A DNA stretch of 64,000 nt, taken from contig NC_135804.1 in NCBI RefSeq assembly GCF_964213995.1, positions 33,480,001-33,544,000 of the forward strand. Reading direction: 5' to 3'. The position numbers and the translations under genes are program-made. The DNA comes from Mustelus asterias (taxonomy: Eukaryota). Below the pieces are notes generated by a model. It made no database searches. It worked only from the letters and a program-made list of their open reading frames with translations, and was not told the DNA's origin. This document shows positions 1 to 64,000 of this stretch, one piece after another; position 1 is the first letter of the stretch, and each line of letters begins with the position of its first letter.

Positions 1-936
1 GAGTAAAAGGAAAGGCATCTGCTCATGAAAAAGAAACTTAAGCCTTTGGGGTGACTAGTCGAGGAGGGGCAAGTTCATCGCTGCTCACCAGGTCATAACA
101 GCAGTGAAAGGGACACATCAGCTATTGTCAAACAAGCTCAACTGAATAACCACCACCGCCAATAGTCCAACACTAAAGTCTATAGTCCCATCCATGACAC
201 ACTGGCATACAAGCAATGTCAGGGAGGCCCTGGAGATCCACCAACACCACATCAGCCCCCAAGACAGTAGCCTGTCAGTGATATCTGGCCACCTTTTATT
301 CAAGAAACACACCACAATCCATCTATAGAGTCAACCAATCAACAGTAAGAATACTAACGTATACTGACCAATTAGCAGCAAGAATGTTAACATGAACTAA
401 CCTATTACAAACATAACAGATCTTGATCTTCCATCGCTTTGGGAAAGCTCGCTGCAGCTCAATTCGACTATTTTGTTACTTACAGCACTGCTTTCTGTGT
501 GCTCTTTTCAAAGAATCTTTGCAGCAACTCTTGTTTTTACTTGAGTTCTATTTTTTAAAACTTAAAGCCACAGCGCTTGCTTCACAGGATTATTTTCTCT
601 TTACTTTTCTTTCTAAATTTTTGACTCTGCTAGCCAATTCAGGTTTGTTCTGCTTCTGTCCCTCAGCCTCTCCAATTCTCTGAACCTCTCAGACCATTTC
701 TTAGCCTTCAATGTAAGTGCAAATAGTTTTCTATATTTTGTCCATCTTTCTTGTGGGTTCTGACCTAAGGGACTTGCCGTGTTCCCTCTGTTGCTTACCC
801 ATCTTGTAAATGTCCATCTTTTCTGATCCTACATTACTCTGGGTCTAGCAATATCTCAAATGGGCCCAGAAAGTGGGATTCTGGAGAGTATTTTTTTCTT
901 TTTCTCAGACTTCCATTGAAACAGGATACTCACAGA

Positions 937-1722
937 TGTGATGTCAGTGTACCTTTAAGAAAGTTTTTTTAAATTAAAAACATAATTTCTGCAGCTCACA
1001 GCTTCAGTGATGTCATTATTGTTGCCGGGCTGACTATGATGAGTCCTTTTATTGCTGCTTCAATAACTTAAATGGGGGTTGTTTATGTTTATGTTTATTT
1101 TGGGATTAGTTTTACGATCCTGCATTGTTCGGAGAAAAGGTCATGTGGTTTTGGACAGTTTTTTTTTCCAGTGAGTTTAAGGTTTCAGTTGAGAGAGGTT
1201 TGAGCTTGCAGTTTAGTTTTTGGTTTTAGCAGGGGCAATCAAGCAAGAAAGAAGCTGAAGTCTCTCTCTCTCCATCTCCCTGTTCTATTTGGAAATTCTG
1301 CTGGTTATCTCAAGGCAACTCTCTGCCATCCGCAAGGAAAGTGCAGGCTTCAAAAAGACTCAATCCCAGTCAAGTGAGATTTTAACTTATGCCGTGCTAA
1401 ACTTGTGAAAAAGGTTTTGTCTATGAAAGGTTTTTGGTTTGTTGGAACAGTTCACATATTCAATTAAGGGTTAATACAATATTGTGGTTGTTTTCTTTCT
1501 ATTTTTTGTTTGTAATTGATAAAAGTTCTTGCTAATTTTCTTTCTATACATGTTAATTATATTCTTAAATCAACTTTGTTTGATAAAAGCTCCCTAGTGG
1601 GTTATTGAATCATATCTGAAGTGAAACATCTCATGCTTATCCTAGCCAAATTCAAGATGCAAAACTTATGATTCAGGCGATCTTCACAAAACATTTTGGA
1701 GTTTCTAACCTGACCCATAACA
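937..1722 (+). mobile_element. Solo LTR (Gypsy-type)
   Basis: Begins TGTGATG and ends ATAACA (TG...CA); flanks CAGA/CAGG look like a 4-bp TSD with 1 mismatch; both ends resemble the reverse complement of 10532-11375. Confidence 0.7.
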
Positions 1723-1733
1723 CAGGTTTTGGG

Positions 1734-4402
1734 CCAGAGGAAGGAGCTCTCTTAGTGTAGAGGTATTTTGGAATTAGCTACAAACCTGCAGCTCCTGTAG
1801 ATTACTTGTAAATAAATCCCTTTTTGTTCTATTAATGAAGTCCCCAAAAGTACATCATTACATCTGGTGATGAGGATAAATTATCCTAGCACTACCTTTG
1901 GCCTGACACCTGTGAATATCCTGTTTTAATCAAAGTCTGAGGAAAAGAGAAAAACATAACCAGAACGAGTCTCCTTGGGTCAATGTACCCATTTGACTCC
2001 TCCACGGAGGGCTGGAGACAATACCTCATGCACCTTGAGTATAATTTCCAAGCAAGCGAAGTAGGAGAGGAGGCTTCGGCTAAATGGAAAGCTTTGTAAG
2101 ATGGATGTGAACTCAGGGCATCAGCCACTGTGATGGGTGAGCATGTATTCCAGTATCTAAGAGAGAGAGTCCAACCATTGAACTTGGAGAGCACTTCTGC
2201 CAAGTTAAAGATTTATATGGGAGCAGCAATAGAAATAAAAGGCACCACAATACTGCCTGTAAGATTTGGACAACTGTCTACCCAACTTCCAGTGATAATA
2301 GTCATGGGTGAAGGACCAAGCCTCCTCAGCTGTGATTGGCTTTAACAAATCAAGTTGAATTGGGCTGAGAGTTTTCAAATGCGGGAAGGGGGACTGTCAG
2401 AACTATTACAAAAATACGACAACATCTTCTGTTATGAATCAAGCATAATTCAAAGGACTACAAGCAAGTTGATCCAGAGGTGACTCCCAAATTCTTTAGG
2501 GCAAGACCAACACCATATGCCTTACAAGAGAAAGTTGATACTGAGTTCAGCAGGTTAGAAGAACTAGGCATCATAACAAACAGTTCAGTTTTCAGAATGG
2601 GCAGCACCCATTGTCCCCGTATTGAAACCAGACAAGACCATCCTCATTTGCAGCAATTATAAGCTAACAGTTAATCAGGTTGTCAAGCTGGATAAATATC
2701 CAATCCTGAAAATTGTATGCAAAGCTGGCAAGAGGTTAATCTTACACAAATCTGGATATGCGTCACGTGTACCAGCATCTCAAATTAGATTATGCTTCCC
2801 GGGGTATGCCACAATAAACACACACAAAAGTCCATTCCAGTACATGTACCTGTTTTTTGGCATATCTTCAGCATGTGCAATATTTTAAAGGACAATGGAA
2901 AGTTTGCTACAGGAGCAATCAAGTATTGTAGTATACCTTGACAATGACCTTCTAATTGGACCGAAAGAGGCCCAGCATCTAGCTAATTTAGAGGAGTTGT
3001 TAAAGAGATTTCAGGAGGCTAGAGTTTGCATCAAGAAAGTGAAGTGCACCTTTCAAGGCACTGCGGTGACCTACCTAGTGCACTGTGTAGACGCACAAGG
3101 ATTACACCACATTGAAGACAAGGTCAAAGCGATAAAAGAGGTGTCTGGCTCCATAAACACAACTGAACTCGAATCGTTATTAGGGATGGTATATTACTAT
3201 GTTTACCAAACTTATCAATGGTACTGGCCTCTTGCGTATTCTGCTAAAGAAATACCATCATTGTCTTGGAAGGCTTTCATCAGAGTGAAGCAATTGCTGT
3301 TTATTAGTATACTTCGATCCATTTAAAGAACTGAGCTTGACCTGCGAAGTCTCTCCTTATGGTATTGGTGCGGTGTTGTCCCATGAAATGGACGACAGCT
3401 CTGAAAGGTCAATAGAGTATGTGATAAGAACCCTCTCAGAGGACAAAAAAGGCATCTCATAGATTGAGAAAAAAGGCCTTTGGTGTCAAGAAATTGCACC
3501 AGTACTTGCATGTTAGACACTTTACCATTGTTTCTGATCACAAACTGTTGTTGGGCCTTTTCAAAAAGGATAGGACCATCTCACTGATCACCTTGACAAG
3601 AATTTAATGATGGGCATTAATTCTGTCCCCCTACAAATCTACTTTCAAACGCTGACCTGAATACACATAACCTTTGCAGAAGTTCTTAGCCACCAACTCT
3701 TTTGAGAAAGTATCACGTATACTCCAGTATCACAAGAATTCATCATGGCATTAAATATTTAGACACATTGCCACATCTGTGAAGCAGATCAGGAATTGGA
3801 CCAATTGAGATCCACTTCTGTCCAAAGTGAGAGACAAAACGCTTACAGGATGGGTAAATGAGGCAGTTTCCGAGGAAACGAAACTTCTCTACTGGCAAAA
3901 AAGAACTGAGTTGGCTGGATGGCATCATACTCTGGTGAGCATGAGTAGTCATTCCAGTACCAGGCAGAGAGCTGCTCCTAACTGAATTACACAGTGCTCA
4001 TCCTGGCATCTCTAAGATGAAAATACTTGCCAGGAGTTATGTGTGGTGGCCTGGTATTGATGCTGATATCGAGAAGTTCGTCAAACACTGTCAACAGTGC
4101 CAAGTGTCTGCCACAGCCCCATTGTGCCCTTGGGGAATAACTTGGCCGGCCATGGGTATGAATCCATATGGGTTATGTTGGTCCACTCCTGAGCACATTG
4201 TGATTGATATACGCTCTAAATTGATGAACCACTTTGAGGTAAAGTCACCCACACCCCATGCTACCATCAAATCGCCCCAGAGGAAAAAGCTCTCTTAGTA
4301 TAGAAGTATTTTGGAATTAGCTGCAAACCTGCAGCTCCTGTAGATGACTTGTAAATAAATCCCTTCTGTTTACTGATGAAGTCTCTGAAAGTGCTTCATT
4401 AC
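1734..4402 (+). mobile_element. Degenerate, internally deleted Ty3/Gypsy LTR retrotransposon
   Basis: Direct repeats 1734-1862 and 4277-4402 (LTR remnants); TGGTGATGAGGA PBS-like sequence just after the 5' LTR; broken pol: protease (GEGPSLLSCDWL), RT (PKFFRARPTPYAL, VYLDNDLLIG), RNase H, integrase Zn finger (HPGISKMKILARSYVWWPGIDADIEKFVKHCQQC). Confidence 0.9.
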
Positions 4403-4529
4403 TGAACAATGCCATGGACTTTGAATCTAGCTCTGTATTCCATATTGTTCTACTTCCATTTGCAACTCCGCCAAACTCGTGACAATTGTAAACCTTTATC
4501 AATTATCACAGCCAAATCCTTTTCAGTTA

Positions 4530-4720
4530 ACAAGAACAAAGAACAAAGAACAATACAGCACAGCAACAGGCCCTTCGGCCCTCCAAGCCCGCGCCGCTCC
4601 CCGGTCCAGGATTGAATCCTGAATCCAGGATCCCCGCCCAATTTTCCAGCCTATCTACATACCAATATCCTATCCACCGAGCTGTCCCTCACAGCTACGA
4701 TGCTTTGTTCATCACAACCT
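4530..4720 (-). mobile_element. CR1-type 3' tail fragment or SINE tail
   Basis: Terminal (GAACAAA)n-like microsatellite and ACAGGCCCTTCGGCCC motif shared with other CR1 tails in the window. Confidence 0.6.
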
Positions 4721-4819
4721 AATTAAGGATTAAGGATAACTTTTTTTATTTTATAATTACATACAGAATTTGTCTCACTTATGTGTGTCCCTTTATATAT
4801 TCAGTGCTATTCACCATTG

Positions 4820-5335
4820 GAATCATAGAGTTACAGAGATTTACAGCATGGAAACAGGCCCTTAGGCCCAACTTGTCCATGCCGCTCCTTTCTTTAACCC
4901 CGAAGCTAGTCCCAAATGCCCGTGTTTGGCCCATATCCCTTTATACCCATCTTACCCATGTAACTGTCTAAATGCTTTTTAAAAGACAGAAGTGTACCCA
5001 CCTCTACGAATACCTCTGGCAGCTTGTTCCAGACATGCACCACTCTCTGTGTGAAAAAATTGCCCCTCTGTATCCATTTGTATCTCTCCCTTCTCACCTT
5101 AAACCTATGCCCTCTAGTTTTAGACTCCCCTACCTAGATATTGACTATCTAGCTGATATATGCCCCTCATTATTTTATAGACTTCTATAAGATCACCCTT
5201 AAGTCTCCTTCGCTCCAGAGAAAAAAGTCCCAGTCTACCCAGCCTCTCCTTATGACTCAAACCATCAAGTCCCGGTAGCATCCTAGTAAATCTTTTCTGC
5301 ACTCTTTTTACATTCATCTGCATAGCTGCCAAGTA
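4820..5335 (-). mobile_element. CR1 LINE 3' fragment
   Basis: ORF remnants VQKRFTRMLPGL...LGLFSLERRRLKGDLIEVYKIM and FFTQRVVHVWNKLP, plus 3' UTR. Confidence 0.9.
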
Positions 5336-7029
5336 CAGATTTCTGAATAACGTGGAATGTTTTCCTCCATTGCTCTAACATTAGCAAACAATATGACATC
5401 GGTGTAAGGTAGGTTCTGTTGACCCTGACTTTGTAATTAAATCTTACATTCCCACAATATTCTGTGTATTTCATAAATGAAGCCGTTCTCCATACAACAT
5501 TCTCAGATAGCATTATTCATAAATAAATTATCAATGAACAGTGGAGATTGCAGTAGTTACCCATGGAAGAAAACCTGGTCACCAGTTGTCATTGATACCT
5601 ACACTAAGTTATTTACTATTTAACCAGTTTTTGTGATTGTTATTATTCAATTTAGAATGAATTCACCGATTATCTGAGCTTTACTTTCAGTCGTCAACCT
5701 GTCAAAGTATTAACTGCGTTGCTTTCATTTGCTAATCCTGTTACAGCTTTACTGAATTCCAATGCATTATAGTAAGGTTTGGTCCGCCTTTGATGAATCT
5801 ACATTGGTTTAGATTTATGGGAACAGATTTTTCTGGAGCAGGACATCTCTTTGCATATCCCTATTTTTTTGTTGAGATTTTGAAAATTTCAGCCCAAAAG
5901 GTTGCTGAAAGTGTGGGCAGATAATAACACAGAGAGTATCCGATACCGTGGTGGAAAATGAGACAAATGGCATCTCCTTAACCAATGAGATTTAAATATC
6001 AAGATATAAACAGCAGAAGGGCTGCAAAGAGGTTGAGTGGGGTGGGTGCATTCAATGTCAAATCAGATACAGAAGGGGCAAAAGATTGGATTAAAAGGGG
6101 GAATAAACAAAGGGACAAAATGAAAGAGGAAAGTTTAATCCAAAATTTGACATTTTTAAAATTCCCTTAAAAATAATCACAAGATGAAGGATTGAGAATC
6201 GATGCTTTCAATTATGCACTTCCTGGGCTAGAAAGGTTGATTCGCAATCATTAATAATCCTCAACCTAACCACTAATGCAAATTGTCTAGCAATTTATTG
6301 TATTGCTGTATATGGGACCATGCAATATGCAAATTGGCTACCACAATTTGTACATTAGAATAGTGCCTATACTTCATTGGCTGTAAAGAGCTTTGGGATA
6401 TCTTAAGGTCATGAAAGTCCTGATGCAAATGAAAGTCTTTGTTCTTTTTACTCTTTTCCTGATGTTACGCAAGACTTAAATCCCTTTAATTAAAGCATGG
6501 CTACACTCTGTGTTAAATTGAGCTCAACCCCAGTGATCTCTTCCTGAAATCTTCTTGGTCAGTGTGGTTCAGTTACTCACTGCATCAACCTACTGGGAGA
6601 ATCAATGTGGAATTTGCTCAAAGCAAAAAACAAAATGGTTCCAGATGTTCTTTACACTTGCATATGTCCACAGACCTTCAATGGGAATTTACACATTAAT
6701 GTATTGAAATTAATTGTAGCCAGTGTATCACTTCAAATGACTCCAAATACTTCTCCCATTCTGTTACCTCTGGTGACCCCCAAGATCTATCTTTTGCCCT
6801 TTCCTACTTCTCAACTATAAGCATTCTCTCAATAACAATATTTAAAAACACAGCATTAGTTTTTACATGTACACAGATGGCACTTAGCTCTACCTCACCA
6901 CCACTACTTCTAACTTTGTGACTGCTAAATGATCAGATTGCTTATCTGATAGACACGACTGAATGAGCAAAAATTTCTTCCAATTAAATATTGGAGGAAA
7001 AATGTGAAACACCAAAATCATTAGGATTT

Positions 7030-8365
7030 CTGCAGAATCGAGAAGAATGTTGCTCACCACTTGTCAACACAAGCTTGGATATTATCCAGGTCTTGCTGCA
7101 TTTGGGCATGGACTGTTTCAATACTTGAGGAGTCGTCAATGGTGCTGAACACTGTGCATTCATCAGTAAACATCCACATTGCTGATCTTATGATGGAAGA
7201 TGTCCTTGAGCTGATGTGACTGACCTTCAACCACCATAACCATCTTCCTATGTGCCAGATATGACTCCAACCAGTGGAGGGATTTCCCCTTGATTCTCAT
7301 TGACTCCAGTTTTGCTCGGGCTCCTTGATATCATAGTCAGTCAGATGTTGCCTTGATGCCAAGGCGCTGGCAGTCTCAGTTCACCTCTGGAGTTCAGCTC
7401 CTTTATCCATGTTTGAACCAAGGCCATAATAGAACATAGAACATAGAAAAACTACAGCACAAACAGGCCCTTCGGCCCACAAGTTGTGCCGAACACATCC
7501 CTACCTTCTAGACCTACCTATAACCCTCCATCCTATTAAGCTCCATGTACTCATCCAGGAGTCTCTTAAAAGATCCTATTGAGTTCGCCTCTACCACCAC
7601 TGACGGCAGCCGATTCCACTCGCCCACCACCCCTAACATCTCCCCTGTACCTACCCCCCCAGCACCTTAAACCTGTGTCCTCTCGTAGCAGACATTTCCA
7701 CCATGGGAAAAAGCCTCTGAGAGTCAACCCGATCTATGCCTCTCAACATCTTATACACCTCTATTAGGTCTCCTCTCATCCTTCGTCTCTCCAAGGAGAA
7801 AAGACCGAGCTCCCTCAGCCTATCCTCATAAGGCATGCCACTCAATCCAGGCAACATTCTTGTAAATCTCCTCTGCACCCTTTCAATCTTTTCCACATCC
7901 TTCCTATAGTGAGGCGACCAGAACTGAGCACAGTACTCCAAGTGGGGTCTGACGAGGGTCTTATATAGCTGCATCATTATCCCCGGACTCCTAAACTCAA
8001 TCCCTCGATTGATAAAGGCCAGCACACCATACGCCTTCTTAACCACCTCCTCCACCTGCAGGGCCGATTTTAGAGGTTTAGAGATAATGAGGTCAGGAGC
8101 TGACTGACACTGGTAAGACCCAAACTGAGCATCAGTGAGCAGATTATTGCTGAATAAGTGCCACTGGATGGCACTGTTGATGACCCCTTCAGTCACTTTA
8201 CTGACGATTGGGAATAGACTGATTGGGCGCTAATTGGCCGGTTTGGATTTGTCCTGTTTCTTCTGTACAGGGCGTATCTGGGCAATTTTTCACATTGTTG
8301 GGGAGATGACAGTATTGTAGCTGTATTGGAACAGATTGGCCAGGGACACGGCAAGTTCTCCTTAC
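7030..8365 (-). mobile_element. L2/CR1-group LINE, RT part (interrupted by a younger CR1 at 7431-8083)
   Basis: Minus-strand translation resembles ELAVSLANLFQYSYN...K.A...PV.KK...P.N.RPISL, LLTDAQFG and LDNIQA..DKW. Confidence 0.8.
7431..8083 (-). mobile_element. Young 5'-truncated CR1 LINE insertion
   Basis: Intact frame LYKTLVRPHLEYCAQFWSPHYRKDVEKIERVQRRFTRMLPGL; (TTCTATG)n tail; TSD ATAAT (7426-7430, 8084-8088); near-identical to 15684-16575. Confidence 0.92.
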
Positions 8366-9705
8366 TAACATCTGCGGACTTGTGCCAAAATTGGGAGAGT
8401 TGTCTCAAACTAGTCAAGCAATAGCCTGACATAGTCATACTCACGGAATCATACTTTACAGATAATGTCCCTGACACCATGATAACTATTCCTGGATATG
8501 TCCTACCCCACTGCAGTACAGACCTAGTAGAGGTGGTGGCACACTGGTGTACAGTTGGGAGGAAGTTGCCCTGAGAATCCTGAACATTAACTGTGGACCA
8601 CATGAAGTTTCATAGCACCATGTGTAACATAGGCAAGGAAGCCCCCTACTGTGCCATCCCTCCTCCGCTAATGAATAAGTAGCCCTCCATATTGAACACC
8701 AATATGGGGCATTGGTGCCATAGGGGGAAGGACGCAGGGTGTACTGTTATGGAGAGATACATCTGTGGCAGGGGACTTAATTGTCTATCACCAAGAGTGA
8801 CTGGGTAGTACCAGCACAGACCAAGCTGGCCTGGTCCTAAAGGACATAACTGCTAGACTGGGTCTGTGGCAAGTCGGGAGGGGGGGTGGGGAGGGGGGGG
8901 GGGGTGGGGGTGGTGGCAAGTTTGGGGGTGGAGGGTGGGGGCGTAACCAACAAGAGGGAAAAACATACTTAACCCCATCCTCACCAATCAACCTGCCACA
9001 GATGTATCTATCCATAACAGTATCAACAGGATTGACCATGCACAATCCTTGAGGAGACAAAGTCCCACCTTCACATTGAGGATACCCTCCATCATGTTGT
9101 GTGGATAGACTTTGAATAGAACTAGCAAATCAAGACTGGGCCTCCACGAGGGGCTGTGGGTAATCAGCAGCAGCAGAATTCTTTCAACCATAATCTGTAA
9201 CCTCATGGCCCTGCATATCCCCCACTCCAGCATTATAACCAAGCCAAGGGATCACCCTTGGTTCAATGAAGAGTGCAGGAGGGAGGGCAAGCCAGGAGCA
9301 TCACCAGACATACCTAAAAATGAGCTGTCAACCCTGATGAAGCTACAATACAAGACCACCTGCATGCCAAGCAGCATAAGCAGCAAGTAATAAAGCTAAG
9401 CGATTCTACAAACAATGGATCAGATCTAAGCTCTGCACTCCTGCCACATTCAGCCATGAATGGTGGTGGACAATTAAAACAACTCCCTGAGGAGGAGAAT
9501 CCACAAATATCCCCATCTTCAATGATGAGGGAGCCCAGTGCATCAGTGCAAAAAATAAGGCTGAAGCATTTGTGCCAATCTTCAGCCAGAATTGCCGAGT
9601 GGATTATCCATCCTCCTATGGAGATCCCCAGAATCACAGATGTCAGTCTTCATCCAATTTGATTTACTCCATGTGATATCAAGAAATGGCCGAAGGTACT
9701 AGATA
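8366..9705 (+). mobile_element. L2/CR1-group LINE, endonuclease-to-linker part (inverted relative to 7030-8365)
   Basis: APE endonuclease remnants (PDIVILTESYFTDNVPDTMITIPGY, GDL..YHQE) and PWFNEECRR linker. Confidence 0.8.
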
Positions 9706-12010
9706 CACCTTTGTAAGGTCCATATACGCAGCTTCGATTGCACTGCCTCATCCACTCTCTCTGTTACCTCATCAAAATCTCAATCAAATTAGTCAAACAC
9801 AATTTGCCCATTAAAAAAATGGGCTAGCTCTCCTTTATTAGTCTACTCTTACCTCAGTGGCAATTAATTTTCTTCCAGATTATTGTTTATTCAGCCAAAT
9901 TATTGATTGTTATTTCTAAAGCATTCCACACCACTGATGGTTAACTGGGTTTGTAATTCCCCAGTTTAACCTTCTTCCAATTTTTGACCCAAGGTGCATT
10001 CCTCGAGTCCTCTGGAACCTCCCTTGTATCTATGGAGGATTTGAAGATTGTGGAGAGCACCTTTGCAATTTCTACCCTGCTTCCTTCGGTAACCTAGGTG
10101 AATTATCCAATTTAAACACTGTCAGCCTTTCCAGTACCTCCTATTTTATCTTTTGTTTTCTCATCACATATCTTGGATTTCTATACTTTTGGCAAGTCCT
10201 GCTCCTTAGCAATCACTGCTGCAAAGTATTCATTCAGTCCCTCAGCCTGCCTTCTGCCCCCATCAATAGATTTACATTTTGGGTCATAATCAGTCTCACC
10301 ATGACCTTTTTCTGTTAATATATCAATAGAAGACCTTTAAATTTCCTGATAGAAGACCTTTAACTTTCCTTTTATGATAGTTGCCAATATATTATTGTCC
10401 TATCTCTGTTCTCTTATTTCGTTTTTTACTTCTTTTCTGTGTATCTTTTTATATTCAGCCTGATTCTCTCAAGCTGAAACCTGTCACGCATCACCTTTCT
10501 CAGCTTCATCCTACTCACTTTATTTTTATACAATTAAGGCCGAGGCCGGAAACTCCAAGGTGTTTTGTGAAGTTAGCCCAGACCCTAACTTTTACATTTG
10601 AATTTGGCATTGGTGAGCATAAGGTGTTTCACTCCAGGTATGATTCAAGTGACCCACTAGGAAGCTTTTATAAAAACAAAGTTTATTTAAGGACACAGTT
10701 TGAATATAACAAAAAAAAGCATAACTTTTACCGGTTACAAAACTTAAACATGGCACAGTATAATTCTTAACAGCTAGCTATCTCTGTTCCAATTTAAAAT
10801 CAATACCTCATAGATATACACCCTTCTTCAGAATTAGTTAGCACAAAAACAAGTATGTTCATGTGATACTAGATTCCGAGCTTATAACACCTATGGACAG
10901 AAATCCAAACAGCAGTTTTCAGAGAAGGATATATCCTCAAGACAGCAAAACTGAGAAGTAAACCTAATCTCTAGCTGCTTCCAGTCTTCAGACTTCAGAG
11001 AGATGAAAGGATACCTCTCTTTCTGCAGCTTCCAAAACAGCAACACTCAAGACAGCAGGATCTCCAACTTCAGAGAGGGGCAAAAGAGACACTGCTCTCT
11101 CTCTCTCAACTCCAAACACCATCTGAAAACAACGAAGCTGGAACTCTCTGTGAAAACCTAGCTGTCCCCAGTCATATGTCAATCATCCCCATTAAACTCT
11201 ATTCTGCAACCCAGAGGAACACTAAAACAACAGGGTATCAATTATACTGCTTCAGTAACAATAGAGGACACTGGCTGCAGACAAAACGACTCCAATAAAA
11301 TGCCAGGGACTGCTCGAAACATCCTACAGAGAAACATGATTAAAATACATTTCTTAAAGGCACAGTATCATCACAATGCAAAGAGCTCTAGCTTGAGTGC
11401 CAACATTGTTGCCCTGGTGGGAAAGCATCTACACCGTACACAAACCATCTTCAATTTTACTTGTGCCAAATCCTTCTTCAATTTGCTGAAATTAGCTTTC
11501 TTCCAGTTACGTATTTTTATTCTAGATTGTTATTTGACCTTCCTTTTGACTAATGTAAACATTATGATACAATGCTAACTAATTCAGAGCAATGTTCTCT
11601 TTATGAATGTAATTGTGTGGCAGTCAGCTTTTTCAGCACATGGTCACGTGCACACGTGGTATTTATTCGGAAGCAATTCATGTGCGGTACCTTCCAGGTT
11701 ATTATGGAATACTGAGAATTGGTGGGAATATTGCTCCAGAGACTCTCCCTGACTATAATGTTCTCTATTTGGTCCACTGAGGACTAGGTCCAATAAAGTC
11801 TGCTTCCTCCTTGGGTAGAAGGCATACTGATGAAGAAAATCTTCCTGAACATACTTCAGAATTCCTCCCCTTCTCTGCTCTAACACAATCTCTGTCATAT
11901 GCAATATTGGAGTATATCAAGTTGCCCATTATCACTACTCTATAATCCTTGCACCTCTCAGTAATTTGTTTGCAAATTTGTTCTTCTTTCTCCTTCCCAC
12001 TACATGGTGG
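9706..12010 (-). mobile_element. Old degenerate CR1 LINE fragments (split by a solo LTR)
   Basis: Remnants such as VQEDFLHQYAFYPRRKQTLLDLVL (endonuclease) and NEYFAAVI. Confidence 0.6.
10532..11375 (-). mobile_element. Solo LTR related to 937-1722
   Basis: Reverse-complement start TGTGATGATACTGTGCCTTTAAGAAA resembles TGTGATGTCAGTGTACCTTTAAGAAA; shared GAAACTCCAA..TGTTTTGTGAAG end; flanks ATAC/ATGC. Confidence 0.7.
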
Positions 12011-12074
12011 AAAGTAGTGTAATAACTCCTTTATTAGAAATTATATATTAATCTCAAATAATAATGGCAATCAC

Positions 12075-12403
12075 AAAACTACAGAATCACACATTGCAGA
12101 AGAGGCCCCTCGGCCCATTAATCTGCACCGACATGTGAGGAACACCTAACCTACCTAACTAATCCCATTTACCAGCACTTGGCCCATAGCCTTGAATGTT
12201 GTGACATACCAAGTGCTCATCCAGGTCCATTTTAAGGGATGTGAGACAACTGGCCTCTACCACTGTCCCAGTCAGACCATCACACCCTCTGGGTAAAAAA
12301 GTATTTCCTCACATCCCCCCTAAACCTCCTGCCCCTCACCTTGAACATGTGTCCCCTCGTGACTGACTCTTCAACTAAGGGGGACAGCTGCTCCCTATCC
12401 ATC
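12075..12403 (-). mobile_element. CR1 3' end fragment
   Basis: GGCCCCTCGGCCCA tail motif and FFTQRV-like region. Confidence 0.7.
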
Positions 12404-12510
12404 ATGTGGAGATGTCGGCATTGGACCGGGGTAAGCACAGTAAGAAGTCTCACAACACCAGGTTAAAGTCCCACAGGTACTTTAACCTAGTGTTGTGAGA
12501 CTTCTTACTG
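12404..12510. mobile_element. Penelope-like pLTR fragment with inverted end
   Basis: 12-bp TSD TCCCTATCCATC; ~33-bp inverted repeat ACAGTAAGAAGTCTCACAACACCAGGTTAAAGT; homologous to 21140-21205 and 38355-38423. Confidence 0.8.
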
Positions 12511-13089
12511 TCCCTATCCATCTATCCAGTCCAATGGAAAAATGCCTCCATATTTGTGACAGTTAATTTTCAGTATCAGAGAGATTATTTGGCAGTTAAG
12601 ATTGAATATGCTACTTAAAAATTTACCTAAACTGGAATAAATAAGCCATAACTTTCTCTGGTGAGTTTTGTGAGTATTGATCATGCAAGCATCACAACTT
12701 CTCGTTCATATGTTGCAATGCCGAGCCTCTTTGCAAAGTTGTAGTGAATTTTGTGAAGGAGCAAGACAAGCCAGAAAGTAACTTTCTGATTTCCACCTCT
12801 CGTTACACATGTACGGTTTTTCGGACTTGCTGCCCGATTCATACCTCAATAAATTTGAATGTTGATAATCTCACCATTATTTCCACAGCAAAATCTCACT
12901 TCACGTAATTGACTTCTTTAATGGCTTATTAACCTTATCTATTGATTAACTGAGCCAATATAACTGCATGTAATTGATGCGAGTTCACAGTGAAAGATTA
13001 TCCTTCACTAGGTAATGAAGGGTTTTTTTTTGCACAAGGAGATGTGGAAAGTGAAGTGTAGATAATAACATTAACTGATGTGGCAACTG

Positions 13090-13675
13090 AAGAAATAACG
13101 GACCAACCACATAAATACTGTGGCTACAAGGGTAAGGTTAAAGGGTGGCAATTCTGTGGTGAGTGACTCACTCTTGACTCCTGGAAGCTTTCCCACCATC
13201 TACATGACACAAGTCAGAACTATGGTGAAATTACTCTCCCATTTGCCTGGATGATTGCAGTTTCAACTTGATGCTCAAGAAATGTAATACCATCCAGTAA
13301 AAGCAGCCTGCTTTATTAGTCACCATCCACCAGCTTAAACGTTTATTTCCTCAACTAATAATGCACAGTGGCAGCGGTGTATAAGACCTACTAGATGCAT
13401 TGTTACAGCTTAGAGCAGCATATTGCAAACCTATGGCCACTACTGCTGAGCAGGACAAGAGCAGCAGGTGCATGTGTACAACCCCATCTGCAAGTTCCCC
13501 TCCAAGTCACTCACTTGACTGGGAAATAAAATTCCTTCATCATTACTGGGTAAAAATTCTGAAATTCTCTCCCCAAAAAGGTGGCTAACAATTAAGTTCT
13601 TATGGGCAAATAGGGATACGCAATAAATACAAGCCTTACCAGTAACATCCACATCCCAAGAATGATTTTTTTTTA
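13090..13675 (+). mobile_element. L2/CR1-group LINE 3' end
   Basis: Degenerate RT C-terminus (TIY..QVR..V.Y.P.AW) and CAATAAAT...CACATCCCAAGAATGA tail. Confidence 0.7.
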
Positions 13676-15109
13676 AATCTCTTGAGAAAATATTAGGCTC
13701 CCCTGCCATTATCTGCACTACACTGACCCAGCAATAATTCTACAATTGGGAGTATAATTAAAAAACATTGAATTTTACAATATTCATACTGTTCATCTTA
13801 CTAAACAGCAAGAGAGACAGGAATAAAATGGACGTGTTTAATAGCTTAAGGTAAGAAGACAAATAGCTATGACTCCAAACAAAGTGCCTTCATGAGACAA
13901 GATAAATATAAGTGCATGAAGCAGACACATAGCGAAAGTACAAAAATTCCGCAGGTAGTTAATATGATGCGTTAAGGCATTTGATAAGGGAAATAGAAGA
14001 CAAGAGTGCCTATGGGAGAAGAATTATTCTGGTCATTATGCATTGAAATATCCTAACCATTAATTAAACATTAATTATTAAACATGTATATTTATGCATT
14101 TAGCTGAAGAAGTGTATTCCTTTTTATAACTAACAAGTGTGTGCTGATAATATTTGAAAAGAACTTTAAAATGAGAGGGACTTTGGGGGAAATTTTTAAC
14201 CTGAAGAGTGAATGGGCTGATTGAAATTGATGGTGCATTGGGAAGCAGGCAGCAACCTGCCAATTTATGCCTTTAATTCGAGCAGGTCCGAATGCGAGAA
14301 ATCCCCATGAGTAAGACAGGTTGCCAATTAGAATATATAACGTACTCAGAAAGAGCTATTTTAACAGTGGATTTGAATGTTAACTGGAGAAGCATGGGTT
14401 TCCAAGGTTTCAATGAACCATCAATAGAAACACGGAGAGAGAACTATGGAATTGGAGAGAGCTGAACAAACGACAAACAAGAAATTCTTTAAGTGCTGAG
14501 TCCTCATACCTGCTTTCTTGCCTAAGTGAAAGACGTTTGCTCAAAGTAATTGTTCTGAGGGTGGACTTTTACAATGCGAGAAAATGACTTCCGATTATTT
14601 TAAGGTCAGACCATGTTGGACCTCGGTGCATCTGATTTACCTTTTAATCAATCAAACATCAGTTCAGCATGGGTCACATTAATACAGCTTTGCCTTGATT
14701 CTCAGATGAGGAACAAGATGAGCAACAGCAGCTATATGAACATCAGGAACAGAAGCAACAGTCTCCTCAATGACCTGCCGTTCCATTGTAGAGAGGGGCT
14801 GAGCACAAAGGTGCAGTTCACAGTATGCAATACCCCCAATACAAGGTTACAGGCAGAAGATCAGTTATCTCAACATGTCAGGAAGCTCAGGGTATCATGT
14901 CAGGTGGTCACAGCCACTTGGAAGGAGAGCTGCTGCTGATGGTTCGGTTGGGCAGGCAAGATTCCCAGGGAGCTCCCATGATGCTTTCTTCCTGCACCAA
15001 TCAAGCCTAGCTGAACTCTTCAAATTCAAAGCAGAGATAGCATCTGGCTCATTGAAGACCAGGATTACTTCTGAGGACATGGCTGATGAGACCTCTTCGG
15101 AGCCCAAAC

Positions 15110-15490
15110 AATGAGGCCCGGGGAAATACAAAGCCAGATAACAGGTATTGATGAACATCATACCTAACTGCCAATGTCTCAGACACCTCCATCACCATCC
15201 CTGGGTATATCCTGTCCCACTGGCAGGGCAGACTAACTAGTGGTGGTGGCACAGTTGTATCCAGCCTTAGAAGTCCTCAACATTGACTCCAAAGCCATGA
15301 AGTCTCATGGCATCAGGTCAAACATGAAAGGGAGACCTCGTGCTGATTACCAGTACTCCTCCATGTTGAACACCATTTGGAAGAAGCACTGAGGGTGGCC
15401 AGGGTTCAGAATGTGCACTTAGTGAGGGACTTCAATATCCATCAACAAGAGTGAATCAGTTGCTCCATTACTGACCATGCTGGCCAAGTC
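15110..15490 (+). mobile_element. L2/CR1-group LINE endonuclease fragment
   Basis: Homologous to 8450-8830 (DTSITIPGYILSH..., GDFNIHQQE). Confidence 0.7.
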
Positions 15491-15683
15491 ATTGTATCTG
15501 CCTTTACTGTGGAAGACTTAGAAAATTTCCCAAAGATACTTGACAATCAAGAAGTGAAAGGGAGGAATTCAAAGCAATCAAGGTTACCAGGGAAAGTTAC
15601 TAGGAAAAATGATGAGACCTAAAAGTTGAGATGTCCCTAGGACCTGATGGCCTTCCTCCTAGGATCTAGATAAAAGTAATGTT

Positions 15684-16575
15684 TGCAGAGATTGGTTGGT
15701 GGGGTTGTGGATAGTCTGGAGGGATGTCAGAAGTTACAGAGGGACATAGATAGGATGCAAGACTGGGCGGAGAAGTGGCAGATGGACTTCAACCCAGATA
15801 AATGCGTAGTGGTCCATTTTGGCAGGTCGAATGGGATAAAGGAGTACAATATAAAGGGAAAGACTCTTAGTACGGTAGAGGATCAGAAGGACCTTGGGGT
15901 CCGGGTCCATAGGACTCTAAAATCGGCCCCGCAGGTGGAGGAGGTGGTTAAGAAGGCGTATGGTGTGCTGGCCTTTATCAGTCGAGGGATTGAGTTTAGG
16001 AGTCCGGGGATAATGATGCAGCTATATAAGACCCTCATCTGACCCCACTTGGAGTACTGTGCTCAGTTCTGGTCGCCTCATTACAGGAAGGATGTGGAAA
16101 AGATTGAAAGGGTGCAGAGGAGATTTACAAGGATGTTGCCTGGATTGAGTGGCATGCCTTATGAGGATAGGCTGAGGGTGCTCGGTCTTTTCTCCTTGGA
16201 GAGACGAAGGATGAGAGGAGACCTAATAGAGGTATATAAGATGTTGAGAGGCATAGATCGGGTGGACTCTCAGAGGCTTTTTCCCATGGTGGAAATGGCT
16301 GCTACGAGAGGACACAGATTTAAGGTGCTGGGGGGTAGGTACAGGGGAAATGTTAGGGGTAAGTTTTTCACACAGAGGGTGGTGGGCGAGTGGAATCGGC
16401 TGCTTCAGTGGTGGTGAAGGCAAACTCAATAGGGTCTTTTAAGAGACTCCTGGATGAGTGCATGGGACTTAATAGGATGGAGGGTTATAGGTAGGCCTAA
16501 AAGGATATGTTCGGCACAACTTGTGGGGCCGAAGGGCCTGTTTTGTGCTGTAGTTTTCTATGTTTCTATGTTTCT
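15684..16575 (+). mobile_element. Young 5'-truncated CR1 LINE inside an older CR1
   Basis: ORFs 15683-16042 and 16049-16417 give the CR1 RT C-terminus (WQMDFNPDKC, EYCAQFWSPHYRKD); (TTTCTATG)n tail; CTAGATA repeated at both flanks. Confidence 0.92.
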
Positions 16576-17477
16576 AGATAGTAGAGACATTGGTTATAAT
16601 CTCCAAAAATTCCTTAGATTCTGGAAGAGTCCTAGTGGATTGGAAAATGGCAAATGTACCACTTTTATTATAGAAGGGAGGGAGACAGTTAGCTTAACAC
16701 GTGTCACAGGGAAATTGCTAGAATCTATTATTAAGGAGGTTATAGTAGGATGCTCAGAAAATCATACTGGAATCAAGCAACTCAACATGGTTTTGTGGAA
16801 GGAAAATCAAGGTGGAGTTAGAATTAGTGTTCTTCAAGGAAATAACAAGCAATGCGCAACTGAGCAGAGCTTGGAATGTGCTGCAGCCAAACACAGAGCC
16901 TCTACAATGCTATCCCTGTCTCCACACATGTTCCTGCTCATTTGTGATGTTTGAGACACTGGCTGGAACTCTATCACCTCGCCCGCCATGGAATCGATGC
17001 AGGCAAAGGTCCAACAATAGAAATCTCCGCTAACCTCGGGAGGGAATTTTTGGTCTTGCTCAAGCAAGCTAACTACCTGTCTGAGTGGCTTCACCAAGCT
17101 GTATGTGGTGGAGAATGTGCATGAGACAGTGCATCTCAAAGTGAGTAACCTCCTGTGAGGAATATTCATTCTCCTCCTGAACCACTTCTTGCAGGACACT
17201 TGAAGGTTCTCCACAAGAGGAAAGACATGATTTAAAATCATCAGATTAAGGTGTTACATCATCATCATGCACAGGATCACATTTGATTGACTGCTGACTT
17301 TGAGTCAGTGTGACCAAGTGTTGTGTGCCATGTGGTTGTGTGATACTTCTGTCACCGGGTAATTGGGAGACTTCCGTGTCTCCACCTCTGGTGGCCAGTA
17401 ATGCTGAGACTTGGCTTATATCCAGCATTTCCTCCTCTGCAGCTGTCCACACAAAGATAGCCAAAGGGACATTGTGG

Positions 17478-17592
17478 GTGGGACTTTCTGGCCTCGCTCG
17501 CCCCGAAACCAGAAAATCCCACCCGAGGTCAACGGACCTTTCCATGGTCCACCCCTCTGATTCCCATGGCGGGCGGAATGGTAAAATTTGCC
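17478..17592. mobile_element. Short Harbinger-type MITE
   Basis: GGGTGGGACTTTC...AAAATTTGCC imperfect terminal inverted repeats; similar small elements at 41733, 49817 and 55610. Confidence 0.5.
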
Positions 17593-17748
17593 TCTGTGTG
17601 TCTCTTCAACTCCTGGGTGTTCTGTACTCTCCTCCTAAAAGGAGGGGGGTTGGGGGAGGGGGGGAGGGGCGCGGGGGTTGCGGAGGGGATCTAGGAAACA
17701 TATGGGTGAGAGTAATGGAATATTGTGAGTGGATAAAGGGACAATGCT

Positions 17749-18090
17749 TTAGAATCATAGAATCATAGAAACCCTACAGTGCAGAAGGAGGCCATTCGGC
17801 CCATCAAGTCTGCACCGACCACAATCCCACCCAGGCCCTACCCCCACATATTTTACCCGCTAATCCCTCTAACCTACACATCTTAGGATTCTAAGGGGCA
17901 ATTTTTAACCTGGCCAATCAACCTAACCCGCACATCTTTGGACTGTGGGAGGAAACCGGAGCACCCGGAGGAAACCCACGCAGACACGAGGAGAATGTGC
18001 AAACTCCACACAGACAGTGACCCGCGTATCGAACCCGGGACCCTGGAGCTGTGAAGCAGCAGTGCTAACCACTGCGCTACCGTGCCGCCC
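17749..18090 (-). mobile_element. HE1-like V-SINE with CR1-type tail
   Basis: tRNA-derived head GGGCGGCACGGTAGCGCAGTGGTTAGCACTG, V-domain CTGTGTGGAGTTTGCACATTCTCC, (ATTCTATG)n tail. Confidence 0.9.
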
Positions 18091-18299
18091 TTTAGGAGGT
18101 TCAATATGAGGGATAGAAAATTACATTGCACTAAGCTGAGGGTGAGTAGCAGTGATGTTTCGTCAGATGGAGATGTAAGCAGGTGAATGGACATAGAGGA
18201 ATGGGTGTGCCCGCAAGGTAAGCTGATATGAGGAATGGTATGTAGAAGTGACCTTGGGAAGGCAAAGTGATGAAGGTTGATGTTCGATGCACTTGAAAC

Positions 18300-18530
18300 T
18301 GCCACTCACCTTTCCAGCCCTGATCAAGTCATTAAACCTCTTGTGGCACAGTTACCCAGGAGCACGGCACCATATTCCTGCTGCTCCCTACCAATTTCCT
18401 CTTCTCCGAGACAGGGTTCTTTCTCCTGACAGCAGGGAAAAGAATATCCCTGTGTGCCCTTGTCGCTTGCATCATCAGCTCTAGGATGGCATTAGTGAAG
18501 GAAGGCACTAACTTGCAACATTGTGCGTCT
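18300..18530 (-). pseudogene. PIF/Harbinger Myb/SANT DNA-binding gene remnant
   Basis: LELMMQATRAHRDILFP...CHKRFNDLIRAGK followed by a GTGAGT donor site. Confidence 0.7.
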
Positions 18531-20699
18531 GTTACTGAAGTTTCTTTGGCTTTGGAAACACCTGGGGAATCCCTCATGTTTTATCCTAAGTAAGGCTCCT
18601 ATCAACATTTCGGCTGAAATTGGCACACGCAGGTCAACATCATCCCCACTCGTGTTAAACTGGCCTGAAAACCAAAAGTCAGATGCAAATGAACTACAAG
18701 TCCATTGATAAATGTGCCACCAGGTTCCCTGGCTCCCACTGCCAGTGTGTCGGGAACTTAAAATCTCTTTTGTTCTGATTGTTGTCCTGAGCTTAAGAAT
18801 TTTGACTTGAATATGAAATGTAGCAATGCTGAAATTGCATACTGTCAAAGTTCATTATTTATGGTGATCCCATCAGTAACACTGCAGACCAGTAAATATG
18901 GCAGCTAAAGAGAAAGATTTACATACTGTGTTAACCCCCTCAAGAACTTAAATGTCTGCGAGCACTGACAGCAACATTCAGGATGGGCAGGTATTGTGCC
19001 GTAGTTTAAAATTGAATGATTTAATTTGATATTATTCTCATGTCTAAATGTAAGCATTCACCTTCTCAATAGGCATCTAAAATTGCCAGACTGTCATATT
19101 TCATTGTGATAATACTGCAGGACGTACAAGATTAGTTTTTTGTCTTTCAAAAAAAACGAACACAAAGTAATAATTTCCTACAAATCCAATATTCTCTAAA
19201 ATTATATTATAAAGTATCTGTTATATCTTTAAGCATTCCCATTTCCCATTTCTGCCCTTTTCAGAAGCTAAATTATGTGCATTAGTACCTAAATGAGCTA
19301 ATGCCTGCCTGTATTTAGAAGACTACATGCCATGAATATATTCCCTGCGTCAAGTAGTAATTGGTAATTACAATGGTCATTTAAGCAATCACTGTCTCTG
19401 GTAGATTCATGTCATTCTTAAAAATAACTAGCTCTTAACCTTTGACAGAATTCTTCAGAAACTGTTCATCATCGCCCACACTTTGATTAATTCACATGCA
19501 TGCAAACCTGTATCAATATAACAGGCAGTTTCAGATTTGTTAACCACAGCAATTTACCACACTCATCAAAACAATTTAATATCAGGTATGGTTGTTGTAC
19601 AAATCTCATTAATTTTATTTTATAAAATGATTGAGCACATTGTATAAATAATATGTAAAACACACACACAACAAGGGCATTTTAGACAAAGTTTGCAAGT
19701 TTGATCCTGTTACTTTGATGTGTGCAGGCTATTATGGATAGTATGGTTTGAGGTAACTATCTGTGAGAGGCGACAGACAAACATGACTATCTGTTCATAT
19801 TATCTGAGTTAATGAAATTTTGATGACATACCTCAAGCCATAGCTCTGTAAAACACCATAAAGGTAAAAAGTAGAAGGTTCAAGAGATCAAAAAAAAAAT
19901 TTCAGACATTAACCTCAGATAAATCTCATCTCATTTATAAACCTAATAACAGTGAAAGTATGTAATAACTATCCATCTTCGAAGTAAAAGGTTTTGATTA
20001 ATGCATGATTGATTTGTGCATTTTAACACACAAATGCACCTTAAAATATAAAAGTAGCTTTTATAATTGCCCAGGTTTGTATAATTAGTGGTATACCAGC
20101 ATTATGTTTCCATGTGTGACAATATCTCAGCAGCAGATTAATATGCAGTCTCAGACAATCTTAAACTAGAAAACAATTGTGCCATTAGTGGGTAAAACAA
20201 CTTTTAATCCTTCTCTGATTGGTGTCTATTGACGACTAAACTTACAGATAAGATACACACGTTTCTGAATGCAATAAAATGATCACATGTATAGGCTGCT
20301 GTTCAAAATGGAGATGATTTTGACATCCATTTCTTTGTTTGGTGTTTACACGGGGACACACAGGTAAGCTTTCATATTAAATCCATAACTCACTGATGAA
20401 CTGGGGGCAACCATTTATATTTATTATATTGTTTTCATGTAGATAGTATCACAAACGTATAGTTATGATATTATAGATTTTGTTGCAAACTGCAAATCTT
20501 TCTTTTCTATTGAACGCAAGAAGCCAGAAAGATGGATGTCAAAAAGCACCGAACTTTTACAACTGCAACGTGGTCAAGTTTCCAGAAGGCTCCAAGTGGA
20601 TTGCAAGTGGATATGTCCAGACATGTGGGTGGCATGTGGCACAATGGCTAACACTGCTGCCTCACAGCGCCAGGGACCCGGGTTCAGTTCCTTGGGCAG

Positions 20700-21207
20700 T
20701 CCCTTCCAGTCGGGGAACACTTCAGCAGTCAAGGGCATTCAGCCTCTGATCTTCGGGTAAGCCTTCTCCAAGGCGGCCTGCAAGACACACAACAACGCAG
20801 AATCACCGAGCAGAAACTGATAGTCAAGTTCCGCACGCAGGAGGATGGCCTCAACCGGGATCTTGGGTTCATGTCACACTACATGTAACCCCCACCATTT
20901 GGCCTGGGCTTGCAAAATCCTACTAAGTGTCCTGGTTTGAGACAATTCACACCTCTTTAACCTGTGATTAACCCTCTCTCCACTTGCATTTTCTGTACCT
21001 ATAAAGACTTGATTACTTGTAAGGACTCGCATTCCAACCATTATCTTGCAATTGTATGCTGTGTTTGTGAAACCACCTCTCCACTCATCTGATGAAGAAG
21101 CAGTGCTCTGATAGCTCATGATTCCAAATAAACCAGTTGGATTTTAACCTGGTGTTGTGAGACTTCTTACTATGCCCACCCCAGTCCCACACTGGCATAC
21201 CCACATC
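20700..21207 (+). mobile_element. Penelope-like element 3' end (GIY-YIG C-terminus plus pLTR with decayed hammerhead)
   Basis: LPVGEHFSSQGHSASDLRVSLLQGGLQDTQQRRITEQKLIVKFRTQEDGLNRDLGFMSHYM*; CTGATGAAGAAGCAGTGCTCTGATAG at ~21088. Confidence 0.85.
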
Positions 21208-21502
21208 GTAGTAATGAGTAGCAAAGCCACCAATGCATAACCCCAATATTTAACTTAAGAAGCAATTAAAATCTAACCTGAACACTCATAAGTCTGACAA
21301 GTTCAGGTAAGAATTATCAACAGAAAAATCGACAGAGAATAATGGCTTTTTTTTTCATTGATATGCCATGAGTCCCATATTTAGTTCAGCATTCTTACAC
21401 TCTCTATGTTTACAATATCCATTGAGACTGATAACTGTTAAAGAAATTCAAACTTCCTGTTAATAGCTGAAAAAATGAAATAAGATTTCACATTTGAACA
21501 CT

Positions 21503-21817
21503 GTGGCACTGTGGTTAGCACTGCTGCCTCACAGCGCCGAGGACCCAGGTTCAATTCCGGCCTCAAGTCACTGTCAGTGTGGAGTTTGCACTTTCTCCCC
21601 GTGCCTGCATGGATTTCCTCTGGGTGCTCCGGTTTCCTCCCACCATCCAAAAGATACGCAGGTTAGGTTGATTGGCCATGCTAAATTGAACCTAGTGTCA
21701 GGGGGATTGGCAGGGTAAATGTGTGGGGTTATGGGAATAGGGCCTGGGTGGGATTATGGCCGGTACAGACTCGATGGGCCGAATGGCCTCCTTCTGTACT
21801 GTAGGAATTCTATGATT
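21503..21817 (+). mobile_element. HE1-like V-SINE
   Basis: Same head, V-domain and tail as 17749-18090. Confidence 0.9.
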
Positions 21818-22649
21818 TTAAGACTTTTACTTTTACAAAAGACTAAAAATACTTTTGACTAAACACTACCTTTGTAAGCAACTTATAATTTAAACCACAA
21901 AACAGAGTATCCTCCCTTTTATTTTAGCACAACTAAAAACACATATCACAGATACACTATACGCAGTACTTTCAGTAAACATCCAATTCTCTCAGAACCA
22001 GTCTAAGGTGATTCTTAGTTCCTAAGGGTTTATTTCTGTTCTTTTCCTTTCTCAACCTGGAATTTTTAAATCTCAGAACTGTTTTTCACAGTGATGTTTT
22101 TACCGCTGGAGATTCTTCCTCTAATGCAATGCTAGGCGAATTGTCCAGCTTCATCTTAACTCCTCATGAATTAGATATTTACAATCCAAGCACAAGCTCC
22201 TGCCCACATTCCTGTGTGGTGAACCATAGCATCCTGCTGCCTACAGCTGCTCTCTCCTAGATTCTGGCAGAGCACATTAAGTTGTCCGTGAGTTCCCAGG
22301 TGTCATAGACCCTTCCCCTCTCAAAGCCCTCTCTTTGACAATGGAACTCACATAGGTCTTGATTCCAGGTAGAAATCCTGATTTACATTCCTGGAGACCC
22401 CAGCTCTCTTTTATCTTGGAAGTAGATGGACAGATTAAAGAACAACTGTTTACAACCTGACATTCCCAACATTTTCCTGGGGTTTTGAAGAGTCTCAGTC
22501 TTCACTGTTAGCACACAGGCTTCTGCCATTGTCTCCAAGTGTAAACACCTTGCACCTTCTTCCCAGTAAAACAACCTGGGCCCCTTTTGATCTTTAACAA
22601 CAAACAACCCAGGCTTGCTGTCAGGTAGACATCAGAACCTGCCACATCA

Positions 22650-24007
22650 CAGAATATTTCCAGTGCAGAAGGAGGCCATGCAGCCCATCGAGTCTGCACA
22701 GGTTCTCAGAGAGCATTCTACATAGTCCCACTCCCCTGCCTTAGCCCGTAGCCTTTTCAGATAGCAATCAATTTGAATACCTCGATCAAACCTGCCTCCA
22801 TCACTCTCTCAGAAAGTTCATTCCAGACTTCAACTACCCTCTGGATGAAAACATTTTTCCTCACATCATTTTTGCCAATTATTCTGAATCTGTGCCCTCT
22901 AGTTCTTGCTGCCCTGTTGAGTGGAACAGTTTCTCACTAATTACCCTGTCCATACTCCTCAAGATCTTGAATGCCTCCATTAAATTTCCTCTCAGCCTAC
23001 TTTACTCCAAGGAAAACAGTCCCAATCTCCAATCTATCCTCATAGCTACAGCTCTCTATCCCTGGAATCATTATTGTGAATCTCCTCTGTACTCTCTCAA
23101 ATGCTTTCACATCCTTTCTCAAGTATGGTGCTCAAAACTGGATGCAGTACTCCAGATGAGGCCTAAACTAGCATCTTATACAAGTTGAACATGACCTCCT
23201 TACTCTTGTACTCAGTGCCCCTCTTACTAAAGACTAAGACACTACATGCTTTTTAACTGCTCTCTTAACATGCTCTGCTATCTTCAATGACTTACATCCA
23301 TATACACTCTGTTTCTGCACCACCTTTAAAGTTACTCCCTTGATTTAATACTGTCTCTCCATACGCTTCCTGACAAAATGTATCACCCCCATACTTCTCT
23401 GCATTGAACTTCATCTTTTACTTGTCTGCCCAATCCACTAATACGCCTATGTCCTTTTTTAAATTCAAGATATCCTCATCGCAGTTGACAGCATTTCCAA
23501 TCTTTGTATTATCTATAAATTTTGAAATCATGCCCTGAACATCACAATCTAAGAAATTAATATACATCAAGAAGAACAGCGGTCCCCAAAATGACCCTTG
23601 GGGAACTCCACTGGAAACCTCCCTCAAATCAGAAAAACTATGGCGTATTGTTACTCTCTGTTTCCTGTCACGCATCTAAGTGCCTATTTTCCCTTTTATT
23701 CATGAGCTAGAATCTTGTTCACAAGTCTGGTGTGTGGCACTGTATCAAATACCTTTTGAAAATTCATATACACCACATCAACAACTACCTTCTCTGCTAC
23801 CCCCTGAAAAACTACATGAAGTTAGTTAAACATGATTTTCCCCAAATTAATCCCTGTTGACTTTCCTTAATTATCCTGCATTTGTCGAAGTGACTATTAA
23901 TTTCATCCTAAACTATAGTTTCCAGAAGGGTTCCCGACCAATAAAGTCAAACAGACTGGTCTCTAGTTGTCGGCTTTATCCTTGCACCCATTTTTGAGCA
24001 AGGGTAT
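22650..24007 (-). mobile_element. CR1 LINE (3' part; continues at 28725-29509 and 31514-31640)
   Basis: SSGVPQGSFWGPLFFLMYIN...ISKFIDNTKIG RT motif; tail at ~22655. Confidence 0.85.
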
Positions 24008-24315
24008 TGATGCGCGATTAATTCACTCGGGAGGCTGGATCGTACCCGGGAAATAAAGGCTTTTATTAGCAACAAGAATAGAGCATACTGCTTAACAATA
24101 CAATCCCAGACTAAAGGGTCACTAGGAAGTGCAGTGACCTTTATACTCCTATAGGAAGGCGGAGCCAACCGGAGTGTACCACAGAACAATACCAACAGGT
24201 GGAACACCCCAACCCTAACCCCAACAGTAACAAGAGTAACATATGTACAAATGCCCATAGTGATAACCATCTATGGTTCAGTACCCATAGTGGTAACCAT
24301 CTATGGTTCACCACA
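24008..24315 (-). repeat. 3' LTR (308 bp)
   Basis: Direct repeat of 28352-28719; contains TATAAA, AATAAA and two 30-bp units. Confidence 0.95.
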
Positions 24316-24377
24316 TTCACCCCTCCTTTAAAAACAAAGGCCGGTGGGGCAAAAAAAAGTACGAACTGTCCATATAT

Positions 24378-25500
24378 TCACAAGTTCAGTCGTATCGGAG
24401 GTCCGCACCGTCTCTGCGACCTCCGCAGCACTGGCGGTAGCGCCGGTTCTGGTGACCGTGGTGACCCTCTCTCCAAGGTGGTGTCCAGTGACTCCTCCAG
24501 TTCCTCACGGACGGGTGGACCTCGAGGTGGCGACAATCTCCTGGACTCAGGCAAGCGGTACACGGGAGTAAGAGGATTAAGTGGAGGTCCCGATACTGCC
24601 CGCGCCGTGTCAGGAGGGGAGAGAATGGGCAAAGGAACTCTAACCAGGGGTGCGGGAGCGACGGGGGTTTCCAGGTCCCCTGCAGGCGCCAGATCTCGGA
24701 TAGAGACCGTGTCCTCTCGCCCGTCAGGATATGCTACATAGGCATACTGAGGGTTGGCGTGGAGGAGATGGACCTGTTCAACCAAAGGGTCGGACTTGCG
24801 GGTCCTAACATGCCGCCGCAGGAGGACAGGTCCTGAGTACGTCAACCAAGACGGCAGTGAGGTCCCAGAGGAAGACTTCCTAGGGAAGGTAAACATCCGC
24901 TCATGTGGGGTAGCGTTGGTTGCCGTACACAGGAGGGACCGGATTGAGTGGAGCGCATCAGAAAGTACCTCTTGCCAACGGGAGACTGGAAGACCCCTAG
25001 ACCTTAACGCCAGTAAGACAGCCTTCCAGACTGTAGCATTTTCTCTTTCGACCTGCCCGTTACCCCTGGGGTTGTAACTCGTAGTCCTACTTGAGGCAAT
25101 TCCTTTAGAGAGCAGGTATTGCCTCAAGTCGTCGCTCATAAACGATGAACCCCCTATCACTGTGGATATAACTGGGGTAGCCGAACAGGGTAAAAAGACT
25201 CCGCAGGGCTTTGATGACCGTGGCTGCGGACATGTCTGAACAGGGAATGGCAAAAGGGAATCGGGAGTACTCGTCAACCACGTTGGGGAAGTACACATTC
25301 CGATCTGTCGAAGGAAGGGGGCCCTTGAAATCAACACTCAGTCGTTCAAAAGGGCGAGTGGCCTTAATGAGGTGTGCCCTGTCAGGTCGGTAGAAGTGCG
25401 GCTTGCATTCAGCACATACCTGGCAGCTTCAAGTTATCGACCTGACATCCTCTATGGAGTAGGGCAGATTCCGGGCCTTTACAAAATGGAAGAGCCGAGT
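24378..25500 (-). pseudogene. Gypsy integrase (premature stop and frameshift)
   Basis: HHCC (HNDLCHPG...CQVC), DFKGP, VDEYSRFPFA, HSDRG, GNGQVER motifs spread over several frames. Confidence 0.9.
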
Positions 25501-26388
25501 GATCCCCGGATGGCAGAGATCATTGTGGAGGGCCTGTAGCCGGTCCTCCTGCACACTGGCACAGGTTCCACGCGACAGGGCATCTGAGGGCTCATTGAGC
25601 TTCCCCGGACGGTACATGATATCATAGTTGTAGGTGGAGAGTTCGATTCTCCACCTCAAGATTTTATCATTCTTGATTTTACCCCTTAACGTGTTGTTGA
25701 ACATGAATGCCACGGACCGCTGGTCCGTGATCAGGGTAAATCGTTTTCCAGCCAAATAATGGCGCCAATGCCGGACGGCCTCCACAATGGCCTGAGCCTC
25801 TTTTTCCACAGAGGAGTGCCAAATTTCAGGGCCTTGGAGGGTGCGAGAGAAAAAGGCGACGGGCCTGCCCGCCTGGTTAAGTGTGGCGGCCAGGGCGAAA
25901 TCAGATGCATCACTCTCCACCTGGAAGGGGATGGACTCATCGACAGCGTGCATCGTGGCTTTCGCGATGTCAGCTTTTATCCCTTCAAAGGCTAAGCGAG
26001 CCTCTGCTGCCAGGGGAAAAGAGGTGGATTTTATGAGCGGACGGGCTTTGTGCGCATAATTGGGAACCCACTGTGCGTAATACGAGAAGAAGCCTAAACA
26101 TCTTCTCAGTGCTTTGATGCTAGTGGGTTGGGGAAGTTCAAGGAGGGGACGCATACGGTCTGGATCGGGGCCGATGACCCCGTTTTCCGCCACGTATCCG
26201 AGGATTGCTAGGCGGTGCTTGCTGAATACACACTTCTCCCTGTTATAGGTCAGATTCAGGTGAGACGCAGTGCGTAAAAACTTCAGGAGGATGGCGTCAT
26301 GGTCCTGCTGGTCATGGCCGCAGATAGTGACGTTGTCCAGGTACGGGAAGGTAGCCCGTAGCCCGTTTTGGTCCACCATTCGGTCCAT
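25429..26388 (-). CDS. Gypsy pol fragment: RT C-terminus and RNase H
   Basis: FPYLDNVTICG, KCVF, ILGY, ESDASDFALAA, EKEAQAIV, LITDQRS, IMYRPGKLNEPSDALSR. Confidence 0.9.
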   Translation of the reverse strand: MDRMVDQNGLRATFPYLDNVTICGHDQQDHDAILLKFLRTASHLNLTYNREKCVFSKHRLAILGYVAENGVIGPDPDRMRPLLELPQPTSIKALRRCLGFFSYYAQWVPNYAHKARPLIKSTSFPLAAEARLAFEGIKADIAKATMHAVDESIPFQVESDASDFALAATLNQAGRPVAFFSRTLQGPEIWHSSVEKEAQAIVEAVRHWRHYLAGKRFTLITDQRSVAFMFNNTLRGKIKNDKILRWRIELSTYNYDIMYRPGKLNEPSDALSRGTCASVQEDRLQALHNDLCHPGITRLFHFVKARNLPYSIEDVRSIT

Positions 26389-26464
26389 TTCACGCTGGAA
26401 GACCGAGACCCCATTAGTGACGCCAAAAGGGACCCTTAAGAAGTGGTAGAGACGGCCATCCGCC

Positions 26465-27277
26465 TCAAAGGCCGTGTATTTTCGGGCGAATGGGGAGCTG
26501 GTGGTAGGCTGACTTCAAGTCGTTGGTGGAGAACACCCGGTACTGCACAATCTGGTTGACCATGTCAGATATGCACAGGAGAGGGTATGCGTCCAGCTGC
26601 GTGTACCTATTAATGGTCTGACTATAGTCTATGACCATCCAGGGCTTGTCTCCAGTCTTAACCACCACGACTTGCGCTCTCCATGGGCTAGTGCTAGGTT
26701 GAATGATACCTTCCCTGAGGAGCCGCTGAGCCTCAGATCGAATAAAGATCCGATCCTCAGCGTTGTAACGCCTGCTCTTAGTTGTGATGGGTTTGGAGCC
26801 TGGCACGAGATTTTCAAATAAAGAAGGCGGGGTGATTTTGAGTCTTGAGAGACTGCACGTGGAGCGCGCTGGGCGATTTGGAGGCTTCTGTTCTCCCACT
26901 GAAAGTGGAGGGAGTGGCCCATCGTACTGCAGGGTCACACTCCTCAGGTGGATCATAAAGTCTAGTCCCAGGAGTACCGGAGCACAAAGGTGCGGTAACA
27001 CGAGGAGCCTGAAGTTCTCATAAACTGTGCCCTGCACCGTTAGAGTTACCACGCAGCTCCCAAGAACGGTAACAGATCGGGAACTCAACGCCATAGAAAT
27101 TGTCTGCCTGACAGTTTGTACTCGGAGAGCGCACCGTTTCACGGTATCCAGATGAATGAAACTCTCCGTGCTCCCGCTGTCAAACAGACAATGTATCAGG
27201 GGTCCGTTTACCTCTATGTCCATCATGGACTTGTCGAGTCTGTGAGGCTTGGCCTGGTCCAGGATGATTGACGCCAC
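26465..27277 (-). CDS. Gypsy pol fragment: aspartic protease and RT N-terminus
   Basis: CLFDSGS, LLGLDF, IIQPSTSPWRAQVVVV, DLKSAYHQ; frameshifted at both ends. Confidence 0.9.
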   Translation of the reverse strand: MASIILDQAKPHRLDKSMMDIEVNGPLIHCLFDSGSTESFIHLDTVKRCALRVQTVRQTISMALSSRSVTVLGSCVVTLTVQGTVYENFRLLVLPHLCAPVLLGLDFMIHLRSVTLQYDGPLPPLSVGEQKPPNRPARSTCSLSRLKITPPSLFENLVPGSKPITTKSRRYNAEDRIFIRSEAQRLLREGIIQPSTSPWRAQVVVVKTGDKPWMVIDYSQTINRYTQLDAYPLLCISDMVNQIVQYRVFSTNDLKSAYHQLPIRPKIHGL

Positions 27278-28301
27278 TGTTGGATCCCGAGTGCAACTGC
27301 AGGCAGCTGAGATGGTCGTCTGCGGCCGGTGCCGACCAAAATGGCTGCGTCCATGGATCGCACATGGTCGATGGCGTTGAAAGTGGCGGCACTCGCAGGT
27401 CGCACGTGTCTTGCATCGTCGTCCTCAGGAATGGCGGCGCCCGTGAACCGCACGTGGTTGAAGACATCGACGAAGCTGGAGACGAGGAGACGGATCCTCG
27501 GGAGTCACATGCAGCACTGCTTGGCTTCGAAGGTGGCTTCGCTCGGCACACTTTAGAATAGTGCCCTTTCTTTCCACAAGCAGAGCAAAATACCGTCCTG
27601 GCCGGACATCGCTGACGAGGGTGCTTCGCCAATCCACAGAAATAGCACCGGGGGCCTCCTGGAGCTGCCTCCGCCGTCAGGTCCGAGGTTGAAAGCACGA
27701 TCGCGCAGTTCCTAGGAGCCGCTGGGTAGAGTTGAGTCGGTGGCTGTACTTGCCACGATGTTCCCACGTGGTCGGTGGGGTAAGTTTCAAGACTTCTGGA
27801 GGCCGTTTCCATCGCATCAGCCAATTCCACCGTCTTAGCTAGGTCCACGTTACCTTGCTCTAGCAGCCGCAGGCGAATATAGGATGAGCCGATTCCCGCC
27901 ACGAACGCATCTCGGATCAGATCGTTAGTGTATTGAGTAGCCGACACTGGCTTGCAATTGCAGGCTCTGGCTAGCTGCTGAAGTTCGCGCAGGTTCTGTC
28001 CCGTCGTTTCGCCGGGCTGCCGCCGTCGAGTGGCTAGTAGGTGACGAGCATGAATCTCGTTTGGCGGTTTATGGTACAGCTTCTTGAGTAATTCGATGGC
28101 CTCTTTGTAGTCTTGTGAATCGCGGATTGTTGCATACACAGTGTCGCTTACCCTTGCATGGAGGACCCGCAATCTGTCGGCGTCGTTTTGGACTGCTGTT
28201 GAGGCGTCAATATAATCCTGGAAACACTTCAACCAATGGTCGAAAGTGTTCGACGATCCAGCGGCACGCGGATCTAAGGTAAGCCGATCGGGTTTTAACA
28301 T
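27180..28301 (-). CDS. Gypsy Gag with two zinc knuckles
   Basis: 373 aa; RRQPGET, LIRDAFVAGI, CYFCGLAKHPRQRC and CSACGKKGHYSKVC; the C-terminal part is probably out of frame. Confidence 0.92.
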   Translation of the reverse strand: MLKPDRLTLDPRAAGSSNTFDHWLKCFQDYIDASTAVQNDADRLRVLHARVSDTVYATIRDSQDYKEAIELLKKLYHKPPNEIHARHLLATRRRQPGETTGQNLRELQQLARACNCKPVSATQYTNDLIRDAFVAGIGSSYIRLRLLEQGNVDLAKTVELADAMETASRSLETYPTDHVGTSWQVQPPTQLYPAAPRNCAIVLSTSDLTAEAAPGGPRCYFCGLAKHPRQRCPARTVFCSACGKKGHYSKVCRAKPPSKPSSAACDSRGSVSSSPASSMSSTTCGSRAPPFLRTTMQDTCDLRVPPLSTPSTMCDPWTQPFWSAPAADDHLSCLQLHSGSNSGVNHPGPGQASQTRQVHDGHRGKRTPDTLSV

Positions 28302-28351
28302 TTGCTCCGTGGTGTTTTTTTTTTCAAGACAAAATTTGTTGCTAATAAAAT

Positions 28352-28719
28352 TGATGCGCGATTAATTCACTCGGGAGGCTGGATCGTACCCGGGAAATAA
28401 AGGCTTTTATTAGCAACAAGAATAGAGCACACTGCTTAACAATACAATCCCAGACTAAAGGGTCACTAGGAAGTGCAGTGACCTTTATACTCCTATAGGA
28501 AGGCGCAGCCAACCGATGTGTACCACAGAACAATACCAACAGGTGGAACACCCCAACCCTAACCCCAACAGTAACAAGAGTAACATATGTACAAGTGCCC
28601 ATAGTGATAACCATCTATGGTTCAGTACCCATAGTGGTAACCATCTATGGTTCAGTACCCATAGTGATAACCATCTATGGTTCAGTACCCATAGTGGTAA
28701 CCATCTATGGTTCACCACA
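28352..28719 (-). repeat. 5' LTR (368 bp)
   Basis: Direct repeat of 24008-24315 with four 30-bp units. Confidence 0.95.
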
Positions 28720-29509
28720 GGTATAACATTCACAGTTCCCTAGTCCTCTGGCACCACCCCTGTGTCTCAGGAAGACTGCAGGATTATCACCAGAACCTCA
28801 GCAATTTCCACTCACAATTCCCTCAGTACTTTTGGGCACATCTCATCGAGTCCAGGCACCTTATCAATTTTAAGTAACGATAGCCATTCTTCTCAATTAT
28901 AAATTCTTCTAGTGTACCAATTACCCCCTCTCTCATCTCGGCCTGGGTAGCATCCTCTTTCTTTGTAAAGATAGATGCAAAGTACTCATTTAATACCGTC
29001 TGTCAATTCTCCTGCCTCCATGTGTGAGACTTATTTTTTATACCTAATTGGCCCTACTCTTTTTTTATGACTCTTTTATCATTTATAGCCTAATAGAAAA
29101 CCTTGGGATTTATTTTTATGTTAGCTGCCAGTCTCTTTTCATCCTCTCTTCTTGCTTTTCTTTATTTTTTTCACTTCCCCTCTGGTCCTTCTATATTTAT
29201 CCTGAGTCTCCATTTTCTACATGACATCTGTCCTACATGCATCTCTTCCTTTTCACCTTGACCTCTGTCTCACTCGTCATCTGGATTTATTTATTCTGCC
29301 TTTCCCCTTCAAGGGAGTATACTATGACATTGCCCGAAATAATTTCTCTTTGACGGTAGCCCACTGTTCAGCCACTGTCTTTTCTGCCAACACTTGTTTC
29401 CAACTCACTCGCTTCAGATGCATTCTATCAAAATTGGCTTTTCCTCAATTAATTACCACTCCTTGTTCTTTTCCAAGGCCAACCTAAACCTTGTGGTGCA
29501 ATGGTCACT

Positions 29510-31513
29510 GGGTGGAATTTTACAACCTCATTGCGCCCGTTTTGCAACGGAAAAATGTCGTTCAATCGGGCATGATGCGATAGCTGGAATGGTGCTCGTT
29601 TTCACGCCCATTTCCGTTTTACCAAGAAAAGAATTGGCACAATCGGGAACCTGCCCAAAATAGTCGAAACATCAATTTGCATGTTTTTGCATTTATCACA
29701 ATGTCATTGGCGAGTTTCACTCCCAATTGTCCCAGATCACCTGCCTTAATGACCTCGTTCACTGCAGCCGGATTGGTCAGGAAAACACCTCATGTCTAAA
29801 AGTTGCATTCAGGCGCTTGAGCAGTGAGGGTGAGCGAGGAGGTAAGTTTCTGCATTCAAACTGCTTCGTGCTGCTCAGGGGGGGAGTTGTTTCATAGAGG
29901 CCATGTTGCATTTCAGGTCGGCAGGGAGGCTGCGAGTGTTTTGCGGGGGGGGGGGTATTTGTTGCTCAAGAGATCCAACCTCGGACTTCAACATGGACCC
30001 GGGTCAGAGTGCTGACCTCGGGTATTAGCGCTGACTCTGTGCTGGCAGCAGGAGGCACTGTTGCTGGTAGGGGATGGGCTGGAAACTCTCTAAAGTGGCA
30101 ATGCTGCAGCTTCAGGACTTGTCAAGCAGCACTGTCTGTGGCCACCACTGCATGGGAGCTGGCTGTGTGTCTGTGAGTGTGGGGGTTGAATGGGAGGGGC
30201 TGTGTTGCCATTCTGGAATCTGTGGGGGTGGTATGGGGAATGTGTGTTGCTGGGGTCTGTGGGGGGCTATGGGGAGTGTGTGTTACTGGGGGTCTGTGGG
30301 GGGTATGTGGAGTGTGTGTGCTGGGGGTCTGTGGGAGGGTATGGGGAGTGTGTGTGCTGGGGGTCTGTGGGAGGGTATGGGGAGTGTGTGTTGCTGGGGT
30401 CTGTGGGGGGGGCATGGGGAGTGTGTGTGCTGGGGGTCTGTGGGGAAGGTCTGGGGAGTGTGTGTTGCTGGGGTCTGTGGGGGAGGTCTGGGGAGTGTGT
30501 GTTGCTGGGGTCTGTGGGGGAGGTCTGGAGAGTGTGTGTTGCTGGGGTCTGTGGGGGAGGTCTGGAGAGTGTGTGTTGCTGGGATCTGTGGGGGAGGTCT
30601 GGGGAGTGTGTGTTGCCAGGATCTGTGGGGGGGTATGTGGAGTGTGTGTGCTGAGGGTCTGTGGGGGGGGGGGGGGGGGGGGGCAGGGGGGTGGTATGTG
30701 GAGTGGGTGTTGCTGGGCTGGAGGCGAGCAGAGTTCTTTAACCTCTCCATCTGTCTCTCCCTTTCTGCAAATTCCCCCCACCTTCAGATTGACAAGATGG
30801 CCTTGGCAATGTAACCCATTGATCTCGCTGCTCTTTGGGTTGCTGCTGGAGCTGAGGAGGAGGAGCTGGAGGATGAATGGTGGGCAGAGGAGGCCCAGGC
30901 CTTACCACTCGCAGGAGGAGAGGGAGACGGCCAGAGGCAGGACATGGCTGCCATTCACCCCGGGGGTGGGGGGGAGGTTGTGGGGGGGGGGGGGGTGCTG
31001 CAGGAGAAGGATCCAGGCAGTTCAGCATGTTTGAGCAACTGTCGGACATCGTGTGCCGAAAGGAGACAACGCCACCTGTGCCATTTGTTGCAGGACCTTG
31101 CACATCGGGGCACAGGGGGGCACCAACTCCTGGTGACTGTGAAAGTGACAACCACCTTAAATGTTTATGCCATCGTATCCTTCCAGATCACCAGTGGAGA
31201 CCTTTGTGGCATTTCCCAACCATCCGTCCACAAGTGTGTGAAGGAGAGGGAAGACGGTATCTGGCCCGGGGAGTTCTGTCAGCAGAGCTGCTTTTCCCGA
31301 ACATGCGCAGCTTGTGACTCCAATCTGAGCTGCAAGCTGTCTGGCAAATTGGGCCCCACCCACTGCCTCTAGCAGCTAAAAATGGTCTAGCCCATTTTTT
31401 CAAAGACTGAGTGCATAAGATTGGATGTGAAAACTCTCCCAAAAATGAATCAGGAACTCTCCCATTTTCACGTGAGCTGGACACTTAGAAAAAAATCTCG
31501 TAAAATTCCACCC
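29510..31513 (+). mobile_element. Non-autonomous PIF/Harbinger transposon
   Basis: Perfect 14-bp TIRs GGGTGGAATTTTAC / GTAAAATTCCACCC; 3-bp TSD ACT; HARBI1-like remnant HLCHLLQDL...VKVTTTLNVYA..SFQ..SGDLCGISQPSVHKCVKE at ~31075-31245. Confidence 0.9.
30215..30720. repeat. G-rich 36-37-bp minisatellite inside the Harbinger element
   Basis: About 12 units of GGGAGTGTGTGTTGCTGGGGTCTGTGGGGGAGGTCTG. Confidence 0.9.
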
Positions 31514-31649
31514 ACTGTCTTCGACTCTCCCACTGTTATTTGATCCTCTTGGACCAACTCATTCCACAGAACCTGGTCCAACAGTGCTTACCATCTCACT
31601 GCATCAGAAACATACTGCTGTGGAAAATTATCTTGATGTTTTACGTTTT

Positions 31650-31800
31650 TAAGTTTATTTATTAATCTCACAAGTAGGCTTATATTAACACTGCAATGAA
31701 GTTACTGTGAAAATCCCCTAGTCGTCATACTCCGGCGCCTGTTTGAGTACACTGAGGGACAATTTAGCATGGCCAATGCACCTAACCAGTACGTCTTTGG
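31650..31800 (-). mobile_element. Truncated V-SINE with alternative tail
   Basis: Matches the 3' half of 37078-37370. Confidence 0.8.
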
Positions 31801-31859
31801 CTCTTTCTGTGTTGCATTTTTTAAATGATGTCTTGCCATGCTCTCCCTTTTCTCGCCCT

Positions 31860-34800
31860 TTATTAAGTCTTGTTTCTCTCTCCCTCTCGTGTCTCATTAT
31901 GAAGTCTCTCTGCTCTCTCTCTCTCGTGTCTCTTTATGAAGCCTCTCTGCTCTCTCCCTCTCGTGTCACTTTATGAAGTCTCTCTGCTCTCTCTCTCTCT
32001 CGCATCTCTTTATGAAGTCTCTCTGCTCTCTCCCTCTCGTGACTCTTTATGAAGTCTCTCTGCGCTCTCTCGCGTCTCTTTATGAAGTCTCTCTGCTCTC
32101 TCTCACGTCTCTTTATGAAGCCTCTCTGCTCTCTCCCTCTTGTGTCTCTTTATGAAGTTTCTCTGCTCTCTCTCTCTCTCGCATCTCTTTATGAAGTCTC
32201 TCTGCTCTCTCCCTCTCGTGTCTCTTTATGAAGTTTCTCTGCACTCGCCCTCTCGCATCTCTTTATGAAGTCTCTCTACTCTCTCCCTCTCGCATCTCTT
32301 TATGAAGTCTCTCTGCTCTCTCTCTCTCGCATCTCTTTATGAAGTCTCTCTGCTCTGTCCCTCACGCATCTCTTTATGAAGTCTCTCTGCTCTCTCTCTC
32401 TCGCATCTCTTTATGAAGTCTCTCTGCTCTCTCCCTCTCGTGACTCTTTATGAAGTCTCTCTGCTCTCTCTCGCATCTCTTTATGAAGTCTCTCTGCTCT
32501 CTCTCACGTCTCTTTATGAAGCCTCTCTGCTCTCTCCCTCTTGTGTCTCTTTATGAAGTTTCTCTGCTCTCTCTCTCTCGCATCTCTTTATGAAGTCTCT
32601 CTGCTCTCTCCCTCTCGTGTCTCTTTATGAAGTTTCTCTGCACTCGCCCTCTCGCATCTCTTTATGAAGTCTCTCTACTCTCTCCCTCTCGCATCTCTTT
32701 ATGAAGTCTCTCTGCTCTCTCCCTCTCGCATCTCTTTATGAAGTCTCTCTGCTCTCTCTCTCTCGCATCTCTTTATGAAGTCTCTCTGCTCTCTCTCTCT
32801 CGCATCTCTTTATGAAGTCTCTCTGCTCTCTCCCTCTCGCGTCTCTTTATGAAGTCTCTCTGCTTTCTCGCTCTCGCGTCTCTTTATGAAGTCTCTCTGC
32901 TCTCTCCCTCTCGTGTCTCTTTATGAAGTCTCTCTGCTCTCTCTCTCTCGCATCTCTTTATGAAGTCTCTCTGCTCTCTCCCTCTCGCGTCTCTTTATGA
33001 AGTCTCTCTGCTCTCTCTCTCTCGCATCTCTTTATGAAGTCTCTCTGCTCTCTCCCTCTCGCGTCTCTTTATGAAGTCTCTCTGCTTTCTCGCTCTCGCG
33101 TCTCTTTATGAAGTCTCTCTGCTCTCTCCCTCTCGTGTCTCTTTATGAAGTCTCTCTGCTCTCTCTCTCTCGCATCTCTTTATGAAGTCTCTCTGCTCTC
33201 TCCCTCTCGCGTCTCTTTATGAAGTCTCTCTGCTTTCTCGCTCTCGCGTCTCTTTATGAAGTCTCTCTGCTCTCTCCCTCTCGTGTCTCTTTATGAAGTC
33301 TCTCTGCTCTCTCTCTCTCGCATCTCTTTATGAAGTCTCTCTGCTCTCTCCCTCTCGCATCTCTTTATGAAGTCTCTCTGCTCTCTCTCTCTCGCATCTC
33401 TTTATGAAGTCTCTCTGCTCTCTCCCTCTCACGTCTCTTTATGAAGTCTCTCTGCTTTCTCGCTCTCGCGTCTCTTTATGAAGTCTCTCTGCTCTCTCCC
33501 TCTCGTGTCTCTTTATGAAGTCTCTCTGCTCTCTCTCTCGCATCTCTTTATGAAGTCTCTCTGCTCTCTCCCTCTCGCGTCTCTTTATGAAGTCTCTCTG
33601 CTTTCTCGCTCTCGCGTCTCTTTATGAAGTCTTTCTGCTCTCTCCCTCTCACGTCTCTTTATGAAGTCTCTCTGCTCTCTCCCTCTCGCGTCTCTTTATG
33701 AAGTTTCTCTGCTCTCTCTCCCGCTCACGTCTCTTTATGAAGTCTCTCTGCTCTCTCCCGCTCACGTCTCTTTATGAAGTCTCTCTGCTCTCTCTCCCGC
33801 TCACGTCTCTTTATGAAGTCTCTCTGCTCTCTCTCTCTCGTATCTCTTTATGAAGTCTCTCTGCTCTCTCCCTCTCGTGTCTCTTTATGAAGTCTCTCTG
33901 CTCTCTCTCTCTCATGTCTCTTTATGAAGTCTCTCTGCTCTCTCCCTCTCGCGTCTCTTTATGAAGTCTCTCTGCTCTCTCTCTCTCGTATCTCTTTATG
34001 AAGTCTCTCTGCTCTCTCCCTCTCGTGTCTCTTTATGAAGTCTCTCTGCTCTCTCTTTCTCTCACGTCTCTTTATGAGGTTTCTCTGCTCTCTCTCTCTC
34101 GCGTCTCGTTATGAAGTTTCTCTGCTCTCTCCCTCTCACGTCTCTTTATGAAGTCTCTCTTCTCTCTCTCTCTTTCGTGTCTCTTTATGAAGTATGTCTG
34201 CTCTCTCCCTCTCGTGTCTCTTTATGAAGTATGTCTGCTCTCTCTCTCTCGTATCTCTTTATGAAGTCTCTCTGCTCTCTCCCTCTCGTGTCTCTTTATG
34301 AAGTCTCTCTGCTCTCTCTCTCTCGTATCTCTTTATGAAGTCTCTCTGCTCTCTCCCTCTCGTGTCTCTTTATGAAGTCTCTCTGCTCTCTCTCTCTCTC
34401 GTATCTCTTTATGAAGTCTCTCTGCTCTCTCCCTCTCGCGTCTCTTTATGAAGTTTCTCTGCTCTCTCTCCCGCTCACGTCTCTTTATGAAGTCTCTCTG
34501 CTCTCTCCCGCTCACGTCTCTTTATGAAGTCTCTCTGCTCTCTCTCCCGCTCACGTCTCTTTATGAAGTCTCTCTGCTCTCTCTCTCTCGTATCTCTTTA
34601 TGAAGTCTCTCTGCTCTCTCTCTCTCATGTCTCTTTATGAAGTCTCTCTGCTCTCTCCCTCTCGCGTCTCTTTATGAAGTCTCTCTGCTCTCTCTCTCTC
34701 GTATCTCTTTATGAAGTCTCTCTGCTCTCTCCCTCTCGTGTCTCTTTATGAAGTCTCTCTGCTCTCTCTTTCTCTCACGTCTCTTTATGAGGTTTCTCTG

Positions 34801-35715
34801 CTCTCTCTCTCTCGCGTCTCGTTATGAAGTTTCTCTGCTCTCTCCCTCTCACGTCTCTTTATGAAGTCTCTCTTCTCTCTCTCTCTTTCGTGTCTCTTTA
34901 TGAAGTATGTCTGCTCTCTCCCTCTCGTGTCTCTTTATGAAGTATGTCTGCTCTCTCTCTCTCGTATCTCTTTATGAAGTCTCTCTGCTCTCTCCCTCTC
35001 GTGTCTCTTTATGAAGTCTCTCTGCTCTCTCTCTCTCGTATCTCTTTATGAAGTCTCTCTGCTCTCTCCCTCTCGTGTCTCTTTATGAAGTCTCTCTGCT
35101 CTCTCTCTCTCTCGTATCTCTTTATGAAGTCTCTCTGCTCTCTCCCTCTCGCGTCTCTTTATGAAGTTTCTCTGCTCTCTCTCCCGCTCACGTCTCTTTA
35201 TGAAGTCTCTCTGCTCTCTCCCGCTCACGTCTCTTTATGAAGTCTCTCTGCTCTCTCTCCCGCTCACGTCTCTTTATGAAGTCTCTCTGCTCTCTCTCTC
35301 TCGTATCTCTTTATGAAGTCTCTCTGCTCTCTCTCTCTCATGTCTCTTTATGAAGTCTCTCTGCTCTCTCCCTCTCGCGTCTCTTTATGAAGTCTCTCTG
35401 CTCTCTCTCTCTCGTATCTCTTTATGAAGTCTCTCTGCTCTCTCCCTCTCGTGTCTCTTTATGAAGTCTCTCTGCTCTCTCTTTCTCTCACGTCTCTTTA
35501 TGAGGTTTCTCTGCTCTCTCTCTCTCGCGCCTCGTTATGAAGTTTCTCTGCTCTCTCCCTCTCACGTCTCTTTATGAAGTCTCTCTTCTCTCTCTCTCTT
35601 TCGTGTCTCTTTATGAAGTATGTCTGCTCTCTCCCTCTCGTGTCTCTTTATGAAGTATGTCTGCTCTCTCCCTCTCGTGTCTCTTTCTGAAGTTTCTCTG
35701 CTCTCTCCCTTTCGC
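31860..35715. repeat. ~37-bp pyrimidine-rich tandem satellite, about 100 units
   Basis: Unit TCTCTTTATGAAGTCTCTCTGCTCTCTCCCTCTCGTG with variable CT length. Confidence 0.98.
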
Positions 35716-35942
35716 GCCTCTGCAGAAGTCTCCCTGAGACCTCCTTCATTTTATCTGAATTTAAAGACAGCTCCAAAATGTAACAATTTTATAATGCTCA
35801 TAAATGTAGCAGGATTGTGATCGGGGTAAGGCCTCTGATGAAGTATTTCCTTAAGTTGTGTTTTAATCCTTCCAGCTGATTAGTAAGTTATCTGCGCTGA
35901 CTGGATCCTCAGTGTCTGTGGTTGGCAGGCTGGCCAGCTTGC

Positions 35943-36080
35943 TGCTCTGATGAAGGGTCATCCAAACTTGAAACGTTGGCTCCATTCTCTCTCCATAAAT
36001 GCTGCCAGGCCAACTGAGATTTTACAGCATTTTCTGTTTTTGTTTCGGATTCCGGCATCCGCAGTATTTTGCCTTCATAT
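35943..36080 (+). mobile_element. Penelope-like pLTR copy with canonical-core hammerhead remnant
   Basis: CTGATGA AGGGTCATCCAAACTT GAAA CGTT, followed by sequence homologous to 36270-36365. Confidence 0.75.
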
Positions 36081-36098
36081 TATTTTGGTTAGCTGGCT

Positions 36099-36367
36099 GA
36101 GAAAACGCTGGAAAATCTCAGCAGGTCCGGCAGCATCTGTAAGGAGAGAAAAGAGCTGACGTTTCGAGTCCAGATGACCCTTTGTCAAAGCTAAAAGGCA
36201 TAGAAAGTTTCTAATAGTTCCTGTGCCTTTTAGCTTTGACAAAGGGTCATCTGGACTCGAAACGTCAGCTCTTTTCTCTCCTTACAGATGCTGCCAGACC
36301 CGCTGAGATTTTCCAGCGTTTTCTCTTTTTGCTTCAGATTCCAGCATCCGCAGTAATTTGCTTTTAT
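36099..36367. mobile_element. Penelope-like insertion of two inverted pLTR copies
   Basis: 105-bp inverted repeat 36099-36203 / 36221-36325 (3 mismatches); TSD TTGG(T/C)TAGCTGGCT. Confidence 0.85.
36232..36270 (+). ncRNA. Minimal type I hammerhead ribozyme, U3-A8 variant (mirror copy on the minus strand at 36154-36192)
   Basis: AGCT-TTGACAA-A-GGGTC ATCTG GACTC-GAAA-C-GTC-AGCT: stem I, core, stem II, GAAA, palindromic stem III, GUC cleavage site. Confidence 0.75.
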
Positions 36368-37077
36368 TTGGCTAGCTGGCTGGTTGTATTTCAGTGCCTC
36401 AATGCAGGGTCAATTAGGTGAGTATATTTGAAATGTTTTCTTTTGCTTTATTCTGTCAATGCTTCACTGGACTGTATTTTTAAGGACAAAAGCCTAACAT
36501 ACTCGCAGACCTACTGCCCTTACATGTTTGATTTGCTTCTCTAGTGTTTATTTGCACCTTTCCTCATGCATGGTAATGATTTTCACTTTAGATCAGTTGC
36601 ATATCACTTTACCTCGGGAAGATCTCTGCACCCACCTCTGCATTGTATGATTTCTTAATTTGTCCTGAACTTAGAGTACCAAAAGCAATTTACAAATGAA
36701 CTTTCCTGGTTGTTAATGATGCTGGCACACTTGACAAGTCCGCAACCAACTTGGATCATATTATCTCCAGCTTGCAGCCACATCCCCACTGCTTCCAAGA
36801 ATAACACTCTAATTGATCTTAAATCCGAGGAATGAGATCAGATGGTTCAATACAATCAATATAAAACACTGGCAAGTATCTCCAGTTGAGTAAAGAAAAT
36901 AAAGTGCCATCAATGGGAGATCTCAGTAGAGCTCGAATTTAAGTGTTCCATATTTTATAACACTTATTTTGCAATGTAACAGCACATACAATATATTTTT
37001 TGATAAAAGAACTTGTAAAAAAATAAATAGCTCCAGGTTCAGTTCCAGTTTATTAATATTTAACAGAAATGTGCAAT

Positions 37078-37370
37078 TGGTGGCACAGTGGTTAGCACTG
37101 CTGCCTCATAGCGTCAGGAACCCAGGTTCGATTGGGTCACTGTCTGTGTGGCTCCTGTACATTCTCTCTGTGTCTACATGGGTTTCCTCCAGGTACTCCG
37201 CGGAGTTTCCTCCCACAGCCCAAAGATGTGCTGGTTAGGTGGATTGGCGATGCTAAATTCTCCTTCCGTGTACCTGAACAAGCGCCAGAGTGTGGTGACT
37301 AGAGGATTTCCTCCACAGTAGCTTCATTACAGTGTTAATGTAAGCCAACTTGTGACGAATAAATAAACTA
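37078..37370 (+). mobile_element. V-SINE with alternative (non-CR1) tail
   Basis: HE1-like head and V-domain; tail GTGTTAATGTAAGCCAACTTGTGACGAATAAA. Confidence 0.85.
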
Positions 37371-37406
37371 CTTTTCATTTATAAAATATAAACTTCTTTT
37401 GCAGTT

Positions 37407-37572
37407 CATAGAATCCTACAGTGCAGAAGGAGGCCATTCGGCCCATCAAGACTGCACCGACCACAATCCCACCCAGGCCCTATCCCCACAGTCCCATGCA
37501 TTTACCCTAGCTAGTCCCCCTGACACTAAGAGGCAATTTAGCATGGCCAATCCACCGAACCCACACATCTTT
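37407..37572 (-). mobile_element. Truncated HE1-like SINE
   Basis: 3' half matches 21670-21817. Confidence 0.85.
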
Positions 37573-38276
37573 GAGAATGAGAATGAAAATGGTTGAGAAT
37601 TCAAAATCGTAGAATGTGGTTTATTTTTCTACAATTTGTCCTGAAGATATTGGACAAGGGATTGAGTAGGATAGAATTGCTTCAGTGCACTTTGGAGACC
37701 TATTGCAGATTTCTGTGTGCATGTTTCACAATGGGCTGCTTCCTGGATGGTCCGCGTGGCATTGAATGAATTAGAACACATGCTGGTAAACCACCCGCAT
37801 CTTCCTACAACCTTGAATGGACACTATCCTGGCATTAGTAAAACTAATATACTGGTGTGCAGTCATGATCCCAAACACATATATAGGCAGCGTCTTCATT
37901 ATTCACTTGTGGAGAGAGAAACAATGTTAATGTTTTGATCAAATACGACTCTTCTTCAGCCAGTTCCAAAGAAGAGTCACAGTGGACTCAAAACGTTCAC
38001 TTGGTTTCTCTCGCCGCAGATGCTGCTGCACTGGCTGAGAGATTATTACCGGGGAGGAATTTTCCCAAAGATTGTCAAAGTGTTATTTCAGTGCGAAAAC
38101 CTGTGCAATTCCTGTTGGCCCCGCTGGTGTGATCCAGACCATAGTTTTTAGCAGCCTAGAAAAACATTGCTCCCCCCACGTGAAGAACACTGCGCCTGAG
38201 GCGTGAAGCATCTGTATTCACCCGCTCCAGGAGTTACCTGAGTATTTCAACGAAGGAGTCGCTGCATTTAAACAGG

Positions 38277-38423
38277 CTTAAGCAGATTTCCACTCCATCT
38301 GACGAAGGAGCAGCGCTCCGAAAGCTAATGACATTTGTTACCAAATAAACCTGTTGGACTTTAAGCTGGTGTTGTTAAAACTCTTACTGTGTTTACCCCA
38401 GTCCAATGCCGGCATCTCCACAT
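38277..38423 (+). mobile_element. Penelope-like pLTR insertion
   Basis: 12-bp TSD CATTTAAACAGG (38265-38276, 38424-38435); homologous to 21080-21207. Confidence 0.85.
38296..38330 (+). ncRNA. Minimal hammerhead ribozyme (canonical core)
   Basis: CAT-CTGACGA-A-GGAGC AGC GCTCC-GAAA-G-CTA-ATG. Confidence 0.75.
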
Positions 38424-38468
38424 CATTTAAACAGGTCCACAGCACTTGCTGTCATTCATGTCAGGAGG

Positions 38469-38702
38469 ATGGCAGTGAGGAAACCAACTCCTCTATTCAC
38501 GGAGGCAGCCCTCACCTCTATGCTGGATGCCGTGGTGGAGAGGCAGGCAACAATATACTCGTAGGCTGGCAGGAGACCTTCTATCAAGGTGATGAATCCC
38601 ACCCAGGAGATGGTGGCAGCGGTGGTCAGTGCCAACAGCCTGCACAAGAGGATGGCGATCCAATGCCACAGTAAGATGGACGACCTACTCCGTTCTGCCA
38701 GG
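38469..38702 (+). pseudogene. Harbinger Myb/SANT gene, first-exon remnant
   Basis: MAVRKPTPLFTEAAL..MLDAV...VAAVVSANSLHKRMAIQCHSKMDDLLRSAR then a GTAAGT donor site; TIR-like GGGAGGAATTTTCC at 38052. Confidence 0.75.
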
Positions 38703-39519
38703 GTAAGTGCTCGCTGTATCCTCTCTGCACTCCACCTTGCCGTCGCCCCTTGGAATGTCACCTTACAAGGCCCCAGCACCCAACTGCCCACAAGCTTCCC
38801 CACACCCTCGGCTCTCCTCATCAAGAATCCTCCCTGTTTATGCGCAGTGCCCACACATGCCAGGTATTGTCAACATCTGACCCGCCCGCAGCCAGCGCAC
38901 ATCATCCCCATTTGTGTTCCTGCCGGAGAAACATCGCAAAGGAGAAAAGATGGGTGGTGGGCTACCAGCAACATTGTACCCCAAATCTCCAGCATCCATA
39001 ATATTTTGCTTTTTCTTCATTATTCATGAAACCCAAGTGTGGATCCTGACTCCATGCAAGGAAAGAACCCGGGAGGTTGCAGGAGAGTTCCAGGAGTGGG
39101 CCTGTGCTCAGACTGAGGTGAGCCTGCGGGAGAAATGTGAGGAGCCACTGCACCTTCATCCAAATGACCAAACTCACGTGGGTTCTGTGTAGTCTAAACT
39201 CTTGCCCGAAGCATGCACCTTCCTTGTCTTGAACAAACATCATCCAAACAGCCTGGCATTTTCACCAGCAGGGTCCTACTGCCCACCCTTGACCCAACCT
39301 TGGAAGAGATTTCAGAGGAGGTCAGCAAAGGAGCGTCACAGCTATTACCCGCATCATCCACCAGCGCAGAGACACATAGCTCGGTGGGCGATACTAGCAG
39401 GCAGACTTTTTGATTAGCACTACACTGCTTCTGATGCACATCAGGTGGAAGCAGGAATGTCCAGGCGTCAGGTAGTCAGAGGTCTGCTGGATCCCAGGGC
39501 TCAGCTGTGCCCCAGCCAC

Positions 39520-39800
39520 GTTTATTATTTATTTAATAGTGTCATAAATAGACTTACATTAACAATGAAATGAAATTACTGTGAAAATTCCCAAGTCGCC
39601 ACACTCCGGCGCCTGTTCGGGTACACTGAGGGAGAATTTAGCATGGCCAATGCACCTAACAAGCACTCTTTTGGACTGTGGGAGGAAACCAGAGCACCTG
39701 GAGGAAACCCACGCAGACACGGGGAGAACATGCAGACTCTGCACAGACAATGACCCAAGCTGGGAATCAAACCTGGGTCCCTGGCACTGTGAGGCAGCAT
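39520..39800 (-). mobile_element. V-SINE with alternative tail
   Basis: Reverse complement matches 37078-37370. Confidence 0.85.
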
Positions 39801-39979
39801 TAGGCCTTGTTCTTCCTTGTGAAGAGGCCGGGACAGGTGGAAGTCCAATGGGAAAGCCATCTGAGGAATTTTATGGGCTCTCCCTGCCCGCAAATCTGCC
39901 AGCAGGGGAACATAAAATTCTGCCCATTAACTCTGTTTCTCTCTCCATAGATGCTGCCTGACCTGCTGAGTATTTATAA

Positions 39980-41160
39980 CATTTTCGATTTTAATCCAAA
40001 CCTATTCAATCCTTCCACACAGCTAAAATTCTTAATTCCTGGCAACAATTTTGTGTATCTTATCTGTCCCTCTCCAGTGCAATCCTCCCTGTGATGCAGT
40101 GACCAAAATTGTACACAGTACTTTATCTGCTGCCTTAACATTGGGTTATACAGTTCTGGCATAACTTCTGTGCTATTATATATAAAATGGCCTGGCATTA
40201 AAGGGAAGTCTGCTATGTCTTATGAATCACTTTATTTACCTGTCCCTCTATCTAGGGACATGCATTCCGAGATCCCTCTGTTCCTCTACACATCTCAGTA
40301 TCCTACCATCTATTGTGGACTCCCTTGCATTGATTTCCATCCCCAAATGTAATACCTCATACTGCTTCTGAATGAAGTCCACGTTTCTCCTATCTGACCA
40401 GCCCATCAATATCTCCCTGCAGTCCACGAGCCCAGCTACATCTCCCTGCAGTCTGCAGCTTATTTTCTATCAACCACGTGACCCACTTTTGTGTCATCTG
40501 TAAAGTTCTTTATCATGTCCATACATGTAATTCTAAGTTATTGATATATACCATGAAAAGGAAGGGAATCAGTACCCTGCAGAACCCTTCTGGAAGCAGC
40601 CTTTCAACAAACAAAAAAACCCTTATCCTTTTCTTCCTGCCACTGAGCTAATTTTAGATCCACTATCTAGTGTCAAATGCCTTGCTAAAATCCACAGGGG
40701 AGGCAGTGACATAGACTAGTAATCCAGAGACGCAGGATAATTCTCTGGAGACGCGGGTTCGAATCCCGGGCGAAATCTGAATTCAGTAAAAAAAGAAACT
40801 GGAATTAATAGTCTAACGACGCCCATAAGAACCATTGTCGATTGTCGTAAAAACCCATCTGGTCCTTTAGGGAAGGAAATCTGCCGTCCTTACCTGGTCT
40901 GGCCTACATGTGACTCCAGAGCCACAGCAATGCGGTGGACTCTTTAATACCCTCAAGGATGGGCAATAAATGCTGGTCCAACCAGTGATGCCCAGATCCT
41001 ACGAATGAATTTTAAAAATGTGCACAACATCAAATGTACGATTATCATTGACCTGTGTTGTTACCTTCTCAAATAATTCAGTCAAGTTCACCAGAAATGA
41101 TCTTCCCTTAACAAATCCATGCTGAGTGTAATCGAATAACCTGTGCATCGCTAAATGATG
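39980..41160 (-). mobile_element. Degenerate CR1 LINE (with a SINE inserted)
   Basis: KYCVQFWSLHHRED; QHGFVKGRSFLVNLTELFEKVT. Confidence 0.75.
40696..41012 (+). mobile_element. tRNA-derived SINE with L2-type tail
   Basis: B-box GGTTCGAATCC; CCTTACCTGGTCTGGCCTACATGTGACTCC core; GGGCAATAAATGCTGG...GAATGAAT tail like the LINE tail at 13620-13665. Confidence 0.75.
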
Positions 41161-41732
41161 CAAACGGATGGTTTTGAAGTAAGTTGGGGTCACGTGTTGG
41201 AGATTTTGTATTTTAACTTTTGGCCTGACCTGCAGCCTACCAATTTTTTAGGAATTAAGATTCAGCCCAATATTTTCCATCTTTATATTCTTTTTAATTT
41301 ATTTTTCTAATTGTCTGCAACAGAAGCTGATAATTTTTCTCTCTTCGGCTCACAGATTCCGGACGAGATATATGAGCAAGGAAAAAGTCAAAATAAATTA
41401 GCTCCAAGCTATTCACTTCTGTCACCGGCGCTGTGATACTTCAATGCTTTCCCATTTATTCAGCTCACTAAAAACGGATTTGACTTGGAATCAGACATTT
41501 AAATTTCAATTTTAATACAATGTGTGAAGTGGGAATGTGGGCTGGGGGGTGGGGGGGAGTGGGCGAGGTTGGTTTAAGGCCTAGGCAATTTTAACTGATG
41601 GACCTCACTTGTATTTTACTGATTGGCGTCCCACTGAATATGTTGTACATCTGACAATTTGCTCACATGATGGGTGGCTCACCACATTTTCCAGCCTCAC
41701 CCGCTCTGTGATGGGCCATAAAATTCAGCCCG

Positions 41733-41923
41733 ATGGACGGGATTTTCCCCACAACCCACTGTGATTTTGCGATGGCGGAGGCAACCTGTCACTGGTCGGT
41801 GGTAGGATCTTCTGGAGTTTTCCACTGAATGCAACCCTTGCTGCCGGGAAGCCCGCGACAGGGGTGTGCCATCGGTGTGACGGGAACATCCCACCGGCGT
41901 AAACGGCCTTGAAAATTCCAGCC
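41733..41923. mobile_element. Harbinger-type MITE
   Basis: GACGGGATTTTC...GAAAATTCCAGCC imperfect TIRs. Confidence 0.55.
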
Positions 41924-42039
41924 GATTTGTGCAATTTCCAGCACAACTTGCAAAGTCTATTTGAAGCAAGCGTTCCCTTCTTTTATCAAAATTGCATTCC
42001 CCCTTGGCAAATAAACAAAAGTATCCTCTATGTCTTACG

Positions 42040-42245
42040 AATTATGAAGGACTGTCATCTTGGAAGTCCCAAAGGGGGCTGGAGGCCAGGGAGGCCTGTT
42101 CTCCCCATTAACCAGGAGAGCATTCTGCAGGCCATCAGAAAGCCATCCTAACCAGAGGTATGGGACAAAGTCAGTGCCAACATCATCACCCCCCTGGACC
42201 TAGCTTCAGTATATGAAAAGGTTCAATGACCTCAAAAGAGTAGCT
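42040..42245 (+). pseudogene. Harbinger Myb/SANT remnant
   Basis: EVWDKVSAN...QYMKRFNDLKR motif. Confidence 0.55.
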
Positions 42246-42919
42246 CTTCACTTCTTACCTCTCAACAAGTTCCTGACAAATATACCATTCCCAGCAGTAT
42301 AACCAAGCAGGTGGGCGCTTAAAAACACCCAGGTTAGTTGCTTGCCAGAAAGCCACTAAGGGTTCACTGTTCCCGATGTTAGCCTGCTTTATTGAGGAGC
42401 CAATAAAGACATCATCCACCCAAAACCAGGAGGCTCCTCTTTATATAAGCATGTCATATCCACATGATGCCACTTGGAGTTGATTGCAATTTTAACCAAT
42501 AACTATTTGAGTGGGGAAGTTACCAGAGCTTTCTCAGCAGTGAAAGCAACAGGAAGAGGAACCAGGGCTGGACGAGGCCCAAGCAGATGTATTTTTTTTA
42601 AATTTCCTTGCTGAGCCAGGAGGAAAGCTTTAAGGCTCCCCTGTCAGCAACTCTCCCCACTTGACCACCTCCTGCATTCCTGTTACCAGTGGACAGTCCA
42701 GTACTCAGGGAATGGGTGGGATGCCAAGCGGCAGGATTTCAATGAGACCAGATGTTCAAGTATCTCGGGCCTCACCTTCAGTGTAGTAGATGAATTTACC
42801 AACTTAGCTTGTCACCCATCTATCCTAGACCTGCCGAGAGTTAAAATTGAGATCCCAGACTTCAAGCAGACTTCTGATCCAGAACCTCAACCTGTGTTCC
42901 CATCTGTAACCCAACATAG

Positions 42920-43252
42920 ACGGCACGGTAGCACAGTGGTTAGCACTGCTGCTTCACAGCTCCAGGGACCTGGGTTCAATTCCCGGCTTGGGTCACTGTC
43001 TGTGTGGAGTTTGCACATTCTCCTGGTGCCTGCATGGGTTTCCTCCGGGTGCTCCGATTTCCTCCCAAGATGCGCGGGTTAGGTTGATTGGCCATGCTAA
43101 AATTGCCCCTTAGTTTCCTGAGATGCGTAGGTTAGAGGGATTAGCGGGTAAATATGTAGGGATATGGGGTAGGGTCTAGGTGGGATTGTGGTCGGTGCAG
43201 ACTCGATGGGCCAAATGGCCTCTTTCTGCACTGTAAGGTTTCTAAGATTCTA
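42920..43252 (+). mobile_element. HE1-like V-SINE
   Basis: Full head, V-domain and CR1-type tail. Confidence 0.9.
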
Positions 43253-44149
43253 GACAGCTTTCAGCCATCATGGCCCTCAACTCTGAGTTCTCTTCCTAAG
43301 TTGATTTGTCTCTCTTGACCTTCAAAAGCCTCCCAAAATTTATCTCCCCTGACTTAATCTTTGGTCCCTCTTCTATATTCTCTTGTTTAAATTCTGTTTT
43401 TCAAAATGGACCATTTGCCAGAGGCAAATTTACACTTTGTAGGGCTCCGCACTCATCTTCATTTCTGGGCCACCCCCCCCCCCCCCCCACCCCAACCTCA
43501 CACCCCTCCCACCCCACCCACAAGAATACACACGTTGATCACTGCTTTGTAAATTTGCAAAAACAGGCCTGCTTGAATAATTGCTGAATTAAATCCAAGC
43601 TTACCTCCTGTCAGCATGATGGTAAAGATGATCAATATTGTGGTGTGTGAGTCTTGAGGCGAACAAGCATGAAACTTGTCGATGGGCAACGAGATGGAAA
43701 AATCAGCTCCAAACATCACTGCAGCACAGGCCAGTGCAGGACAGAATGATCCAATCCTGTACAGGAGCAAATACTCCAATCAACAAGATGCATGCACTGC
43801 CCATTCAGTATATTTCATTTAGTTTCATAAGTAAAAGTTAACTTCCTTACTTCCTCTCTCAAAATCAACAAAGTTATTAATGTAAATGCACATGAGTGGA
43901 GAGTCCAGTGAGTCCAAGTCCAAGTTCATTGGCTCTGTTTGCAGGATTGTATTCTTGTCCTGAAGAGGCTTTCTGATGGCCAGTCTTGGGGATGTTGGTG
44001 GTTTGAACTATCTGCATGTGACCAGCTGCACCCATTATATCACACCAGCAATGGTCCATGTTGAAAAACAGAATTTAAACAAGAGAATATAGAAGAGGGA
44101 CATATTTTTTAGATTTTCTTGCTTCATCCCTTATTGGCATGGCAATTTA

Positions 44150-44526
44150 GATAGATTATTTCTACATTCTCTACAAAATCATCAATTACATCATTGTAGG
44201 TAAAATCTTCTAAAGATGAACTTTCAATCATCAATATTGCTGAACTTATCCAAGTTCCTGACTCATCGTATTTCACAAATAATTTTTAATTCTTTTCGAA
44301 GTAGAAGAATATTCACTGGAAGCATTTGTGACAGGTATTGTTAAAAATATTTTCAGGATGGTTTCCGCATTTGGAAAGGTTACCTGCAAACCATCATGTA
44401 CGATAGTCTGTACAAATCACTTGGTGATCTCGAAGCACAGAGGCCATCATTATCAATTAAATTAATGAATTGTTTCACTTCATCTTCAAGAAGCTTTGTC
44501 TCTGTCCCCCTGGTAGAATTCAGTTC
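44150..44526 (-). pseudogene. hAT transposase C-terminal dimerisation domain remnant
   Basis: VTFPNAETILKIFLTIPVTNASSEYSSTSKRIKNYL*NTMSQE. Confidence 0.85.
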
Positions 44527-45639
44527 GGGGGTGATTCTCCCATTGCGACCCACAAATCTTCTGGTGGATCCGGTCAGGAGAATCGCGTGTCAGCCATTTC
44601 GGGGGATTCACGCTTGCATTCCCGATGCCTGTGCGTCTCCCAGAGCCAGGGAACAGTCGCAGTCGGGACCACGCTGGAAACCGGTGGGAAGAGAGGTAAG
44701 TGATTTTAATCTTTTAAAAATGTATTTTAAATCTATTTTGCATGTGATTATCAGCCAATAGCATCTCCCACCCTACCATTCCGGTGGGGTTTAGAGTAGC
44801 TCCGCACATTCGGGGAACCAGCAGGAGACACCGCCAGAGTGAAGTGGGACAATCGGGGCCCCCCAGGGGGTCGGGCAGCTGGCGATAGGGCCTCCTGGGC
44901 ATGGACACCCTGGCAGTGCCAGTCTGTGCCCCCTAGCACTGCCAAAGGGGCAAAGTGCCCATGCCCAGGGGGCACCTTGGCACTGCCCACCGGGCATTGA
45001 GCAGTGCAAAGGGAGTGGAGTCTATTGTGGGTGGGGCCTAGGGGATGATTGGTGGGGGTGGGGGGTCCTGCTGCCACTCTGCATGGGGATCAGTTTGGGC
45101 TGGAGGGAGGCCAGCAATCGGGGCAGGCTGGGAGGGGGTGCTCTGCTGGGGGAAGGGATCTGACCCCAGGGGGGTGGTCTGACCCTGGGGGGGGCCTGCA
45201 GGGGAGGGGGGGGTCTGCCGGGGTGAGTGGTGTGGGAGGATTGCCACTGCTGGGGGGGGGGGGGGGTGGGCTGGACATCGGGGTGCTCCAGGATGGGGGG
45301 AGGGGGAGATGGGCTTGCCCCAGGAATTGTGGGCACCCCAAATAGGCCGGAGGGGGGACTGGAGGGGCAGCACTGCGAGGGTCCTGGGCTGGCCAGCTCA
45401 ATCGCTGGCCAGCAAATGGGGAAACTGTCAGACCGGGACCACTGTGCATGCGCAGAGTTCCGGAGCTGTCAGACTCCGGCGCAAATGGGCCCCACCCCCC
45501 GGATTTTTAATGAGATTCACGATTGGGACCTCTGCATTGGACAGAGTGGGGAGATTCGGATCTGAAGTTGCACTGAAAAAACAGTTGTGATCTAGACCAG
45601 TTTTCTCGCCAATTCAGCACTTTTGGGAGAATCGCCCCC
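44527..45639. mobile_element. Harbinger-type non-autonomous element (MITE A)
   Basis: TIRs GGGGGTGATTCTCCC / GGGAGAATCGCCCCC; flanks TTC/TTA. Confidence 0.85.
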
Positions 45640-45758
45640 TTAATTTCTTACTGCTATGGCTTTTAGGATTTTCATCCAAACTTCTGTCCAAAAGCATGCA
45701 AAATAAATCAACAGATTTCTTCAGAGTTTCATTTCTACTCTGCAATTGCACCATTGTT

Positions 45759-45960
45759 GGGGGCGATTCTCCCGTTTCTGCTGCGCTGGGTGCAACAGCC
45801 TCCACGCATCTCTGGCAGCCGGATTTCCGGTGCCGTCAGCTCTGTGCTGATTTCTGGCGTGGAGCTGCATAATTTATATAGATGCATATCTCCATTTCTT
45901 TTAAAACTCATTAGCAGGCCCAGGACTGGAATCTCCATTTATCGTATAGCTCCCCCCTAC
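45759..45960 (+). mobile_element. Left part of a split MITE of the same family
   Basis: Starts GGGGGCGATTCTCCC; ends TAGCTCCCCCCTAC, matching MITE A at ~44760-44777. Confidence 0.7.
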
Positions 45961-46990
45961 GTTAGTTCTACCAAAATGCATCACTTCGCATTTAGCTGGA
46001 TTGAACTCCATCTGTCATTTCTTTGCCCAAATTTCCAGCCTATCTATATCCTTCTGTAGCCTCTGACAATGTTCCTCACTATCTGCAAGTCCAGCCATTT
46101 TCGTGTCGTCCGCAAACTTACTGATCACCCCAGTTACACCTTCTTCCAGATCGTTTACATAAATCACAAACAGCAGAGGTCCCAATACAGAACCCTGCGG
46201 AACACCACTAGTCACAGGCATCCAGCCGGAAAAAGACCCTTCCACTACCACCCTCTGTCTTCTGTGACCAAGCCAGTTCTCCATCCATCTAGCCACCTCC
46301 CCCTTTATCCCATGAGATCCAACCTTTTGCACCAACCTACCATGAGGGACTTTGTCAAACGCTTTACTAAAGTCCATATAGACGACATCCACGGCCCTTC
46401 CCTCGTCAACCATTCTAGTCACTTCTTCAAAAAACTCCACCAGGTTAGTGAGGCATGACCTCCTTCTCACAAAACCATGCTATCATTAATGAGTTTATTC
46501 CTTTCTAAATGCACATACATCCTACCTCTAAGAATCCTCCCCAACAACTTCCCTACCATGGACGTCAAGCTCACCGGCCTATAATTTCCCGGGTTATCTT
46601 TCCTACCCTTCTTAAATAACGGGACCACATTAGCTATCCTCCAATCCTCTGGGACCTCACTGTGTCCAGTGACAAGACAAAGATTTGCGCCAGAGGCCCA
46701 ACGATTTCATCTCTCGTCTCCCTGAGCAGCCTTGGATAGATTCCATCAGGCCCTGGGGATTTGTCAGTCCCTAAAAAACCTAACACTTCCTCCCTTGTAA
46801 TGGAGATTTTCTCTAACGGGTCAACACTCCCCTCCGAGACACTTCCAGTCAACACATCCCTCTCCTTTGTGAATACCGACGCAAAGTATTCATTTAGGAT
46901 CTCCCCTACTTCTTTGGGCTCTAAGCATAATTCCCCACTTTTGTCCCTGAGAGGTCCGATTTTTTCCGTGACAACCCTTTTGTTCCTAAC
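45961..46990 (-). mobile_element. CR1 LINE RT fragment lacking its 3' end
   Basis: SCLTNLVEFFEEVT...VYMDFSKAFDKVPH...SGVPQGSVLGPLLF..Y...SKFADDTK. Confidence 0.95.
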
Positions 46991-48022
46991 AATATAACAA
47001 TATTCAGATCAACAAGCAAGACTGAACAATGCAAGCTCCATGTGCATTATTCATTCCCATTCCAGTCACTTCTTGAATGTAATCTGCAATGTTGCAGCTG
47101 AATCCTGTGAGAAAGCTGTACATTTCTGGACTTTATTCAAAATATGTATGCTTTTTTTCAGTTTCCACGCATCGGTGGAATATATTGCAATCACGCTTGG
47201 AGCAGGCAAATATAAAACATTTGACGCTCAAACAAATTTTGACACCAGGTGGTCTGTTTGTACAGATGCTGTTTTGGCTTTGAAAATGAACTTTGCTGAT
47301 GTAAAGCAAACATTAACTGACATAGCTGCATCCAATTCAGGAAAACCACAAAGAATCCTACAATGCAGAAGGAGGCCATTCGGCTCATCAAGTCTGCACC
47401 AAGTCTCCCACCCAGGCCCTATCCCCATAAGCCCATGCATTTACCCTAGCTAGTCCCCCTGACACTAAGGGGCAATTTAGCATGGCCAATCCATCTAACC
47501 CGCACTTCTTTGGACTGTGGGAGCACTTGGAGGAAACCAACACAGACATGGAGAGAACGTGCAGACTCCACACAGACAGTGACCCAAGCCGGGAATCAAA
47601 CCTGGCTCCCTGGCACTGTGAGGCAGTACTGCTAACCACTGTGCCACCACCTGTGAAAGCTGAAGCAAATTCCTTAGCAGAGAAGTTTGAAAGGTAAGAT
47701 ATTGTTGTTTTTACTCTTTTGTGGAACTGTTTGCTCAAATAATTAATGCCATCAGCAAATTGCTGCAAAATGTTGATACAACTTTATTGAGTGCTGTACA
47801 ATTGGTCGCCTCAGTTAAAAGTTTTGTCATGGAAGTTTGAAATAACTGTAGCCCGGTGGAAGCAGAGGCACTAACAGTAACAAAAATAATGGGTCCCTCT
47901 GATGATGAGAAGCATACAAGATGTGAGAAGTTATTTTTTGATGAAACTAGAGACAATGAAATCCCTGAAAAAGGCAAAGAGAGGATCATTGTTGAGACTG
48001 TCAATGTTTTTTGTGACACAAA
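46991..48022 (+). pseudogene. hAT transposase central region (inverted relative to the other fragments)
   Basis: SHFLNVI, DTRWSVCTDAVLALK, AEANSL, LLWNCLL, SKLLQNVD, ETVNVFCDT. Confidence 0.85.
47351..47648 (-). mobile_element. HE1-like V-SINE inserted in the hAT remnant
   Basis: Full-length match to other copies. Confidence 0.9.
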
Positions 48023-48845
48023 GTGGGCGATTCTTTCCAAAAAATTCTAAGTATCGATTCGAGTAAAAACTGGAATAAATCCTGCTGGTTTTTCAGAGGG
48101 AATTTCAAAATGAATCTCCCACGCTCGGTGCACCGCAGAGTGCACTAGCATAAATCAGTCCAAAAATCTGAGGCTGGGGCCTACTCCCTGCTGGAGACGC
48201 CAGCAGCATAGCGCTGAGCGGGCCACGCCGTTCTGTCAGCACCGAGATCGGCGCATGCGCAGTGGCCCCGCACTGTCGGCCTCCCCATCATTGGCCAGCT
48301 CAATTGCTGTCCAGTCTCACGACCCCATATCACCAGCCATATGCACCCTCAACGGCCCGATCGCTGAACATGTCCTAGCCAGCCTCAAACCCACACCCCC
48401 GCCCCGAGCCCCAGCCAGCCTCAATGTCCCACTACACACAGCCCTGATCTCCCACTTTCCACCCTCAATTTTTCCCTTCCCATCCTCCATCAGCAGCTCC
48501 AAACCCCTCCCTTCCCCTGCAGTCCCGACCTCCCCCAGCAGGCTGACGAACCCCCCACCACCGGGATGGCCGACCCCGATCTCTGGCCTCCCTTCCTCTG
48601 TCACTCAGCTCGAGTGCAGAGTGGCAGGGGAATCCCTTATCCACACTGATTGCCCCCCCAGAGACCTGTCCCCCCCATCAGCTCCTGCCCCATTCGGCCC
48701 CCTGATGCCTGGTGGGCAGTGCCAAGGTGCCCCCTGAGCACTGGCACTTTGCCCTTGGTGCGGCCTCAATGGCCCCCTTCACTCTACTGGGGCTGGGCCG
48801 CCAGCTCCCCGCAAGTGGGGAGTTATACTAAACTCCGCTGGAGTT
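48023..48845 (-). mobile_element. Right part of the split MITE (inverted)
   Basis: Homologous to the reverse complement of MITE A 44780-45639; TIR GTGGGCGATTCT. Confidence 0.75.
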
Positions 48846-49110
48846 AACCAGTTAATCAAGGCAGGCTAAAAAATTACCCCTTCAATTTGATAATGATGAC
48901 TCATCATGTCTTTTTAGAGGTAGTTCCAAAGAGGACAGCAGTTTGACTGTGGCAACAACACGTCTCAGCACTTCCCTCCAATAAGAAAACTCCTTTTCAA
49001 ACTGAGTCGGTAACGCAGAATCAATTCCTCCAGAAAATTCACATCTTTGAACAGACGCACACATGGCTTTAATATGAGGCTTAGAAGTTAGTTGCATGAT
49101 CAGCAATGTC
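48846..49110 (-). pseudogene. hAT (ZMYM1-like, DUF4371) transposase fragment
   Basis: EFSYWREVLRRVVATVKLLSSLELPLKRHDE...GNFLACL. Confidence 0.85.
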
Positions 49111-49816
49111 CCGTAACTTCTGGCCTGAATCCCGACTTATGGGGGTCCACATGCGCATCGGGACAATACAGAAGCCCTGATGCATGGACATGTGCGCTGG
49201 AAGCATGCGAAGTTTAAACTTCTGATTCGGGTTTGGAAAGCTGTGGTATTGAATCGCTGAGCTGCAGTCGCTCCCTAACTTCATTTACCTGCCCCGATGA
49301 TAAGTGAGTATTTACACTTATTTATTTGCATGCTTTTCTTTGGTCTCGCTGTGGTGAATAGAAGCAGCAGACGTTCTTTGGGTGAGTTAATACTTTTTGT
49401 AAATGTTTTTAAAAGATATTTTAAAATTATGCAATGCACAGAAAGTGAAAGAAATTTTTTTTTAAAATTACAACATTGTCATGACATACTAATTCCAGTA
49501 ATAAGTGTGTTTATAGATAATAAGGTGGATTTTAAGTGTCTGGAATAAGATTCAGCTAAAGTTTATTTGGATTTTGTTATGTATTTTAAGCATTGTTTAT
49601 CCCAATTTTAAGAATCCCACTGATGTGGTTTTGATCCTTAGAAGTGTCTTGGTGAAATGAGTTCTACATTTGCGGTGGGAAGTATGCATGGTTATTTGGT
49701 TATTTCAAATGCTTATAAAAGTGTATTCCTCAAGATGACATATGCAAGCCTCCTGTAAGCTGCTGTGAACTATCTCTCTGATAGGTACTGCACAATCCAG
49801 TGCAGATTGAAAATAT

Positions 49817-49955
49817 GGGCCAGAATTTTCTGGTTCTTCACACCCCGCCGTCACTGCAAGAGAGGATGGAGAATTTGGCACTCAGCCAAATCTCCATTCA
49901 GCTGCAGCAGGACCAGAGAATCCCACTGGCGTGAACGATTGGAAAGTTCCGGCCC
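49817..49955. mobile_element. Short MITE
   Basis: GGGCCAGAATTTTC...GAAAGTTCCGGCCC TIRs. Confidence 0.65.
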
Positions 49956-50098
49956 TGGAGTCATGTTCCACCGCTGCTGGTATATACTTTTTAGATTGGC
50001 TTCTTAAAATCACTTAGGTTCTTTTGAGGCTTCGGCACAGACGCAGCAGAGTCAGGCGAGATGTAAAATGTACAATTTGTATATCCAATCTGTCCCTC

Positions 50099-50334
50099 TG
50101 TAACGACTTCAATCAGGCAATTGATGTCGGCCTGTTAGGAAATGAACTCCCTGATTAAGGGGCCAAATTGATGGGCCAATCAGGGAGTCTCTTGCTCTGT
50201 ATTTAACCAGGAGTGTCAGTTCCTCTGGGACTCCTAGTGTGGACTGCCAACTGAAACCACTCTGTATGCAGTTGTCAGACTTGCAAATAAAGGGATTTTG
50301 GTGAAGGGACTTCTGCCTCCGAGGACTTATTACA
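50099..50334 (+). mobile_element. Solo LTR
   Basis: TGTAA...TTACA termini; perfect TSD CCCTC (50094-50098, 50335-50339); internal AATAAA. Confidence 0.85.
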
Positions 50335-51052
50335 CCCTCCCCCTCCCTTTCCCTTCTCCCCTTACCTTTCTTCATATTCCTTCCTTGCCTTCTTGTTTAC
50401 AAAGACAACAGAAATGTTCTTTGAATGTATTAAAATATTTTATTGATTCTTGTGTTAAAGAGAAAAACTACATTTTATTGTAAGAAATTTGAAAAGATGA
50501 GGTGTCATACTGCAGCTGCTGAAGTAAAAAGTTTAGTTAAATGTTAGCATGGTATCAAAGTTTTGTATTTATAACATTATTTTTGTTAATAAATGTTTTC
50601 CACCAAACTTTACACAATTCTACTAATGCTTCATTGAAATATTAAAACAAAACGTTTAAATACAAAATTATACTAATACTTTATTGAAGCACCAAAACAG
50701 AAGTTAAATATGAGATAATTATAAATGAAATAAGCAAGGCAGAAGAATACTAATGATAAATGTTCCACAACCCAAAATGTGAACTCTCCTTTGCTCAACC
50801 TCATGCAATAAGATATCCAAATCATAGTCTGAGAAGTTCTGACCCCTCTTCTTCCCAATTACATTTTTAATTTCCATATTCTAAATTAAAACATACAAAC
50901 ACTTATAAGCATGCCATGCGTAAAGTTCATTAATAATATAATGCAGATTTAAATAGGAGTTTCACAGAATTAAAACAAATAACAAAATCCATGTTCATTT
51001 ATACATAATCAAATAATAAGTAGCAAAAAATAAAAAGCTTCAACATACCTTT

Positions 51053-51290
51053 TGAAGCGCTATCAATTAGGCAAAAGACTACTTGTGTGCCAATACAACT
51101 TAGGCTTTTATTCATTACAGAACTAGGAGCATATCCTAACAGATAACCGACCTGAACTGAAGAACGGGGAGGAACCAGCCACCTTTATACTAGGTGACAA
51201 GGGGAGGAGCCGGCAGGGGATGTGTCCAGGCATGACAAACACAACAACGGTGGTCCAGACAGGACAAAGGTGCAACTGTAGTCCACCACA
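51053..51290 (-). mobile_element. Solo LTR related to the 24-28 kb Gypsy LTR
   Basis: TGTGGTG...GCGCTTCA termini; perfect TSD CCTTT; shared AGTATAAAGGT and AATAAAAGCC motifs. Confidence 0.88.
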
Positions 51291-51659
51291 CCTTTATAAT
51301 AGCAGGAAATGTTTTTGATCACTTCTCTTCAATACAAAGAAACTATTTCCAAGCAAGACCTCAAAGGGCGTTCCCAAGCTGGCCCCGTCATAAGAGTGCA
51401 TGGTTAGAGTCCTCCTGCGGCGCGCTGGGGCCTATGGTGTTTGTGGTGATGAAGGCAGAAGGCTGCTGCTCCAATTGGCAGTTGGATCACATTTTTTGAA
51501 CACAGGTGAGTGGGCAAATAAATCTTCTATTTTTGGCAGTGCATAGCTTTCCACTGCTAATTGGAAGTGATGGGCCAAATCTCTTCCATCATTTCTTCAG
51601 TTAAAATACCCATGACGAATGTTTGTTTCCCTTTACTAGGGTCAGGGCAAAATTTGCAA

Positions 51660-52120
51660 GTATAACAGAGTGGTTTCATAACTGCCTTAGAAGTTTCTGA
51701 AAAAGATCAACCAATTTCTAGTTTCCATCATCTAATTGCTCTTCACCCTCAGAAAATGGGACTGATGAAAACTTCTAACCTGCTTTCAGCCTCCAATCTC
51801 AAATTATTTTTTTAACTTTTCCATATTAATTATATTTTCTGGTTTATTGAGTGCAAAATATTCTATCATACCCAGTGGAACAGATTTTGGCCATAAGGCA
51901 ATGTCTTCTGGGTAAGTTTCTTCCCTTACTTCAACAGAAGAATCAGCAAACTCTTGTAGTTCTGTTGTCATTTCAAAGTCGACTTCTTGTTCAACTTTTT
52001 CCAAGTGATGCAGTATCTCCAGAAATCAGCAAGTCTAAGTTATCAGATAATGCATCCATTATTTTGGTGCGTGAGGGTGAATGTGCAGTTTGTATGCTGT
52101 TCAATACTTTGAACTTTTTA
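51660..52120 (-). pseudogene. hAT transposase N-terminal (TTF-type Zn finger) remnant
   Basis: YPEDIALWP...IEYFALNKP and RNWLIF...PLCYTCKF. Confidence 0.65.
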
Positions 52121-52599
52121 AAGTAAAATGACAAACTGTCTTTTTGCCTAGCTTCGTAATCTTGCCTCGCCTTCAGTTTTCTGCATTTTTGACAGCCAGA
52201 TTGATAGTGTCACTTCATATCGATAAAGGAACTGATCTTGATTATAATGATGTATCTGAAAGAGCAGACATTTGCACAGTCAATCCACATTTTTATCAGC
52301 TTCAATTCAAGCTCTGCAAAGATTGGATTTATATTTTAGCTATGATTCTGGTTTTCCAACAACACTCAGTCTGCTCTCCTCCTGTCCATTCCCCCTCACA
52401 ATCTCTCCCTCCCCATGGACCCCCAACCCCATTACAAACTCTCCCTCCCTCCAATATGCAACTTGGCCCTTACAAACTCTCCCTCGTTGTAAGTCAGCAA
52501 CCCTGGCTAACCCCCTCACACACTGTCCTCCCCCCAACACCTTTATACTCTCCCCCCACCACCATCCCCTCACAGTTACCCCCCCCCCCCCCAACCTCT

Positions 52600-55200
52600 C
52601 CAAGTATATTACATCTATTTGTTCCCCTTTATCTATCCTGCTTATTACCACCTCAAAGAATTCTAATAAATTTGTCAGGCATAATTTCCCCTTCACAAAG
52701 CCATGTTGGCTCTGTTTGAGTATGTTGTACATTACTAAATGTTCTGCTATTACATCCTTGAGAATGAACTCGAACATTTCCCAATGACTGAAGTTAAGCT
52801 CATTTGTTTTTTGTCTCCCTCCCTCTTTTTTTGAAATAAATGTTACATTGACAGCTTTACAATTCCTTCCGACGTTTCCAGAATTTAAGGATTCTTGGAA
52901 GATCACTACCAGTGCATCAACTATCTCTGCAGCTGCTTCCTTTAATACCCTAGGTTGCAACCTATCGAGTCCAGGTGATTTATCGGTATTTAGCCCCATT
53001 AGTTTCCCTCGTACTTTCTCTCTAGTGATTGTTATTATATTTATTTCCTCTCCCCTCCTCCAACTTTCTGCCCTTGATTATTTGGTAGTTTTGGAATGTA
53101 ATTAGTGTCCTCCACTGTGAAAACGGACACAAAGTATTTATTTAACTCCTCTGCCATTTCCTGGTTCCTCATTATTCTTTCTCCAGTTTCATTCTCTAAG
53201 GGGTCAATGTTCACTTTGGTCTCTCTCTTCTTTTTTTCTTGGTTAACCATGGTTGATTTATCCCCTTCCTAAGAATTCTTCTTCCTCACTGAGCTATATC
53301 TTTGTTGTGAATCATGAACGACTTTCATAAACATCTGTCATTGCTGATTAACCATCTTTCCTTTCCCAATCCACTCCAGCCAACTCTGCCCCCTTTCCTG
53401 TATAATTACCCTTATTTAAGTTTTGCGTAGTTCTGACCCAAGTTTTTTACTCTCAGACTGAGTGCTAAATTCTACCATGATATGGTCACTGTTTCCTCAG
53501 GGATCTTTTACACTGAGATTGTTCATTAAACCTACTCATTACACATTACCAGATCCAAACTAGCCTGATCCCTGATTGGATCTACATCACATTATTCTCG
53601 GATACTGTCCTGAAAACACTCTATGAATTCTTCCTCATGGCTCCCTCTGCCAATTTGATTTTCTCAAACTACATGAAGATTAAAGTCACCCATGATTTTT
53701 TGCATGACCTTATTATCTGCTGATTTATTCTCTGTCCAACAGTATAGCGACTGTTAGGGGGCCTACAGGTTACTCCCACTGATATCTTCTTCCCATTTGT
53801 TATTTTTTACCTCCACCCACATGGATTTTACATCTTCCGATCCACGATCATGTTTTGCTATCATACTTATTCCATCTCATACTAACAGAGCTACCCCACC
53901 TTTTCTTCCTACCTGTCCTTACAAAAAGTCACATACACCTGGATGTTTAATTGCCAGTTTTCATCTCGTTGAAACCACGCCTCCCTAATGGCTATAAGAT
54001 CATATCCATTAACCTCAATCTGTGCCAGTAATTCATTCATTTTGTGCTAAATGCTATTTACATTTAAGTAAAGAGCTATTAATTTTGTCTTGTTACATTT
54101 TTTTTCCTTTTTGGACCTTGTTGCTTTTTTTAAATGTTTATGCTCTCTGGGTATCATCATTTGAATAGCTGCCTGGTAATGCTGTCATATCCTTTTGCCT
54201 TGTAAGCCTACATATCCCCTCTGCAGAACCAACTCCTCCCTCCTCTCCCCTTCACTTAGTTTAAAGCCCTCTCTACTTCTCTAGTTAAGCAATTTGCAAG
54301 AACACTGGTCCCAACATGGTTCAGATGTAAGGCTACCCAACAGTATGGCCTCCACTTTCTCCAGTGGCCCATGAACCAAAACCCACCTCTCCCACACCAG
54401 TCTGTGAACTACACATTCGTCTCTCTAATTTTATGTATCCTATGCCAATTTGCACGCAGCTCAGGTAATAATCCAGAGATTATAACCTTAGAGGCTCTGT
54501 TGTTTAATTTATTGCCTAGCTCCTCAAACTACCTATATAGAACCTCTTTTCTCACTCTTCCTAAGTCCTACAGGGACCCTGACCACTGGATCCTCCCCCT
54601 CCTAATGCAAGTTTCTCTCCAGTCCAGAGCAGATGTCCCTGGCACTGGGCAGGCAACATAACCTTTAGGACTGTCAATCCTGGCTACACAGAATAGCGTT
54701 TATTTCCCTAATCATACTATTCCCGACTATGACCACATTTCTCTTTTCTCCCCCAACTTAAATGACTCCCTGTATCATGGTGCTATGGTCAGTTTGCTCA
54801 TTCTCCTTACAGTCCCACTCTTGTCCACACAGGGAGCGAGAATCTTGAACCTGTTGGACAAGGGCAGAGGCTGAGTCACCTGCAGTGCTACCTCTTGGAT
54901 CTCTCTACCTGCCTCATTCATAGTCACACCTTCCTGTCCTTGACCATTGACTGAATTCTAAGTAGTTAACCTAAAGGGTGTGACAGCCTATTGAAACACA
55001 GCCTCCAGGTAACTCTCCCCCTCCCTGATGCATCGCAATGTCTGAAGCTCCACGTCCATCTCACTAGCTCTGAGCCGAAGTTCCTCAAGCAACCAATGTT
55101 TACTACAGATATGGTCGCTATTAACCACACTTGGGTCCACCAGCTCCCGCATGCTGTAGCTACAACACATTGCGTGGACCTGCATCTCTATTTTATTTAA
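52600..55200 (-). mobile_element. Long degenerate CR1 LINE (ORF1 and 5' part of ORF2)
   Basis: KSPGLDRLQPRVLKEAAAEI...QHGFVKGKLCLTNL; ORF1 N-terminus HICSKHWLLEELRLRASEMDVELQTLRCIREGESYL. Confidence 0.85.
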
Positions 55201-55531
55201 TTAGATTTCCGATTTGTTTGTACTTCCACGACTGAATTTTAGTCTTCACGCGAACTTTTTTTTCTTACCTAGCCTTCAATCTCAAAGCAAGTCCGAAAAA
55301 GAAGAGAGAAATATTCACCGACCAAACATTTCGCTGTGACATTACACAGGCATGTTCAATTGATGTTGTCAGACTATTGCAACCTTTCCTCCAGCTCCCC
55401 GGCCTTGGTCTGCTCACCAGAGTCTGACTTCGCTCTGCATTGCCTGCTGATAGACTAAACAAATACAAATGAGCCTATCAGCACATGCAAAGGCTCTAAT
55501 TGGTTGCCCAGTCTACTGGCCATTATAGCCA

Positions 55532-55565
<34 letters not shown>

Positions 55566-57949
55566 CAACCCCATCCCCCAATTGGTTGGGGCCCTGTGCT
55601 GAGATACAGTGGGCAAGATTGTCCAGGCACGCTCGCCCCAAAACTGGAAAGTCGCGCCTGCATGGTTTGCCCCCTACCCGCTACGATTCCCGTGGTGGAC
55701 GGGACAGAAAATTCCACCCCCCCCCCCCCCTCTCCGCCCCAGTGTGTTTCATTGTAAATCCACCTCTGCCACCACTATTCCCTGTTTTAATTCATGCTCC
55801 ACCATGTATATTTGTTCAGGTCCTCAGGACATTTCATTATGCTAAAAACACTGTGTAAGTGCAAGATGTTGTAAACCAAAAGGAAATGGATTTGAAATGT
55901 CAGATTGTCATAAATATATTTTATTATTATTTACAAAAGTGCTTTCTTTTTTCCCTTTTTTCAGACGTACTGCCATATTGTCCTTTTTATGCAACATACA
56001 CTCTAAGGTCACACAGCAGAGATTTATGGGGCTGGCCTGCAAAGAACCTTTAGCATCTTTCCCCCATTATTCATTAAAAGACACGTTACTTCAAAAAGAC
56101 AATATGGCACTGTCTCAGTGAACTGACAAGGAAAACATGGTTACAATGAGCAATCAATTTTAAAAATGCTTTTAATGAATAACAAATTCGTATGACCTTT
56201 AATTGACCATTGCAAATATTTTCGCTGAATCCATAACAACATATTTTTGATTCCCACCTGCTTATAAGAAGCACTTTTGTTTGGTCTGAATTAGTGTTTT
56301 CTGCATCTTAGCACTGTTTGGCTCACAGCTGCAGCACCACAGTTCCCATCAATAATAATGTCTCTGAAACAGTCAACAGCTTTAGAGACTCCCCTTCTTC
56401 ACTGCTACGGATTTAACATTTATTTGTTTGTCATATTATATGACCCTGTAGCCTTTTGTATTTAAAAGAAACACTAAAATTCACTTAAATTTATTTCCCG
56501 GATCTTGGGAGGACCGTACCATAATGAATGAACCAATGCAGCAGCTGATGTTTGAATGGTGGCAGAATGATGCATTGTTTTCCCATATCAATATGCATTG
56601 CCACTATTCAATACAATGATTTACTTCTATAAATGACAGAATCACCCTGAGGGATACATTACATAATAATGAAAGCAGATTGTCCAATGCATGGAGGAAT
56701 ATATAATTCATGCACAGATAAAAAATATATATATTAAATGTGAAGATTGGCCAAAATCAATTTAAGGCATTTGTACAGCATTTTGTGAAAGTCAGATACA
56801 CCTACATTGTATCAGTGGAATTGTGACCTCCATTACAAGGACCTTCTTCCTGCGTGATGTGATCTGTGCCATAAATCTACGCATAGATCAATTATCCATA
56901 GTATATTAAAACTTCTTAAACAGACAACTCTTGTTATATACATTATACGTTTCAAATGAATGATCTAAAATGCTGCTATAACGTTATAGCTTACGTTTCC
57001 TATGTTAGTTTGCTATGCAAATCCACAGTAATATGTGATTAAGTAAATATCTTAACGCTGAGTTTGTCTCTGCTGTACATTAAATGGAACCATGCCATTA
57101 ACTTTAACAGCATCATTCAATTACTTTTCTTATTTATGTTACAGATTAAGAAATTTGGTTTAAAAAGACAGATAATGCAGTTTCAATGACATATTGCCCA
57201 ATTGCATGTTCATATTAGTGTTTCATTTTATTGTTCATACTAAATTGATTTCTTTGCATTAGTTTGCTCCTTCCCCTGTAACTGAGGCACAAATGGACAT
57301 TGTTGAGTGTAATACATTTCTCAAAATGCTGTTTGTGCGTATGTTGGCGTTACCAACGTATACGAGAAATGCTGGAAAACTTTGTCATGTTGAATGTGAA
57401 TTCCCCATTTTACAAAACTACATAATCTGCATTTCATAATGATCAAATATTAACAAAAAAATTAGCTAACATTATATATTAACCATTGGGACAAGGTGCC
57501 TGCTAATCCACAACGTGGTGAAAATATCTTATATGCAAATGATTGGGACTTGGAATTTTTTCATGTCATTTGAATTTGCATATGGCACATAGAAAATTCA
57601 TTTAGAGGCTAACAATGTAAAAACATAATTTGGTGTAATGTTTTATTTAAAGCCATATATCTTACCTAATTCTGAAAGACAGTTATGTTGCATGTATTTC
57701 ATTAGCGTTGTGGTGCGTTTCATATCATCACAGCACAGAACATGCTGTATAGCACTGCCAATTTAAAATCGCAGCAACATTTGGATTAGCAGTTGGTATA
57801 GTCTTGCACCATTGGTGATGTGCTCTGGCTTCAGTATAATTGCTGTTAAAGCAGAACTTTTTGTTTAATTCCTGTCTCTTACAGTTTTAAGAGAACCTGA
57901 TGGTGAATTGCCCCTCCATTACTGGTTTTATCCCATCCACCACAATTAA

Positions 57950-58230
57950 CATCCACTCCCTCCACCTCTTGTGCATCATGGCTGCCACGTGCACTGTTTA
58001 TAAGATGCATTGTAGTAACTAATTTCTGCCTGCAACTTCTACCACCTAGAAGGACGAGGGCAGTAGAACACCGCCCAAGTAAAAATTCCCCCAGCCATGC
58101 TTGGAATTATAGTGTTGTTCCTTCATTGTCATTGGATCAAAATCCTGGAACCCTAACAGCATTGTGGGTGTACCTACATCACATGGCCTGCAACAATGCA
58201 AGAAGGCGGCTCACCACCATCATCTCCAGG
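57950..58230 (+). mobile_element. L2/CR1-group LINE 3' fragment
   Basis: Homologous to 13330-13570. Confidence 0.65.
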
Positions 58231-58899
58231 TGATCATCTCCCTGCAATGCATCGAAAAAAAATCATCTCTTTTCCATCATCAGTACTTCCGCCAGTTTTT
58301 GAAGGCCAGTAGAGATTTTTCTTAGATACGTTTGAATATATATTCATGGAGCCTCATCATTTACCCCACTAAAAACATGTACAAGAAGGTGGTAGATCCA
58401 TGTTTTCCATTTCAATTTCTGTTGAAGAGGTATTCAATACTACACCACATGATATGATATAACCATTACGTTAAAACTTCATGGCTTAACAATTAGCTAT
58501 CCAACAATGACAAAGATTATGATCTGGAAATCCCTAAAAACTGACTTCACCAGCTCAGAAAGTTTGGAGGAAAAGCTATTAGACGGGTGTATGTAGTTAA
58601 AGGGCTGAGTGGGCTCTTGGAAGAGGAGCAGATCTGGCTGGAGCTAAAGAAGGATTAAGGCTTCTCAGTTTTCTGCAGCTGATGTGGAAGCACCACTGGC
58701 ACAAATCAGAGAAAGGAGGAATGCTAAAGATGGGACTACATGGAAGGAATTATTGCACGAACCATATGAACAGAGCAGTAGAATCTTGTTGGCTTGGTCT
58801 CTGCAAGAACAATGGAAGCAAACTATGAAGGGTCCCTTTTTCAACAATGGTAGCACCGGTTGCAGCATTCAGGACAATAGTAGGAAGGAACAAAGACAT

Positions 58900-59135
58900 G
58901 CAGAATGGATGGATGATGTGGAAGAGCTGCACCCTGCTTCAGAGATTCATCTGTGGAGGTAATGATTGATCTAGTGGAGAGATAGGAAGAAATCTGCTTT
59001 CCTGAGGACAGCCAAGCTCACTGGGCCGGTGTGACTGCAAATCTCAAAGGCTGCCAGATACCATGGTGTGATGCCGAGGACCTGAATCCAGTGCAGGAGA
59101 AGGTTCAATGACCTTATAAAGTCTAGCAAGGTCAG
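58900..59135 (+). pseudogene. Harbinger Myb/SANT remnant
   Basis: RT*IQCRRRFNDLIKSSK then a GTCAGT donor site. Confidence 0.6.
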
Positions 59136-60869
59136 TGCCCTGCAATTCTCAGCTGGCAGCCATAATTCTCTCAATTCTCTAGCATTTTCCTGCACTGCAT
59201 TTGGTTTCCCCATGCCCATCAGCCTCATGGTCCTGTTTGTGACTGCCTCCAGCCCTCACCCTGTACTTGGTGTTGCCCTGGGGGATTGCGGTCTCCTCAA
59301 TGATGACCTTGACCCGATGATGACCTCAAGGTGCCCTTGTGTATTCCTGTACGGCTGTACCAGGTGCATGTGTGAAGCAGGTGTTAATTCTGTGTAGCCC
59401 AGCATCTCCTCATGAAGAGGCTGCAATGATGCCCCAAATTGAAGGATTCCTTCAGTGAGAGATGTGAATCTATGTTGGAAGCTGCGCTGCAGTGAGTGAT
59501 ATAGTTGCTGCCTCAAATGCAAGCTCTGTTTGAAAGCTTGGCTGAGATCCAGCACGGTTCCGAAAGGGTTAATGGTAACCAGTGGGATGCGGAGGAGACT
59601 AGAGGGAGCAGTTGCTAGGCAAGTGCAGAGAACAGCATCCTTCATGGAGTATCCCCTGACTGTCTCAGCGATGTGGCTTTTTATGTGATATGAACTACCT
59701 GGCAACACATCGTTCACCTGCCATTGACACCAGATCCTGTGTGCAGTAACTTTTCCAAACCCGCTCCCTGATCTGGTGTGGGACTGTCAGTGAGGAAAAT
59801 TCCATGAGTTATTCCAACTTCCTGTGGTAATGAGATTTTCAAAGGAGAGAGGCCCTGGGTCATTGATCCTTGCGCTGTGTGGGGTGAGTTAAGGGAGGGT
59901 CGGCCTGAGTTCAGGCTTTCTCCATGAGGCCAAGACTAGGCCAGACTGTGAGTGCACAATTGGTACAAGTTTCCAGGAGTGCAGATGGCCCTGGTGTATC
60001 GGTATATATTGAGCTTAAAGCTCTGAGCTGAGAGAGGGCATGAAAGGAAGTGAACCATTTTAACAGAGGTGCCTGAAACCAACATGGATGGGGTTACCTC
60101 CCACACCATGGAAACTGAATGAATGTGATCTGGCTTCCTTTCCCTTCAGCTCAAACCGCCCCCCTTGCCCCAGTTGAGATGCAGAATCCCTCCCAAGCTG
60201 AGCAGAGCAGTTTTTCAATCTTCATTCACCTCCTTGCTCCCCTTTGGATGCATTGCTGCCAGGGCCCCACGATTGAAAAGCAACACCAAATGATGGCCAC
60301 ATGACTTCCGGCAGAGAGGGTGGGTGCATGGTGGGAGACCGCTACCTGGCCATCCGGTCTGCTAATGACATTGAAATCAGCGTTTTTTCATAATTAGCGG
60401 GTTGCTGCCTGCTGTGGTTGGGTGAATCCCAATTGCCTTGACACCTGTCAGGAATCCAGCCCAATGTTTTCTTTTATATGCCTCTTCGAACCACAGCCAA
60501 ATTACAATTGTTGACTCAGCCTCCTTTAGCTTTCAGCCAATAGAATTAAATATTCATCATTGAATGCAATGGGCAACCAATCCAATGCTACCCATTTTGT
60601 ACCATGACCTGAGATTAATTTCGACCAAAATATTTCTGGTTCCCGTTCCCTCTGGCAATAGTGGAGACCACTCAACTATCCAGCCATTCAACCTCTCCCA
60701 TACTCTCAACAAATCTGGTGTGCCAGAATTAATGTCTTCCCTTACAACTGCCTACTGCTCCACGTCTTGGAAGTATAGAGATCATCGTATGGTTCAATGC
60801 CATAGTCTAGCTCAGTAATTTTACTGAAATAGAATATTTCTTGTGTAGTGCAGAATGTAAGGAAAGTCT

Positions 60870-61220
60870 AACATGTTAGTAATTGGTTAGTAAAAGGAGA
60901 AGCTGTTCCCACTCATAAATGGATCAAGAACGAGAGGGCACAGATTTAAAGTCATTTGCAAAAGAAGCAAAGATGATGTGAAAAAAAAACGTTTTCACAC
61001 AATGAGCCGTTCAGGTCTGAAATGCCCTGCCTGTAAGTGTGGTGGAGATAGGTTCAACTGAAGCATTCAAGAGGGCATTAGAATAGAAACAACATACAAG
61101 GATACAAGGAAAAGGCAAGAGAATGGCACGAAATCACGATGCTCGTTTGGAGAGCCGGTGCAGACACAATGGGCCAAATAGCCTTCTCCTGTGCCATAAC
61201 AATTGTGATTCTGTGATTCT
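60870..61220 (+). mobile_element. CR1 3' end fragment
   Basis: SRTRGHRFKVI, VFTQ; tail ATTCTGTGATTCT. Confidence 0.8.
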
Positions 61221-61694
61221 TACAGCATGTGGCATATGTGGTGGTCCAAATCTCTGGACAACCACAGTCCTTGCCCTGCACTGCCTCTCACTCATGTGTA
61301 TAAAAGGGAGTCTTGGACAATGGACCCTTGGTGTTGTGAGTCACCTCCGCTGTCTGGGTCTTTGCTCCTCAGCCTCCTGTTGATGCTCACACTCACCCTG
61401 GCCATGTCCCCCAGGCAGTGCCTCCAGCTAAAGTTGCTCATGCCAATACCTTCCCCTCCTTCACCTCCTGCATCTAATCAGGATTCCGTGAAAATCTCCC
61501 TGGACCACAGGATCACTTTTGCCTCCTCTCTGAAAAGATATATTGAAGACCAAAATGGTTAAAGGGTGCAGAAAAGAAAGGTGTGAATGAGAGACCTTCA
61601 GGAGAAGTGGGGCAGCTAATATTTGTCAGCTTAGATCATATTGTTCCTCATGCTAACTTACCTCTGGGACTCCAGCACACACATGAAGGATAGC

Positions 61695-62083
61695 AGCATT
61701 CCATTCCACAGTCCAAACGCAAACCAGCCTCCCATCCATTGACTCTGTCTACACTTCCCGCTGCCTCGGAAAAGCAGCCAGCATAATCAAGGACCCCAAG
61801 CACGCTGGACATGCTCTGTTCCACCTTCATCCGTCGGGAAAACTGCTGAGGCCACGTACCAACCGACTCAAAAACAGCTTCTTCCCTGCTGCCATCAGAC
61901 GTTTTTTTGGACCTACCTCGCACCATGTTGATTGTTCTCTACACTATGACTGTGACACTACATTCTGCACTCCCGCCTTTCCTTCTCTATGAACTGTATA
62001 CTTTGTCTGTATAGCATGCATGAAACAATACTTTTCACTGTACACTAATACATGTGACAATAAATCAAATTAAATCAAATTAA
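61695..62083 (+). mobile_element. Rex1/Babar LINE 3' end
   Basis: SLPSIDSVYTSRCLGKAASIIKDP...RTNRLKNSFFPAAIR; tail TGTGACAATAAATCAAATTAAATCAAATT. Confidence 0.8.
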
Positions 62084-63209
62084 AGGTGTGACATCTGGAG
62101 CCTGGTAGGGGCGAAGAACTTGTGAATTTCATGATGGGACCAATCTGGCTCTAAACTCCACTCATTAACGAGGTATAACTTTGAGCTTTTTGTTTCTCGA
62201 GGTGAATGGATGGAATGCGCTTGATCATTGAGGAGTGAGATGAATTGTTAACCCCTAACTCCACTTCACTGCTGAGATGGCAGAGTTGATGCAGCTGTGC
62301 CTTCTTCACTATAGCCCTCACTCTCCAAGACTTCAATCCTTTCTTCCGCGATGTAGCTTTCCAAAAATTTGATGTGAGGCTATTGAGTTGTAACTGTTCT
62401 GTTAAAACCGCAAAATTAGATATCTGGTTAGCTCTTTCTTCCTGTGCAATGGCTCTGAGTCATGCCTCATAGACCTGAACCCTATCCATTGTGGTGGCAC
62501 CAACAAGTGAGTGTGCATTCCATGAAGGAGCTCCAGTTCCTGCCATCGTGAGCCCTCACCCTTCCCCCCCACCTCCTCCCCCCCTTGCACAGCCCTCCTT
62601 TCCCACATTGCTTCATCAGCCCACCCACCCGCCGGCCTCACCTCACACCCCAACCCAGGTCAAACTTCAGGCCTTTGTTGCGGTGGCTGCATGAATCCTG
62701 CAACACAGTGCTGTCCACATAGCCACAGGGGTGCGACACCAGGGGGGAAGGTGACCCTTGTACACCTGAGTTCCAGGCGCTGTGCTGATCTGAATTGTTG
62801 ACACAAGAGTGTCCATGGGCCCAGCAGCACTATATTGTCCATGAAGATCAGCTCGGCATGGAGGTGAAGGCTAGGAACGGGTCTGCCCCAGCAGAGTGGT
62901 GTACAATGCATCAGGAGCAGTGCAGCCCTGTGGAAGTTAGGCTTTGTTGCAGTGACCTCAAAGTCTCTTGAGAATTGAGGGCCACTTTGTGCATGCTATG
63001 CCTTATCGATCAGTTTTAGCGGGCAGCTGTTTTAATGAGCATTCATGAGATACACATGAATGCAATGGGCGTTAATGCCACCTGCCATTGGGAGAATTGC
63101 AATCTGATTTTATGCCTGCGAATTTCCGACTATTTGGCTCCCGCTAGATTCTCCGCTCCTGCCCATCACCAAACCCACAGCAGACGGGATGGGAGAATTC
63201 CCCCCATGA

Positions 63210-63340
63210 TTGACAAAGGGACTAGCTGGGTAAATACATGGGAGGGTTACGGCAATAGGGCCTGGATGGGATCGTTGTTGGTGCAGGCTTGGTGGGCCAA
63301 ATGGCCTCCTTCTGCACTGTAGGAATTCTATGATTCTATA
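63210..63340 (+). mobile_element. Truncated HE1-like SINE 3' end
   Basis: GGCCTCCTTCTGCACTGTAGGAATTCTATGATTCTA tail. Confidence 0.8.
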
Positions 63341-63354
63341 TTTATTCGACGGTT

Positions 63355-64000: not shown

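Follow-up and report, generated by a model that had tools for sequence, protein, structure and literature searches.

A primer-binding site complementary to its own LTR in a lineage of animal Ty3/Gypsy retrotransposons, and its probable role in self-primed reverse transcription

In a Ty3/Gypsy retrotransposon of the shark Mustelus asterias, the primer-binding position (PBS) that follows the 5' LTR is an exact complement of a segment inside the element's own LTR, and on sequence comparison a self-complementary PBS of this kind is common to the whole lineage to which the element belongs, comprising about two dozen distantly related families. LTR elements must begin their minus-strand DNA beside the edge of U5, and as the only sequence found at this place is a covarying complement of the element's own RNA, it is very likely that minus-strand synthesis in this lineage is self-primed in some form. 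The original prediction, in which self-priming was suggested from a single element, is thus strongly supported, as the relatives of this element are without a TGG-type PBS, the complement is not a one-off inversion, and the two pairing sequences covary both within and across families.

The element was found in a window of 64,000 nucleotides (contig NC_135804.1, positions 33,480,001 to 33,544,000), and the positions of its features are listed in Table 1. Its placement in Ty3/Gypsy is based on the presence of TG..CA LTRs, a target duplication, a polypurine tract and the domain order PR-RT-RH-IN. The gag-pol region is split into four reading frames (27180-28361, 26465-27424, 25429-26514 and 24378-25337), in which protease, RT and RNase H were recognised by Pfam matches, whereas the integrase family was assigned from homologues of the element; Gag carries two CCHC knuckles. 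The two LTRs are 98.4% identical (~305 nt compared), but the 5' LTR is longer by two 30-nt tandem units, the unit that opens U3 being present four times in the 5' LTR (28598-28719) and twice in the 3' LTR (24254-24315). The host site of the element is a LINE-type RT remnant, which we take to be CR1. Two other observations in the window concern 15 nt at 22215-22229 (forward strand) that match the beginning of the LTR, where the surrounding sequence is unrelated and shows no more similarity to the element, and long 37-nt tandem arrays with a strong strand skew at 31700-36000 and 30200-30700.

Table 1. Positions of the features of the reference element in the window, and of three fold-back insertions elsewhere in the genome
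Feature	Contig	Positions	Strand	Remarks
Ty3/Gypsy LTR retrotransposon, full-length but decayed	window	24008..28719	-	4712 nt
Target site duplication ATACC, 5' side	window	28720..28724	-	partner at 24003-24007
5' LTR, TG...CA	window	28352..28719	-	368 nt; ends ...CGCGCATCA at 28352
TATAAA, candidate TATA box (putative function)	window	28484..28489	-	70 nt upstream of pairing segment
Pairing segment TTGTTGCTAATAAAA, predicted 3' end of self-primer	window	28405..28419	-	contains AATAAA at 28411-28406
Predicted small hairpin, GCCT-loop-GGGT	window	28388..28404	-	begins at the base directly after the pairing segment
Single A (spacer) separating the PBS from the LTR end	window	28351	-	
Primer-binding position TTTTATTAGCAACAA	window	28336..28350	-	complement of own LTR segment
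gag-pol (Gag with two CCHC, protease, RT, RNase H, integrase region)	window	24378..28301	-	
Polypurine tract	window	24316..24329	-	upstream of 3' LTR
3' LTR	window	24008..24315	-	308 nt; second copy of pairing segment at 24075-24061
Fold-back insertion L238	G000:C2	~61,256,300-61,256,900		
Fold-back insertion L256	G000:C4	~105,185,300-105,185,900		
Fold-back insertion L170	G000:C17	~57,240,500-57,240,830		

In the reference copy, TTTTATTAGCAACAA is the reverse complement of TTGTTGCTAATAAAA over all 15 nt, with 54 nt separating the two arms. The coordinates given earlier for this arrangement, viz. an exact complement 1 nt past the 5' LTR, a 54-nt loop and an AATAAA inside the segment, were reproduced, and no TGG is present after the 5' LTR, as had been stated. 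A complement of this length is far beyond chance, since among 558 positions tested in the internal part of the element none pairs over 15 bp with its own LTR, the maximum being 10. When the region is folded as RNA, the duplex is present in both the minimum-energy and the centroid structures; however, the fold energy is modest by itself (z -1.7). The case for the duplex is built on comparison.

The first comparison is provided by the element's own genome (3.68 Gb), in which the LTR-PBS junction occurs in at least 673 copies; the closest named homologues of the element are from sharks and rays. At one site of the duplex, the letters in the LTR and the PBS are G/C in 170 copies and A/T in 24, with the combinations G/T and A/C seen in one and four copies, respectively. 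The four A/C copies include two with G in the 3' LTR, one with A in both LTRs and one in which no second LTR is present in the stretch. A set of 121 distinct copies was also compiled (30 best matches, 28 copies picked for the A variant and 66 junctions, minus 3 duplicates), where the 66 junctions were drawn from the first 100 listed, excluding those already caught by strict patterns. The pairing segment was found in 119 of these copies, and seven matched versions of the PBS and segment occur in this genome. A perfect duplex is formed in 83 of the 119 copies, whereas shuffling of PBS and LTR between copies gives a mean of 20.7 and a maximum of 35. However, as the sample is non-random and the copies share ancestry, these results should be counted as about six compensatory events and not as 83. 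Some mismatching PBS variants recur in independent insertions (one variant in three copies, another in two), which indicates that a perfect duplex is not strictly needed. In the U5 stem of this family the combination GGG/CCC is found in 93 of the 119 copies and GAG/CTC in 7, with the mixed GAG/CCC in 5. In one further copy (L226), the LTR has a deletion that extends from within the segment into U5, the PBS behind it is normal, and the same stretch contains another element junction.

The second comparison involves distant relatives. Homologue scans led to 90 loci, whose RTs are mostly 45-65% identical, and the start of gag could be placed in 45 of them, the other 45 being too short or decayed for this purpose. 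An own duplex in the same register is present in 40 of the 45 loci with a placed gag; in 32 it follows a CA and is perfect over 11 nt or more, and in 8 it contains G-U pairs or a mismatch, or is located at the opposite end of a contig that is permuted. A clear duplex is absent in the remaining five (L043, L066, L080, L103 and L104), two of which have less than 130 nt of upstream DNA, while one locus in which the gag start is not placeable (L100) still has a 14-nt duplex at its LTR end. In none of the related loci is a recognisable LTR end followed by TGG, so that the expectation of relatives without a normal TGG PBS was borne out. The pairing is specific for each family, as the own-family duplex measures 13-19 nt, whereas cross-family pairing has a mean of 5.3 and a maximum of 9 (132 pairs). 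The covariation of the post-LTR 15-mer with the LTR segment hence holds within as well as across families, and an origin of the complement by a one-off local inversion is rejected, as both the duplex and the covariation recur in copies from the own genome and in relatives.

A control set of 20 Gypsy loci, which are ~30-38% identical, gave a different result: a repeat pair was found in 15 of them, of which 9 have a TGG within 2 nt, and in all 15 the self-pairing extends over 3-7 nt. In an RT-RH tree of 47 rows (drawn with midpoint rooting and containing no named reference sequences), the 27 self-pairing rows and one long unlabelled row share one side of a branch with support of 100/99. Another distant Gypsy element (L137, G001:C30), whose RT adjoins its 3' LTR, has neither a TGG nor self-pairing at an LTR end defined by a repeat match. 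No relative was found in the viral contigs searched. Assemblies labelled as bacterial MAGs (L111-L120, G001-G004) contain numerous Gypsy elements of animal type, with 2-103 matches each, and this probably reflects eukaryotic DNA in those assemblies.

These comparisons also bear upon the possibility that the primer is a small RNA of the host with this sequence, such as a fragment of a tRNA. Half-tRNA primers are described for Copia lineages in the accessible parts of PMC6317226 and PMC10886601, and they could serve as a precedent. However, a primer of this kind would have to match at least seven PBS versions in the own genome and about two dozen elsewhere, each of which matches its own LTR, and no CCA complement is present; hence, we regard it as exceedingly improbable. 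A search of positions 28200-28760 against Rfam gave no match at gathering level (three hits, E 1.4-3.7). Priming by a tRNA in the usual manner is rejected on the same grounds, viz. PBS versions that match their own LTRs, and the lack of both a TGG and a CCA complement.

The features that accompany the duplex were examined in 25 family representatives, in which the duplex is 11-19 nt long and the end of the segment is separated from that of the LTR by 23-77 nt. In 23 of the 25 families the spacer consists of a single nucleotide; the segment has TAAA or AAAA at its 3' end in 22, and the next bases are GCC or ACC in 20. A hairpin of the form RCCT..AGGY directly follows the segment in 16 families (a null of 2000 gave a mean of 2.0 and a maximum of 8) and is missing in 9, and a long conserved stem in the U5/loop region was not found across these families (mean z -0.47). 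An AATAAA or ATTAAA overlaps the segment end in 16 families, lies downstream of it in 2, and is absent in 7 when the region from -40 to the LTR end is considered. Based on these counts, the poly(A) hexamer is less conserved than the register, the A-rich 3' end and the adjacent helix.

If the duplex served mainly to hide the poly(A) signal of the 5' LTR, in the way that the poly(A) hairpin of HIV-1 does, then something else would have to prime the element. The original prediction had assigned this role to the structure in addition to priming, and it is agreed with in part: in the fold models, the probability that AATAAA is unpaired is 0.00-0.04 in the 5' context and 0.83-0.90 in the 3' context, and in 16 families a canonical hexamer does overlap the segment end. 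However, 9 of the 25 families are without a canonical hexamer at the duplex end and the duplex is kept in all of them, as it is in L098, where the segment ends in TGAAGA. Further, hiding of the signal has no need for a 1-nt register at the U5 edge, and no other primer site is visible. Poly(A) occlusion is therefore rejected as the defining function, and the view that it is the main role of the duplex appears improbable, but as a secondary effect it is plausible.

The original prediction also placed the primer at an internal position in the RNA. Going by the TATA box alone, the segment of the reference family would probably begin ~35-45 nt inside the RNA and not at +1; however, among the 25 families, 1 has a TATAWA in the 110 nt that precede the segment.

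Additional information is provided by copies in which the PBS continues as a complement of the LTR. A search for such copies in the own genome gave 6 matches, and all 6 proved to be real templated extensions. Three of them (L238, L256 and L170) are fold-back insertions, each derived from a different subfamily. L238 and L256, of 545 and 560 nt, have the layout U3-R-U5-A-PBS-inverted R-inverted U3, so that both of their ends are formed by the LTR start, and their arms differ by 6 and 7 mismatches, respectively; in L170 the left arm is lost and the target duplication is kept. The 5-bp target duplications are CACTG for L238, ATTGC for L256 and CTCTG for L170. On the opposite strand of these insertions, the 3' end of the segment is joined to T plus the complement of U5, and this junction is the one expected under self-priming. 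The fold-backs would be most simply explained if a plus-strand DNA with the PBS at its end had paired with the segment and been elongated from there to the end of U3. However, it will be incorrect to interpret these insertions as proof of priming, since a pause of the plus strand at the PBS would account for them as well; what they show is that the pairing occurs during reverse transcription. In the other three copies (L169, L171 and L218, on G000:C17, C25 and C2), the PBS is prolonged by 9-10 nt as LTR complement and the extension joins the gag start by microhomology, with the 5' UTR dropped. As such copies are found at separate loci (based on a comparison of the flanks of L169 and L171), this variant may have transposed.

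Since all 6 matches in this genome are real templated extensions past the PBS, it could be argued that the complement is itself a by-product, in which copying by fold-back rewrites the post-LTR bases from the LTR and produces covariation with no role in priming. This reading requires that a duplex already exist, it leaves the element without any primer site, and the fixed spacer, the length of 11-19 nt and the adjacent hairpin remain unexplained by it across RTs that are only 50-65% identical. It is thus very improbable.

A question of more consequence is which copy of the segment acts as the primer, as the segment is present in both LTRs. If the R segment of the 3' copy paired with the PBS, after its tail was cut or trimmed and through either an end-to-end loop or a second packaged RNA, then the covariation and the register would be accounted for equally well, and the position of the segment end at a poly(A) hexamer, which 16 of the 25 families show, as well as the presence in the fold-backs of all of U3 upstream of the segment, would also be in accord with it. 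Two copies (L004 and L019) carry the PBS letter of another subfamily in a background that is otherwise of their own type, as priming in trans might leave. However, the fold-backs stop at the LTR start and are without a polypurine tract, which is what a plus-strand DNA template, and not RNA, would be expected to give; the 5' copy is only 54 nt away and would presumably pair first during transcription; and Tf1, the only tested precedent, employs its 5' copy according to the accessible parts of PMC7175516. We consider the use of the 3' copy as rather unlikely, and priming by the 5' copy of the LTR segment, following a predicted cut at the segment 3' end, as the somewhat better-than-even case. The 5' copy is favoured because it is near in cis, has the Tf1 precedent, and explains why the segment ends just before the poly(A) site. 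In a comparison aimed at these two possibilities, the two main subfamilies were found to hardly recombine (few recombinants). As a separate observation, L004, L019, L193 and L220 each have one letter typical of another subfamily in either the PBS alone or the LTR segment alone, with a background of their own type, which is possibly due to priming in trans or to local conversion.

With regard to its affinities, the element was earlier described as Mag-like. Two CCHC knuckles in Gag are a feature of the Mag lineage, of which a tRNA-type TGG PBS is also typical, and with a size of ~4 kb and short LTRs Cigr-1 presumably matches the element. The description holds for Gag only. This lineage is without a TGG PBS, and a long branch separates its RT clade from all TGG-primed Gypsy RTs in the tree; the name Mag/Cigr-1 should be taken as a lead. 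In a rough comparison, since different searches were involved, the RT-RH of the element scored 102 bits against Ty3, and its scores with TGG-primed Gypsy reached 151 bits. The accessible parts of PMC6238403 place Cigr-1 of Ciona under the Mag lineage, and the shared characteristics are two CCHC knuckles in Gag, no chromodomain, and marine animal hosts among the named homologues. The supplementary files covered for PMC6238403 and PMC8556966 contained no motif matches. The last ORF gave no Pfam match, no chromo family was seen in any of the five long homologues scanned or in the domain lists of the 120 homologues listed, some partial, and a chromovirus search of the own genome via SH3_Tf2-1 gave 14 loci, none of which is a chromovirus-like element with LTRs. 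In the absence of a chromodomain the element is not filed under Tf1/sushi.

The following likenesses and differences are based on the accessible parts of the cited papers. Tf1 primes with the first 11 nt of its RNA after cleavage by RNase H (PMC7175516); it requires a structure made up of three duplexes, and a chromodomain at the C-terminus of integrase is what defines its group (PMC10085805); Tj1 is inferred to self-prime in the same manner (PMC4600332). Our lineage shares with Tf1, Tf2, Tj1, Tosmo and the Tf1/sushi group the Ty3/Gypsy domain order, the lack of a tRNA PBS, a PBS that complements a segment of its own LTR, and extra helices beside the primer duplex (PMC7175516, PMC4600332, PMC10085805). 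It differs from Tf1/sushi in the missing chromodomain, and from Tf1 in a duplex of 11-19 rather than 11 nt, the end of which falls at the poly(A) hexamer or close to it, 23-77 nt from the LTR end, and in a second helix that is a local hairpin behind the primer and not, as in the 'pretzel' of Tf1, a duplex with PBS-adjacent sequence. Self-priming was tested for Tf1, while in this lineage it is inferred from comparison, and the proposed priming mode of the lineage would be a variation on a known self-priming mechanism. The plant TAR Copia elements (Houba, Osr-1) and Tcn1 are also predicted self-primers, based on a complement of at least 10 nt located 0-5 nt after the 5' LTR (PMC6317226); however, TAR belongs to another superfamily and Tcn1 is a chromovirus, and no link to a poly(A) signal is described for them in the parts covered. 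The prediction for TAR and Tcn1 implies that the self-priming trait arose more than once. For Skipper of Dictyostelium and the fungal GalEa, which have no canonical PBS, unconventional priming has been proposed (PMC5006619, PMC6934838), but in Skipper, where a polypyrimidine stretch is present, the LTR holds no complement to it, and the GalEa hairpin sits in the internal domain. The LTR-PBS duplex of this lineage is not described in the accessible parts of PMC3601003, PMC6934838, PMC5006619, PMC10886601, PMC13524379, PMC6238403, PMC8556966, PMC3670739 and PMC2864245. No description of its self-priming was found in the full-text literature searched, and an earlier note is possible in subscription journals, Repbase Reports, GyDB or some supplements.

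Based on the above, the following model can be proposed. Its starting point is the PBS complement located 1 nt from the U5 edge, which covaries with the segment. In the RNA the segment is predicted to pair with the PBS, and the RCCT..AGGY hairpin would stack directly behind it. By analogy with Tf1, cleavage of the RNA would follow at AAA^GCC, the probable enzyme being the RNase H of the element, and the new 3'-OH would be extended across the spacer and U5. The resulting strong-stop DNA may transfer with the help of the short region bounded by the cut and the poly(A) site, and if so this would explain why the segment coincides with the poly(A) hexamer or comes directly ahead of it. At a later stage, as the fossils suggest, a plus strand ending in a copy of the PBS can mis-anneal to its own segment, giving rise to fold-back insertions. 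The hidden poly(A) signal of the 5' LTR is likely a side benefit in some families and not the core function. Taken in its entirety, the scheme of a widespread animal Gypsy clade that evolved self-priming independently of Tf1/sushi, with the RNA cut within R at the duplex and the RCCT..AGGY hairpin, the same structure silencing the 5' poly(A) signal, and the plus strand folding back to leave a palindromic LTR fossil, is put forward tentatively.

To our knowledge, self-primed reverse transcription has been shown experimentally only for the fission-yeast Tf1, the plant Copia case being predicted, and self-priming has been regarded as a mark of the Tf1/sushi chromoviruses. If the interpretation presented here is correct, then a separate and abundant animal clade would make self-priming a repeatedly evolved solution, and the natural set of covarying sequences would name the cut site to the level of the base. 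Annotation that demands a tRNA PBS overlooks such elements, and elements without a tRNA site should also escape silencing by tRNA fragments. In addition, the fold-back insertions would represent an intrinsic cost of self-priming and, at the same time, a route to short palindromic repeats.
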